The translations under genes were made by a program, and so were the position numbers. This document shows positions 1 to 64,000 of a stretch of DNA of 64,000 nt, piece by piece. Every line of letters begins with the position of its first letter. Position 1 is the stretch's first letter. Origin of the DNA: Mustelus asterias (taxonomy: Eukaryota); assembly GCF_964213995.1 (NCBI RefSeq), contig NC_135810.1, positions 88,040,001 through 88,104,000 on the forward strand, in the 5' to 3' direction. The notes beneath the pieces are model-generated. The model made no database searches and was not told the DNA's origin. It saw only the letters and a program-made list of their open reading frames with translations.

Positions 1-1522
1 TTGGTCATAGAAGACAGAGGGTGGTAGTGGAAGGGTCTTTTTCCGGCTGGAGGCCTGTGACTAGTGGTGTACCGCAGGGCTCTGTATTGGGACCTCTGCT
101 GTTTGTGATTTATATAAATGATCTGGAAGAAGGAGTAACTGGGGTGATCAGTAAGTTTGCGGACGACACAAAACTGGCAGGACTTGCAGATAGTGAGGAA
201 CATTGTCAGAGGCTACAGAAGGATATAGATAGGCTGGAAATTTGGGCAAGGAAATGGCAGATGGAGTTCAATCCTGATAAATGCGAAGTGATGCATTTTG
301 GTGGGAATAATGTAGGGAGGAGCTACACGATAAATGGAAGAACCATAAAGGGTGTAGAGACGCAGAGGGACCTGGGTGTGCAAGTCCACAGATCTTTGAA
401 GGTGACGTCACAGGTGGAGAAGGTGGTGAAGAAGGCATATGGCATGCTTGCCTTTATAGGACGGGGCATAGAGTATAAAAGTTGGGGTCTGATGTTGCAG
501 ATGTATAGAACGTTGGTTCGGCCGCATTTGGAATACTGCGTCCAGTTCTGGTCGCCACACTACCAGAAGGACGTGGAGGCTTTGGAGAGAGTACAGAGGA
601 GGTTTACCAGGATGTTGCCTGGTATGGAGGGGCTTGGTTATGAGGAGAGATTGGGGAAACTGGGGTTGTTCTCCTTGGAAAGACGGAGGATGAGGGGAAA
701 CTTAATAGAGGTGTATAAAATTATGAAAGGCATAGATAGGGTGAACGGTGGGAAGCTTTTCCCCGGGTCGGTGGTGACGTTCACGAGGGGTCATAGGTTC
801 AAGGTGAAGGGGGGGGAGGTTTAACACAGATATCAGAAGGACATATTTTACACAGAGGGTCGTGGGGGCCTGGAATGTGTTGCCGGGCAAGGTGGTGGAG
901 GCGGACACACTGGGAACGGTTAAGACTTATCTAGACAGCTATACGAACGGAGTGGGAATGGAGGGATACAAAAGAGTGGTCTAGTTTGGACCAGGGAGCG
1001 GCGCGGGCTAATGGTTCTTTGTTTCTCGTTTCAAGGCTTCATTCTATGATCATCTTGCTGGTGCCAGTACAGAGCGAGACTGCGGATAGTTGGGAACCTG
1101 TCTCGGGGGCAGGGAATTCATATGGTGTTCGTGGAAGTGGAAATGAATAGGGTTGGGAAGCATTTTCCGATCAGGGCCAGTGTGATCTCCTGGACTCGTT
1201 TCAATCACCTCAGGGGGTCGGAGAGGAATTTCCCAGATTTTTTTTCCCCATATTGGCCCTGGGGTTTTCACTCTGGGTTTTCGCCTCTCCCTGGAGATCA
1301 CATGGTCTGGAATGGGGGGGTGGGGGGTGAGTTAATAGGTTGTGATGAACAAAGCATCGTAGCTGTGAGGGACAGCTCGGTGGATAGGATATTAGTATGT
1401 AGATAGGCTGGAAAATTGGGCGGGGATCCTGGATTCAGGATTCAATCCTGGACCGGGGAGCGGCGCGGGCTTGGAGGGCCGAAGGGCCTGTTCCTGTGCT
1501 GTATTGTTCTTTGTTCTTTGTT
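1..1522 (+). mobile_element. CR1-clade LINE, 3' part (RT C-terminal half plus long 3' UTR); 5' part lies outside the window
   Basis: ORF 21-824 has GVPQGSVLGPLLF, KFADDTK and RPHLEYCVQFWSP motifs. The frame continues (RFNTDIRRTYFTQRVVGAWN) after one extra G in the G-run at 810-816. Ends in the CR1 stem-loop and (TTCTTTG)n tail. Confidence 0.95.
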
Positions 1523-1621
1523 AATGGTATTTGCTACCAAATAAACCTGTTGGACTTTAACCTGGTGTTGTTAAAACTGTTACTGTGTTCACCCCAGTCC
1601 AACGCCAGCATCTCCACATCA
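1522..1621 (+). mobile_element. Penelope-like element pseudo-LTR 3' fragment
   Basis: Near-identical to the reverse complement of 63468-63566, which adjoins a GIY-YIG-type ORF end. Confidence 0.8.
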
Positions 1622-2924
1622 AGGGAACTTTCACCAGCAATTTCCTTGGCCCTCGTCCTAATTAGCCATCCAAACTTTAGCTGAAGTTCATCAACAACCC
1701 CATTAATGAAGTTAGTTCAGGATTAGTGACCACCTGCTGTCAAAGTTATGAGGACGTCCCAGCCTCCCATTCTCAAAGCTTTGAAATGTATTGCAGAATT
1801 TAGTGTACATATGGAGACAGATTACCATCTTACTATGGCACATATTATGGTGAGAAATAGTGTGGGTTCTTCAACTTAAACATATAAAAGTTGGAAGCAT
1901 TGACTTTTTTCACTAAATTCTCTTCAATAGCATAACCGCATCTTTGAGTCCATGAAAACATAAGGGAGGACAAAACTGCAATGGCTCAAGACCAGTGGAA
2001 CTGACCTCTGTCTTTTTGTGTCTCTCTCTGTCTTCCCCTCAGTGGCTGAATGCTCTACAGTAACTGTAATCTCTCGTATTATGACAGAGGACAAGGATGT
2101 ACCACTGCAAGAACAGAATTTAATGTCCAATGTAAAAATAAATCTGTGTTTTAATTAAGGTTTAAGATAATTAGCACTTAACAAATGCAAAATATTTTCT
2201 GTGTAGTGTAGTTGTTGACAGCTAACAGCTGTAATACATCACTTTCAGAGAGCCCAGTTGGATGAATTGTTGAATAACTGCATGTAAAGCATTGAAACTG
2301 AATGTCAGCTTTGGTAAATAACTGTTGGCAAGATCTGGGATCTTTCTGAGTCCCTGAACTAACCATCTTTCCAAAGGGTTTTGTCACACAACTGCAGTGT
2401 AATTGAAACAAAACCTAAGCAACATTCACCCAAAATATTATGGGAATCCCAAATCAATTCACTTCCTGTACATGTCAGTAAAGGTAAGGTCACCATAGGC
2501 CCAGATGACCACAGGCAGCTCTCCAGGGCAGAAATAACTGGTAGTGGTCAATAATTTGCACTTAACTTGTTCTTTGAGTCTTTCCAGTTCCTGTCCTCAG
2601 GGTAGATTTTGTTATAAATCTGCACATCTCCACTGAGGTCACAATCCAACTGTGTCTAAATCTGCTTCTGTCTTGGTCCTGAAAAGTACTAGGGGGATCC
2701 CCAGTGAAGGTAGTACCCCCTTCAAGGGAATCCTTTCTCCCCTTAAAGTGCTGAACAATTGAAGGTTCCCAGTTATCAATGATAAGGTGTTACATGAGAC
2801 AGCTAGGATTTCCTGTAGGATTTCTCATATGACAATCTCATATGGCAATCACAGTTACTAGAATGGCAAGCAGCTTTTGTGCAAACTCTATTATTGACAT
2901 AATCAAACTGATAATTAATACCAT

Positions 2925-3254
2925 GGCAGCATGGTGGCACAGTGGTTAGCACACTGCTGCCTCACAGCGCCAGGTACCCGAGTTCAATTCTGGCCTTGGA
3001 TGACTGTCTGTGTGAAGTTTGCACATTCTCCTTGAGTCTGCGTGGATTTCATCCAGGAACTCCGGTTTCCTCCCACAGTCCAAAGATGTGCAGGTTAGGT
3101 TGATTAGCCATGCTAAATTGCCCTTTAGTGTCAGGGGGACTAGCAGGGTAAATACGTGGGGGTACAGGGATAGGGCCTGGGTGGGATTGTTGTCGGTTCA
3201 GATTCAATGGGCTGAATGGCTTCCTTCTGCACTGCCGAGATTCTATGATTCTAT
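2925..3254 (+). mobile_element. tRNA-derived V-SINE (HE1-like), CR1-type tail
   Basis: Box A TGGCACAGTGG, box B GTTCAATTC, V-domain core, (ATTCTATG)n tail. Confidence 0.9.
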
Positions 3255-3568
3255 ATGATTCATGATGTCAGCCATTTATATAACCTATAGATGCTGTCCT
3301 CTACGTTTTATGGCTATACTTTCATTCTCTACAATATATTTTAAAAAAGCAAGTTGGAGACAGGCTGAGACAAGTGGCATAACTGAAGCTACAGTAAACA
3401 GTCTCCCTAGTACAGGAGGATTATTTCTTCGCGTACAATGTACTGAGTGAGGGATGGTTCAACAATAAGATTAATTATTTCTCCAACAAATTGCAGTGAG
3501 CTGTGTTATATGTGTCATAAATTAGGCTGCTGATTGTATTTTGTCCCTAAGCCAAGGACGAAGTCTTC

Positions 3569-3661
3569 GGGCTGGAATTTTCCAGCTCCTCCCGCAGGTG
3601 CGGGCTTCCAGTCTTGCCAAAGTTAACAAACATTTGAATGGCAAAGACGCAAATCCCGGCC
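3569..3661. mobile_element. Short PIF/Harbinger-type MITE (decayed)
   Basis: Begins GGGCTGGAATTTTCC and ends AAATCCCGGCC; same TIR family as the MITEs at 9629, 16728 and 57745. Confidence 0.5.
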
Positions 3662-4358
3662 GAAGAGTCTCAAAGGACAAAAAAGGTGGGAGATTACTTG
3701 TCAGGTTACAGGGCCTTGTAACCTACTCTAATGACGATGTTCAACCCTGAAGGAAGGAAAGATCCGGAAGGATCATTCACCATTTGATCGCTGTCATAGT
3801 CAGTCTCCTCGGGCTCAATGCAAAGTGAAGTGGTGAAGAATGAAATGTAAAATTAAGTGGACAAATAGGGAGGAAATAAAAATGCACAAAGGGAATACAA
3901 TAGTTAATGACAAGTGTAAATGTTCCAGTATTGCCTGTCATTGGACCTCAGCTACCGTTGGGTTCACCATTCATTAAGCCAGCAGAAGTGATTCCAGAGA
4001 TATAAAATTTTGCACTTATGCAGATATCAGCCTTGAGGAAAGGTCAGAATTGGACAGCACCAAGTGCTGAAATTAGCATTTTAATTCATGTAATGTTGTC
4101 TTGAAAGTTCTGCCAGATTTATACTCTGGAAATCATTGTTTGTGAACTTACTTAACTGAAATTGTATTTAATCACCATTTAATATTGTTTGTGAATCTGT
4201 TGATATTTATTACTTTCTGGAATGATATAGCTCAGGGCCAAGTCTCAGAGCATGTCACCGCATTTTGAGTGTTGCCAAATGCTAATGTTTTCAGATCATG
4301 GTTTAAAGCAATGATGAGGACTGCAGTAACAGGCACGTGGAATGTTTACCTGTAAACA

Positions 4359-4668
4359 TGTGGCGCAGTGGTTAGCACTGCTGCCTCACAGCGCCAGGGA
4401 CTCAGGTTTGATTCCTGGCTCGGGTCACTGTCTGTGTGGAGTTTGCACATTCTCCCCGTGTCTGTGTGCGTTTCCTCCGGGTGCTCCGGTTTCCTCCCAC
4501 AGTCCAAAGATGTGCGGGTTAGGGTGATTGGCCATGCTAAATTGACTTTCATGTCAGGGGATTAGCACAGTAAATATGTGGGGTTGCGGAATAGGGTCTG
4601 GGTGGGATTGTTGTCGGTGCAGACTCGATGGGCCAAACGGCCTCTTACTGCACTGATGGGATTCTATG
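4359..4668 (+). mobile_element. V-SINE (HE1-like)
   Basis: tRNA head, V core GTGTGGAGTTTGCACATTCTCCCCGTGTCTG, ATTCTATG tail. Confidence 0.9.
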
Positions 4669-5574
4669 GAAAAGAAATTGTAATAACAGCTCATATTCTC
4701 AGCGAATCATGCAGCATAGAAGGAGACCGTTTGATGAATCGTGTCTATGCATAGTCCCATTCCCCATTTTCTTTCATGAAAATTAATGATATTTAACCCT
4801 CAAAGATAAACTGCAGCCCATTCCTGAGTTAAAGTATTCTATGACCTAAAACAAACTCAGCATTGTACTCACACTCTCGACATTACATGAACAAATATTA
4901 AAGCACTGTTTGTTTCACAGCTTGTTCTATTTTACATTCATAACTGTGTGAGAAGGAAACTTTTGTCTGGGAACACAATGCTGAGGTCTTCAGCAGCACA
5001 CAGGAAGATTTTCTATCTTTCGCATTTCTGTCAAAATCATAAATGGGTTCTAGATGGTACTGGAAAACATGAATGGAGGAAATCTTAGTGTTACTTCTCC
5101 CTAACAACCCGAGGAAATCTTTCCCCTGTTTTCAGCTAAGTGAAATAGAAAAACATTTGCTTTTGTGTTAGTCACAGAGATGGAACTCTAGAGTGAAATC
5201 ACTCTCTGATGGTTGTCAGTCAGTGGTGAAGTAATTCTTTATCAAATTAATGTTGCAGTATGCCTTTAGGAGGATGAACGTGTGTCCGTATAACTCTCTA
5301 GAAGGGAACTGATGTATGTATTGTGTGTTCCAGTTTTAGTTTTACTTCTGCTGCAAGCAGCAGATCAGACAAAGTACAGTTCTTGAAGCTTTACCGCAAT
5401 ATAACACTGTTCCCATATGCCGAGTAGTAATTAATGAATCTGCAATGTGTTTCCACAATTCCTTATGGGTGATTGGTGTCTTGTGTCTTATAGGCTCGAG
5501 GGCTTATATTAGTATAAGTACACTTTTATCATTATTCCTGAGAAATCTGAGCTCAGTCACAGTTTGTACTGATG

Positions 5575-5860
5575 CAATGCTTTTAACGAGGTAAAATCTC
5601 CCAAAATGATTCACAGGGGCTCAGGAAGAAAAATTGGACGGCACGCCACTTAAGGAGGTATTTAGAGCCAAAGATTTGGTCAAAGAGGTAGTTTCTAAGG
5701 AGAAGAGAATGGTAGATAGAGATGTGGGAGTGAATTCCAGTGTTTGAGGCACAGACAACCAATGGTAAGGCAAAGGAAATTGGTTTGCACAAGAGGCCAG
5801 AATCCAAGGAATGCTGACTTTTTTGGGTTGGAAGAGGTTACAGACATAAGGAGTGGCTAC
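5575..5860 (-). mobile_element. Old L2-like LINE 3' fragment
   Basis: Decayed minus-strand translation (ATPYVCNLFQP; LEFTPTSL..LLRNYLFDQIFG) resembles an L2 ORF2 C-terminus. Confidence 0.5.
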
Positions 5861-6127
5861 CAAAGCTCCTGTCTGCTTTTGATTACCAGATGCTCAGTTA
5901 GCTGATGTCAGTTGGAAGTGAGTAGCGTGACAACTGGGTGAGCAGGGCTAAAAATGACTCCTATTATACAAAGTCTGACCACAACAGGGTTTTCTTATGA
6001 ATTTAGTGAAGATGTGCTTTTCCAAAACTGCAGAAGTCCCATTATATACACTGACAAATTATGAAGGATTAGCTGGACAGGTTTTCAGTGTTTGGCAAAG
6101 AAAAAGATAGGTTTTTAGACACTGTGT

Positions 6128-6770
6128 GTTGACACTGTGCCTTTAAGAAATGTATTTGTGTCATGTTTCTTGTGCAGGATCTGTTGCAGCAGTTTGTTTT
6201 TATTATCAGTGCCGTTTTGTCTGGATCCGGTAGCCCTGTTGTTACTGCAGCAGCATAATTGATCTTAATTGCTACAATGTTTGTTTTAATCTGGACTAAT
6301 GCAGGGTGGATATTTTATTGTTATCCCCTAGGATACTTCAGAGTGGGGCTTGCATAGGTTGATTGACAGGTAAGGTCATATGATCTGGGCGGACCTAGGC
6401 TTACACAGTGAAATCAAGCTTAGTTGCTGCTTGGAAGTGGTGGCCCTTTTTCTCTCTGGATGGGAGACTGGAATCTGCCAGGAAATAAAACTCTTTCTCT
6501 GAGATACTGCTGCTTGGGGATGGATCTTTCTCTATAGGTGTTTGTATGATTCTCAAATAGCCACCTTCATTTGATAGGTGTCTGTCTGATCTCTGTCCAG
6601 AGGTGTTAAAAGACTGGAAACCTAGCACACACATGAGCATATCTGTGTTTGTGCTAACTAATTCTGAAGAAGGGTTTATGCCTTGAGTTTATGCTAACTA
6701 CTGTGTCACTGTACTGCCCCTTCGTCTCAAAATGTGAGAATTCCACCCATTCCAATTGCGACCCGTAAAA
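6128..6770 (+). mobile_element. Possible solo LTR
   Basis: Starts TGTTGACAC and has LTR-like composition; no TSD or clean CA end found. Confidence 0.25.
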
Positions 6771-6867
6771 CTGAGGTGAAAACCTGGTCCTTTATTTTAT
6801 CTTGAGGCACTGTTATGTTGTTGCTTTGACTGGACTGCATTTCATTCCATCTCTCCTTCTTTTCCAG

Positions 6868-6940
6868 GGCCAGAAGGTGCTCTCTTTGAACATTCTGTGG
6901 AGACGCCAGTTGTCAGGGCTGAACCATTCCAGCAGCTCAG
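6868..6940 (+). CDS. Internal (penultimate) coding exon of an unidentified host gene: (x)[23 protein letters not shown](R)
   Basis: Strong polypyrimidine tract TTCATTCCATCTCTCCTTCTTTTCCAG, donor CAG|GTAGGA, 73 nt, phase 1 to 2, non-repetitive, and in frame with the exon at 15952. Confidence 0.8.
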
Positions 6941-7443
6941 GTAGGAAACAAAGCCACAAAGAACAAAGAGGCACTTGTTGTGGCCATAAGCCTCAGTTTG
7001 GTTTAATGTTAACATCGTTTTGAGGTAAGATTGCAAGTTCAGTGGAATGACGGTTAACATGAGAATGGTTTCAGTGGAGCTGTGATGCAGGTTGCTGCTA
7101 CAGTTGTCACATCAACGTTAGAGCGCAACGGATCATTTGAACTTTGCAGAACATAGATTCCTTAATGGACTTTTCAACCAAATTAATTCAAATAATTGAG
7201 CTCAATTTTTTTGTTTTGTTCATAACTAGAGTTTGCAGACAGATTTATCAAGTAATTTCTGATTAGTGAAGACAAGTGTGTATTGCCCTGTTTGTAGGCA
7301 TGTATAAAGCATAAATCATGATCAAATTGTATCATTTTGTCACTTCCACTTGGTATCATTGTACTGAATGTGGTCCGATCCTCTTCTGCCTCTTCCGTCA
7401 CCCTAGAATAAAAATTTATTGGGTATATTTCAATTTTAAAATT

Positions 7444-7740
7444 CATAGAATCCCTACAGTGCAGAAGGAGGCCATTCGGCCCATCAGGTCTGCACCGATT
7501 TACCCCACTAATCCCCCCAATCTACACTTCTTGGGACACTAAGGGGCAATTTACCATGGCCAGTCTACCCAACCTGCACTTCTTTGGACTGCGGGAGTAA
7601 TCGGAGCACCCAGAGGAAACCCACACAGACACAAGCCGAACGTGCAAACTCCACACAGACAGTCGCCCAAGGCTGGAGTCGAACCCGGGTCCCTGTCGCT
7701 GTGAGGCAGCAATGCTAACCACTGTACCAGCATGCTGTCC
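7444..7740 (-). mobile_element. V-SINE (HE1-like)
   Basis: Reverse complement of head, V core and tail. Confidence 0.9.
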
Positions 7741-8169
7741 CCAGTTGTACTACTTTATCCCATACCATGACAGTGAGTGTTCTCTACTTTCAAACACGTT
7801 CAAATTCTTCAAAAGCAATGGCAATGTTTTTAAGGAATAACTATAATCATTGTTTTGCAATCTCTTTAATGGTTGTGATTTTGTATGTTTCCATAAGTGC
7901 ACAGCCTTTCCTATTGTGTCTTTGATACTAACAGAAGCTTCTCAATCTGATCACAATTTGTTAACTTTGATTCACTGATCATTACCTTTGCTCACCAGTC
8001 CAAGTGTAACAGAATCAGTTTTGATAAAGGTAGTAAAACAAATACAGAACCCAGTGCAATGAAGGATAATGGCTGAAAATTGTCACTTCTTTTGAAAGCT
8101 GCTGTACCTGAATTAGAGTTTTTCACGTATTTCTGTAAATAAAAGTATTATCTGGAGACAAATTCTACA

Positions 8170-8595
8170 TGTAGAATGTTATGGTTTCCTCAAGTCGCTG
8201 GCATCAAGGACTTACAACAATGGTAGTTTATTCCTAAACTCAACAGTTACATACAATACTTGTGCTCTGCCCAATATCCCGGGGATAACTCTGTGCTCCC
8301 GCCACGTAACCTCTTACGTAGCCGTGCCATCACGCTCTCACGCGACCACTCGATCTACATTACATTTTGATAACTGATAACTAACCGAGCCAATACTGTT
8401 GATGGTTGCTGTTGTTGGTTGGTCGATAAACCTGTGTTGGTTGGTCGATAAACCTTGGGTCTGTCACCAAGAGCTGTGGATCTTCCCAGTCTCTTCAACC
8501 ATGACAGTGAATGCTTGAACAGGTGTGGTAGTCTAGCTTCACAAGCACAACTGTGTTTGTACCTGTTAAACCTGACCAATACTCCTGTGTGCATT
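8170..8595 (-). mobile_element. LTR (8170-8364) with adjacent decayed Gypsy 3' internal fragment
   Basis: TGTAGAATG...CATTACA termini and a minus-strand AATAAA. Adjacent peptide TGVLVRFNR resembles an integrase C-terminal RRNR motif. Contains a 20-bp tandem duplication GTTGGTTGGTCGATAAACCT. Confidence 0.4.
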
Positions 8596-8908
8596 TCATA
8601 GAATTCTATAGCACAGATTGAGGCCATTCACCCCATCGAGTCTGCACCAGGCCCTATCCCCGTAACCCCACGTATTTACCTCGCTAATTCCCCTACACAT
8701 CTTTGGACATTAAGGGGCAATTTAGCATGGCCAATCCACCCAACCAGCACAGCTTTGAACTGTTGGAGGAAACCGGAGAACCCAGAGGGAACCCACATAG
8801 ATGTGGGGAGAACGTGCAAACTCCACACAGTCACCCAAGGCTGGAATTGAACCTAGGCCCATGGCGCTGTGAGGAAGCAGTGTTAACCACTGTGTCACCG
8901 TGCCACCC
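8596..8908 (-). mobile_element. V-SINE (HE1-like)
   Basis: Reverse complement of the SINE consensus seen elsewhere in the window. Confidence 0.9.
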
Positions 8909-9628
8909 CATTGAAGCCTTGGTTCTCACCAGCCTGTGGCTACATTCATGGGACATAGATCAGTAGAGTATCTCTGGATAGGATGAGAATGTGCACTGTG
9001 TCAGGCAATCAACAACTTGCGGATACCTCACCAATTTGCATTTAAAAATTCTTAAGCATGGTCCTATTTCTGTCTGTCACTTGTACAGGGAAAAATAGAG
9101 ATATGTTACTGTGGTTGGGAGATATTTTCGATTTTGCGTTTAGGTTACTTTCCAGTACTTGTGAATTGCACAAACAATCATTCTTGTTATTTTCTTTTAA
9201 CTTGGCCATCTTACAACATGAGATAAGCTATTTGTTTGGTGAACGGATTCTGTATATATTTCCTATGAATTTAAATAAGGATTAAGCGTGTACTGTAGAG
9301 ATAAAGCGATTTGCAAAGTAGCGAGATAAGTTTTTTTAATTCTGCTTTTTTTTTAGGAAGTGGTGTGATAATAATCACACTACCATCTATACATAATTGT
9401 GTTTAATTTTAAAAAGTAGTCAAAGCGTTTGATTTTTCAAACTTATCAAATTTGACAAAAGTAAATAGTCTTCAATGAAGCACTTTGGCAAAATGTTGCA
9501 AGCCTTGCATTTTTTGATGCAGGAATTAGAAACATTAAGCTGTTATCTTCAAAGTACATTCATGACTGTACCAATTTATAACTTAGTTTTTTTTAATAAA
9601 ATAACTTTAAAAAATGAGTAAAGAGCAA

Positions 9629-9764
9629 GGCCAGGATTCTCCGATCCCGCTCACCCTGCCCCTGCTGCCAGCGAGAACACAGAATTTGACACTCAGCCAA
9701 ATCTCCATTCACAGCAGCGGGACTGGAGAATCCCAGCCGCGGATGAGGTGGGAAAATTCCAGCT
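9629..9764. mobile_element. Short Harbinger-type MITE
   Basis: Imperfect TIRs GGCCAGGATTCTCC / GGAAAATTCCAGCT, flanked by CAA...CAA. Confidence 0.6.
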
Positions 9765-9827
9765 CAAAACTAAAGAACAATTGTATTGGAGGCTGATGCA
9801 CCATCTAAAGGGAGGGATTAAGAAGGT

Positions 9828-9925
9828 AAGCAAAATACTGCGGATGCTAGAATCTGAAACAAGAACAGAGGATGCTGGAAAAACTCAGCAGATCTGGCAG
9901 CATCTGTGAGGAGAGGGAGCAGAAG
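9828..9925 (-). mobile_element. Penelope-like terminal fragment (family 2)
   Basis: AAGCAAAATACTGCGGATGCT...CTCAGCAG.TCTGGCAGCATCTGTG is shared with 21165 and 22555. Confidence 0.65.
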
Positions 9926-9980
9926 TCAGGTATCAAGGAATTAAGAAGTTGCTGAGTGGAGTTCTCCCATCCCGGATCAA

Positions 9981-11116
9981 GGGCGGAATTCTCCCATCCC
10001 GCCTGAGGAGGGGTTGGTGGCAGGCAGGAGCAGAGAATCTAGCGGGAGACAAAAAAGTTGGCTACCCGCTGGCATAATATCACATTGCAATTCTCCCAAT
10101 GGCGGGTTAATGGTGACTTGGTCTTCCCGCTGGCTTGAGCACCATTTATATTTATTTGCATATTATGAATGCTCATTAAAACAGCTGCCTGCCAGCATCT
10201 TGCCAGGCTAGCGTCACATCAGTGTGAAATTATGTCAGTCTGAAACCCGATTGATATAGAATGCTGTGCAACAAGGCGGCCCTCAGTTCACAAGAGACTT
10301 TGAGGTGAGTGCAACAAAGCCTTTCTGCATAGTGTTGCGCTGCCTCTGATGCACTGTACTCCATTCTGCCGGGGGAGACCGCTTCTGCCTCAGTCTCCAT
10401 GCCGAGCCCCTCTTCATGGATAGCACCGTGCTGCTGCACTCATGAAGCCAGCACAACAAAGTTCGACCGGGTTTGGAGTGTGAGGTCCGGTTGGGGTGGA
10501 AGCTGATGAAGACAAGGGGGCAATGTGGAAGGAGGACTGCGCAAGAAGGTGGAGGAACGGTGAAGGATCATGATGGCAGGCAGAGGGGCAAGGAGGTGGG
10601 TGAAGAAGACAAACAATGGAAGGCAGAGGGAAAACTGAGGGGAGGGAGCTGGACCCTGACAAGGCTGCATGAAATGCTCAAGGGGGTCAAAGGGATATCA
10701 CATTGTTTACGGGAAGGGGATGTACAAAGACTCCAGGTGTGGTGGTTATAGGTCCAAGTGGAGCATGGGCACCCCACAGGTGATGGGCTGTGTGGGGGAC
10801 GAGGCTGACTGAATTAAGGAATAGACTTCCTCCTGAGGCTATTTTGCTCAGGGTTGCTGACATGCTGCACAGCCTAGTGAAGACAGTTGGGCTGGAGAGA
10901 GAGTGATATGAGTGTGCTGGACTGGTGTTTAAATATGGCACTGGGACCTTCAGCTGAAGGTGTAAGGATGAATCAGCTACCAGCCCACCAAGAGTTTCAG
11001 AGGAGAGTCCACTTGTGCAGACATTCCAAAATGCTAATCCACCATTATGGCCAACAGGACAAGCCGCCGGAGCTCCCCACCACCGGCCTTCGTCTCAAGA
11101 TGGGAGAATCCCACCC
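9981..11116. mobile_element. Non-autonomous PIF/Harbinger-type DNA transposon, about 1.1 kb
   Basis: TIRs GGGCGGAATTCTCCCATC / GATGGGAGAATCCCACCC; 3-bp flanks CAA / TAA. Confidence 0.75.
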
Positions 11117-11241
11117 TAACAATCTGTTCACAACAGATGTTAGACTAATGAATACATTGGCATCCAATGTTCCCTTTTCTCCCACCTTGAATACAGCTGT
11201 TACACTGGCTGCCCTCTCCTCCCATGGAGCAATTTGCATAT

Positions 11242-11560
11242 TTAGAATCCATGGAATCCCTACAGTGCAGAAAGAGGCCATTTGGCCCATCAAGCCTGCA
11301 CCGACCACAATCCCACCCAGGCCCTACCCCTGTAACCCTACGTATTTACCCTTCTAATCCCCTGACACTAAGGGGCAATTTAGCACGGCCAATCCACCTA
11401 ACCTGCACATCTTTGAGTGTGGGAGGAAACCAGAGCACCTGGAGGAAACCCACGCAGACACGGGGAGAACGTGCTAACTCCGCACAGTCACCCGAGGCCG
11501 GAATTGAACCCGTGTCCCTGGCATTGTGAGGCAGCAGTGTCTAACCACTGTGCCACTGTG
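11242..11560 (-). mobile_element. V-SINE (HE1-like)
   Basis: Reverse complement of the SINE consensus. Confidence 0.9.
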
Positions 11561-11689
11561 CAGTGGATTGAACAAATCTGATCAGTGTTTCTGTGATCTC
11601 AGTCTCTGAATGGACCTGGGTAAATACTGACTTATCCACCTAACATCCACCTCATTGTTTCAGCACCAATTCCTTAGTGACGGTTATCT

Positions 11690-12300
11690 CCAATGGAGCA
11701 AGAGGACACAGTGTGAGAATAAGGGGCAGGCCATTTAGGGTTGAGGTGAGGAGGAATTCCTTCACTCAGGGGATAGTACATCTTTGGAATTCTCTACCCC
11801 AGAGGGCTGAGGAGACTCAATCACTGACCATGTTCAAGACAAGAGTCGATAGATTTCTAGATTACTAATGACTTCAAGGGATATGGAGTTTAAAGTTTAT
11901 TTATTAGTGTCACAAGTAGGCTTACATTAACACGGCAATGAAGTTATTGTGAAAATCCCCTAGTTGCCACACTCCGACGCCTGTTTGGGTACACTGAGGG
12001 AGAATTTAGCATGGCCAATGCACCTAACCAGCACGTCTTTCAGACTGTGGGAGGAAACCAGAGCACCTGGCAGGAAACCCACACAGACACGAGGAGAATG
12101 TGCAGACTCCGCACATACAGTGACCTGGGAATCGAACCCGGGTCCCTCGCGGTGTGAGGCAGCAATGCTAACCATTGTGCCACCATGCTGCCTGAGGTAG
12201 CTCAGGAAAGTGACATTGAGGTGGATGATCAGCCATAATCTTACTGAATGGGGCAGCAGACTCAATGGGCCAAATGGCCTACTTCTGTTTCCTATGTTAC
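11690..12300 (+). mobile_element. Old CR1 3' fragment split by a SINE insertion
   Basis: RGHSVRIRGRPFRVEVRRNSFTQGIVHLWNSLP..FKTRVDRFL; the 3' UTR resumes after 12198. Confidence 0.8.
11889..12191 (-). mobile_element. V-SINE variant with alternative 3' tail
   Basis: Same head and V core, but the tail is GAGTGTGGCRACTAGGGGATTTTCAC...TAATAAATAAACTTTAAA. Confidence 0.85.
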
Positions 12301-12704
12301 TAATTGTACCATATCCTATTCAAATACATTTATATTCTCACTTCTCATTTGTAAAAATGAATGCAAAGTATTGATTTTACATCTCTGCTATACCTGTAGC
12401 ATCAATAATTGGATTTCTAAATTCCTCCCTAGTGACTCTCGATCTCTTTAGCTATTCCATTACTTTTTATATTAAGAAAAGTCTTTATTATTTCCTTATA
12501 ATTGTCTCGATTTCTCTCAATATCTACTTTTAGACCTTGTAACCTCCATTTTCACTTCCCAGATAAACATAATCTGGTGTTTTTCCAGAAAGTGATCTTT
12601 ACAAAATTTTCCCAGGTCTTTGCTTTCTCCAAGAAGTGACATTTCTCCAGAATTTCACATAGCCTGAAAATAATATTGCGCATCCGTGTAATGGACCAGA
12701 AATA

Positions 12705-13857
12705 GGGTGGAATTCTCCCCAAAAAAGTGTCAAATTTGCGGGAAAACTGGAGTAATTCACTCGTTTTTTTCAGTGGGACTTCTGACTGGAATCTCCCACA
12801 CTCTGTGCAATACAGAGGTCACCATTGTGAATATCACTAGATTTCTGGGGGCGGGGCCTATTCCCACTGGAGAGGCTGAAACCAGTGAGGCTCCGCCCAT
12901 ACGCAGTGGCCCCGCACTGTCAGTCTACAGTTTGCTAGCTAGCTCGATCACTGGCCAGCCCGGGGCCTCTGCAGTGCTGCCTCCCCAACCCCCCCACAGC
13001 CTGATCGTGGCTCCCCTGACCATTCCTGGGCCAACCCCAAACCTTCCTCGCCCTGGACCGCCCCGACCTCCAGCCTCCTCCCCCCAAACAGTTTCCCTCT
13101 CCAGTAATGCCAATCCCACCTCTCCCCCCCCCCCCCCCCCCCGCCCCCCCACCCCCCCTTGCAGGCTGACCCCACCCCCCTGGCTGACCCCACCTCCCTG
13201 GCTGACCCCACCCCCCTGGCTGACCCCACCCCCCTGGCTGACCCTGCACCCCGAGCTGACCACCCCCCCCCCCAATCACTGGCCTCCCTCCTATCCCCAC
13301 GCAGAGTGGAAGGCAGGACTCCCCACTCCCACTGATCATTCCTTAGGCACCTCCCTCCATATGCCCCATCCCCTAGGCCCCAGCCCCTTGGCAGTTCCCC
13401 ATGCCCCATGGGCAGTACCAAGGTGCCCCCGGGCATGGGCACATTGCCCCTTGGGCAGCACCGGGGGCACAGGCTGGCACTGATGGGTGCCTATGCCCAG
13501 GGAGCACCAACCCCTAATGCCCCACCCCCTGGGGGGCCTGATTGCCCCTTTCACTCCAGTGAAGACGTCCCGATAGTTCCCCGAAAATGGGGAGCCACTG
13601 TAAACCCCACTGGAATGAAACACTCTGGCAGGGTGGGAGAGGCTAGCGGGCCTGGAGAATTCAATTCCGGGCCCGTTAATCACATTTAAATAACATTAAA
13701 ATAACTTACCTGTCTTCCCGCCGGTTTCCAGCGCGGATTTGATGGCGCCGGAAATCCGGGTCTGGGAGATGCGAGCGTGACGGGAACGCATGCTCGAATC
13801 CCGCACATGCCCAGATGCGAGATTCTCCCACCACGCTGGGGTGCGAGAATCACCCCC
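12705..13857. mobile_element. Non-autonomous PIF/Harbinger-type DNA transposon, about 1.15 kb
   Basis: TIRs GGGTGGAATTCTCCC / GCGAGAATCACCCCC with a perfect 3-bp TSD ATA. Confidence 0.8.
13164..13270. repeat. 18-bp minisatellite (GGCTGACCCCACCCCCCT) x about 5-6 inside the MITE
   Basis: Directly visible; it produces the WLTPPP repeats in ORF 12707-13483. Confidence 0.9.
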
Positions 13858-14435
13858 ATAATCTTTGGAAAAGACACAATGACCCTGATTTGAATTCCGC
13901 CAAGAACAGTCTGTGCGAGTGGGGCCTGTCAAGTCCTGGAGAAATTTTAACTTCTGGGTTTTGTTTTAATCTCCAGGCTCAGACCCTCAGCCACAGCCAG
14001 CAGAAAGCACTGGCCAGCCATTGGGTATTCGGGCGGTATGAAGGCACTGCCAGGAAGCCATGGAAATGATCATTTGATGTACTGAAGAGTGCCTGGTTCG
14101 CAAGGAAACCGAAACATAAAATTAGGCCTAGTTTATTGGGTATCTTCTGGTTAACCTTGCAGCGTGTTTAGCCGAGCAGGAACGCTATCACTCATCCCTA
14201 GTGCAGGCTTCGGGCTACAATAGGAGATTGTGTCCAACCTGCACGGTTACAGAGGACCCTGCTCGCTTGCAGCGAGTGTCTCTGCTGACAGCAATTTAAA
14301 ATGAGAGCAGGAGAGGAGGGGTATACCCCCAGTTCATGATTCTATGATACCCCCAGTTCATTTTCATTTTACTATCTGGCTTCTGCAATCAGTGATAGTT
14401 AAAATCGGGGTCAATATTGCAGCCAAATTGACATT

Positions 14436-14768
14436 CATAGAATCCCTACAGTGCAGAAGGTGGCCATTCAGCCCGTCGACTGTGCACCAATTCTCTGAAA
14501 GAGCAGACCACCAGAGCCCACCCCTCGAGCCCACCCCTCTGCCCCATTCCCTGCAACCCCGGGCCTAACCACCTAACCCACACATCTTGGGGCTTAGTAT
14601 GGCCAATCTGCCTAACCCACACATCTTTGGAGCATGGGAGGAAACCGGAGCACCCGGAGGAAACCGACGCAGGCAAGAGTGCAAACTCCACACAGGCAGT
14701 GAGCCGAGGCTGGGATTGAACCCAGGTCCCTGGCGCTGTGAGGCAGCAATGTGAACCACTGTGTCACC
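14436..14768 (-). mobile_element. V-SINE (HE1-like) with small internal duplication
   Basis: SINE consensus; CCTAACCCACACATCTT occurs twice. Confidence 0.9.
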
Positions 14769-14819
14769 AGGCTGAAATCACAAATATTGTACATAGGAAA
14801 ATGTATAAATATTGTACGT

Positions 14820-15320
14820 AGGAACATAAGGAATAAGAGTCAGAGTAGGCCATCTTACCCTTCGTGACTGATCTACAATTCAATAAGATGTGATCATGGC
14901 CTCAACTCCATTTTCATGCTTGCCCCTTCCCCCTCCCTTCGCCCTCCCCTCCCCTCGCCCTCCCCTCCCCTCGCCCTCCCTTCCCCTCGCCCTCCCCTCC
15001 CCTCAACCCTAACAGCCCTCAGCTTCCTTGCAGATTAAAAATCTGTCAAACTCAGTCTTGAATATATTCAGTGATCCAGTCTTATTGCTCTCTGGGTTAA
15101 ACATCCCAAAGATGAATAATCTTCGGACAAAAGACATTCCTCTTCATCTTTGTCCTAAGTAGGTGACCCCTGGTGACCCCTGATGCTAACACTGTGCTCC
15201 AGTTCAGGATTCCTCCACCAGTGGAAATACCCTCTCAACATCTACCCTGTCAAGCTCCTTTGGAATTTAATGTTTCAATAAAACCACTTCTCACCCTTCT
15301 AACCTCCAGTGAGTACAAAG
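14820..15320 (-). mobile_element. Old CR1 3' fragment containing a (CCCTCGCCCTC)n-like microsatellite at about 14923-15003
   Basis: Antisense CR1 tail AACATAAGGAATAAGAGTCAGAGTAGGCCAT and ATCTACCCTGTCAAG. Confidence 0.7.
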
Positions 15321-15329
15321 TAAGATAAT

Positions 15330-15690
15330 ATTTGGTGTGTACCATCTACAAAATGTACTGCGGGAACTCACCAAAGTTCTTGAGGAAGCACCTTTCAAAC
15401 CCACAACCACTACCATCTGGAAGGACAAGGGCAGAAAGTACCTGGGAACCTGGAGGTTTCTGCCAAGTCACTCATCATCCTGACTCGGAAATATATCGTC
15501 ATTCCTTCACTGTCGCTGGGTTAAAATCCTAAAACTCCCTCCTTAACAGCACTGTGGATTTGCCTACACCTCAGGGACTGCAAAGGTTCAAGAAGGCAGC
15601 TCACCATCACCTTCTCGAGGGCAACTAGTGATGAGCAATACATAATGGTCTCACCAGCGACGCCCACATCCGATAAATGAATAAATAAAA
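15330..15690 (+). mobile_element. 3' fragment of a second LINE family (ORF ends FKKAAHHHLL.GN)
   Basis: Homologous to 17470, 25605, 33165 and 48490; its tail is shared with SINE family 2. Confidence 0.8.
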
Positions 15691-15951
15691 GTTGTGTTGC
15701 AGAAAGAAAATACAAAGTGCGAGAGGTTTAATCATCTTCTGAAGAGTTGTATTCTTATAACTAATGCAGACATTAATCTAAAAACTACCATTCAAGGTAG
15801 GCCACTTCTCCAATATCAATGATGTCCAGTATTCAAACTTCATCACAATGCGACGTCCATTATCCTCATTGCCAACTGTTACGTTTAATAAACACTCACA
15901 CTTCTGCAATAATGCAATGCTGGCTTTGTTTCTCTGGAACATTCTACTCAG

Positions 15952-16027
15952 GCGTAATGGACAATTCACCACCTATCCCAGGAGAACACGTGACATGCAT
16001 ACAGTGCCTGACCTGGAATATTCGTGA
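15952..16027 (+). CDS. Terminal coding exon of the unidentified host gene: RNGQFTTYPRRTRDMHTVPDLEYS*
   Basis: Acceptor ...ATTCTACTCAG|G is phase-compatible with exon 6868-6940 (AG+G = Arg). Stop TGA at 16025-16027 is followed by a non-repetitive UTR-like tract with ATTAAA (about 16217) and AATAAA (about 16423). Confidence 0.65.
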
Positions 16028-16727
16028 CACGTATGTAGAGTGTCGAACAGCGCAGATGCTCACGAGGGCTCCTTTCGTATTCAATTAACAATCTGCAAGG
16101 ACAATAGCTGCTATCGAGTGCCTCTGCTCGTGCCTGTGTACATTTTGACATTCTACTTTGCAGTCAGTGATTTGACTTTGGGCACAAAGGCACTAATGCA
16201 ATATAACACTGGTATAATTAAAAAGGCAAACAGCGTTTCTCCCTAAACTGACAGCTTTGATAAGAGTGATGAGCAGTGGTAGTTTCAATGGTGGTGTCAC
16301 GGACCTCAATTTTCATGCAGCCGAGTTGCTGAATGCAATTAAAAGCAGCAGAAGCTTACAATGATTCTTAACACGTTTCATATCTACCAGACTTCCATTA
16401 GCAGCAGTATCGAAACTGTGATAATAAAATTGTGTATCGGTTGTTATTTTAAAAAGTTCATTCGTGCCCAGATTAAAATGCACTGTATGCTTATCAAGTC
16501 TAGTAAGAGATAAACAGGAGCAGATAGCGCATAAAATAATAGAAATCTCATTCATTTTTTATTACATTTTGATAGAGGCTACCTTATCGAAAACAAGGAG
16601 TGACTCATCCTATTGTTGGAATTCGTTCGACATTATTAAGAGCCCTGTTCGATATAAAATTGGTTAGAAACGCTCGTTGCCTTAACTTTTCCACTCTGTG
16701 TTTCATTGTACTCCCCTCAGATACTTA

Positions 16728-16843
16728 GGGCAGAATTTTACCGGCACGTCTGCCCGAGGTTTGTACGATCCTGCCCGAGGAGAATGCCGTTCTCCAAAGC
16801 TGAGCCCAGAGTCGGGGCGGGAGTGCCGGTAAAATTTCAGCCT
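16728..16843. mobile_element. Short Harbinger-type MITE
   Basis: TIRs GGGCAGAATTTTACCGGCAC / GTGCCGGTAAAATTTCAGCC. Confidence 0.75.
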
Positions 16844-16863
16844 CACAGTCAAGTGGAGAAATT

Positions 16864-17404
16864 GGGCTGGATTTTACGGCCGTGTGAACCTCGTTTCACA
16901 TCCCGCAGATGGAGGCCTGACGTCCCGTGTTGGATTCACCACGGTGTCAGTGTGAAAACACGTCTGCGTGAAACACGTGGCGTGGAGATCAGAAGAATGC
17001 CTGGGTCTTTCTCTGGAGATTAGAATGGAGGCCGCCCAGCACGCTGGGGCCTGGAACAGCACAGCAGTGGGTGGGGAGGGGAGGGGGGGGGGTGCATCTG
17101 CAAGGAGACCTTCCGGTTTGGTGTGCTGGAGGGGGCCCATCTCCCAGCCTCCGAATATTCCTGGAGATCCACCTTCCTTCTCAGGAGGTCAATCTTCCCA
17201 TCTCATTGTTGCCCCAGAGATCTAGTTTCATTTTCTGGTGGTCCACCTTTTTTTCTTCAGTTGTGGGTCTATGATGTTGGGTGCCTTTTCAATATGACGC
17301 CCAGATATGACGGTGGGCTACATGTCATCAGGCCTGCCCCACCATTGAAATGGTGTGAGACACCCGGGTGCAGAATTAATAAGGGCAGGGCTGAAAAATC
17401 TAGC
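16864..17404. mobile_element. Harbinger-type MITE (decayed)
   Basis: Starts GGGCTGGATTTTACGGCC and ends GGGCTGAAAAATCTAGC. Confidence 0.5.
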
Positions 17405-17469
17405 ATGTATTCCTGCCGGCCGCTGCAACAGGAACACTCCATGCTCCCGCCCCCAGCATTTAACTTTCA

Positions 17470-18125
17470 ACATCCTGCGGGTTTTCATTGACCAGAAACC
17501 TAACTGGGCCTATCATATAAATACTGTAGCTATAAGAGCAGGTCAAAGGTTAGAAATCCTGCGATGGGTACCTCACCTTCAGACTCCCCAAAGCATGTCC
17601 ACCATCCACAAGGCACAAGTCAGGAGTATAATGTAACACTTTCCACTTGCCTGGAAGACTGCAGCTCCAACAACACTCAAGAAGCTTGACACCATCCAGG
17701 ACAAAGCAGCCTGCTTGATTGCTACCCTTTCCACAAACATTCACTCTCTCCACTACCAACCAAAAGTGACAGGTATGTGTACAATCTACAAAATGCACTG
17801 CGAGAACTCACGAAGGTTCCTTAGGCAGCACCTTCCAAACTCATGACCACTACCATCTAGAAGGGCAACGGAAGCAGACACCTAGGAAAACCACCATAAT
17901 CTGGGGGTTGCCCTCCAAGTCACTTACCGACCTGACTTGGAAATATATCACTGTTCCTTCACTGTTACTGGGTCAGAATCCTGGATCTCCCTCCCCATGT
18001 GTGTACATACACCACATGGACTGCAGCAGTTCCAGAAGGCAGCTCACCGCCTTCTCGAGGGCAAATAGGGATGGACAATAAACGCTGACCGAGCCAGCGA
18101 CGCCCATATCCGGTAGAATGAATTT
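17470..18125 (+). mobile_element. 3' fragment of the second LINE family
   Basis: Peptides IDQKPNWAYHINTVAIRAGQRLEIL and STIHKAQVRSIM; tail GGGCAAATAGGGATGGACAATAAA. Confidence 0.85.
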
Positions 18126-18299
18126 TAAAAAAGATATGAGGAGGCAGCACAAGGGTGAATGAAGAAGGACGGCAAACAGGACCACGGCTGTGTGCAGAAG
18201 CAGAATCTGCTGCTGAATGTGGCAGCATTGGCTGCCAGTGGACTTTATTTCTTCAGTTTTGATAGACTGATGTTAGAATTAAAAAGTGAGTGAGAGGGC

Positions 18300-18640
18300 A
18301 GCTGGCCTGAAGACAGGGGTATCCTGGAAGGTGAGGACTCCAGCAGAGGAACCAGAGATTGCTGTCACTCATGTTGCTACGCATTCTGGAGGAGGCACCT
18401 CCAACGAGGAGGAAATGAGGAGAAGACAGAGGAGGCCAGCTGTCCAGGGAAAGGTGTGCCCCACTGTCCCGGCAGCTAATGGACCTGCTACCACAAAAGG
18501 GCCAGAACAAGATAGACAACAAAATAGCCAGTCCATGGTAAGGGAAGACAGCACCCTACACGAAGAGTCTACAGGCAAAGAACCTTCTGCACTCACAGAG
18601 TGCCAATGTCTTCACAGACTGCAATTCACTGTTGGGTGAC
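18300..18640 (+). mobile_element. Decayed Harbinger transposase (HARBI1-like) N-terminal remnant
   Basis: Frameshifted translation RQHPTRRVYRQR..LTECQCLHRLQF resembles the RVYR.R.SFL..SE.QC.RRLRF pattern of Harbinger transposases. Confidence 0.4.
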
Positions 18641-19157
18641 TGTTCCTGACACGGTGAAGGGTCAGGACCCTCGCTTGATCCTGACCACTGATGTCTCAGC
18701 CTAACAGACAGAATCCTTGTCCAAGTCTCTGGAATGGGACACAACCTTTGAATCAAAGTGTGCTCCAAATTGAACTAATTGCTGATTGGAGAGATCCGTT
18801 CAAATTGTGTTGGTGGCTACCCTATGCCTGTCATTCTCAAGGTGACTGTGACTTTGAACATTTATGTATCAGGGTCACTCCGGGTACCAGTTGGTGACCT
18901 TTATAGCTTGTCTCTAGCCTCAGCTCCCCATAGCCATGGGTGCAATGTTTGAACAGGCAAATAATTCATTCAGCTCCTTCACCCACCAATAACATTAGTC
19001 AGGCTGAGAGAGGCAGATGCTTTATGTGTATTGCTGGATTCCCCGGTATCAAGGTGTGATAGACTGCACACATGCACCTATCAAATCTCCATCAGGCCAG
19101 CCAGGGCCATTTGTCAATTGTAAAGGTTTTCATTCCACCAGCATCCAACTTGTGTTG

Positions 19158-19471
19158 GGGCTGCACAGTGGTTAGAACTGCTGCCTCACAGCGCCAGGGA
19201 GCCATGTTCGATTCCCGGCTTTGGTCACTGTCTGTGTGGAGTTTGCACATTCTCTCCAAATCTGCATGGGTTTCCTCCGGATGCTCCAGTTTTCTCCCAC
19301 AGTCCAAAGATGTGCGGGTTAGGTGAATTGGCCATGCTACATTGCCCCTTAGTGTCAGGGGGACTAGCGAGGGTAAATGCATGAGGTCATGGGGATAGGG
19401 CCTGGGTGGGATTGTGGTTGGTGCAGACTCGATGGGCCGAATGGCCTCCATCTGCACTGTAGGATTCTATG
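19158..19471 (+). mobile_element. V-SINE (HE1-like)
   Basis: SINE consensus. Confidence 0.9.
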
Positions 19472-20277
19472 AATTTATGTGTGTGGCCATTGTCAATGGA
19501 TCATACAGGTGTGTGCCGGCTGTCCTGGGAGTAGTCACAACTCTTACATCCTTAGGCACTCCCAGTTTCCATGGATCTTCTGTCCATCAGAAACATTGAA
19601 GAGTTAGCTTCTTTTAGACAAGGAATACTGGCAGAAGAGATGGATCATGAGGGATCAGTGAGGAATCTGTGGACAGAGGCTGAGATGTGTTACAATGCAT
19701 CTGCCTGGACTCTCTGCATTGTTCTCTGGCTCGTGTCTCATTAATCATTGTGGTCCGCTGTACGAGAGACAATCTGATGCTCCAGAGAGGGGAGACCCTG
19801 GTAGGGATAATTGGTGAGCCGGAGGGCCTGTTCCTGTGCTGTATTGTTCTTTAATGGAGCAAGCGCTGCATCCTCTGACACAGGACAGGTCTGAGGGTGA
19901 GCAGGAAGTCATCATGAACCCATGGTCCGTGGTCTGAGTCCCACCATTTGGCCTGGCAGCCATAAGAAGTGGTGAGGAAATGGAGGAGAAAGTGTCGGAA
20001 ATAATCAGACGATCATCTAGCCTCTGTGGAGAGATAAGCAATGATGGAAGCCAGAAGTGGTCTAGTCCTTTAGTTATTTTAAAAGGGAGAAAGATTCTGC
20101 CCCTCCAGAGCTACTTACTAGAAGAAGCTTACATAGTAAATTTGATTATTTTAAACCTGACTTGGAAACATTTAGTGTCAAAAGGAAAACATGTTAATAC
20201 CGGATCACCAACTAGGAAGCAATACTGCTTGGGAGAAAGATTTCCAAGCGTATGTGAAAAAATGGAGCAGGGTTTTT

Positions 20278-20537
20278 TTTTAAGTGTCACAAATAAGCTT
20301 ACATTAACACTGCAATGAAGTTACTGTGAATATCCCCTAGTCGCCACACTCCGGCACCTGTTCGGGTCAATGCACCTAACCAGCTCGTCTTTCGGACTGG
20401 AGGAGGAGACCGAAGCTTCTGGAGGAAACCCACGCGGACAATGTGCAGACTCCACACAGACAGTGACCCAAGCCGGGAATTGAATCCGGGTCCCTGGCAC
20501 TGTGAGACAGCAGTGCTAACCACTGTGCCACCATGCC
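20278..20537 (-). mobile_element. V-SINE variant with alternative tail
   Basis: Same tail as 11889 and 24301. Confidence 0.85.
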
Positions 20538-21164
20538 GAACAATGGTGTCATTGGATAGAGGATCAAAGCCGCTGATGTTTCATTTTGTTGAATAGATTG
20601 CAGTTTAAGTCATAAAGGTTTGATTAGGTGACCTGCCTCCATCTTCCTGTCTTTCACCAGGAGAGTGCTACGTTTTTTAAAATAAATTACTTTATCATAT
20701 AAATGTCTTCATTTATGGTTTTTGAGCTGTTTTTCTGTCTCAGACTTTGAGCTGGTGATTGTCACCTTGAAATTCTGATGAGCAAAAGTGACCTGTATTA
20801 CACTTGCATATTGCTAACTGGACACTGCTCTGTTGGGAGTAAGAATATTGTAGCAACGACAATCGAGAGTCTCCTCTTATATTCTGTGTTACAAAATAAG
20901 TAAATGCAGCCGTGATGTTACCACAGCAACTTGAGTGTTTATTGGACGTAACACTTGACTCAATTTCTCATAGTACATTTAACGGTGTCTGGGTGTGATT
21001 TTTATCCTGCGCTATCGGTTTTTTTTCTCTCCCATGTGTTCAGTCAATTCCTTAGCCAAGTATTAAATACAAACTCAACCTGGATTAAATACTGACAGTG
21101 CATATTGTTAGAATTTATTCATCATTGATAACGACAACAGCCACTGGAGAAATATAACCATATA

Positions 21165-21280
21165 ACCAAAATGTGACATCTGAAATCAAAACAGAAATGC
21201 TGGATAAACTCAGCAGGTCTGGCAGCATTTGTGGAGAGAGAAACGGAGTTAACATTTGGACTCTGACTCTTCTATAGAGT
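21165..21280 (-). mobile_element. Penelope-like terminal fragment (family 2)
   Basis: Homologous to 9828 and 22555. Confidence 0.6.
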
Positions 21281-21326
21281 GGATTTGATCTCCAGCCTGG
21301 GCTGAGTTTGTTCTTATCTCTGTGGT

Positions 21327-21405
21327 GTCAGCCATGGCTCAGGTTATAACGCACTAGCCTTTGAGTCAAAGGTTGTGGGCTCAGGCCCGACTCCAGAGAC
21401 TTGGA
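21327..21405 (+). mobile_element. tRNA head of a third SINE (SacSINE1/DeuSINE-like)
   Basis: CAGCCATGGCTCAG...GAGTCAAAGGTTGTGGGCTCAGGCCCGACTCCAGAGACTTG; an L2-like tail fragment lies at about 23438-23518. Family name is from memory of the consensus. Confidence 0.5.
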
Positions 21406-21739
21406 CAAGGAGACTTGGTCTGTTAGATTGAGACCCCAATGGTCAGGATCAAGAGGGGGTCTTGACCCTTCACTGTGTCAGGAACACTAACCCTGCAGTG
21501 ATTTTCCCTGAGTTGGTCAATTAGTATCCGGAGGGTGCATTCAGTGGTTACGTTTGCGATAATTTTCCCAGCCCTGTGGAGGCAGGGGGTGAGAATTGGG
21601 ACAGGAAAGTAGCAGCAAGTCCTCTGGGATGACTCTCCAACATCAGCACATCTCCTGGGAGTTTCCCCAGGGCCGACTGCCCGTGGAATCATCAACACGC
21701 CATTCAGCAAATCAAGTCTCCACCGACTCTCCTAAGCAG

Positions 21740-22019
21740 GCCTTCTCCCCTGCCCTATCTCCGTAACCCCACGCGTTTAACATGGCTAATCCATCGAACC
21801 GACATATCTTGGGAAACTCAGGGGTAATCTACCATGATCAATCCACCAAACCCGCACATCTTTGGACTGTGGGAGGAAACCAGAGCACCCGGAGGAAACC
21901 CAAGTAGACATGGGGAGAACATGCGAACTCCACACAAACAGTCACCCAAGGCCAGAATTGAACCCAGGTCCCTGGCGTTGTAAGGCAGCAGTGCTAACCA
22001 CTGTGCCACCATGCCACCC
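21740..22019 (-). mobile_element. V-SINE (HE1-like), tail truncated
   Basis: SINE consensus. Confidence 0.9.
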
Positions 22020-22164
22020 ACAATGTGACTTAGAAAATGCCATTTGCATCTCAAACATTTGTGCTAACTCCTCACAAAAAGAGGATCTTGCATCCAACAA
22101 TGAAACAGACCAATCAGATGTTCCAGTACAGCATGGTTTATCATATTCTAGGTGGGAAAGAATG

Positions 22165-22525
22165 ATATTGGCCTGGAAAGCAAAGAAAATAAAAAAAGGT
22201 AATTAAAAGCACCTTTGCTGCAGGAACACTGGTTCTGGTAAAAGCAATCGGTATGGGGGGATGTACTTATGGAATATTCTGAAGAAAATCCTATACAAGG
22301 GAGATTCTGAGAAAAGTCCACCCAAATAATGCTATGTGGATAATCGTCCCCTTTAGAACAATGTTCATTCGACAAAGGGTGTCACTGAAAAATGGTTGAA
22401 GATTGATGTTGCTCGCATAAAGGAAATGCTGACAAAATAAGATGGCGATGCAAGTCACCAATTGTCTGACTGTTTTACAAAGAGAAGTGCTTGCTGCAAG
22501 AAATTCTGAGAAATACTGGAAGGGT
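22165..22525 (+). mobile_element. Ty1/Copia RNase H remnant
   Basis: Frameshifted translation WKAKKIKKVIKSTFAAGTLVL..CYVDNRPL*NNVHSTKGVTEKWLKIDVARIKEML..HQLSDCFTKR matches the Copia STxxAE / DN / QxADxxTK pattern. Confidence 0.7.
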
Positions 22526-22554
22526 AATATGAAAAACCAACATGTTCCTCGATA

Positions 22555-22695
22555 AAAGCAAAATACTGCGGATGCTGGAAGCCGAAACACAAACAGAAAA
22601 TGCTGGAAAATCTCAGCAGGTCTGACAGCATCTGTGGGGAGAGAATAGAGCCAATGTTTCGAGTCTAGGTGACCCTTCGCCAGAGCTGACGAAGT
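22555..22695 (-). mobile_element. Penelope-like terminal fragment with decayed hammerhead
   Basis: Minus strand reads CTG(G)CGA-AGGGTC-ACCTA-GACTC-GAAAC, with an inverted CTGACGAAG next to it. Confidence 0.7.
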
Positions 22696-22819
22696 TCTTT
22701 GATTGTTTTGTAATTATTTGCAGATGTTTAAAAAAAGGTTTTGTTTAAAGAAAGGGGAATATGGGGTCCATTGGTTTGGCTGTAATGTGAGAAATAGATG
22801 GTGGCCATGAATTGGCCAT

Positions 22820-23166
22820 GGGCGGCACGGTAGCACAGTGGTTAGCACTGCTGCTTCACAGCTCCAGGGACCTGGGTTCGATTCCCGGCTTGGGTCACTG
22901 TCTGTGTAGAGTTTGCACATTCTCCTCGTGTCTGCGTGGGTTTCCTCCGGGTGCTCCGGTTTCCTCCCACAGTCCAAAGATGTGCGGGTTAGGTTGATTG
23001 GCCATGCTAAAATTGCCCCTTAGTGTCCTGAGATGTATAGGTTAGAGGGATTAGCGGTTAAAATATGTAGGGATATGGGGGTAGGGCCTGGGTTGGATTG
23101 TGGTCGGTTCCAACTTGATGGGCCGAATTGCCTCTTCCTACACTGTAGGGTTTCTATGATTCTATG
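22820..23166 (+). mobile_element. V-SINE (HE1-like), young subfamily
   Basis: Full head to (TTCTATGA)n tail; close to the 40807 copy. Confidence 0.95.
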
Positions 23167-23300
23167 TGGGGATGCCAGTGTTGGACTGGGGTGGGCAAGA
23201 TGAGAGGTCGCACGACACCTGATGAAGGAGCAGTGCTCCAAAAGCTTGTGATTTCAAACAGACCTTTTGGGCTATAACCTGGTGTTGTGTGACCTCTCTC
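23165..23300. mobile_element. Penelope-derived fold-back element with decayed hammerhead
   Basis: Inverted repeat at 23202-23219 / 23281-23298 encloses CACCTGATGAAGGAGCAGTGCTCCAAAAGCTTGTG. Confidence 0.75.
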
Positions 23301-23520
23301 CATGAGAAATAGAAGGTGAAAAGAAGTATAATTTTGATTCTTTTTCGATTAGATTCTTTTGGAAGATTGCTCTTTTGGGCTCAGGACCTGCAAGTGGTCC
23401 CAATATATGGTCCCTGACAACCACCGAGAAATTCAGCCCTTTCCCATATTACACTTCAAAAGTGTTTAATTGGCTGTAAAGCCTTTCAGATTTCCTAAAG
23501 TCATGAAAGGTGCTCTATGC

Positions 23521-23852
23521 GGGTGGCACGGTGGCACAGTGGTTAGCACTGCTGCCTCACAGCTCCAGGGACCTGGGTTCAATTCCCAACTTGGGTCACT
23601 ATCTGTGTGGAGTTTGCACATTCTCCCCGTGCCTGCGTGGGTTTCCTCCGGGTGCTCCAGTTTCCTCCCACAGTCCAAAGATTTGCAGGTAAGATGCATT
23701 GGCCATGCTAAATTGCCCCTTAATGTCCCGGGATGCGTAGGTTAGAGGGATTAGCAGGGTAAATATGTGGGGATTAGGCCTAGGTGGGATTGTTGTTGGT
23801 GCAGACTTGATGGGCCAAATGGCCTCCTTCTGCACTGTAGGGATTCTATGAT
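23521..23852 (+). mobile_element. V-SINE (HE1-like)
   Basis: SINE consensus. Confidence 0.95.
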
Positions 23853-24300
23853 AAATATAAGCCTTGATTTTTAGTTTAGCTCAACCACTGTCGTAGTTAG
23901 AATACTGTCATTAGCTTCAGTCCTCCTGGGCTTATGAGAGAAAAAATTGGCCTGGCGACACCAAAATGTGTAAGGTTGCCTTGGCTGTTGTGCTCCTGTA
24001 CTATCAAAAGATTTGAATTAAAGTAAGTGTCTACAGTTCTAACGAGGAACTGCCTAAAATAACTTGGAAACTGAAAGATGCTGGTCGGGAGACTTCAGAA
24101 TGTCAAATGAAGTGGAATTGTGAATTTAGATATTTATTTGAAACATTTTTGCATTTTTTGAATCCATCGCCAACTCTTCATGGCTTGCTGTTTTTTTTAA
24201 AGCCAGTTTGATATAAATATCTGGACATTTATAAAGGAAAAAATTAACTGGATCAGAATTCAGCACGGAGGTCCCTAAGAGTTTAATTTTGAATCACTAC

Positions 24301-24614
24301 ATGGCACGGTGGCACAGTAGTTAGCACTGCTGCCTCACAGCGCCAGGGACCCGGGTTCGATTCCCGCTTGGGTCACTGTCTGTGCGAAGTCTGCACGTTC
24401 TCCCCGTGTTTGCGTGGGTTTCCTCCGGGTGCTCCGGTTTCCTCCCACTGTCCGAAAGACGTGCTGGCTAGGTGCATTCGCCATGCTAAATTCTCCCTCA
24501 GTGTACCTGAGCGGGCGCCGGAGTGTGGCGACTCGGGGATTCTCACAGTAACTTCATTACAGTGTTAATGCAAGCCTATTTGTGACACTAATCAATAAAC
24601 TTTAAAGCTTTAAA
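24301..24614 (+). mobile_element. V-SINE variant with alternative tail, full length
   Basis: Head and V core followed by ...TGTGACACTAATCAATAAACTTTAAAGCTTTAAA. Confidence 0.9.
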
Positions 24615-25604
24615 CATGGGTTCAGCAGGAGGGTTTGCAACCACCACAAACAAATTGCGAATTGAGTTTCAGAAATATATTGCAGCCACATCTTCAAAAT
24701 GTAAATATGATTATGCTAATAGTTAGATATTGTCAAGCAATCACTTGCAAAGATCTTGGAGCTGAAGATACTCCAGGGAGCATTCATTAATTTGAAGCTT
24801 TAGCTTTTATTTTATTCAAATGGAAATCTTTGATGTAACAGTCTTGTCAGTATTGTAATTGTTCTCGGCGGATGATAACATTTATGAATGATTTACTAAT
24901 CAAAGCACATTTGAATAATGTCGCTGATTGGTTGTAAGATGCTGTTGGCTGTTGATTGAGCAAAACTGGCGGAAATTCTAAAAAGCAATTTGGATCAAAT
25001 CTTTAAAAAGTCTCGATGCAGGCAGATGACAACATTGCTCTGAAACCGCTTCTTGATTTAGGAAAATACAAGACAGATGTATTATTTACAGCACAATCAT
25101 AGTTAATATGTTCATTACATTTTAATTTTCCATCAGATTTTGTCGACTGTGGACGTCTTTTATAATTAGTGGCAAGACAATAGAAATTAGATGGCTTGCC
25201 ACTGGATAGGATTAGATAAAACAGCAAAACATGAAAACAATTACATTGTGATTAGCACTTAATCATTTCCAAACATGCGGTGATATTTTGATGCTGAATT
25301 ATCCCTTGGACTTGAAGCAGCATTAGGAGAAGAGGCTGACACAGGGAAAACTACTAAGGTTCAGCAGTAAGGCTGCAAGATATAGATAAACATAAAACAC
25401 CAAAATATAATAGATTTGATAGGCTAGCTTACAAAGGTCCATGATAGGAAGCCACTTCTGTAGTGCACATAATGGGATGGAATTTGATTCCATTTTGAAT
25501 GCCTTCACCAGGCATTAACCGGGCAATAATGCCTTCAAAATGCCATGCGGCAGACTGCATTTTAAAAGGAGCCAACTGGCAGGTGTCCAAAGTGCCAGCC
25601 TGTT

Positions 25605-26105
25605 TCAGAGTGTGGTGGAGTACTCCCCACTTGCCTGGATGGGTGCAAATCCAACAGCACTCAAGAGGCTTTACACCATCCAGAACAAAGTGGCCCGCCT
25701 GATTGGCACCACATCCACTCCTTCCACCATTAACACCCAGTAGCAGCAGCGGGTACCATCTACAAGATGCGCTGCAGCAATTCACCAAAGATCCTTAGAC
25801 AGCACCTTCCAAACCCATGACCAATTCCATCTGGAAGGACAAGGATCAACAGATACCTGGGAACACCACCACCTGCAAGTTCCTCTCCAAACCACTCACT
25901 ATCCTGACTTGGAAATATATCGCCGTTCCTTCGCAGTCGCTGGGTCCAAATCCTGGAATTCCCTCCCAAACAGCAGTGGGGGTCATACCACAGCACGTGG
26001 ACTGCAGCGATTCAAGAAAGCAGCTCACCACCACCTTCTCAAAAGCAATTAGCAATGGGCAATAAATACTGCCCAGCCAAAAATGCCCATGTCCCACAAT
26101 TGAAT
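25605..26105 (+). mobile_element. 3' fragment of the second LINE family
   Basis: SVVEYSPLAWMGANPTALKRLYTIQNKVARLIG; FKKAAHHHLLK. Confidence 0.85.
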
Positions 26106-26436
26106 TAAAAAAGACATTAACCACCTTTTCATACGGAAGCCGAGGTCCTATGACATGGTGATGGAACTGAACAGGTTTGCCAAAGGTAAGTGTCAGGTTA
26201 TTTCTGTGGGCTTCAGAGGAGTAGGAATGTTGGGTGTCCCACAGCTCTCTTGCGCAATTTAAACGAGATTGGGACCTCCGATCTCAGGGTCCTTTTCACT
26301 GCCTAAATGGGTGACTGGCCAATGCATTCTCCTGTTCAGTCACCCAAAAATGAAAACAGACCCCCCACAATGACTTATGCCACAGATATCCACTGAACAT
26401 CACAGGGTGGGTTTTCAACTTACCACACGGGTATAA

Positions 26437-26925
26437 ACATAGAAACGTAGAAGATAGGAGCAGGAGGAGGCCATTTGGCCCTTTGAGCCTGTTCCACCAT
26501 TCATTATGATCATGGCTGATCGTCCAACTCAATAGCCTAATCCTGCTTTCTCCCCAAAACCTTTGATCCCATTTGCCCCAAGTTCTATATCCAGCTGCCT
26601 GTTGAATACGTTCAATGTTTTGGCATCAACCACTTCCTGTGATAATGAATTTCACAGGCTCACCACTCTTTGGGTGAACAAATGTCTCCTCATCTCCATC
26701 CTAAATGGTCTACCCCCGAATCCTCAGACTGTGACCCCTGGTTCTGGACACACCCACCATCGGGAACATCATCCCTGCATCTACCCTGTCTAGAATTTTA
26801 TAAGTCTCTATGAGATCCCCCCTCATTCATCTGAACTCCAGCAAAAACAATCCTAACCTAGTCAATCTCTCCTCATACATCAATCCCGCCATCTCTGGAA
26901 TCAGCCTGGAAAACCTTTGTTGCAC
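26437..26925 (-). mobile_element. CR1 3' fragment
   Basis: Antisense tail AACATAGAAACGTAGAAGATAGGAGCAGGAGGAGGCC and CR1 C-terminal coding remnant. Confidence 0.85.
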
Positions 26926-26969
26926 TAAAACTAGTATTACTGACGACTGCTGATATGATCCCAGCTGAT

Positions 26970-28620
26970 AGATAGTTTGAGTCATGTTGAGATCAAAAAG
27001 GAGGAGGTATTGGGATTCTTGAGAAACATTAAGATCGACAAGTCTCCAGGGCCTGATGGGATATACCCAAGAATACTGAGAGAGGCAAGGGAGGAAATTG
27101 CTGGGGCCTTGAAAGAAATCTTTGTATCCTCACTGGCTACAGGGGAGGTCCCAGAGGGTTGGAGGATAGCCAATGTGGTTCCTTTGCTTAAGAAGGGTGG
27201 CAAGAATAATCCAGGTAATTACAGGCCTGTGAGCCTTACATCAGTGGTAGGGAAATTATTGGAGAGGATTCTTCGAGACAGGATTTATTCCCACTTGGAA
27301 ATAAGTGGACGTATTAGTGAGAGGCAACATGGTTTTGTGAAGGGGAGGTTGTGTCTCACGAACTTGATCGAGTTTTTCAAGGAAGTGGCGAAGATGATTG
27401 ATGAGGGTAGGACAGTGGATGTTGTCGACATGGACTTCAGTAAGGCCTTTGACAAGGTCCCTCATGGCAGACTGTTGCAGAAGGTGAAGTCGCATGGGAT
27501 CAGAGGTGAGCTGGCAAGGTGGATACAAAACTGGCTCGGTCAAAAAAGACAGAGGGTAGCAGTGGAAGGGTGCATTTCTGAATGGAGGGCTATGACAAGT
27601 GGCATTCCTCAGGGATCAGTGCTGGAACCTTTGCTGTTTGTAATATATATAAATGATTTGGAGGAAAATGTAACTGGTTTGATTAGTACGTTTGCGGACG
27701 ACACAAAGGTTGGTGGATTTGCGGATAGCAATGAGGATCATCAGAGGATACAGCAGGATATAGATCAGTTGGAGACTTGGGCAGAGAGATGGCAGATGGA
27801 GTTTAATCCAGACAAATGTGAGGTAATGTATTTTGGAAGGTCAAATACAAATAGGAAATATACAGTAAATGGCAGAACCCTGAAGAGTATTGATAGGCAA
27901 AGGGATCTGGGTGTACAGGTACACAGGTCACTGAAAGTGGCAATGCAGGTGGAGAAGGTAGTCAAGAAGGCATACGGCATGCTTGCCTTCATCTGCTGGG
28001 GTATTGAGTTTAAAAATTGGCAAGTCATGTTGCAGCTTTATAGAACCTTAGTTAGGCCGCACTTAGAATATAGTGTTCAATTCTGGTCGCCACACTACCA
28101 GAAGGATGTGGAGGCTTTGGAGAGGGTACAGAAAAGATTTACCAGGATGTTGCTTGGTATGGAGGGCATTAGCTATGGGGGGAGGTTGGAAAAACTTAGT
28201 TTGTTCTCACTGGAACGACGGAAGTTGAGGGGCGACCTGATAGAAGTCTGCAAGATTATGAGAGACATGGACAGAGTGGATAGTCAGAAGCTTTTTCCCA
28301 GGGTGGAAGAGTCAATTACTAGGGGGCACAGGTTTAAGGTGCGAGGGGCAAGGTTTAAAGGAGATGCACAAGGCAGATTTTTTACACAGAGAGTAGTGGT
28401 GCCTGGAACTTGTTGCCGGGGGAGGTAGTGGAAACGGATACGTTAGTGACTTTTAAGGGGCGTCTTGATAAATACATGAATAGGATGGGAATAGAGGGAT
28501 ATGGTCCACAGAAGGGTAGGGGGTTTTAGTTCAGTCGGGCAGCATGGTCGGTGCAGGTTGGGAGGGTCAAAGGGCCTGTTCCTGTGCTGTAATTTTCTTT
28601 GTTCTTTGTTCTTTTCTTTG
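26970..28620 (+). mobile_element. 5'-truncated CR1 LINE with near-complete RT domain (483-aa ORF 26977-28428)
   Basis: KSPGPDGI, NYRPVSLTS, QHGF, DFSKAFDKV, PQGS, FADD motifs; (TTCTTTG)n tail; frameshift near 28400. Confidence 0.97.
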
Positions 28621-28929
28621 ATGTCAATATTGGACCAGTCAGATCCTCGAGTGAGCCTGGGTTGATAAATCCCACAGGAATCTGCTGATGAATGTTTAAT
28701 GCAAAGAATAACATATTTTTTAAGCAAGGAAAATGAACTATTTTGCACTAGACAGAAAGGTTGGAAAGATCTGAGTACAAACACAAGAAACTGATTCAAA
28801 TATTCACTATTCCTACACCCCAGCTATGTCTTTACAGTCACATACAAATTCAGAAAGACAAAACAATTTACATAGCTATCTTGTTCTCTGATATTCAGAC
28901 AATGTATGCAGCACTTGTGAACTAACTGG

Positions 28930-29660
28930 TGAAATGTGGTCAGACATTTCAAAGTAAATGACAGATGTGACCAAAACAAATTCTATGGATTTCTTAACAA
29001 TCCACCCAGACACTTGTCACACAGTGAGCCAATCTGCTTCACTGAATTTCTGTCTTTCTTGCAAGGGTTTAAAATCCCCACATTTGAAGAACTTGCTCTG
29101 CAATTTTCTCCAAACATTGTACCTACTCAGACTACTTCAACAAGGATTCACATCCAGGGTTTCAATCTCACCGTCCAAGATTCCTTTCCTCTGGATCTCC
29201 GAGTGCACTCTTGCTTTACTTTCCAAGCACACTTCCAGATCTTCAGCTGTGCCAAACAGAACACCAATGCTCCAAAGATTGCCTTTTCTCTTATGGCCCA
29301 CAGCGCAGAGTCACCAATGTTTGGTTGCCCTTGCAGATCTTCTAGGCTTCTCCAAAGCCCATTTTGCTTCAAGTGTGCTGCCTGCAGCTCTTCCTTTATA
29401 TCCGAGTCTATTACTTTGCTCCTTTCCTTAACAGGACCGGTTTCTGATTTCTGTCCTTGTCACTTACCCGGGACTGTCTTTTAGGATCTGTTTCTGATCC
29501 CTGCCTTTGTCCCTGCATGGGACCTTCTTCTGAGACCTCTTTCTGGCCCATTCCCTGGTTAGGGACCCCTTTCTTGGTCCGGGAACTTCTCCCTGTCCCC
29601 CTCCCATCTCCTGCTCCCTCGGGCACATTCAACACAATGCCACTCCAATTCAGGTCACCT
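28930..29660 (-). mobile_element. Possible solo LTR
   Basis: Minus-strand TATAAAGG near 29395 and imperfect 29-bp direct repeats at about 29433 and 29483; termini not resolved. Confidence 0.25.
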
Positions 29661-29907
29661 TACCTCTAGTTGTGTGCCATTACATTTCTTTGCTTCCTTT
29701 TCTTCTGTGCAGGTGCACAGGGTCAGTTCCTGGCCTAAAGAAAGTGAAAGTGAATGAACTGTGCTGCCATTTCCTGGCACCCACTGGAAACTGTAGTTCC
29801 CAAACTGCGACTTTGATTTAAACTTAAGGTAAATATTGAAGTTTTCTACCACTGCCCTAATCGTTCAATGGATGAAAGTAATGAATGTTTGTCCAATCAG
29901 ATAACAT

Positions 29908-30056
29908 CGACCATAAGATGATCAGATATAGGAGCAGAATTAGGCCATTCAGCCCATCGAGTCTGCTCCACCATTCAATAATGGCTGATAAGTTTCTCAA
30001 CCCCATTCTCCTGCCTTTTCCCTGTAACTTTGATCCCCTTACCAATCAACAACCCA
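29908..30056 (-). mobile_element. CR1 3' tail fragment
   Basis: ATAGGAGCAGAATTAGGCCATTCAGCCCATCGAGTCTGCTCC. Confidence 0.75.
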
Positions 30057-30439
30057 TCTTTGATGGCTGATTGTCAAATGGAAGTTCTTTCATCTTCTTC
30101 CCTATATCCCACCCCCAAATATAAGTGCACACAGTGAATATTCAGCCTCACTTTCAGTGGAATATTTCAGAATGTCAGGAGCCACCCCAATGTTAATTAC
30201 TCCAGATTGTTATGAAACTGCCCTAAGCTGTGCAGAGCAATAGGAAATTGGGGATGATCGATGTATCTGATGAGGTCTGCACAGTGACTGCGGGCTGAAG
30301 GATGGATTTCTCATTGGGGAAGTATAGACATGTCAATAAATAATCCAAATAGCTTTCTTAGTTCTGAATATCTATGTGAAATCTGTACCATATTTTATAG
30401 CACCTCAGTGAACTTCATGTTTCACATATTCTTTTTCGT

Positions 30440-31017
30440 GGGGTGAATTTTACAGCGCCCTGCTAGTGTAGTTGAAGATGGTGGTGGTGGTTGGGTGGGC
30501 GGGGAGGGGGGTAGAGGCGACGGGTGGCGGGGAGGGGGGTGGAGGCGACCGGGGGGGGGGGGGGGGGGGGGGGAGGCGGTGGGGGGGGGGCACATAAATT
30601 ACAGCGGGTGGGCCAGCCCACCACCTTTCCACCTCATCACGAGATGGCCAGGAGGGGAAGATACGTCACGCCCCTCCCACTATTATACCCCTGTTTGCAC
30701 CTCCTCCTAGCCTCTAAAGCCTGACACCCCCACACCCAACCTACCTAAAGTCCGGGATCCATCTTTAGTTCTTCTCGCACTTTCTTGTAGTCCCAGCAGT
30801 GGCGATTACTGGGACCAGAGATTCCTGTCCCCGAGGGGCAGAAGTCCCCCACTTAACTCATTAAGGACACCTCCAGCTTATTTACACTGCAGGACGACCG
30901 ATCTTAAAGTTGGCATGGTGATTTGATTTGATTTATTTTTGTCACATGTATTGGTATACAGTGAAAAGTATTGTTTCTTGCATGCTACAGAAGGTGGCCC
31001 TCTGTAAAATTCACCCC
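30440..31017. mobile_element. Harbinger-type MITE with G-run interior and nested Rex1-like tail (about 30919-30990)
   Basis: Perfect 16-bp TIRs GGGGTGAATTTTACAG / CTGTAAAATTCACCCC; flanks CGT / TGT. Confidence 0.8.
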
Positions 31018-31499
31018 TGTGATTTCACAGGCTATGGAACAAAACACCTCAGATTGAGGCCTGATTCACAACAGATACACAGAGGCCAGCAGGTATTGCA
31101 CGCCGCACGCACAATGCACAAAGCACAATGCACAATGCAGTCCTCACTTGCATTCTGAGTTTGTGAATAGTCAGGAGCTCTTTTTCAGTTGTCATTTCAA
31201 ATGCCATCAACCACTTGCCACCTGAGTCTGAAATGATGTCCAGTATGCTTAAAATAACAGATCTCAGTCAGGACAGACTTGGTACTTTGTGATGATCACA
31301 GCACGATCAAAACATATCAGGGAACTGCAATCCAACCTACATTCCCCAGCACTGGTATAACAATTTTGAAAACAAATGTCAACATATAATACATCCCACT
31401 CAGACCTCCCAGTGAAACATTAAGTGCATGTTACTTGTCACTGAAATCAATGTAAAGTCAGGGGGAAAACACTGTTTTTGCGCATATCTACAGTGTAGC

Positions 31500-31756
31500 T
31501 CACAGGTGGCACAGTGGTTAGCACTGCTGCTTCACAGCACTAGGGACCCTGGTTCGATTCCCAGCTTGGGTCACTATCTGTGCGGAGTCTGCACGTTCTC
31601 CCCATGTCTGCGTGGGTTCCCTCCGGGTGCTGTGGTTTCCTCACACAGTCTGAAAGAAGTGCTGGTTAGGTGCATTGGCCACGCTAAATTTTCCCTCCGT
31701 GTACCCGAACAGGCGGCAGAGTGTGGCGACTGGGCGAATTTTCACACTAACTTCAT
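31500..31756 (+). mobile_element. V-SINE variant with alternative tail, truncated
   Basis: The tail breaks off at TAACTTCAT and joins a G-rich MITE fragment. Confidence 0.85.
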
Positions 31757-32373
31757 GGGGGGCAGGGGGATCCATTGCCTTTCTGCATGTGACCGGTGGG
31801 GGAGGGGGGGAGGGGGGTCTGCTGCCACCCTGCATGTGATCGGTGGGGGGGAAGGGGGTCCACTGCCACTCTGCGTGTGACTGGTAGGGGGAAAGAGGGG
31901 TCCGCTACCACTCTGTGTGTGATTGATGGGCAGGAGGGGGGTCCGCTGCCACTATGCGTGTGATTGGTGGAGGGGAAGGAGGAGTCTGCTGTCACTCTGC
32001 TTGTGATTGGGGGGGGAAGGGGTGAGGGGCCCACGATTGGTCTGTGTGATGGGGGATAAAGGGGTCAGTTATGTTGTGGGGGTGTGGCAATGTCTGTGGG
32101 GACCAGGGGGAGGCATTATCTGGCCCGGAGGGATGTGGCAGGGGAGCATGTCTTTTTTTCTGCGCATGCGCAGTTGGAGGTGTCGATCGGAGCTGCAGTG
32201 TTTCGGGCGTGATAAGCCCCATCCATAGACTTCTGAACCGAATTCAGAATCGCTGCTATTTATTCAGGCAGTGTGAGAACGGGCGCCAGAGAACGGGTCT
32301 AAAAGTCGGATCTGAAACACTCCCAGTTTCAAATCCGCCCAGCACTTAGAAGTAAAATGGTAAAATACGGCTC
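31757..32373. mobile_element. One-ended MITE fragment with about 41-bp G-rich minisatellite (about 31765-32025, about 6 units)
   Basis: Unit GGGGTCCGCTGCCACTCTGCGTGTGATTGGTGGGGGGGAAG; right end GGTAAAATACGGCTC resembles the MITE TIR family. Confidence 0.65.
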
Positions 32374-32987
32374 AATATATCCGCCGACAATCCTCGCACA
32401 CGCACATTCCATTCCTGCAGCAGAAGCTTGCACACCACCCTCGCAATGATGACACTGATAATGGTGGTGAAAGAGAATGTAGCATAAATTTACAAGGCCT
32501 CCAAGCTGCCCTTCACTGAAAGGCAATATCAAACTCCCCCAGCTCAACAGACAAAGCCTGACTGAAGCATATCATCAATGATCTGCAAAGTGAACCACCA
32601 TTTCAGTCATTTATACCAAAGAGCAAGTTGCTTGAACAGCATTCAACTGTTTATCTATTGACCATTACCTGGCATTGTGCATTGGATAAATTGACACCAT
32701 CCTGTCCATCAATTCTACTTGCAAAGGGTGAAACTAATTACGTTAATTAATTTCTAAAAGCAATGCTTCAAGATTGAAATTAAAAGGATTGTACAATGGA
32801 CAGTGCCTTACAATCTTGAATCCCTATTTGTAATAGGATATAATTTCAATATAAAAGAATATTATTAAGTTAGCTGTGAACAAGATAGATGGGAAGCTGA
32901 ATTACAAAAAGGTAACAATTTATTTTATATAAAATAACAACAGAAGTATGTTTGAGAAGCTGACTAAAATTGGCTCAGACATACTTC

Positions 32988-33130
32988 TGATTTGATTTAT
33001 TATTGTCACATGTATTGGTACACAGTGAAAAGTATTGTTTTTTGCACGTTATGCAGACAAAGCATACTGTGCATAGAGTACCTGGGGGAGAAGGAAAGAA
33101 GAGGGTGCAAAATGTAGTGTTACAGTCATA
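32988..33130 (-). mobile_element. Rex1/Babar-like LINE 3' UTR fragment
   Basis: GATTTGATTTATTATTGTCACATGTATTGG..AGTGAAAAGTATTG is shared with 30919 and 60553. Confidence 0.7.
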
Positions 33131-33164
33131 GTTGGTTGGTGCATGACCACAGACAAATCAAAGA

Positions 33165-33480
33165 TGCAGCAATTTGCCAAGGATCCTTCGACAGCACCTT
33201 CCTGACCTGTCACTTCTACTACCTAGAATGGCAAGGGCAGCAGACACATGGGAACAATACCACCTGCACGTTCCCTTCCAAGTCACAGACTAACCTGACT
33301 TGAAAGTATATCAGCGTTCCTTCACTGTTGTTGGGTCAAAATCCTGGAGGTCCCTTCCTAACAGCACTAAGGTGATCTTCACCACATGAACGACATAGAT
33401 TGAAGAAGACTGGTCAGTGTCACATTTTCATGGTCAATAAATGCTGACCTTGCCATCAATATCCACATCCCAGGGATCAA
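33165..33480 (+). mobile_element. 3' fragment of the second LINE family
   Basis: Homologous to 15330 and 25605. Confidence 0.75.
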
Positions 33481-33537
33481 TAAAAAGAGAATTTCACATT
33501 TTTTTCAACATATCACTTTGAATAATTTGTTGGTCTT

Positions 33538-33855
33538 CATAGAATCCCCGCAGTGCAGAAGGAGGCCTTTCCCCCCATCAAGCCTGCACCAACAATAATC
33601 CCACCCAGGCCCATCCCCGTACCCCCACGTATTTACCCTACTATTCTCCCTGACACTAAGGGGCAATTTAGCATGGCCAATCAACCTAATCCACACATCT
33701 TTGGAGTGTGGGAGAAAACCGGAGTACCCGGAGAAAACCCACACACACATGAGAAGAACATGCAAACACCACCCAGACAGTGACCCAAGCCAGGAATCGA
33801 ACACAGGTTCCCGGTGCTGTGAGGCAGCAGTGCTAACCACCATGCCACTGTGCCA
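33538..33855 (-). mobile_element. V-SINE (HE1-like)
   Basis: SINE consensus. Confidence 0.9.
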
Positions 33856-34424
33856 CTCTTGTCTCATCTTCTTTCTCAGAGCCTACCAATTACTTGTTAC
33901 AATAAACTGCAAATGAAAGAATTAAAGCTGGGAGCCTAAGCTGGCTGTTCTGGAATGTTCTGAGCAGCTACGCCACCTGGCATCACCTGTATGGTTTGGC
34001 TTTCCACATCCCGCAGTACATGGAAGAGTGTGCCCGAGTGAGATCAGTCAACAAGATGACTAGTGAGCCAAACTGCTGCGCCAATTTGCTTAGCTGTATT
34101 CATGTTTTGCATGCTGTTATCCATTTGGATGATTAGTTTGAGTAACATCCCATATTTTCCCCCAGGTACCAATGAGCTTAGTGTTCCCTGGCTCCTGAAC
34201 TCTCATGAAGTCTGTTTGTAATTAGAGTTCAGTGGCTGGCACTGCAACTGTGATGACACATTGCTTCAATTTAAATCCTGTCTCCAATCCTGGATTACTC
34301 CTAACCCTGATTGGCGATGCTAAACTTCCATTACCCAAACTCACTTGCACAGCTACTACAGTGAGGTCCTGTATTGTTCCATTGACTGCTGCAGTGATTC
34401 GAGTGGTTACACTGCAGTGGCACT

Positions 34425-34545
34425 GTGAAAAGATGTCATGTGAAAATAAACTTTTTCACACAACGGGTCTGGAATGTGCTGCCCGGATATATGGTGGAGG
34501 CAGGTTCAACTGAGGCATTCAAGAGGCATTTGATGATTTATTGTG
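34425..34545 (+). mobile_element. CR1 3' fragment
   Basis: NFFTQRVWNVLPGYMVEAGSTEAFKRHL. Confidence 0.65.
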
Positions 34546-34565
34546 TAGGGGTATGGGGAAAAGGC

Positions 34566-34930
34566 AGGGCAATGCAGTGGCATAGTGGCATTGCCACTGG
34601 ACAGGTAATCCAGAGATCCAAGGTAATGCTCTCGGGACCCGTGTTCGAATCCCACCATGGCAGATGGTGAAACTTGAATCCAATGGAAATTTGGAATTAA
34701 AAGTCTAACAATTGTCAATTGTTGTAAAAACCCATCGGGTTCACTAATGCCCTTTAGGGAAGGAAATCTGCCGTCCTTACTTGGTCTGGCCTACATGTGA
34801 CGCCACACCCATAGCAACGTAGTTGACTCTAAAATGCCCTCTGAAATGGCCGATCGTATTACTCAGTTCAAGGGTAATTAGGGATGGGCAACAGCCAGTG
34901 ATGCCCACATCCATGGATGAATTTTTAAAA
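34566..34930 (+). mobile_element. SINE family 2 (tRNA head; tail shared with the second LINE family)
   Basis: Box A TGGCATAGTGG, box B GTTCGAATCC, body GGGAAGGAAATCTGCCGTCCTTAC, tail AGGGATGGGCAA..GATGCCCACATCC. Confidence 0.85.
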
Positions 34931-35299
34931 ATGGCACGAAGTCATGATGCTCATTTGGAAAACTGGTGCAGACCCGATGGGCCAAATGGCCTCCTCCTGT
35001 GCTGTGACAATTCTGGGATTCTGCGCAATTCTGTAATTTACCAGTTGGTGGTTTTGATCTGTTTGGAAGTGATCATAAGGCCGATATACATTTTTTTTTA
35101 AATGTTCACTCCCAGTTCAATAAGGCCGCAGAAATACAAGTTGACATCCATACAATCTTCAGCAAAACAAGTAAGACTTTGCAAGCAGTGAGTGCATGTA
35201 TGTGCATTGGCTCTACACGTGTGGTTCAGGAGATTAGTTCACTCGCCAATCTACTGGCCAAACTCAAGGAGCCATGTTTTTCCTTCAAGCTCCAAGAGT

Positions 35300-36400
35300 T
35301 CATTGCCTTTGACAAAGTCCCACATGGGAGACTTATTAAGAAGGCTGATAAGGTGGATTCATAATCGGCTTAGTCATAGGAAACAGAGTGTGGTGACAGA
35401 TGGCTGCTTTAGTGACCAATGGCATATCATAGGGATCCGGTGCTGGGCCCCCTATTGTTCATCATTTATATAAATGACCTAGATGGCTATGGGGTAGGAT
35501 CAGTAAGTTTGCCGATGACACAAAGATTGGCCGGGTGGTTAACAGTGAGGTTGAGTGCCTTGGGTTACAGGAAGATATAGACAAGATGGTCAAATGGGTG
35601 GATAAGTGGTGGATGGAATTTAACCCTGAAAAGTGTGAGGTGAAGAACTTTGGAGGGAGTAATTTGACAAGGAAGTATATTATGAAAGGTCTGACACTGG
35701 GAAGTTCTGAAGAACAAAGGGACCTTGGTGTGTTTGTCCATAGATCTCTGAAGGTGGAAAGGCAGTTTCATGGGGTGGTGAAAAGGGCATATGGCACACT
35801 CGCCTTTATCTATCAGGGTATAGATTACAGAAGCAGAGAGGTCATTTGTGGAGTTATATAGAACTTTGGTGAGGCCACAGCTGGAGTACTGTGTGCAGTT
35901 CTATTCACCACATTATAGGAAGCACGTGAATACACTGGAGGGGATACAGAGGAGATTCACCAGGATGTTGCCTGGGATGGAACATTTAAGTTATAAAGAG
36001 AGGTTGGATAGGCTTGGGTTGTTTTCTCTGGAGCAGAGGGGGCGACCTAATTGAGATGTTCAAGATTATGAGGGGCAGGAACAGGGTGGATAGGAAGCAA
36101 CTGTTCCCCTTAGTTGAAGGATCAGTTGTGAGGGGATACAAGTTAAAAGTGAGGGGTTGGAGGTTTAGGGGGGATTTGAGGAAAAACCTTTTTACTCAGA
36201 GGGTGATGACAGTCTGGAATGCACTGCCTCAGAGGGTGGTGGAGGCGGGATGCCTCCCATCCTGGATGAGTACTTGGCACGCCATAACATTCAAGGCTAT
36301 GGATCAAGTGCTAGCAAGTGGGATTAGGTGGGCAGGGCCTTTCATGCATCGACTCAATGGGCCAAAGGGCCTCTTCTGCACTGTAGGATTCTGTGATTCT
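35300..36400 (+). mobile_element. CR1 LINE fragment (frameshifted RT C-terminal half plus tail)
   Basis: AFDKVPHGRL, FADD, MEFNPEKC, RPQLEYCVQF motifs. Confidence 0.9.
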
Positions 36401-36548
36401 TTGATCCTTTAGGCACATTGCCTATAAGAGACCATAAAGAAACTCTTAAAACAACATCAGTTGTCACTGAATAGTGGGCCAGAAATGGAAGGTGCTGCCT
36501 TACAACTAGCTTGCTCTGATTCAGTAACCTCCCAAGGTTATGAGCAAA

Positions 36549-36949
36549 CATAGAATCATAGGATCTCTTCAGTACAGTGGTCGGTGCAGACTCGATGGGC
36601 CGAATGGCCTCCTTCTGCACAGTAGGGATTCTATGATTCTATGAGTACAGAAGGAGGCATCATCGAACCTGCACCGACCAAAATCCCACCCATGCCCTAT
36701 TCCCGTTTACCACATATTACCACATATTTACCCTGCTAATTCCCCTGACACTAGGGTCAATTTAGCATGGCCAATCACTGCACACTGCACATCTTTGAAC
36801 TGTGGGAGGAAACCAGAGCACCCAGAGGAAACCCAGGCAGACACGGGGAGAATGTGCAAACTCCACACAGACAGTGACCTGAGGCTAGAAATGAACCAGG
36901 GTCCCTGGCGCTGTGAGGCAGCAGTGCTAACCACTGTGCTATCATGCCG
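36549..36949 (-). mobile_element. V-SINE with an antisense SINE tail (36578-36643) inserted into its own tail
   Basis: TSD AGTACAG at 36571-36577 and 36644-36650. Confidence 0.85.
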
Positions 36950-38939
36950 CATTAGAAATCCTCCTCAGGTGACATTATGAATATTCTCCCTATTTGTGAA
37001 ATCACCAAAGTCATGAACAAGACATCTGCTCCCAGGCTACCACTTAACAACATGTCTTAAGATATAAACCAACATAATGCGGAACAACCAAGAGATATAG
37101 TGAGGTGAATAATGAGGTGGCAGGCACTTGATGCAATCTTTAAGATCAAGCACATAAGCCTGAGGACTATGATATTTCTGCGGCACTTTGTACTGTCAAA
37201 GTGGGCTGAGAACAATAAAAAGCAGAAAAAATACTTTGCCCATCCGTTAAAACATAAATATGCCCCAATGTACAGGGAGAATCAGGCTTGGAGAATGTGT
37301 ACATAATGCAACAGTAATAAGATAAATTATATCACAATGCATTACACTTAAATTAAACGACTTAATGTTCTCTCAGACAAAAAGATAAACTAAGTGCTGT
37401 GTAAATTTTGCAATCATGCAGGCTTTATTATATTGCAGCAATTATCTCAAAAAAAAACACCTAATTATAATTGAGGTCACAAAATAGCAAAGCAATGAAT
37501 ATTACAATTGCTGTATTTTCACAGTAAACACAATCTATAATGTATGTTCCATAAGTGCCATTGTTCAAACTAATTGATTTTGCCCACTATCAGACACACT
37601 TACTTCAACTGCAAAACTGGAAAACATTCTTTGGAGACAGGACTGAGAGGAAATATTTCTGGATAATTTATTCACGATTAGACTGGAATCCACTTAGGGG
37701 CAGAAAATCATATAATCAGCATAAATATTTAAGATTAAAATACACACAAAATGCTGCCACTTGCTGCTTTGAATAAGTTCTCTTGGGGGTTACTGTGCGG
37801 TTATCTCCCCGGTCTCGTCCACTCCACAGCCTTTGATCAGTTTTCATAAGACTGTGAGTGGGAGAGGATTCACTCAGTAGCTATCACTGCTCAAGTTACC
37901 AAAGCCAAGAACCAAGAAGCTGTGAGCAAGCAAAGAAAGCCACCTCAGCTGGGACAAGTAAGCCAGGACTTCCATATGTTCTCCCTGGTTGGTCACAAAT
38001 TAATCTTTCATCCCTGGAGACTTCAGAGCTACGCAGAATGGTAGACAGCCCTCCGTATTGTGAGTCTGTGTCTGCACAGATCCTCAGGCCACAAGTACTG
38101 TAGTCCCCTGCTTGCTTTGCCCAGTGAAGTTTGTGTACAGTTGTATGTAGCGCTAGTGTTGGTGATATGGTGTGTAGGTCACATTAACCTGGACCTTGAG
38201 CAGTGAAGTGTTTCACCATCACTGGGTGCGTGGAAAAGTACCACCCTACCTTTCTCATGGGCTGCAGAAGGAACCTGCTCTCCCCATTGCACAGAATGGG
38301 TCCAACTATTAGGATCATAAGATTGACTCTCACATTTATACAGATAGCCCTCGTAATGCTATTCAGAATTATTGGACAATAGAGTTCAATGCGGGTGAAT
38401 TTTGGAGGAGGTGATCCACTTATCCAACAGAACGCAGGTTTCTCTACAATTATACAATCAGGACAGCCTCGCAAAATATGCCTTGATCTTAGGAAAAGAC
38501 ATTCTTTACTGTTAAACAGTAATTTATTTCACTGTGGTATAACATGGCAAATGTTTGCTATGTGCACAAAGGTCAGAAATTAATTTTGTATTGTGACTAC
38601 AGACTGGCCTGATGTTACTCTGTACACCACTGAAGGTTGCTCTACACAGACACACCAACTAACTCGCTTGGTACCCACTTAAAACGATGCATAGCTGCAT
38701 TGCAAACAAGTTCAAGACTACTTGTGTGAATATTTAGCTTTGGTTTGCTTTTGTCACATTTAGCCGGTTCTTTTATATTCTTTTTTCACATGTTTGGGTT
38801 GTTTGAATTTCTTTCTTTACCATTGAAAGAAATCTATTAGTCAAAATAATCCACACTGCAGGAAGAGATATTCCTTTCAGAATTCCTTTTCCCCTCAGGG
38901 AGTTTGAGGATGAGGAGGAATTGGAAGGGAACAAGCACA

Positions 38940-39242
38940 GGGCGGCATGGTGGCACAATAGTTAGCACTGTTGCCTCACAGCGCCAGTGACCCGGGTTCA
39001 ATTCCGGCCTCCTGTGACTGTGTGGAGTTTGCACATTCTCCCCATGTCTGCATGTGTTTCCTCCCACACTCCAAAGATGTGCGGGTTAGGTTGATTGGCT
39101 GTGCTAAATTGCCCCATAGTGTCAATAGGATTAGGAGGGAAAATATGTGGGGTTATGGAGATAGGACAGGACCTGGGGTGGGATTGTTGTCGGTGCAGGT
39201 TCGATGGGCCAAATGGCCTTCTTCTGCACTGTAGGTTCTATG
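38940..39242 (+). mobile_element. V-SINE (HE1-like)
   Basis: SINE consensus with an internal deletion. Confidence 0.9.
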
Positions 39243-39624
39243 AAGCAGTGGAAAGGTTCTGTGCACCTGAAAGCTGGTTATACCAACATAAATACATGTG
39301 TAGAACCATAGATGTAGTTAAGCCACTTGGGCATGTGATTTTGCCTCTCTGCTTCACTAGGCACCCAAGCAGAACAGTAATCTTTGTGGAGTTAGAATTT
39401 GAAGAATCACGTGCGCCAAAGTGTCAGAAAGTTAGTACTCATCGTGCAGTAACAATTCCCAAATTGTGAAGCTCTAAGAAGTGTGGCATAGCTCTCAGTT
39501 TTATGCTGTATCTGGGAGGTAGACATTGCTGAGTAATGGGTGTGCAGCGGAGACCGATGACAACTGGAAATATGTACAAGACTCCAGTATGGGCGAGCAG
39601 TAAATGGGAGACAACAGCCTTGAG

Positions 39625-39730
39625 ATAAGGTAAATGCATAGGGTTAGGGCCTGGATGGGATTATGGTTGGTGCAGACTCGATGGGCTAAATGACCTCCTT
39701 CTGCACTGTAGGGTTTCTATGATTCTATGA
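39625..39730 (+). mobile_element. 5'-truncated V-SINE tail
   Basis: GGTGCAGACTCGATGGGC..TTCTATGATTCTATGA. Confidence 0.8.
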
Positions 39731-40806
39731 TTTACAACATACCCAAGGGGTCAACATGTTCCCATGGGGTAGAAATTGGTCCCTGAGACACCAATGTTCT
39801 AGACATAGAACAGACACTAAAATGAGTAACTTTGGGATGTCTTGTATCCCAGATTCACCTAAGAGCTGGGCTGGAACATTTTTCAGGCCTCCAAGGTGGC
39901 CACATGTACAATGCAGATGGTACTCAGAGGCGTGATGCTTGTGTATAGACCCAAGCAGTAATGGGGCTGGAGGTTTGGAGATATGGATGCAGCCTAACCA
40001 ACAGCCTCTGCCGAAACAAAGGGAAGTGAATACATTTTTTAATAAGATTAAAAGGAGATAGAATGAGCTAGGCTGAAGGAAAGATTATCAAATTTTAGCC
40101 AAGATAGTACAGAATATGTTTGATTAAATTCAATAAATACTTAAAGCAAAGAAATGCTGAAAGGGTGTTCAATCCAGTTGACATGTCACCAAACAATAGA
40201 AGCTTAGTCAAGGACTGCATCTTGCAGTAGCATTCAGTACATTAGATGACTTGCATGCCTGATGGAATAATCTCATTATTTCTCAGTTGGATAATTTTTT
40301 AAATCAGGTTATTCTATTTAAAAATTAAGCAGATTAAGGTTTAAATCATTTAGCAAGAGTGGAAAGGGAAATTTCTGTTGCAAGTCATTTCAGCAGTCAG
40401 CAATTTATTCTATGTTTCATTCAACTTGCCACTAAGAGGAACTCAGTGCACTTACAAAGTGGTAAGTCAATAATGAATTGATTTTTGTGCTAGCTAATGA
40501 TTGTGACTACAAACTATCATAGCTTTGCAAACATTAACTGATTATATTGTGGACGCTATAAGCATATTTCATGTAACTCTCTCCAAATCCTTCCTGATGG
40601 TAAATACAGTTGAGATCACGTTACATGGGTGCACACCCTACCCACTGGAGATACAAAATAGAAGTCAAAATTATTTGGTGCAAATCAGTTGCAATTTTAA
40701 ATTCTGACTACTGGGTTAATTTTTGGATTTCTGCTGTGCGATTCCACACACCATCCACTTTCCCTCCACCACCGCCAACCCCCCCCATCAACTTGGAAGA
40801 GATCAT

Positions 40807-41160
40807 CATAGAAATCATAGAAACCCTACAGTACAGAAAGAGGCCATTCGGCCCATCGAGTCTGCACCGACCACAATCCCACCCAGACCCTACCCCCTTA
40901 TCCCTACATATTTTACCCACTAATCCCTCTAACCTACACATCTCAGGACACAAAGGGGCAATTTAAACATGGCCAATCAACCTAACCCGCACATCTTTGG
41001 AATGTGGGAGGAAACCGGAGCACCCGGAGGAAACCCACGCAGACACAAGGAGAATGTGCAAACTCCACACAGACAGTGACCCAAGCCGGGAATCGAACCC
41101 AGGTCCCTGGAGCTGTGAAGCAGCCGTGCTAACCACTGTGCTACCGTGTGCTACCGTGCC
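40807..41160 (-). mobile_element. V-SINE (HE1-like), young subfamily
   Basis: Close to the reverse complement of 22820-23166. Confidence 0.95.
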
Positions 41161-41859
41161 TCCGATACCTCCTTTGAAGTTGAATGGCCCGTATTTTTCA
41201 AGCTTCTCTTGGTAATCTGGCACTCGGGCTGGGATTTTCCTAATTCTACATTAGTATCACATGTGGGCCCTGATCCCATGTGGCCGGACACTGCCATCAT
41301 GTGTGGCGATTGGTGGTAATTCTCCATTTAAGGGCAACACAGCAGAATAGGGTCACCTGGCTGTTCTTTTTATTTTAAACGTTCAAAACTCCTTTGCCTG
41401 AAGGAAGTTCATTTCAGTGATTTCTGGAGGTTTTTTTTCTTCTTCAGGCCATTTGGAGAGCCTGTTTTTATTTTCGTTGTATTTTTGAAGGTGCTTTTTT
41501 CTTTCAATTTTGCTGGAAGATCCAGCGTCTGTGTGTGGGGTCCAAGGGACCATTTTAAAAACTTTTAAACTTCTTTTTAAAACAGGTTGAGAACCTCTCT
41601 CCTTTTTGAAACTTCAGAACTTCACTGCTGGGAGCCCATCAGTGCAGGGACCGTTACCATGGAATCCCGCAGACTCTGCTCTGATCTGGGGCCTGTCAGC
41701 TTCAGTTTCTTCACTTACCCATGCCTTTGGGACAGCTCCTTGGGGCATTGTTCCCTAATACACTGCTCTCTGTGCATCCTCTCTCTTCACAATACTCTGC
41801 TGCAACTCGTTGTTTTCCCTTAAACTCAAAGTCGCAGCATTTGCTTCTGAGGGTTATTT

Positions 41860-43230
41860 TAGAAACATAGAAACTAGAAGCAGAAGTAGGCTTTTCGGCC
41901 CTTCAAGCCTGCTCCACCATTCATTTTGATTATGGCTGTTTATCAAATTCAATATCCTGATCACCCCACCCCCCATATCCCTTGATCTCTTTAGCCCCAA
42001 GAGCTATATCTAATTTCTTCTCGAAATCACACAACGTTTTGGCCTCAACTACATTCTGTGGTTGTGAATTCCACACATTCACCACCCTCTGGGTGAAGAA
42101 ATTTCTCCTTACCTGAGTTATGGAGTCATAGAGTCATAGAGGTTTACAGCATGGAAACAGGCCCTTCGGCCCAACTTGTCCATGCCACCCTTTTTTTTAA
42201 ACCCCGAAGCTAGTCCCAATTGCCCACATTTGGCCCATATCCCTCTATACCCATCATACCCATGTAACTGTCTAAATGCTTTTTAAAAGACAAAATTGTA
42301 CCCGCCTCTACTACCACCTCTGGCAGTTTGTTTCAGACACTCACCACCCTCTGTGTGAAAAAATTGCCCCACTTTTGTATCTCTCCCCTCTCACTTTAAA
42401 CCTATGCCCTCTAGTTTTAGGCTCCCCTAACTTTGGGAAAAAGATATTGACTATCTAGCTGATCTATGTCTCTCATTATTTTATAGACCTCTATATGATC
42501 ACCCCTTAGCCCTCTATGCTCCAGAGAAAAAAGTCCTAGTCTATCCAGCCTCTCTTATAACTCAAACCATCAAGTCCCGGTAGCATCCTAGTAAATCTCT
42601 TCTGCACTCTTTCTAGTTTAATAATATCCTGTCTATAATAGGGTCACCAGAACTGTACACAGTATTCCAAGTGTGGCATTACCAATGTCTTGAACAACTT
42701 CAACAAGACATCCCAACTCCTGTATTCAATGTTCTGACCAATGAAACCAAGCATGCTGAATGCCTTCTTCACCACTCTGTCCACCTGTGACTCCACTTTC
42801 AAGGAGCTATGAACATGTACCCCTAGATCTCTTTGTTCTGTAACTCTCCCCAATGCCCTACTATTAACTGAGTAAGTCCTGCCCTGGTTCAATCGACCAA
42901 AATGCATCACCTCGCATTTATCTAAATTGAACTCCATCTGCCATTCGTCAGCCCACTGGCCCAATTGATCAAGATCCCATTGCAATCCGAGATAACTTTC
43001 TTCACTGTCCACTATGCCTCCAATCTTGGTGTCATCTGCAAACTTACTAACCATGCCCCCTATATTCTCATCCAAATCATTAATATAAAAGTTCTAAAAG
43101 GTTTACCCCTTATCCTCAAACCCCTAGTTCTGGACTCCCCCACCATCGGGAGCATTCTTTCTGAATCTAACCTTTCTAATCCTGTTGGAATTTTATACGT
43201 TTCTATGAGATCCTCTCTCACTCTTCTAAA
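41860..43230 (-). mobile_element. Nested CR1 fragments: older copy (41860-42118, 43090-43230) interrupted by a younger copy (42120-43087)
   Basis: Two different antisense tails, (CATAGAAA) and (CATAGAGT)n; ORF 42644-43075 contains KFADDTK. Confidence 0.9.
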
Positions 43231-43249
43231 CTCTCTTATTTTATCAATA

Positions 43250-43684
43250 CATTTCTAAACCTTTAACTCTGCTGGCCAAGTTGGCTTATTCCACATCTGT
43301 CCCTCAGGTCTGGCAATATCTCAACTTGTCAAATGGGCCCACACTCCCAAAGAGAGGTATTCAGGTGAGCATTGTTTTCTCAGACTTTGATTAAAACAGG
43401 ATACTCACAGATGTCGGGCCAGAGCCAGTGTCATCATAATCCCATCCTCGTCGCCAGATGTAATGATGCACATTCAACAGAAACGTGAAAGATATTTATT
43501 AAGAAGAAAACCTACAGAGGCCAGCAGCCCACCCAGCTGCCCTAGTCCCTACATGTCTTCTTCATGTCTTCTACCTAAGAGAGGACTCCACCTCCTGGCT
43601 GATTACCCACTCTCAGTCCCAATTGGTCCCCCAAGCCAGGTGACCCTCTTCAGCTGTGCTGCCCTTAAAGGGGCAATCACCACA
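43250..43684 (-). mobile_element. Truncated Gypsy element: LTR 43459-43684, tRNA-Ser(GCT) PBS 43438-43456, decayed gag start
   Basis: TGTGGTGA...CATTACA termini, AATAAA, then TGGCGACGAGGATGGGATT, complementary to the 3' end of vertebrate tRNA-Ser(GCT); PLFGSVG-like gag remnant follows. Confidence 0.8.
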
Positions 43685-44276
43685 AAACACCACAACAATA
43701 TTCCTCTTAATTGGTTACCAACAGGCCCGCTGTCTAATGAATTGCCTAACTACACGTGAGTGTCATCAGGCAGTCTCAGTCTGACACAGGTTCAGCATTG
43801 TTGCAACATTAAGTAACCCACAGTAGGTCTTTGCTGTGTACTATATTTAGATACAATCCCCACAACTTATGCCATCACCAATTGTCCCAGACAGCCACCT
43901 ATATTGGACAAATGGTGCTGACCAATTTCCACACTTATGGCATCAATTACAATGGTGTTGTTTAAACCATATTAAGCGCAGTGACCCTTGCAGGAAGTTC
44001 AAGCAACTGTTCATACCTTTTTTTAAAGATTGTTTACGTGCCAGTTTGCTGCCACCAGCTCTGCTCCTCACCCCCAACCCTGTGACTGCTGCTTACAAAG
44101 GTGAGACTGACCAGCCCCATTCAGCTCTGATCAAACAATCCCTCAATTGATTACTTGTTCGTTACAGACAACTTTAACTCCATCATTCATTTGTAAGCCA
44201 TGGAGTAGCCAATTGAAAGTGATTACAAACTCCTATAAAGAATGGCTGGCCTGAACATTCATCTGATTCAACATGA

Positions 44277-45405
44277 CCACATGGTAGGTTGTTGCATAAG
44301 GTTAAATCTCACAGGATCCAAGGTGAGGTAGCCAAATGGATACAAAATTGGCTTGACAGAAGATAGAGGGTGGTGGTAGAGGGTTGTTTTTCAAACTGGA
44401 GGCCTGTGACCAGTGGTGTGCCTCAGGGATTGGTGCTGGGTCCACTGTTATTTGTCAATTATATTAATGATTTGGATGAAAACTTAGTAGGCATGGTTTG
44501 TAAGTTTGCAGATGACACCAAGATTGGTGGCATAGTGGACAGTGAAGAAAGTTATCTCGGATTGCAACGGGATCTTGATCAGTTGGGTCAGTGGGCTGAC
44601 GAATGGCAGATGGAGTTTAATTTAGATAAATGCGAGGTGATACGTTTTGGTCGATTGAAACAGGGCAGGACTTATTCAGTTAATGGTAGGGCATTGGGGA
44701 GAGTTATAGAACAAAGCGATCTAGGGGTACATGTTTATAGCTCCTTGAAAGTGGAGTCACAGGTGGACAGAGTGGTAAAGAAGACATTCGGCATGCTTGG
44801 TTTCATTGGTCAGAACATTGAATACAGGAGTTGGGATGTCTTGTTGAAGTTGTTCAAGACATTGGTAATGCCACACTTGGAATACTGTGTACAGTTCTGG
44901 TCATCCTATTATAGAAAGGATATTATTAAACTCGAATGGGTGCAGAAGAGATTTACTAGGATGCTACCGGGACTTGATAGTTTGAGTTATAAGGAGTGGT
45001 TGGATAGACTGGGACTTTTTTCCATAGAGCATAGGAGACTTAAGGGTAATTGTATAGAGGTCTATAAAATAATGAGGGGCATAGATCAGCTAGAGAGTCA
45101 ATATCTTTTCCCAAAGGTGGGTGGGTCTAAAACTAGAGGGCATAGGTTTAAGGTGACAGGGAAGATATATAAAACGGTCCAAAGGGACAATTCTTTCACA
45201 TAGAGGGTGGTGAGTGTCTGGAGCAAGCTGCCAGAGGCAGTACTAGAGGCAGGTATAATTTTGTCTTTTAAAAAGCATTTCAGTTACATGGATAAGATGG
45301 GTATAGAGGCTTATGGGACAAGCTTAGGGGTTAAAAAAGAGGTGGCATAGACAAGTTGGGCCGAAGACCCTGTTTCCATGCTGTAAACCTCTATGACTCT
45401 ATGAC
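44277..45405 (+). mobile_element. CR1 LINE fragment (277-aa ORF 44370-45203)
   Basis: RT motifs PQG and FADD; (CTCTATGA)n tail. Confidence 0.95.
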
Positions 45406-45669
45406 CTTACATCAAAAGGGCCACCGAGCTGCCCTTGAGAAAGTCTCAGTGAGCTGCCCTCTGATGTTAACCAATAATGTTCCTAATGAATTCAGGAGAT
45501 AATTTATCTGATTTTTAAAACACTGAATTTTACACCGCTTTATGTTCAATATTACCTAAGTAACCATAGATATGCTGTTTTCAGTGCTTTGTAATGAAGT
45601 GCGATTGTAAAACTTGCGCTCCAAGCTTTATTCAGGTTCTCATGTTCTCTTATACATGACTTATGACAT

Positions 45670-45777
45670 AGACATAAAATTCCACAGTACAGGAGGAGGC
45701 CATTCAGCCCATCATTGAACCCGGGTTTCTGGCACTGTGGGGCAGCAGTGCAAACTGCTGTGCCACCATGCTGCCCA
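45670..45777 (-). mobile_element. Internally deleted V-SINE (head fused to tail)
   Basis: Tail GGAGGCCATTCAGCCCATC is joined directly to the box B/box A antisense sequence. Confidence 0.7.
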
Positions 45778-45892
45778 TCATTTATCATTTCAGTTCTCTT
45801 ATTCACTATTTTTTCTGGCATTCTGCACAGATTTTAATACCTATATTTGCACTGGCCATCCCCAACAAGAGAGAAACTAACCATCTTCCCTC

Positions 45893-46605
45893 TTAGTGCT
45901 GTAGAGGATCAGAAGGACCTTGGGGGCCGGGTCCATAGGACTCTAAAATCGGCCCCGCAGGTGGAGGAGGTGGTTAAGAAGGCGTATGGTGTGCTGGCCT
46001 TTATCAATCGAGGGACTGAGTTTGGGAGTCGGGAGATAATGATGTAGCTATATAAGACCCTCGTCAGACCCCACTTGGAGTACTGTGCTCAATTCTGGTC
46101 GCCTCATTACAGGAAGGATGTGGAAATTATTGAAAGGGTGCAGAGAAGATTTACAAGGATGTTGCCTGGATTGGTTGCCATGCCTTATGAGGATAGGTTG
46201 AGGGAGCTTGGTCTTTTCTTCTTGGAGAGACGAAGGATGAGAGGTGACCTGATAGAGGTGTATAAGATGTTGAGAGGCATAGATTGGGTGGACTCTCAGA
46301 GGCTTTTTCCCAGGGTGGAAATGGCTGCTACGAGAGGACACAGGTTTAAGGTGCTGGGGCTAGGTACAGGGGAAATGTTAGGGGGAAGTTTTTCACACAG
46401 AGGGTGGTGGGCGAGTGGAATCGGCTACCGTCAGTGGTGGTGGAGGCAAACTCAATAGGGGCTTTTAAGAGACTCCTGGATGAGTACATGGGACTTAATA
46501 GGATGGAGGGTTATAGATAGGCCTAAAAGGTAGGGATAAGTTCGGCACAACTTGTGGGGCCGAAGGGCCTGTTTTGTGCTGTAGTTTTTCTATGTTTCTA
46601 TGTTT
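45893..46605 (+). mobile_element. CR1 3' fragment (different subfamily)
   Basis: EYCAQFWSPHYRKDV..RGDLIEVYK; (TTTCTATG)n tail. Confidence 0.92.
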
Positions 46606-46755
46606 CCCTTGACTTTCAATGATATTACCATTGTTGAATCCTCCACCATCAACATCTTAGTAGTTCCCATTGTTTAAAAATGCAACTGGACCAGCCATTT
46701 GTTACAGACACAGGAGAGGTGCATTTCCCACCAGCTATTGGCCTTTGCCAATATT

Positions 46756-47086
46756 CATAGAATCTCATGGAATCATAGAAGCCCTGCAGTGCAGAAGGAG
46801 GCCATTCGGCCCATTGAGTCTGCACAGACTCTCTGACAGAGCATCCCATCCTGGCCCTATCCCTGTAACCCCACGTATCTATCCCGCTAATCCCCCTAAC
46901 CTACAAATCTTGGGACACTAAGGGGCAATTTAATATGGCCGATCCACCTGACCTGCACATCTTTGGGTTGTGGGAGGAAACTGGAGCACCCAGAGGAAAC
47001 CCATGCAGACACGGGGAGAATGTACAAACTGTACACAGACAGTCACCCGAGGCCGCAATTGAACCCGGGTCCCTGGCGCTGTGAGG
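46756..47086 (-). mobile_element. V-SINE (HE1-like)
   Basis: SINE consensus. Confidence 0.9.
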
Positions 47087-47409
47087 TAGAGCTAGATAGA
47101 GTTTTGATTGACAAGGGGGTGAAAGGTGAAAAGTAAGCAGGAATGTGAGATTGAGGTTACAGTCAGATCAGCCACAATCTTATTGAATAATGGAGAAGTC
47201 TCAAGGGGCTCTAACCGTCAGGAACCAATAAAAAACAGGTTTTCTTGCACGGTTTCAAAGAAAGATCAATGTTTAATTTTCAACACCCAAATTTATACAC
47301 AACCACACACACTTAGATATTCATATAGAGACACATGCACACACTTTACAAAAAGTTGGGATTACAAAGGTAGCATGTGTTTAGGGTTTAAGAGTTTATT
47401 TCCCTGGGG

Positions 47410-47790
47410 TTATAGAGTCATAGAGTCATAGAGGCTTACAGCATGGATAAAAGCCCTTCGGCCCAATGTATACATTTCGCCCAGTTTTTACTACTAAACT
47501 AGTCCCAATTTCCTGCATTTGGCCCATGTCCTTCTATACCCATCTTACCCATGTAACTGTCTAAATGCTTTTTAAAAGACAAAATTGTACCCGCCTTTAC
47601 TACGGCCTCTGGCAGCCCGTTCCAGACACTCACCAACCTCTGTGTGAAAAAATTGCCCCTCTGGACCCTTTTGTATCTCTCCCCTCTCACCTTAAACCTA
47701 TGCCCTCTAGTTTTAGACTCCCTACCTTTGGGGAAAAGATGTTGACTATCTAGCTGATCTATGCCCCCCATTATTTTATAGACCTCTAAA
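47410..47790 (-). mobile_element. CR1 3' fragment (same subfamily as 42120, 44277 and 62872)
   Basis: ORF 47499-47771 TRGHRFKVRGERYKRVQRGNFFTQR. Confidence 0.9.
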
Positions 47791-48489
47791 AGAGTTTAAG
47801 CCTTGAAACAATGTGGGCCTGTAATCCTTCTTTTTGGTCCATCAAGAAAAGACCCTGGAGGTTTTTTGCAGGTTTAGGAAGATGGATTCACTGTTGTTTA
47901 TTGGTGGCAACAGCAGATTTCCCTTGTTCTACTCCAGTCGGGGTGAAAAATCAAAGCCCTGTAGTGAAATCCTGGTCAGAGTCCTCAGGGAGAGAAGTCA
48001 ATCAGAATCTTAGCCTACTGCTGTTTCTCAGGCAGTGTCTTGTTCTTTCATTAATCTAGATGCTCCAAGGATTTGCCTTTTCAAGTCTCCTGATCAGAAA
48101 ACCAGTTTCTGTCATGTGACAGAGCACCTCTCTCCATTGTCCTCACAAAAAGTTTCTGATGGTTAGACAGTTGTCAAACAATAAAATCCAGGTATTGCCC
48201 ATTGACATACCATTGTGATAAAATGGAACTTTTCACATCCATTCTCTGGATTGCAACTTTTGAGTCTAAAGAGTTTGCAAACAGACTGTGAAACCAGTTT
48301 TTTTTTAATGAATTAAAGAAGTCGAGGAATTAAACATTGGAATCATTTTAATGACTTTGTCAAGACTTGTCCAGACATGAAGATGAACTCAGGGATCTTG
48401 TATATTGACAGATCAGAAAATGGTCATCTGACCTCTCAACTCCATTTTATTTAAAGGAAAATTACCATTTCAAGATTATGTTTCATGAG

Positions 48490-49110
48490 CATGACAGTAT
48501 AACTGTTATGACTACAAGAGCAGGTCAGATATGATTGGGAATTCTGCAGCAAGTAACCTATCTGATAACTCACCGAAGCCTGTCCATCTCCAACACACAA
48601 GTCAATAGTGTAATGGAACACACTCCACTTGCCTAGATAAGTATAGCTCCAGCAACACTCAAGGAGGTTAACACCATCCAGGATGAAGCAGTCCATATGA
48701 TTGGCACCTCATCCACCATTTTATGCATTCTCTCCCTCCACTACTGGTGGACAGTGGCAGAAATGTGTACGATACACAAGATACGCTGCAACAACTCACT
48801 GAGCCTCCTTTGACAGCACCTTCCAAATCTTCAACCTCTACATAGAAGGACAAAGGCAACAAATACAGGGGAACACCACCACCTGCAAGTTCACCTCCAA
48901 GCCACACATCCATCCTGACTTGGAGCTATGTCACCATTCCTTCACAGCCACTTGGTCAATAAACCTGGAACTTCCTTCCAGACAGCACTGTTAGTGTACC
49001 TACACCCGATGGAATTTAGTGCATCAAGAAGGCCACACACTGCCATCTTCTCAAGGGCAATGAGGGATGGGCAACAAATGCTGGCCTAGCCAGTGACACT
49101 CAAATCCCAG
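48490..49110 (+). mobile_element. 3' fragment of the second LINE family
   Basis: Homologous to 17470-18125. Confidence 0.8.
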
Positions 49111-49604
49111 AACAATTTTTTTTAAATTTAAATGTAAAAAACTGAGTTGTATATATTCTTTGATTTAATTAAACTTCATTGACTTAGCGAGTTGACCAGC
49201 TGTGTAAACAAATACTGTTGAGTTATTTTCCCAGTAACTAGGTTTTCCATTTTAAGGAGCCTGCCCACTATACTGTTAAGTCTGAAAATTATTATTTTCA
49301 CAACTTGGTATCTGATAACTGATTTGAAATTGAACCATGCATGCTAGAGTTTATATAATATGTATTCACACTGATGTTTAGCTTTTATATATTTTCACAT
49401 GAATGCATAATTAAGAGACCATACTCCCTGCACAAATTGCTAGTTATTACACAATCAAAAATATCTCTCAAATTCGAATGCTTGCAGAAAGTATTTCTAC
49501 ACTTTTCATATTAGACATAGCTAAGAAATGAAGGACTAACCTGGTGAAGCTACAATACAGGACTTTATGCCTGTTAGCCTGCAGAAGCAGCATGCTACGA
49601 CTGA

Positions 49605-49880
49605 GGGGAGGTGGTGGCATAGTGGGGTATTGTCACTGGACTAGAATCCAGGGGACCGGGGTTTGAATCCCCCCATGGAAGATGGTGAAATCTGGTGACC
49701 ATAAAACCATTGTCGATTGGTTCACTAATGTGAAGGGAAGGAAATCTTACTCAGACTGGCCTATATGTGACTCCAGAGCCACAGCAATGTGTCTGACTCT
49801 CAAATGCCCTTTGAACTGGAGGCCAATTAGGGATGGGCAATAAATGCTGGGCCCAGCCAGTGATGTCCACATCCTACAAA
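49605..49880 (+). mobile_element. SINE family 2
   Basis: Homologous to 34566 and 51522. Confidence 0.85.
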
Positions 49881-50412
49881 ATGATTTTAAAAATAGCCCT
49901 GCCATATTCAATCATGAATGATAGTGGATAAATGATGGTGGACAATAAAATAACCAACCAGAGGAGAAACCTTCAAAAACATCCCCATCCTCAAAGCTGG
50001 TGGAAGCCAACGCATCACTGTAGAAGACAAGGTTGAAGAGTCTGCAAACATCTTCAGACAGAAATGCCAAGGAGAGATTCCATTTCTGACTCCTCCTGTG
50101 GTTTCCCAACATTGCAGAAGCCAGCCTTCAGACAATTTGATGCACTCCTTGTGATAACAAGAAACGACTGAAGCCACTGAATACAGCAAATTATAGGCAG
50201 AGGTGGACTTGCAATGAAACACACCGTGTAGGCAAGGGCCCTGACCAATGAGGGGGGTGGGGGTGCTGGCCGATGTCTGTGATAATTAATTCCATTTTAC
50301 TGAGTGGCAACATTTAGGATCGAGGCATTGCAGAGATAACTGGCCTGCGTGACTGGAGCCTTTTTCTGTCAGCGAGCGCCTGTGTAGAGTCAGAGAGTGG
50401 CATCAGCTTCTT

Positions 50413-50541
50413 GGGGCGGGGTTTTATAGCCTCACTTGTCCAGAAACATTAAAATCACGCCCGAGGTCAACAGACCTTCCCATTGTCCACCCCTCGCCCA
50501 CTCCGATTCCCGTGGCGGACTGGGCGGTGAAATTCTGGCTT
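50413..50541. mobile_element. Short Harbinger-type MITE
   Basis: GGGGCGGGGTTTTA ... GGTGAAATTCTGGC. Confidence 0.5.
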
Positions 50542-50805
50542 TAGATTCTGATTCCCTGGTAAGTGTACCCTTCAGACCACATCGCTGAATAAAATGAAGC
50601 CAATTATTTTTGAAGGACTGTTTGTGGGAACTCGCTGTTGTAATTTGCCTGCAGTGTTTCAAATACAGCAATGAATGTGTTTGTAAAAACAGCTCAGAAG
50701 TAAAGCTATTCTTGGGCACAGTGATATATGAGTTGATTAAATGAGGCACACATTTTCCATGGCAGTACAACATTATGAAATTCCGAGTTGGTTTTCCTGG
50801 AAATA

Positions 50806-50835
50806 GCTCTCTCCCTCTCTCTCTCTCTCTCTCTC
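50806..50835. repeat. (CT)n microsatellite
   Basis: Directly visible. Confidence 0.9.
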
Positions 50836-51521
50836 CCAGACAGTTCCTCCATCCCGCTTTCTCTTTTTCTCACTCTCTCTTTCTCTGTCTTTCATTATCC
50901 AACATGCCCATTATCCAAACGCCTTTTTAACTCAGTCTATTTTAACTGATTGATTTACGATTGACTTCAGTCTTAATTGGAGTTAAATTCCATCTTCAGA
51001 TTAATTTGGGTGGGAATTATCGGCTGATCTTCCCCAACAGTTAGGCTGGAGGTGCCACTTATTTTAATCTGGTTTGGAATTAATTGGTGTTCAGTTCGAA
51101 GTGAGAAATGATTTTGATTCATTTCATGCGCTCCACAAATTTGGTGACAAGAAGGGAAGCCTGTTTAGCAGGCCCACTACATGTAAAAGCCCCACAAAGC
51201 TGCTATGTGGTAGGGAGCATCGAAACTGATCTGTTTATTTATTGGCTGAAGCCATTTTGACAAATTGTGCCTTCGGTTCTTGACAACAAGTAGCACCGCA
51301 TTGCACACAACATTTAAATTATTTTAAGTGCACTCCGAAAAGACTCTCAGAAACAAACATTTCAGCTTCCAAATGGAAAATGAAGGATTTAGTTTTATAA
51401 GTCAGTTCACACTGGGAGTTACCCAGAAATATGTAATACAAACCTCGCTAACTGAACATTCAGTATTCTCCGCTGTGAATTATACAGCGCCCAGCGTGAA
51501 ATGGGAGGACAATATATTGCT

Positions 51522-51875
51522 GGGGAGGCGATGGCCTAGTGGTATAATCGCTAGACTATTAATCTAGAAGTCAGCGAGTGGTATGGGGACCTGGGTTCGA
51601 ATCCCGCCATGGCAGATGATGGAATTTGAATTCAATAAAAAAAATCTGGAATTAAGAATCTACTCATGACCGTAAAACCATTGTCGGTTGTTGGAAAAAC
51701 CCATCTGGTTCACTATTGTCCTTTAGGGAAGGAAATCTTACCTGGTTTGGCCCTCATGTGACTCCAGAGACACAGCAAAATGGTTGACTCTCAACTGCCC
51801 TCTGAACAAGGGCAATCAGGGATGGGCAATAAATGCTGGCCAGCCAGTGATGCCATGTTCCACGAATGAATAAAA
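51522..51875 (+). mobile_element. SINE family 2, near full length
   Basis: GGGGAGGCGATGGCCTAGTGG...GGTTCGAATCCC...GGGATGGGCAATAAATGCTGGCCAGCCAG. Confidence 0.9.
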
Positions 51876-52385
51876 AACATATATTGCAGATCCATCTACA
51901 GTGTTGTGAGCACCAGAGTTTGATACCTTCATCAATGGACCAGCATAGTGCATCCCAATGAAATAGTGTAAATATATGTTTAGCACATTGGAGTGCATAT
52001 CATTGTCAGGACATGTGCCCCCTTCAGTGTATATTGTTGCTGGTGATCACCACAGGGAACAGCACCATTATTTCCACTGATTTGAAGTATCCAATCAAAC
52101 CAAAGCATTTTTTGCCACTACTTGCTTTGCCAATGGCGCACTCGGCTATATTTTAGAATGCCAATTACAGCTATAAAACAGTATTACTGCACTAAAACGC
52201 CAATTTAAAAGGATTAACGTGAATATATAACTGATTTGACAATTTATTGTTCCATTGGCCTGTAGGCTTGTAAACCACAACCTCCGATATATGCCAAATC
52301 TTACAACGCAGGAGGTCATTTGGGCCCATCATGCCTGTGTTGTCTCTTTGAGAGAACTAACCAATTAGCTCCACTCTCCGCGTTT

Positions 52386-52686
52386 TGCGCGATTAAATCA
52401 CACGGGAGTCTAGATTACCCGGGAAATAAAGGCTTTTATTACTAACAAGAATGGAGCCACTATATACAATACAATCCCAGACTAAAGGGTCACCAGGCAG
52501 TGCGGTGACCTTTATACTTCCCCAGGTAGGCGGAGCCAACTGGAGTGTACCACAGAACAATATCAACAGGTAGAACAGCCCAACCCTAACCCCAACAGTG
52601 ACAACAGTAACATATCTACAAACACCCATAGTGCTGACCAACCATGGCTCAGCACTCCTAGTGGTAACCGACTATGGTTCACCACA
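52386..52686 (-). repeat. 3' LTR, preceded on the minus strand by polypurine tract AAAGGAGGGGTGAA (52687-52700)
   Basis: Direct repeat of 56796-57099. Confidence 0.97.
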
Positions 52687-52750
52687 TTCACCCCTCCTTT
52701 AAAACAAAGGCCGGCGGGGCAAAAAAAAAACAGAACAACTGTTCATATCT

Positions 52751-55700
52751 TTACAAGTTCAGTCGTTTTGGGGGACCGCACCGTCTCTGCGACCTCCTCA
52801 ACATTGGCGATAACGCCGGTTCAGGTAACCGTGGTGACCTTCTCTCCAAGGCGGTGTCCAGTGACTCCTCCAGTTCCTCACGGACAGGTGGACCACGAGA
52901 TGGCGACAATCTGCTGGACTCGAGCACGCCTCGAGGTGGCGACAATCTCCTGGACTCAGGCAAGCTGTACACGGGAGTAATAGGATTAAGTGGTGGTCCC
53001 GATACTGCCCGCGCCGTGTCAGGAGGGGAGATAAGGGTCAGGGGGTCCCTAACTAGGGGTGTGGGAGCGACTGGGGTTTCCAAGTCCCCTGCAGGCGCCA
53101 GATCTCTAATAGAGACCGTGTCCTCTCGCCCGTCAGGATATGCCACATAGGCATATTGAGGGTTGGCGTGGAGGAGATGGACCTGTTCAACCAAAGGGTC
53201 AGACTTGCGGGTCCTAACATGCCGCCGCAGGAGGACAGGTCCTGAGTACATCAACCAAGACGGTAATTAGGTCCCAGAGGAAGACTTCCTAGGGAAGGAA
53301 AACATCCTCTCATGAGGGGTAGCGTTGGTTGCCGTACACAGGAGTGAGCGGATGGAATGGAGCGCCTCAGGGAGTACCTCTTGCCAACGGGAGACTGGAA
53401 GACCTTTAGACCTCAACGCCAGTAAGACAGCCTTCCAGACTGTAGCATTTTCTCGTTCAACCTGTCCGTTACCCCTAGGGTTGTAGCTCGTAGTTCTACT
53501 TGAGGCAATCCCATTTGAGAGCAGGTATTGCCTCAAGTCGTCACTCATGAATGACGAGCCCCTATCACTGTGGATATAGCTGGGGTAACCGAACAGGGTG
53601 AAAAGATCCCGTAATGCTTTGATAACCGTGGCAGCGGTCATATCAGAACAGGGAATGACAAAAGGGAATCGTGAGTACTCGTCAATCACATTGAGGAAGT
53701 ACACGTTCCGATTTGTCGAGGTCCACACTCAGTCTTTCAAAAGGGCGAGTGGCCTTAATGAGGTATGCCCTGTCAGGTCGGTAGAAGTGCGGTTTGCATT
53801 CCGCGCATACCTGGCAGCTTCTGGTTATGGACCTGACATCTTCCACCGAGTAGGGTAGATTCCGGGCCTTTATGAAATGGAAGAGCCGAGTGACCCCCGG
53901 ATGGCAGAGATCATTGTGGAGAGCCTGTAATCGATTCTCCTGCACACTTGCACATGTTCCACGCGACAGGGCGTCTGAGGGCTCATTGAGCTTCCCTGGA
54001 CAGTACATGATATGATAATTGTAGGTGGAGAGTTCGATTCTCCACCTCAAGATTTTATCATTTTTGATCTTACCCCGTAATGTGTTGTTGAACATGAACG
54101 CCATGACTGCTGGTCCGTGAGCAGAGTGAATCGTTTTCCCGCCAACTAATGGCGCCAATACCGAACGGCCTCCACAATGGCCTGGGCCTCTTTTTCCACC
54201 GCAGAGTGCTGAATTTCAGGGCCTTGGAGGGTGCGAGAGAAAAAGGCGACGGGCCTGCCCGCCTGGTTAAGTGTGGCGGCCAGGGCGAAATCAGATGCAT
54301 CACTCTCCACCTGGAAGGGGATGGACTCATCAATAGCGTGCATCGTGGCTTTCGTGATGTCGGCTTTTATCCCTGCAAAGGCTAAGCGAGCCTCTGTTGC
54401 TAGGGGAAAGGAGGTAGACTTGATGAGCGGACGGGCTTTGTCCGCATAATTGGGAACCCACTGTGCATAGTATGAAAAGAAGCCTAAGCATCTTCTCAGT
54501 GCTTTGATGCTCGTGGGCAGGGGAAGTTCAAGGAGGGGACGCATACGGTCTGGATCAGGGCCAAGGACCCCGTTTTCCACCACGTATTCGAGAATTGCTA
54601 GGCGGCGCTTGCAAAATACACACTTCTCCCTGTTGTAGGTCAGATTCAGGCGAGATGCAGTGCGTAAAAATCTAAGGAGGTTGGCATCGTGGTCCTGCTG
54701 GTCATGGCCGCAGATAGTGACGTTATCCAGGTACGGGAAGGTAGCCTGCAGCCCGTTCTGGTCCACCATTCGGTCCATAGCACGCTGGAATACCGAGACC
54801 CCATTCGTGACACCAAAGGGAACCCTTAAAAAATGGTACAGACGACCATCCGCCTCAAAGGCCGTGTATTTTCGGTCCTCTGGGTGAATGGGGAGCTGGT
54901 GGTAAGCTGACTTCAAGTCAATGGTGGAGAACACCCGGTACTGCGCAATCTGATTGACCATGTCAGATATGCACGGGAGAGGGTACGCATCCAGCTGCAT
55001 GTATCTATTAATGGTCTGACTATAGTCTATGACCATCCGGGGTTTGTTCCCATTTTTAACCACCACTACTTGCGCTCTCCATGGACTAGAGCTAGGTTGG
55101 ACGATCCCTTCCCTGAGGAGCCGCTGAACTTCAGATCGAATGAAGATCCGATCCTCAGCGCTGTAATGCCTGCTCTTTGTTGCGATGGGCTTTCAGCCTG
55201 GCACGAGATTCTCGAATAGAGAGGGTGGGGTGATTCTGAGTGTCGAGAGGCTACACATGGAGCGCGCTGGGCAATTTGGAGGCTGCTGTGCTCCCACTGA
55301 AAGTGGAGGGAGTGGCCCATCATACTGCAGCGTTACACTCTTCGGGTGGACCATAAAGTCTAGTCCCAGGAGTATCGGAGCGCAAAGGTGCGGTAACACA
55401 AGGAGCCTGAAGTTCTCGTAAACCATGCCCCGCACCGTCAGGTTGGCCACGCAGCTCCCTAGCACGGTGACAGACCGGGACCTCGACGCCATCGAAATTG
55501 TCTGCCTGACAGTCCGTACCCAGAGACCGCACTGTTTCACGGTGTCAGGGTGAATGAAGCTCTCCGTGCTCCCGCTGTCAAACAAACAATGAATCTGGCG
55601 TCCATTTACCTCTATGCCCATCATGGACTTGTTGAGTCTGTGAGGCTTGGCCTGGTCCAGGATGATTGACGCCACCGTTGGGTCTTGGGTGCAACTGCAG

Positions 55701-56760
55701 GCAGCTGAGATGGTTGATGATGATGATGACCCCTGCTGGTCGTCTGCGGTCGGTGCCGACCAACATGGCTGCCCCCATAGGTCGCACATGGTCGATGGCG
55801 CTAAAAGTGGCGGCCTCTGCAGGTCGCACGTGTCTTGCGACTCCGTCATCAGGAATGGCGGCGCTCTGGAATCGCACATGGCGGAAGACCTCGAAGACGC
55901 TGGAGAGAAGAAGACAGGCTCCGGAGAATCACACGCCGCGCTATGTTTGGAGAGTGGTTTGGTCCTGCAGACTTTGGCATAATGCCCTTTCTTTCCGCAG
56001 GCGGAGCACAATACCATTCTAGCTGGACATCGCTGCCGAGGGTGTTTCGCCCCTCCACAGAAGTAACACCGCGGGCCTCCTGGAGCTGCCGCCGTCTTCA
56101 GGTCCGAGGTTGGAAACACAATCGCGCAGTTTTTCAGAGCCACTGAATAAAGTTGAGTCGGTGGCTGTACATGCCACGATGTTCCCACGTGGTCGGCGGG
56201 GTACATCTTTAGACTTTTGGAGGCCGTTTCCAGAGCGTCAGCCAATTCTACCGTTTTAGTGAGGTCTAGATTACCTTGCTCTAACAGCCGAAGGCGAATG
56301 TACGACGAGCCAATTCCCGCCACAAACGCATCTCGGACCAAGTCGCTCATATACTGGGCCGCCGACACTGGCTTGCAGTTGCAGGCTCTGGCTAGCTGCT
56401 GAAGTTCACACAGGTACTGTTCCGTCGTTTCGACGGGCTGCCGCCGTCGCGTGGCTAGAAGGTGTCGAGCATGGATCTCGTTTGGCGGTTTGTTGTACCG
56501 CTTCTCGAGAAGTTCGATGGCCCCTTTGTAGTCTTGGGCATCGCGGATTGATAAGTATATGGTGTCGCTTGCCCTCGCGTGGAGGACCCGCAGTCTGTTG
56601 GCGACGTTTTGAGGTCCCGCAGTCTGTCGGCGTCGTTTTGAACGGCTGTTGAGGCATCGATGTAGTCTTGGAAACACTTTAACCAATGGTCGAAAGTGTT
56701 CGACGCTCCTGCCGCACGTGGATCTAACGTAAGCCGCTCGGGTTTCAACATTTGCTCCAT
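52751..56760 (-). pseudogene. gag-pol polyprotein pseudogene of the Gypsy element
   Basis: ATG at 56760; twin zinc knuckle CYFCGGAKHPRQRC..CSACGKKGHYAKVC; protease LFDSGS; RT IDLKSAYHQ and YLDNV; RNase H ESDAS..EKEAQA; integrase HHCC, SDRG..F, NGQVER. Premature stops at about 55193, 54146 and 53267; frameshifts at about 56610, 54110 and 53725. Confidence 0.95.
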
Positions 56761-56795
56761 GGTTTAAAAAAAATTTTTGTTAGTAATAAAATTGA

Positions 56796-57099
56796 TGCGC
56801 GATTAAATCACTCGGGAGGCTAGATTGTACCCGGGAAATAAAGGCTTTTATTACTAACAAGAATGGAGCACACTATATACAATACAATCCCAGACTAAAG
56901 GGTCACCAGGCAGTGCGGTGACCTTTATACTTCCCCAGGTAGGCGGAGCCAACTGGAGTGTACCACAGAACAATATCAACAGGTAGAACAGCCCAACCCT
57001 AACCCCAACAGTAACTACAGTAACATATCTACAAACACCCATAGTGCTGACCAACCATGGCTCAGCACTCCTAGTGGTAACCAACTATGGTTCACCACA
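56796..57099 (-). repeat. 5' LTR with TATA (GTATAAAGG, about 56922-56930) and AATAAA (56847-56852)
   Basis: Direct repeat of 52386-52686; immediately upstream of the gag ATG. Confidence 0.97.
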
Positions 57100-57179
57100 C
57101 CGCGTTTTCCCCATAAACCTGTAAATGTTTCCTAGATGATATTTTTGTGAGCTGATATTGATTGAACAATGAAGCATCT

Positions 57180-57585
57180 GTTTCTCTTCCTTTAGTTCTT
57201 TCTCTCTCACTTCTGTCTTCCATTATCCCTCTCTCTCCACCATTCTGTCCCTCTCTGTCTTCCAGATTCCTTATTAATTTCTGCATTTAAAGGTTTAATT
57301 TAAGATAAGGTGGTACACGGTAATAAATAGGCTGCTAATTTAAGTGGCGGAAGATGGGTGAAGGATTGGACCCCATCCCTCTCTTGCTACTTCCAGTTCT
57401 GTGTGTCCACCTTGCTATGAGCTGTGGGAGGAATTGGTTGTTTGCCTGGGGCCTTTTCTTGTTGGTGAGCGCATGTGTAGAGCCTGTGAATGTTCTTTGC
57501 TTTGAGTTATGCAGTAATGCTCATCTCTCTGGTATGCTGATCAATGAATACCCCACAGATAATATCACCGAGTCTGATCTGAAAA
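57180..57585 (-). mobile_element. Old repeat unit A, possibly a Tx1/L1-clade LINE 3' end next to a CT-rich tract
   Basis: Clearly homologous to 58310-58703; minus-strand peptides IICGVFIDQHT and AHSKV, then TAA. Confidence 0.4.
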
Positions 57586-57744
57586 TATAATCATGGTTAA
57601 GTGTAGAAGCCTGCTGCGTGCAATTTGCCAGCGAAACTTGCTACATAACAAGGACAATAATGTTTTAAATATAACTTATGAGTAATTAAGCTACAGTTGG
57701 ACAATGGTATAGATCTGTGGATGAACACACAGGACCAACACACA

Positions 57745-57850
57745 GGGTGGAATTTTCCTGTCCTGCCCGCCACGCGGACCATGCAAAGATCCTTTGACCT
57801 CGAGCGAGATTTTCCGGCATTGGGGAGAGCGCAGCAGGAAAATCCCACCC
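57745..57850. mobile_element. 106-bp Harbinger-type MITE
   Basis: TIRs GGGTGGAATTTTCCTG / CAGGAAAATCCCACCC with a perfect 3-bp TSD ACA. Confidence 0.85.
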
Positions 57851-58309
57851 ACAATTTCAATTTGGCTCCATAATTTGTGGTCCCTGGGGGTATGAGTGGG
57901 GGGAGGGGGGGTTGCGGTGGTGTGCAATCCTTTCGTTATATTCCGACTGCCATCAGCTGTTCAAATGTTAACAAACACGGCGCCAAAACAATTCACACGA
58001 CTGGTTAAAGCGGGAAGATTTTATTTAATTTCATAACAAACTCCTGAAAATGTCTGTGAGACTGCAGCAAAAGCTATTTATACTATTGTTCACATTTTGA
58101 AAAATCATTTTGGAAAAGTACGATTTTTGACTATTGAACCCAAATAGTTTATTTTCACCAATATATTTTTTAAGTATTTCTCTGGTGACTGGGTGGACAA
58201 CTGCTGCGTGATAAGCTCTTAAGTTCCAATTACTGTCTGCAACAAGTTTGCACAAAACCAGCCGCTATTCCAACTCCTCATTAGGTTGGTGTTCCGGATG
58301 GATCTGTTC

Positions 58310-58703
58310 AAACCATCTATTCTATCCATCTCTCTCCCCTCCCCTCTCTTCCTTTCTTTCTCTCTATCGTTCCTGCTTTCAGATTGTTTTTTAAAATTAT
58401 TTAAATGTTTAATTTAGAAATGCGACACACATGAATGTAATGTGTTGTTATTTTAAGTGATGGAGGGTGGGTCGAGAGTTGGATCCCATTTCCTTCTTGA
58501 TACTTCCAGCTCTGTGCATCCACGTACGTTCTGATCTGTGGAGAGAAATATTCTGTTTACCTCGAACCTGTTGTTGTCAGCGGGTACAGTCTGTGAGCGT
58601 GGTCAGGCTTGAGATGCTAATGTTGCAGTGATGCTCATCACTCTGATAGTCTGATCAACCAATACCCCTGAGATAATATTACTGAAAAGATTTGACCTGA
58701 ACA
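58310..58703 (-). mobile_element. Old repeat unit B, paralogue of 57180-57585
   Basis: Shared blocks TACTTCCAG.TCTGTG, TGCAGT.ATGCTCATC.CTCTG, AATACCCC..AGATAATAT. Confidence 0.4.
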
Positions 58704-59831
58704 TCTTCCAGTGGCTGTTTGTGAGACCCTATTATATGCATTTTCCCTGCTGAGGCTGCTACATAATAACACGAATTTGGCGAGGTATGTGGTGGGGCGG
58801 TGTGGGTTTTGGGTGTGTGTTGGGGATCTGAGGGGTGTCCAGAAATGAAGGTGAGTGTGGGTCCCCACAAAGTGTAAGTCTGCCCCTGGCTATAGGACCC
58901 TGTGCACACCCTTTCACATCAAACGATTCACTGCATGGGGCCAGAAGGAACTCCAGCAGAATTGAAGTCAGTTGGAATCGGGTGGGGAGGGGGGTGGGGT
59001 TTAGTCATCCCTAGCACAAAGGAAGATAGTTGTGGCTGTTGGAAGCCAATCATCTCAGCGTAGCACATCGCTGAAGGAGTTCTTCGGGGTAGCTTCCTAA
59101 ATTAAACCATCTTCAACTGCTTCATCAATGACCTTCCTTCCACCATAAGGTTAGAGGTGGGGATGCTGATTGATGATTGCACAGTGATTAGCATCATTCC
59201 CAATCCCTCCGATATTGAGTTTCTAATTCAAATTTCTACCCATCTGCCCAAAACTCATTCAGAGTTCCAAATCGAGCTTTGAATTTTTGCATTCTGCTGC
59301 GAATTATGAGCTTTGACCTGTGTGAAACATGTCACATACGGACAAGTTATTCCTGCTATTAAAAAATATATGATGTAGCATTATATTTATTCTTTAATTT
59401 TCTTCTATTGCACTCTTATGTTAAAATATTAAATTCCTCACCCAATTTTCTTTCAAAGTGAGCGACTGTGGTTACATAGGTAAGCGAAGTCAACTTTACC
59501 CATTAACAATTCCTATAATTAGTATCTTTACCAACCTATTAAATCATTCCAAAGTGTTTATTCTACTCCATAAGTTATGAAGCTTTAACTGTTTGCTAAT
59601 ACTTTTAATTAAAGTAACACAATACGCACTCTAAAATTAGTGGCCAAAATTAACTTTTTGAACATGTACTCTTCTCTCACCGAGTTTTGTTTGCCCAAAT
59701 ACCTCCTTGCCTTCCAAAATGGATCATGTTCTGTGTTTTTTTTTCTCAGTAAATTGAGCTTCAGGGTTCAAAATCCTGCCTCAATGTTCAGAACCATGTG
59801 GGGGTTAAAATGTATATCCTTCTAATAATAT

Positions 59832-60126
59832 AGGAGGTAGCACAGTGGTTAGCACTGCTGTCTCACAGTGCCAGGGACCCGGGTTCAATTCTGGCCTCGG
59901 GTGACTGTCTGTGTGGAGTTTGCACATTCTCCCCATATCTGCGTGGGTTTCCTCGGGTGCTTCAGTTTCTATCCACACTCCAAAGAGGTGCGGGTTAGGT
60001 GGATTGGTCATGCTAAATTGCCCCTTAGTGTCAGGGAATTAGCAAGGTAAATATATGGGGATAGGGCCTGCGATGCAGACTTGCTGGGCTCAATGGCCTC
60101 CTTCTGCACTGTAGAGATTCTATGAT
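59832..60126 (+). mobile_element. V-SINE (HE1-like)
   Basis: SINE consensus. Confidence 0.9.
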
Positions 60127-60469
60127 TTCAAACTTGGCATCTCAGTTTTGGAATAGCATAATAAAAATATCAATTTATTGCCATCCAGTCCTTCCCATAA
60201 TATGCTCTATGTTTTTAATGTCCCTTTCCTGATTCCCTGCTCATTTTCATTTTTGCGCGCATTCCTCTGAGAGAATCATGCAGGAAGGTCATAATCCAAA
60301 CACTGTTTCTCTGCGATAAACCATTTCCTCATTTTCCCTCATCCCTTCTTCATTGCTCCTAACACCAAATGTGAAAAGCTTGTTCATCAATTCAGATCAT
60401 CCGTGCAATGATCTCATGCTCCCACTCTCACCTCTACTTTCCTGGCTAATACTAGCCCCTCATTCACCG

Positions 60470-61195
60470 AGGAGGCAGTGGTGTAGTGGTAGTTTCACCT
60501 GGGGAATGCTCTGGGGATCTGGGTTTGAATCCCACCACGGCAGATAATGAAATTTGATTTATTATTGTCGCATGTGTTGGGATAGAGTGAAATGTATTGT
60601 TTCTTGCCCACCATACAAACAAAACATACCGCTCATAGGGTACATAGGGGAGAAGGAAAGGATAGGGCGCAGGATAAAATGTTGCAGTTACAGATAGGGT
60701 GTAGAGAAAGACATTAATAAATGATAGGTCCATTCAAAAGTCTGGTGGCAGCAGGAAAGAAACTGTTCTTCAATTGGTTGGTATGTGTTTTCAGACTTTT
60801 GTATCTTTTTCCCGATTGAAGAAGGTAGAAGAGAGAATGTCTGGGATGCGTGAGGTCCTTGATTATGCTGGCTGCTTTTCCGAGGTAGTGGGAAATGTAG
60901 ACGAAGTCGATGAATGGGAGGTGGTTTACATGATGGCCTGGGCTACATTCACAACATTAAAAATAAAATACATCTGGAATTAAAAGTCTCATGATGACCA
61001 TGAAATGATTGTCGCTAAAACCAATCTGGTTCATTGATGCCCCTTTAGGGAAGGAAATCTGCCATCCTTACCTGCTCTGGCCTACATGTGACTCCAGATC
61101 CACAGCAAAGTGGTTGGCTCTTGAAGTGTCATCCTCTTTAAGGGCAATAAAGGATGGGCATAACCAGAAATGCCTGCATCCTGTCAACAAATTTT
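60470..61195 (+). mobile_element. SINE family 2 interrupted by a Rex1/Babar-like fragment
   Basis: Head at 60470-60552; body resumes at about 60958. Confidence 0.8.
60553..60955 (-). mobile_element. Rex1/Babar-like LINE 3' fragment
   Basis: Minus translation TNQLKNSFFPAATRLLNG; tail AATAAATCAAAT. Confidence 0.8.
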
Positions 61196-62572
61196 TTAAA
61201 AAGCCCTAAATTAACCTCCCATCACTCCAATCTTACAAAGCTGATCATTGTCAATGTTAAGGACATGGTACAAGTGCTCCTTCTTGTTGCTGACTCGGAT
61301 TCAATAGGCAGAAATAAGTGTGTCTCAGGGTATCCATGTGCCCACATATCTGATTTCGGAAGCAAGTCAGCAACGCCAACCTTCATTTGAACACACATAT
61401 TTTCTGAATTGGCATACGCTTTATAGAGTTTAACCCTCAAATTCTCTTCTGTCACTTTACCTCTAATGATCTGGTTTGACACCTTTCACAAACTGACATT
61501 TTACATTCAGTCTAAAAATCCTCAAGGTTGTGCACCATAATATATAGAAGCAGAGATATTGAGCATCCATATTAATGGCCTGATGGAGAGATATTCATTG
61601 CCATGGATAATGGATATGGACATTCTTTCATATACTTTCATAATACTTTCATATTCCATTTGAATTCCAGCTCGCATTCCCAGTCTGTGCTGATCTCAGC
61701 CAGGACAGCCAATGATGAACAACAAAATGCTTCAATTCAATCCAGATAGAGATGGAAAACCAGCCAAAAATCCCATTTGAGATCCCTACCCACTGTATTT
61801 GTGCAAGCATTTAGCAAAATTTAATGATCTACGTGTGGGGAGTTTGGAGGCAGGAGTAGGGTATTTAATCAGGCAGGAGGGTGTTGGGTGTGGACCCAGC
61901 CCCTTTCCTGACTCTGCCCCGGTTATGTCCTGGGGCAGGAAGGCTAGTGAATGGCCTTCCCACCTCACCACCAATTATCGCCCATTGCTGCTGGCTGGGT
62001 ACCACTGGCGAGCGAGGCAGTCGCCACCCGCCTTACCAGAAAGCTGCAAAGCAAAACCAGTCAGGGTTACTTGAGGGTTCCCAGGAAGGGAGGATGGGAG
62101 GAAGAAGGACCCTCGTGCAGAGGCACTCAGGGTCTGATTGAGGGACATGGCATCAGAACGCTGAGGGGAATGGGGGTTAACTGTGATTTAAGACATGGGC
62201 AACAGAGTTCTGGATGACCTCGAATGTACGGAGGGTAGATGTAGGACAGCGGCCAGGGGTGCTTTGAGATAGTCAGTTTTGGAGATGGCGAAACCTGGCA
62301 AAGGAGCTGCGATCAGGGTAAAGTTGAGTGATGTTACACATGTACAAAATGACAGCCTTGGTGACGGAATGAATATGAGTTCGGAAACTCATCTCTGGAT
62401 CAAATATGATACCAAAATCAATTTTCTCATTCATATTTTATGATGCCCTCCTTTCAGCTTCATAATGTTGGCTAGGTTTTCCCATTCCGGGCCTAAGGGC
62501 CATGATGGGGACAGGAATTGGGGATGTTTCTCTCCACAGAGCCTGTTGCGAATTCATGCTGAACTGCCTGAT

Positions 62573-62670
62573 CATAGAATCCCTACAACGGAGAAGGAGG
62601 CCATTCAGCCCATCGAGGCTGCACGGACAACAAACCGGGCCCTATCCCCGTATCCCCACGTATTTACCCA
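62573..62670 (-). mobile_element. V-SINE tail fragment
   Basis: CATAGAATCCCTACAACGGAGAAGGAGGCCATTCAGCCCATCGAG. Confidence 0.75.
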
Positions 62671-62871
62671 ACTGCAAGAGGACAAGAACACAAGAAATAG
62701 AAGCAGGAGTAGGCCAGCAGGCGCTTCAAGCCTGCCCTGCCATTCAATGTGATCATGGTTTATCTATGCCTGATTTATGCTGCCCTCGGCTCCTTTTTGT
62801 GCCTTGACAAGGCTTTGTGCCAGAGGTGTGGCTATGCAACTGCACCAAATCCTCTTATAGGACCAGGGCAG

Positions 62872-63467
62872 GTCATAGAGGTTTACAGCATGGAAACAGG
62901 TCCTTCGGTCCGACTTGTCCATGCCGCTCAGTTTTACCACTAAGCTATTCCCAATTGCCCACGTTTGGCCCATATCCCTCTATAGCCATCTTACCCATGT
63001 AACTGTCTAAATGCTTTTTAAAAGACAAAATTGTACCCGCCTCTACTACTACCTCTGGCAGTTTGTTCCAGACACTCACCACCCTCTGTGTGAAACTATT
63101 GCCCCTCTGGACCCTTTTGTATCTCTCCCCTCTCGCCTTAAACCTATGCCCTCTAGTTTTAGACTCCCCTACCTTTGGGGAAAAATATTGACTATCTACC
63201 TCATCTATGCCCCTCATTATTTTACAGACCTCTATAAGATCACCCCTAAGCCTCCTACGCTCCAAGGAAAAAAGTTCCAGTGTCCAGCCTCTCCTTATAA
63301 CTCAAACCATCAAGTCCCGGCAGCATCCCAGTAAATCTTTTCTGCACTCTTTCTAGTTTAATAATATCTTGTCTATAATGGGGTGACCAGAACTGTACAC
63401 AGTATTCCAAGTTACTAATGTCTTGTACAACTTCAACAAGATGTCCCAACTCCTGTATTCAAAGTTC
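62872..63467 (-). mobile_element. CR1 3' fragment
   Basis: ORFs 62945-63265 and 63255-63449 are CR1 ORF2 C-terminal sequence. Confidence 0.92.
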
Positions 63468-64000
63468 TGATGTGGAGATGCTGGCGTTGGACTGGGGTAA
63501 ACACAGTAAGAGTTTTAACAGCACCAGGTTAAAGTCCAACAGGTTTATTTGGTAGCAAATACCATTAGCTTTCGGAGCGCTGCTCCTTCGTCAGATGGAG
63601 TGGAAATGTGCTCTCAAACAGGGCACAGAGACACAAAATCAAGTTACAGAATACTGATTAGAATGCGAATCCCTCCAGCCAACCAGATCTTAAAGAGATG
63701 TGTATTGTCTCCAGACAGGATAGTGCTCCACTTCAGCAGTCACGGGCATTCAGCCTCTGATCTTCAGGTAAGCGTTCTCCAAGGCGGCCTTCACGACACA
63801 CGACAGCGCAAAGTCGCTGAGCAGAAACTGATAGCCAAGTTCCGCACACATGAGGACGGCCTAAACGGGGATGTTGGATTTATGTCACATTATCAGTAAC
63901 CCCCACAGCTTGCCTCCTGGACTTGCGGGCTATCCTGTCTGGAGGCAATACACATCTCTTTAACCTTAATGCTCCCTCCACCCACATTGTCTGTATCTTT
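63468..64000 (+). mobile_element. Penelope-like element: inverted pseudo-LTR plus GIY-YIG endonuclease C-terminus; continues past the window end
   Basis: HFSSHGHSASDLQVSVLQGG..RKVAEQKLIAKFRTHEDGLN* (63729-63899); 33/34-bp inverted repeat at 63690-63723 / 63930-63963. Confidence 0.9.
63562..63598 (-). ncRNA. Minimal type I hammerhead ribozyme in the Penelope pseudo-LTR
   Basis: CCAT-CTGACGA-A-GGAGC-AGC-GCTCC-GAAA-GC-TA-ATGG: intact CUGANGA/GAAA core, helix I CCAT/ATGG, helix II GGAGC/GCTCC, palindromic AGCT. Confidence 0.8.

What the first reader, a model, noticed from the sequence alone, without database searches (positions are those of the whole stretch)
56773..56864. Gypsy element with no tRNA PBS; the PBS position holds a perfect antisense copy of its own poly(A)-signal region
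Seen: on the element (minus) strand the 5' LTR ends ...AATCGCGCA and is followed by TCAATTTTATTACTAACAAAAAT, not TGG..., with the gag ATG only 35 nt later. The 15-mer at 56777-56791 is the exact reverse complement of LTR 56846-56860 (18/19 when extended), which contains the AATAAA. The LTR also has a competing local hairpin, AATAAA-AGCC-TTTATT. Known: most Gypsy elements prime on a tRNA 3' end, as the PBS at 43438 in this window does. Tf1/sushi-type elements self-prime with the RNA 5' end, and HIV-1 occludes its 5' poly(A) signal in a hairpin. Inference: the duplex could mask AAUAAA only in the 5' LTR, could give tRNA-independent priming (after cleavage, or from the R copy at the RNA 3' end), or both. 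The geometry differs from Tf1 because the paired segment lies about 40 nt downstream of the TATA-predicted start. PBS-less Gypsy groups have been reported in aquatic animals, so novelty must be checked.
Basis: partly seen in the sequence, partly recalled or inferred. Interest (0 to 1): 0.8.

Follow-up and report, generated by a model that had tools for sequence, protein, structure and literature searches.

The report
Self-priming Gypsy with rewritten primer site
This jumping gene and thousands of relatives have no tRNA landing site; the spot where DNA copying starts is instead a mirror copy of the element's own poly(A)-signal region and changes letter for letter with it, so the group likely primes itself with a cut piece of its own RNA.

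Summary
Confirmed, with one correction. The 15-mer therefore starts one base after the LTR, the normal primer-binding position.

The feature is clade-wide. It appears in 109 of 125 copies and 26 of 28 leader groups, in this genome and in metagenome relatives with 30-42% gag identity, with 25 different stem sequences. In 30 genome-order copies, the six free positions pair Watson-Crick 174 of 180 times (permutation mean 99). They vary as much as gag third codon positions, and G-U pairs are nearly absent (1 of 338). This suggests the site is recopied from the primer each cycle.

Best reading: tRNA-independent priming by the R segment, cut after AAUAAAA. Masking of the 5' poly(A) signal is predicted but probably secondary. 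The local hairpin is not supported.

It works like Tf1 but fails two Tf1/sushi tests: no chromodomain and no pretzel fold. The predicted primer also starts about 36 nt inside the RNA. No RNA end or cut was observed. Ten literature searches found no report for this clade. This scan has noted the same signature before in other genomes.

The parts
56793..57099 (-). 5' LTR, 307 nt, TG...CA (true end ...CGCGCATCA)
56924..56929 (-). TATAAA box; spacing to initiator and arm conserved across subfamilies
56892..56900 (-). Initiator-like TTAGTC; predicted transcription start at A 56896 (not mapped)
   Evidence: A lies 32-34 nt after the first T of TATA in three families
56846..56860 (-). Primer arm in R, containing AATAAA (56852-56847); predicted primer 3' end at 56846 or 56847
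56829..56845 (-). Sequence just after the predicted cut (GCCT...). In 14 of 26 groups it forms an RC(C/T)T...AGGY hairpin; only a weak 4-bp version here
56792..56792 (-). One-base spacer (A) between LTR end and primer-binding site; CA-A-T in 26 of 26 groups
56777..56791 (-). Primer-binding site: exact reverse complement of the arm, no TGG
52751..56760 (-). gag-pol (two CCHC knuckles, PR, RT with YLDN, RNase H, IN; no chromodomain); broken in this copy by a short tandem duplication in gag, stops and frameshifts
   Evidence: family domain set
52691..52700 (-). Polypurine tract AAAGGAGGGG, followed by TGAA and the 3' LTR
52386..52686 (-). 3' LTR, of a different R/U5 variant than the 5' LTR and missing the terminal TCA
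52434..52448 (-). Second copy of the arm, in the 3' LTR (rival primer source; poly(A) signal predicted mostly open here)
57100..57107 (-). Left copy of an 8-bp flanking duplication AAACGCGG (family norm is 5 bp)
52378..52385 (-). Right copy of the 8-bp flanking duplication

Best explanation
This Gypsy element carries at its primer-binding position an exact antisense copy of its own poly(A)-signal segment, and it likely primes reverse transcription with that segment after a predicted cut just behind AAUAAAA. Shown: the complementarity, its fixed register one base after the LTR end, and its lock-step covariation across the clade. Inferred steps: (1) The RNA starts near 56896, and the 5' R arm folds onto the site across a 54-nt loop. 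(2) The RNA is cut between the arm and the conserved (G/A)CC, probably by the element's RNase H as in Tf1, leaving a 3'-OH facing U5. (3) The short R stretch from the cut to the poly(A) site serves first-strand transfer. (4) Plus-strand synthesis copies the primer into the new primer-binding site, so one mutation in the arm is carried to its partner without a second mutation. The same duplex would hide the 5' AAUAAA as a by-product.
For: Register: the arm's 3' end pairs one base from the LTR end in 26 of 28 groups, with loops of 24-72 nt and a ragged far end of 13-18 bp. LTR ends were confirmed by second LTRs and 5-bp duplications in L060, L074, L075, L080. Covariation: 25 distinct 13-nt arms in 26 groups; 174 of 180 free positions Watson-Crick against permutation mean 99, maximum 132 in 10,000. 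Templated-copy signature: 333 WC, 4 mismatch, 1 G-U at group level, while the neighbouring hairpin closes with G-U in 6 of 14 groups. Paired positions 8-13 have diversity 0.44 (arm) and 0.47 (site), against 0.40 for gag third codon positions and 0.33 for unpaired R. All 11 stem types held by two or more copies are fully WC at 8-13, and swaps include double transversions. Seven of eight checked 5'-arm mismatches are absent from the same copy's 3' LTR, so they arose after insertion. Fold: pairing probability 0.91-1.0 for 14 of 15 pairs, z -2.83. Controls: TGG-type Gypsy families of this genome pair at most 7-8 of 13 with their own LTR. Precedent: Tf1 primer made by RNase H cleavage (PMC7175516, passage).
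Against: No RNA start, cut site, poly(A) site or strong-stop cDNA was observed. Sequence cannot tell the 5' R copy from the 3' R copy. The Tf1 three-duplex pretzel is absent, so what presents the cut is unknown; the post-cut hairpin is clear in only 14 of 26 groups and weak in the three families of this genome. A 50-nt primer would need trimming for only 13-18 nt to be inherited. CpG decay inflates diversity at positions 8-9. Strict selection for WC pairs could also remove G-U, though it would not predict near-neutral variability. Two of 28 groups (L065; L115/118/131) show no duplex; they look decayed or truncated, but this was not proven.
Confidence: 0.6

Rival explanations
1. Self-priming, but by the 3' R copy: the RNA's own 3' end, cut or trimmed back to AAUAAAA, loops onto the site. 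The whole 5' R stays available for strand transfer, and RNase H would leave exactly the paired 13-18 nt to be copied into the new site.
For: Same register, covariation and G-U depletion. It explains why the primer end sits at the poly(A) signal and why only the paired part is inherited. AAUAAA is predicted partly open in the 3' context. One group has only 24 nt between arm and site (L063), leaving little homology for transfer in the 5' model.
Against: The 5' copy lies 54 nt away and pairs with probability near 1, so it would occupy the site first. All precedent read here uses the 5' copy.
Confidence: 0.17
2. Tf1 geometry after all: the productive RNA starts at or just before the arm, so the primer is simply the first 11-18 nt.
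For: In many metagenome groups the arm contains an initiator-like TTAGT/TAAGT whose A lies 11 nt from the arm's end; position 10 is G-C in 25 of 26 groups. 19 of 23 metagenome groups show no TATA box upstream, and LTRs are short (about 120-220 nt).
Against: In this genome TATA and initiator are conserved 82-84 and about 50 nt before the arm's end. The second TATA-like word (56879) is missing in a sister subfamily and badly spaced. Pairing covaries at positions 12-13, upstream of the putative +1.
Confidence: 0.1
3. The duplex exists mainly to hide AAUAAA in the 5' LTR and prevent premature polyadenylation; priming happens some other way.
For: Predicted occlusion in the 5' context only; 17 of 26 arms contain AATAAA or ATTAAA; arm positions 1-7 are invariant in 30 of 30 copies.
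Against: Nine of 26 arms lack a canonical hexamer, including ...GAAGA and ...GATAGA with compensated partners. Masking needs neither the exact one-base register nor avoidance of G-U. No alternative TGG site follows the LTR end in any leader examined.
Confidence: 0.08
4. The match is kept by a DNA-level process (template switching that perfects inverted repeats), or the primer is an LTR-derived small RNA or host RNA fragment acting in trans.
For: Template switching would give pure WC pairs. Solo LTRs are abundant and could supply arm-containing RNA.
Against: It does not explain the fixed register, the missing tRNA site, or that the 3' LTR arm also matches the site. A host RNA cannot follow at least a dozen site variants in one genome. 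Longest complementarity to 26 sampled host tRNA sequences was 6 nt.
Confidence: 0.05

Closest known systems
Tf1/Tf2 (Schizosaccharomyces pombe), Tj1, Tosmo1-3 and the Tf1/sushi chromoviruses
   Same: Ty3/Gypsy domain order; no tRNA site; site directly after the 5' LTR complementary to the element's own R region (passages of PMC7175516, PMC4600332, bioRxiv 2022.12.06.519325).
   Different: No chromodomain. No pretzel flanking duplexes. Stem 13-18 bp rather than 11. Predicted primer starts about 36 nt inside the RNA and ends on the poly(A) signal. RT motif mostly YxDN. Named protein relatives span cartilaginous fish, cnidarians, nematodes, an ant, a sea cucumber, a tunicate and a mussel.
Plant Tcn1 (Gypsy) and TAR/Houba/Osr-1 (Copia) predicted self-primers
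   Same: Defined in print by the same criterion: at least 10 nt starting 0-5 nt after the LTR, complementary to the 5' LTR (PMC6317226, passage).
   Different: Other lineages and hosts; Tcn1 groups with Tf1/sushi, TAR is Copia.
tRNA-primed Gypsy families of the same genome (TGGCGACGAGG-type, labelled Mag-like from recall; TGGAGGCACC-type)
   Same: Primer site 1-4 nt after the LTR's CA; similar polypurine tract ending ...GAA before TG.
   Different: They carry TGG sites, YLDD, 28-35% RT-RNase H identity, and sit outside this clade with support 100/100.
HIV-1 5' poly(A) hairpin (recalled, not read)
   Same: AAUAAA predicted to be base-paired in the 5' repeat.
   Different: Here the partner lies outside the LTR, at the primer site, so only the 5' copy can pair; the local hairpin is unstable.
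Dictyostelid Skipper elements
   Same: Gypsy elements that lost the TGG site (PMC5006619, passage).
   Different: They have a polypyrimidine stretch with no complement in the LTR, and a chromodomain.

Membership tests
Ty3/Gypsy LTR retrotransposon | PR-RT-RNase H-IN order after gag | tested here: met
   Pfam; best PDB match is Ty3 RT
Ty3/Gypsy LTR retrotransposon | TG...CA LTRs, polypurine tract, short target duplication | tested here: met
   (5 bp in 17 of 18 sisters; this copy has an aberrant 8-bp duplication)
tRNA-primed Gypsy | TGG site complementary to a tRNA 3' end | tested here: not met
   CA-A-T in 26 of 26 groups; site varies with the LTR
half-tRNA / tRNA-fragment primed elements | Site complementary to an internal tRNA stretch | tested here: inconclusive
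   Longest run 6 nt against 26 tRNA sequences of 7 anticodon types only; covariation with the LTR argues against it
Tf1/sushi group | Primer site complementary to the element's own 5' LTR | tested here: met
Tf1/sushi group | Chromodomain at the integrase C-terminus | tested here: not met
   No Chromo hit at E<=0.01 in L031's ORF, P0002, P0003, P0012 or the window's last ORF
Tf1/sushi group | Three-duplex 'pretzel' (site-adjacent sequences pair with LTR downstream of the primer) | tested here: not met
   Each flanking duplex significant in 1 of 26 groups, as chance gives
Tf1/sushi group | [quoted passage not shown] | tested here: inconclusive
   Conserved TATA and initiator place the start about 36 nt upstream of the arm; no RNA ends available
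Tf1/sushi group | RNase H cleavage releases the primer | not testable with these tools
   Needs biochemistry
Tf1/sushi group | RT phylogeny within the chromoviruses | not tested
   No Tf1 or sushi reference sequence could be brought in; the SH3_Tf2-1 search of this genome gave old fragments with no recognisable chromodomain
Mag lineage (features recalled) | Two CCHC knuckles in Gag | tested here: met
   Seen in translation and alignment
Mag lineage (features recalled) | Groups by RT with the TGGCGACGAGG-site family | tested here: not met
   Separate clade, 100/100, long branches flagged, midpoint root only
HIV-1-type poly(A) hairpin | Stable local hairpin inside R occluding AAUAAA | tested here: not met
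   +0.5 kcal/mol; absent in sister families

The most novel reading that the evidence does not exclude
A pan-animal, non-chromoviral Gypsy clade evolved self-priming independently of Tf1. Its primer is the poly(A)-signal segment itself, possibly the RNA's own 3' end. One duplex both primes and silences the 5' poly(A) signal, and each cycle rewrites the primer-binding site from the primer, so a base-paired element evolves at neutral speed with no wobble intermediates.
Probability: 0.35. Interest if true: 0.82.

Novelty: new variant of a known kind. Interest (0 to 1): 0.63.

Why it matters
In the papers read here, self-priming is shown for Tf1 and predicted for its chromoviral kin and one Copia lineage. 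Here the signature marks a large separate clade: 3,491 matches to one LTR-end-plus-site pattern in this genome alone, and at least 1,175 database proteins pass E<=1e-40 on RT-RNase H. The geometry is different: an internal primer ending on AAUAAA, with no pretzel. If true, freedom from host tRNA has arisen repeatedly and is common in animals. It would also put such elements out of reach of tRNA-fragment silencing at the primer site (inference), and annotation tools that demand a tRNA site would miss them. The dozen-plus site variants in one genome make an old question testable by sequence: whether the primer is inherited into the new primer-binding site.

Tried and rejected
RNA evidence: no RNA holder was listed and only assembled contigs were served; laying them gave no start, end or poly(A) junction.

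The viral collection gave only 4 weak zinc-knuckle hits.

Rejected: the local AATAAA hairpin; the second TATA-like word at 56879 as promoter (absent in a sister subfamily); the pretzel; Rfam families (3 matches, all far under gathering score). A splice-made primer was also rejected: the arm is contiguous in DNA, pairing runs through the AG, and several groups have TG there. An apparent amplified mismatch (L146/L151) is one insertion duplicated with its flank.

Naming the clade failed. No YLDN/YIDN/FPYLD in five supplements of PMC6238403 (one file unreadable) and no paper with YLDN. The Saci-2 paper and three primary or review papers on Tf1 self-priming were not held. Saci-2 and the MolGy clades remain unchecked candidates for a published name.

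Full report
Anatomy. The window holds a 4.7-kb Ty3/Gypsy element on the minus strand: 5' LTR 57099-56793, gag-pol from 56760, a polypurine tract at 52700-52691 and a 3' LTR at 52686-52386. Pfam finds protease, RT, RNase H and integrase in that order and no chromodomain. This copy is broken. The family is young: 18 scored sister copies differ by 0-10 substitutions between their LTRs. The nearest named proteins are from rays and sharks, at 74-84% identity in RT-RNase H.

The observation. The 15-mer 56791-56777 is the exact reverse complement of 56860-56846; 3 matches in the window against 0.01 expected. Of 20 fetched sister loci, 19 had both LTRs, and their 3' LTRs show that the LTR ends ...CGCGCATCA, with 5-bp duplications in 17 of 18 scored. 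The stem thus begins one base after the LTR. Read as a primer, the arm's 3' end points into U5, the direction minus-strand synthesis needs. Folded from the predicted start, 14 of 15 pairs form with probability 0.91-1.0 (z -2.83).

Distant relatives. A gag alignment retrieved 80 metagenome and 4 genome-bin loci. I used 65 of the 84; the other 19 mostly did not reach the gag start or had almost no upstream DNA. With 60 copies from three families of this genome, that made 125 leaders, grouped by hand into 28 groups. Some metagenome loci are probably the same insertion in different assemblies, and their hosts are unknown. With an anchor that counts G-U as paired, 109 of 125 copies and 26 of 28 groups reach at least 11 of 13 pairs; shuffled LTRs do so in 115 of 8,400 trials. 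The 16 failures show deletions, truncations or decay, and none has a TGG at the LTR end. Second LTRs confirm the boundary in L060, L074, L075 and L080. The 26 groups have 25 distinct arms, loops of 24-72 nt, and CA-A-T at the junction in all 26. The near end of the stem is fixed; the far end is ragged at 13-18 bp. A protein tree of 41 RT-RNase H rows puts all duplex-bearing loci in one clade of 34 rows (100/100), apart from the genome's TGG-type families; long branches were flagged and the root is midpoint only. Those TGG-type families pair at most 7-8 of 13 with their own LTR.

Covariation within this genome. A pattern fixing the LTR end and site positions 1-7 and 14-15 matched 3,491 places. 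In the first 30 in genome order, anchored only on the invariant part, positions 8-13 gave 174 WC, 3 G-U and 3 mismatches of 180, over 14 site variants; permuting arms among copies gave mean 99, maximum 132. In 87 of 96 copies kept for a gag tree (9 dropped for a damaged anchor), all 11 stem types shared by two or more copies are fully WC at 8-13, and every wobble or mismatch there is a singleton. Of 16 copies fetched again, 12 had a second arm. Where the 5' arm was the deviant, the 3' LTR arm matched the site in 7 of 8; L144 differed elsewhere.

Why the site looks recopied. At group level, positions 1-13 hold 333 WC, 4 mismatches and 1 G-U. The adjacent RC(C/T)T...AGGY hairpin, present in 14 of 26 groups (2 expected), closes with G-U in 6, so these RNAs tolerate wobble elsewhere. 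The paired positions are as diverse (0.44 arm, 0.47 site) as gag third positions (0.40) and unpaired R (0.33), and include TA/GC/CG/AT swaps that cannot pass through G-U. A helix kept by selection alone should evolve slowly and through wobbles. A site copied from its primer, as retroviral sites are copied from tRNA (established knowledge, recalled), needs one mutation. This is inference; CpG decay adds to the diversity at positions 8-9.

Start site and poly(A) signal. In this genome TATAAA lies 82-84 nt before the arm's end, with an initiator-like A 32-33 nt after it, in 26 of 30 copies; two sister families agree. The predicted primer is therefore about 50 nt, with only its last 15 paired. Most metagenome groups show no TATA, and their arms often contain an initiator-like word, so Tf1 geometry stays open there. 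AAUAAA is predicted closed in the 5' context and mostly open in the 3' context. However, only 17 of 26 arms hold AATAAA or ATTAAA, and two end GAAGA or GATAGA with compensated partners. Register is universal; the hexamer is not. No RNA ends could be read (see Tried and rejected).

Mechanism. Most likely (0.6) the 5' arm pairs with the site, the RNA is cut after AAUAAAA, the cut end primes, and the site is rewritten from the primer. Rivals: the 3' R copy as primer (0.17), a start inside the arm (0.10), masking as main role (0.08), DNA-level or trans effects (0.05). Self-priming in some form is thus about 0.85-0.9.

Comparison with print. Tf1's first 11 bases pair with its site and are cut by RNase H (PMC7175516, passages). 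Tj1 is proposed to do the same (PMC4600332, passages). The Tf1/sushi group is described with a chromodomain, a 5'-terminal primer and a three-duplex pretzel (bioRxiv 2022.12.06.519325, passages; PMC5341516, passages). Two of these were tested and not met, so this element works like Tf1 but is not filed in that group; its tree position against Tf1 was not tested. Plant Tcn1 and TAR are predicted self-primers (PMC6317226, passages). Skipper lacks both tRNA site and complement (PMC5006619, passages). Passages of PMC10886601, PMC3601003, PMC6238403, PMC2774666, PMC2582038 and PMC8556966 gave no report of this signature; two mollusc and annelid surveys never mention primer sites. Ten searches found none for a non-chromoviral animal Gypsy clade. 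The library lacks most subscription papers, Repbase and GyDB, and four wanted papers were not held, so a prior description is possible. One unreadable supplement of PMC6238403 may bear on the clade's name.

Earlier notes of this scan. Four AI reports on other genomes describe the same signature; none matched by sequence or in this genome. My reading was fixed before that call, and they are not counted as evidence.

Verdict. Real, conserved and not chance: a new variant of self-priming in a large animal Gypsy clade, with sequence evidence that the primer site is inherited from the primer. The cut, the start site and the primer's source remain unobserved. Interest 0.63.

Noticed in passing
window 55192-54146 (RT); clade-wide: The RT motif reads YLDN/YMDN/YIDN instead of YxDD in 26 of 34 in-clade rows; 5 read YLDD and 3 have no motif in the segment. 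The family is young, so the changed catalytic motif appears to be tolerated.
   Followed up: partly
window 52378-52686 and 57100-57107: This copy's 3' LTR is an R/U5 variant found 20 times in the genome and differs from its 5' LTR. It lacks the last three bases and is flanked by an 8-bp duplication. Likely a recombinant cDNA with one aberrantly joined end.
   Followed up: partly
arm position 10, all groups: G-C in 25 of 26 groups; the window's subfamily is the exception (A-T), while its sister subfamily keeps G-C. A sequence-specific determinant is possible but unexplained.
   Followed up: partly
5' arms and sites of 90 copies in this genome (hand count): Singleton changes fall mostly on arm-U/site-A pairs: about 8 T>C against 0 A>G in arms, about 6 A>G against 1 T>C in sites. 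The rest of the LTR is symmetric. Numbers are small; adenosine editing of the duplex is one untested idea.
   Followed up: partly
window 43437-43460, minus strand: Remnant of another LTR element with a TGGCGACGAGG primer site, the same type as L214/L217/L218.
   Followed up: partly
L199-L213, L215: A second young Gypsy family in this genome with long ORFs, satellite-like LTRs and a TGGAGGCACC primer site.
   Followed up: no
L219-L227, L229, L230; L228: Old fragments that seem to have integrase upstream of RT (Gmr1-like order, label recalled); L228 is a different integrase tail that looks retrovirus-like.
   Followed up: no
L135-L137: Members of this eukaryote-type clade sit in three bacterial genome bins, probably host contamination.
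   Followed up: no
window 42554-44993: A 535-nt, 95% inverted pair of repeat fragments 1.4 kb apart surrounds the 43438 remnant.
   Followed up: no
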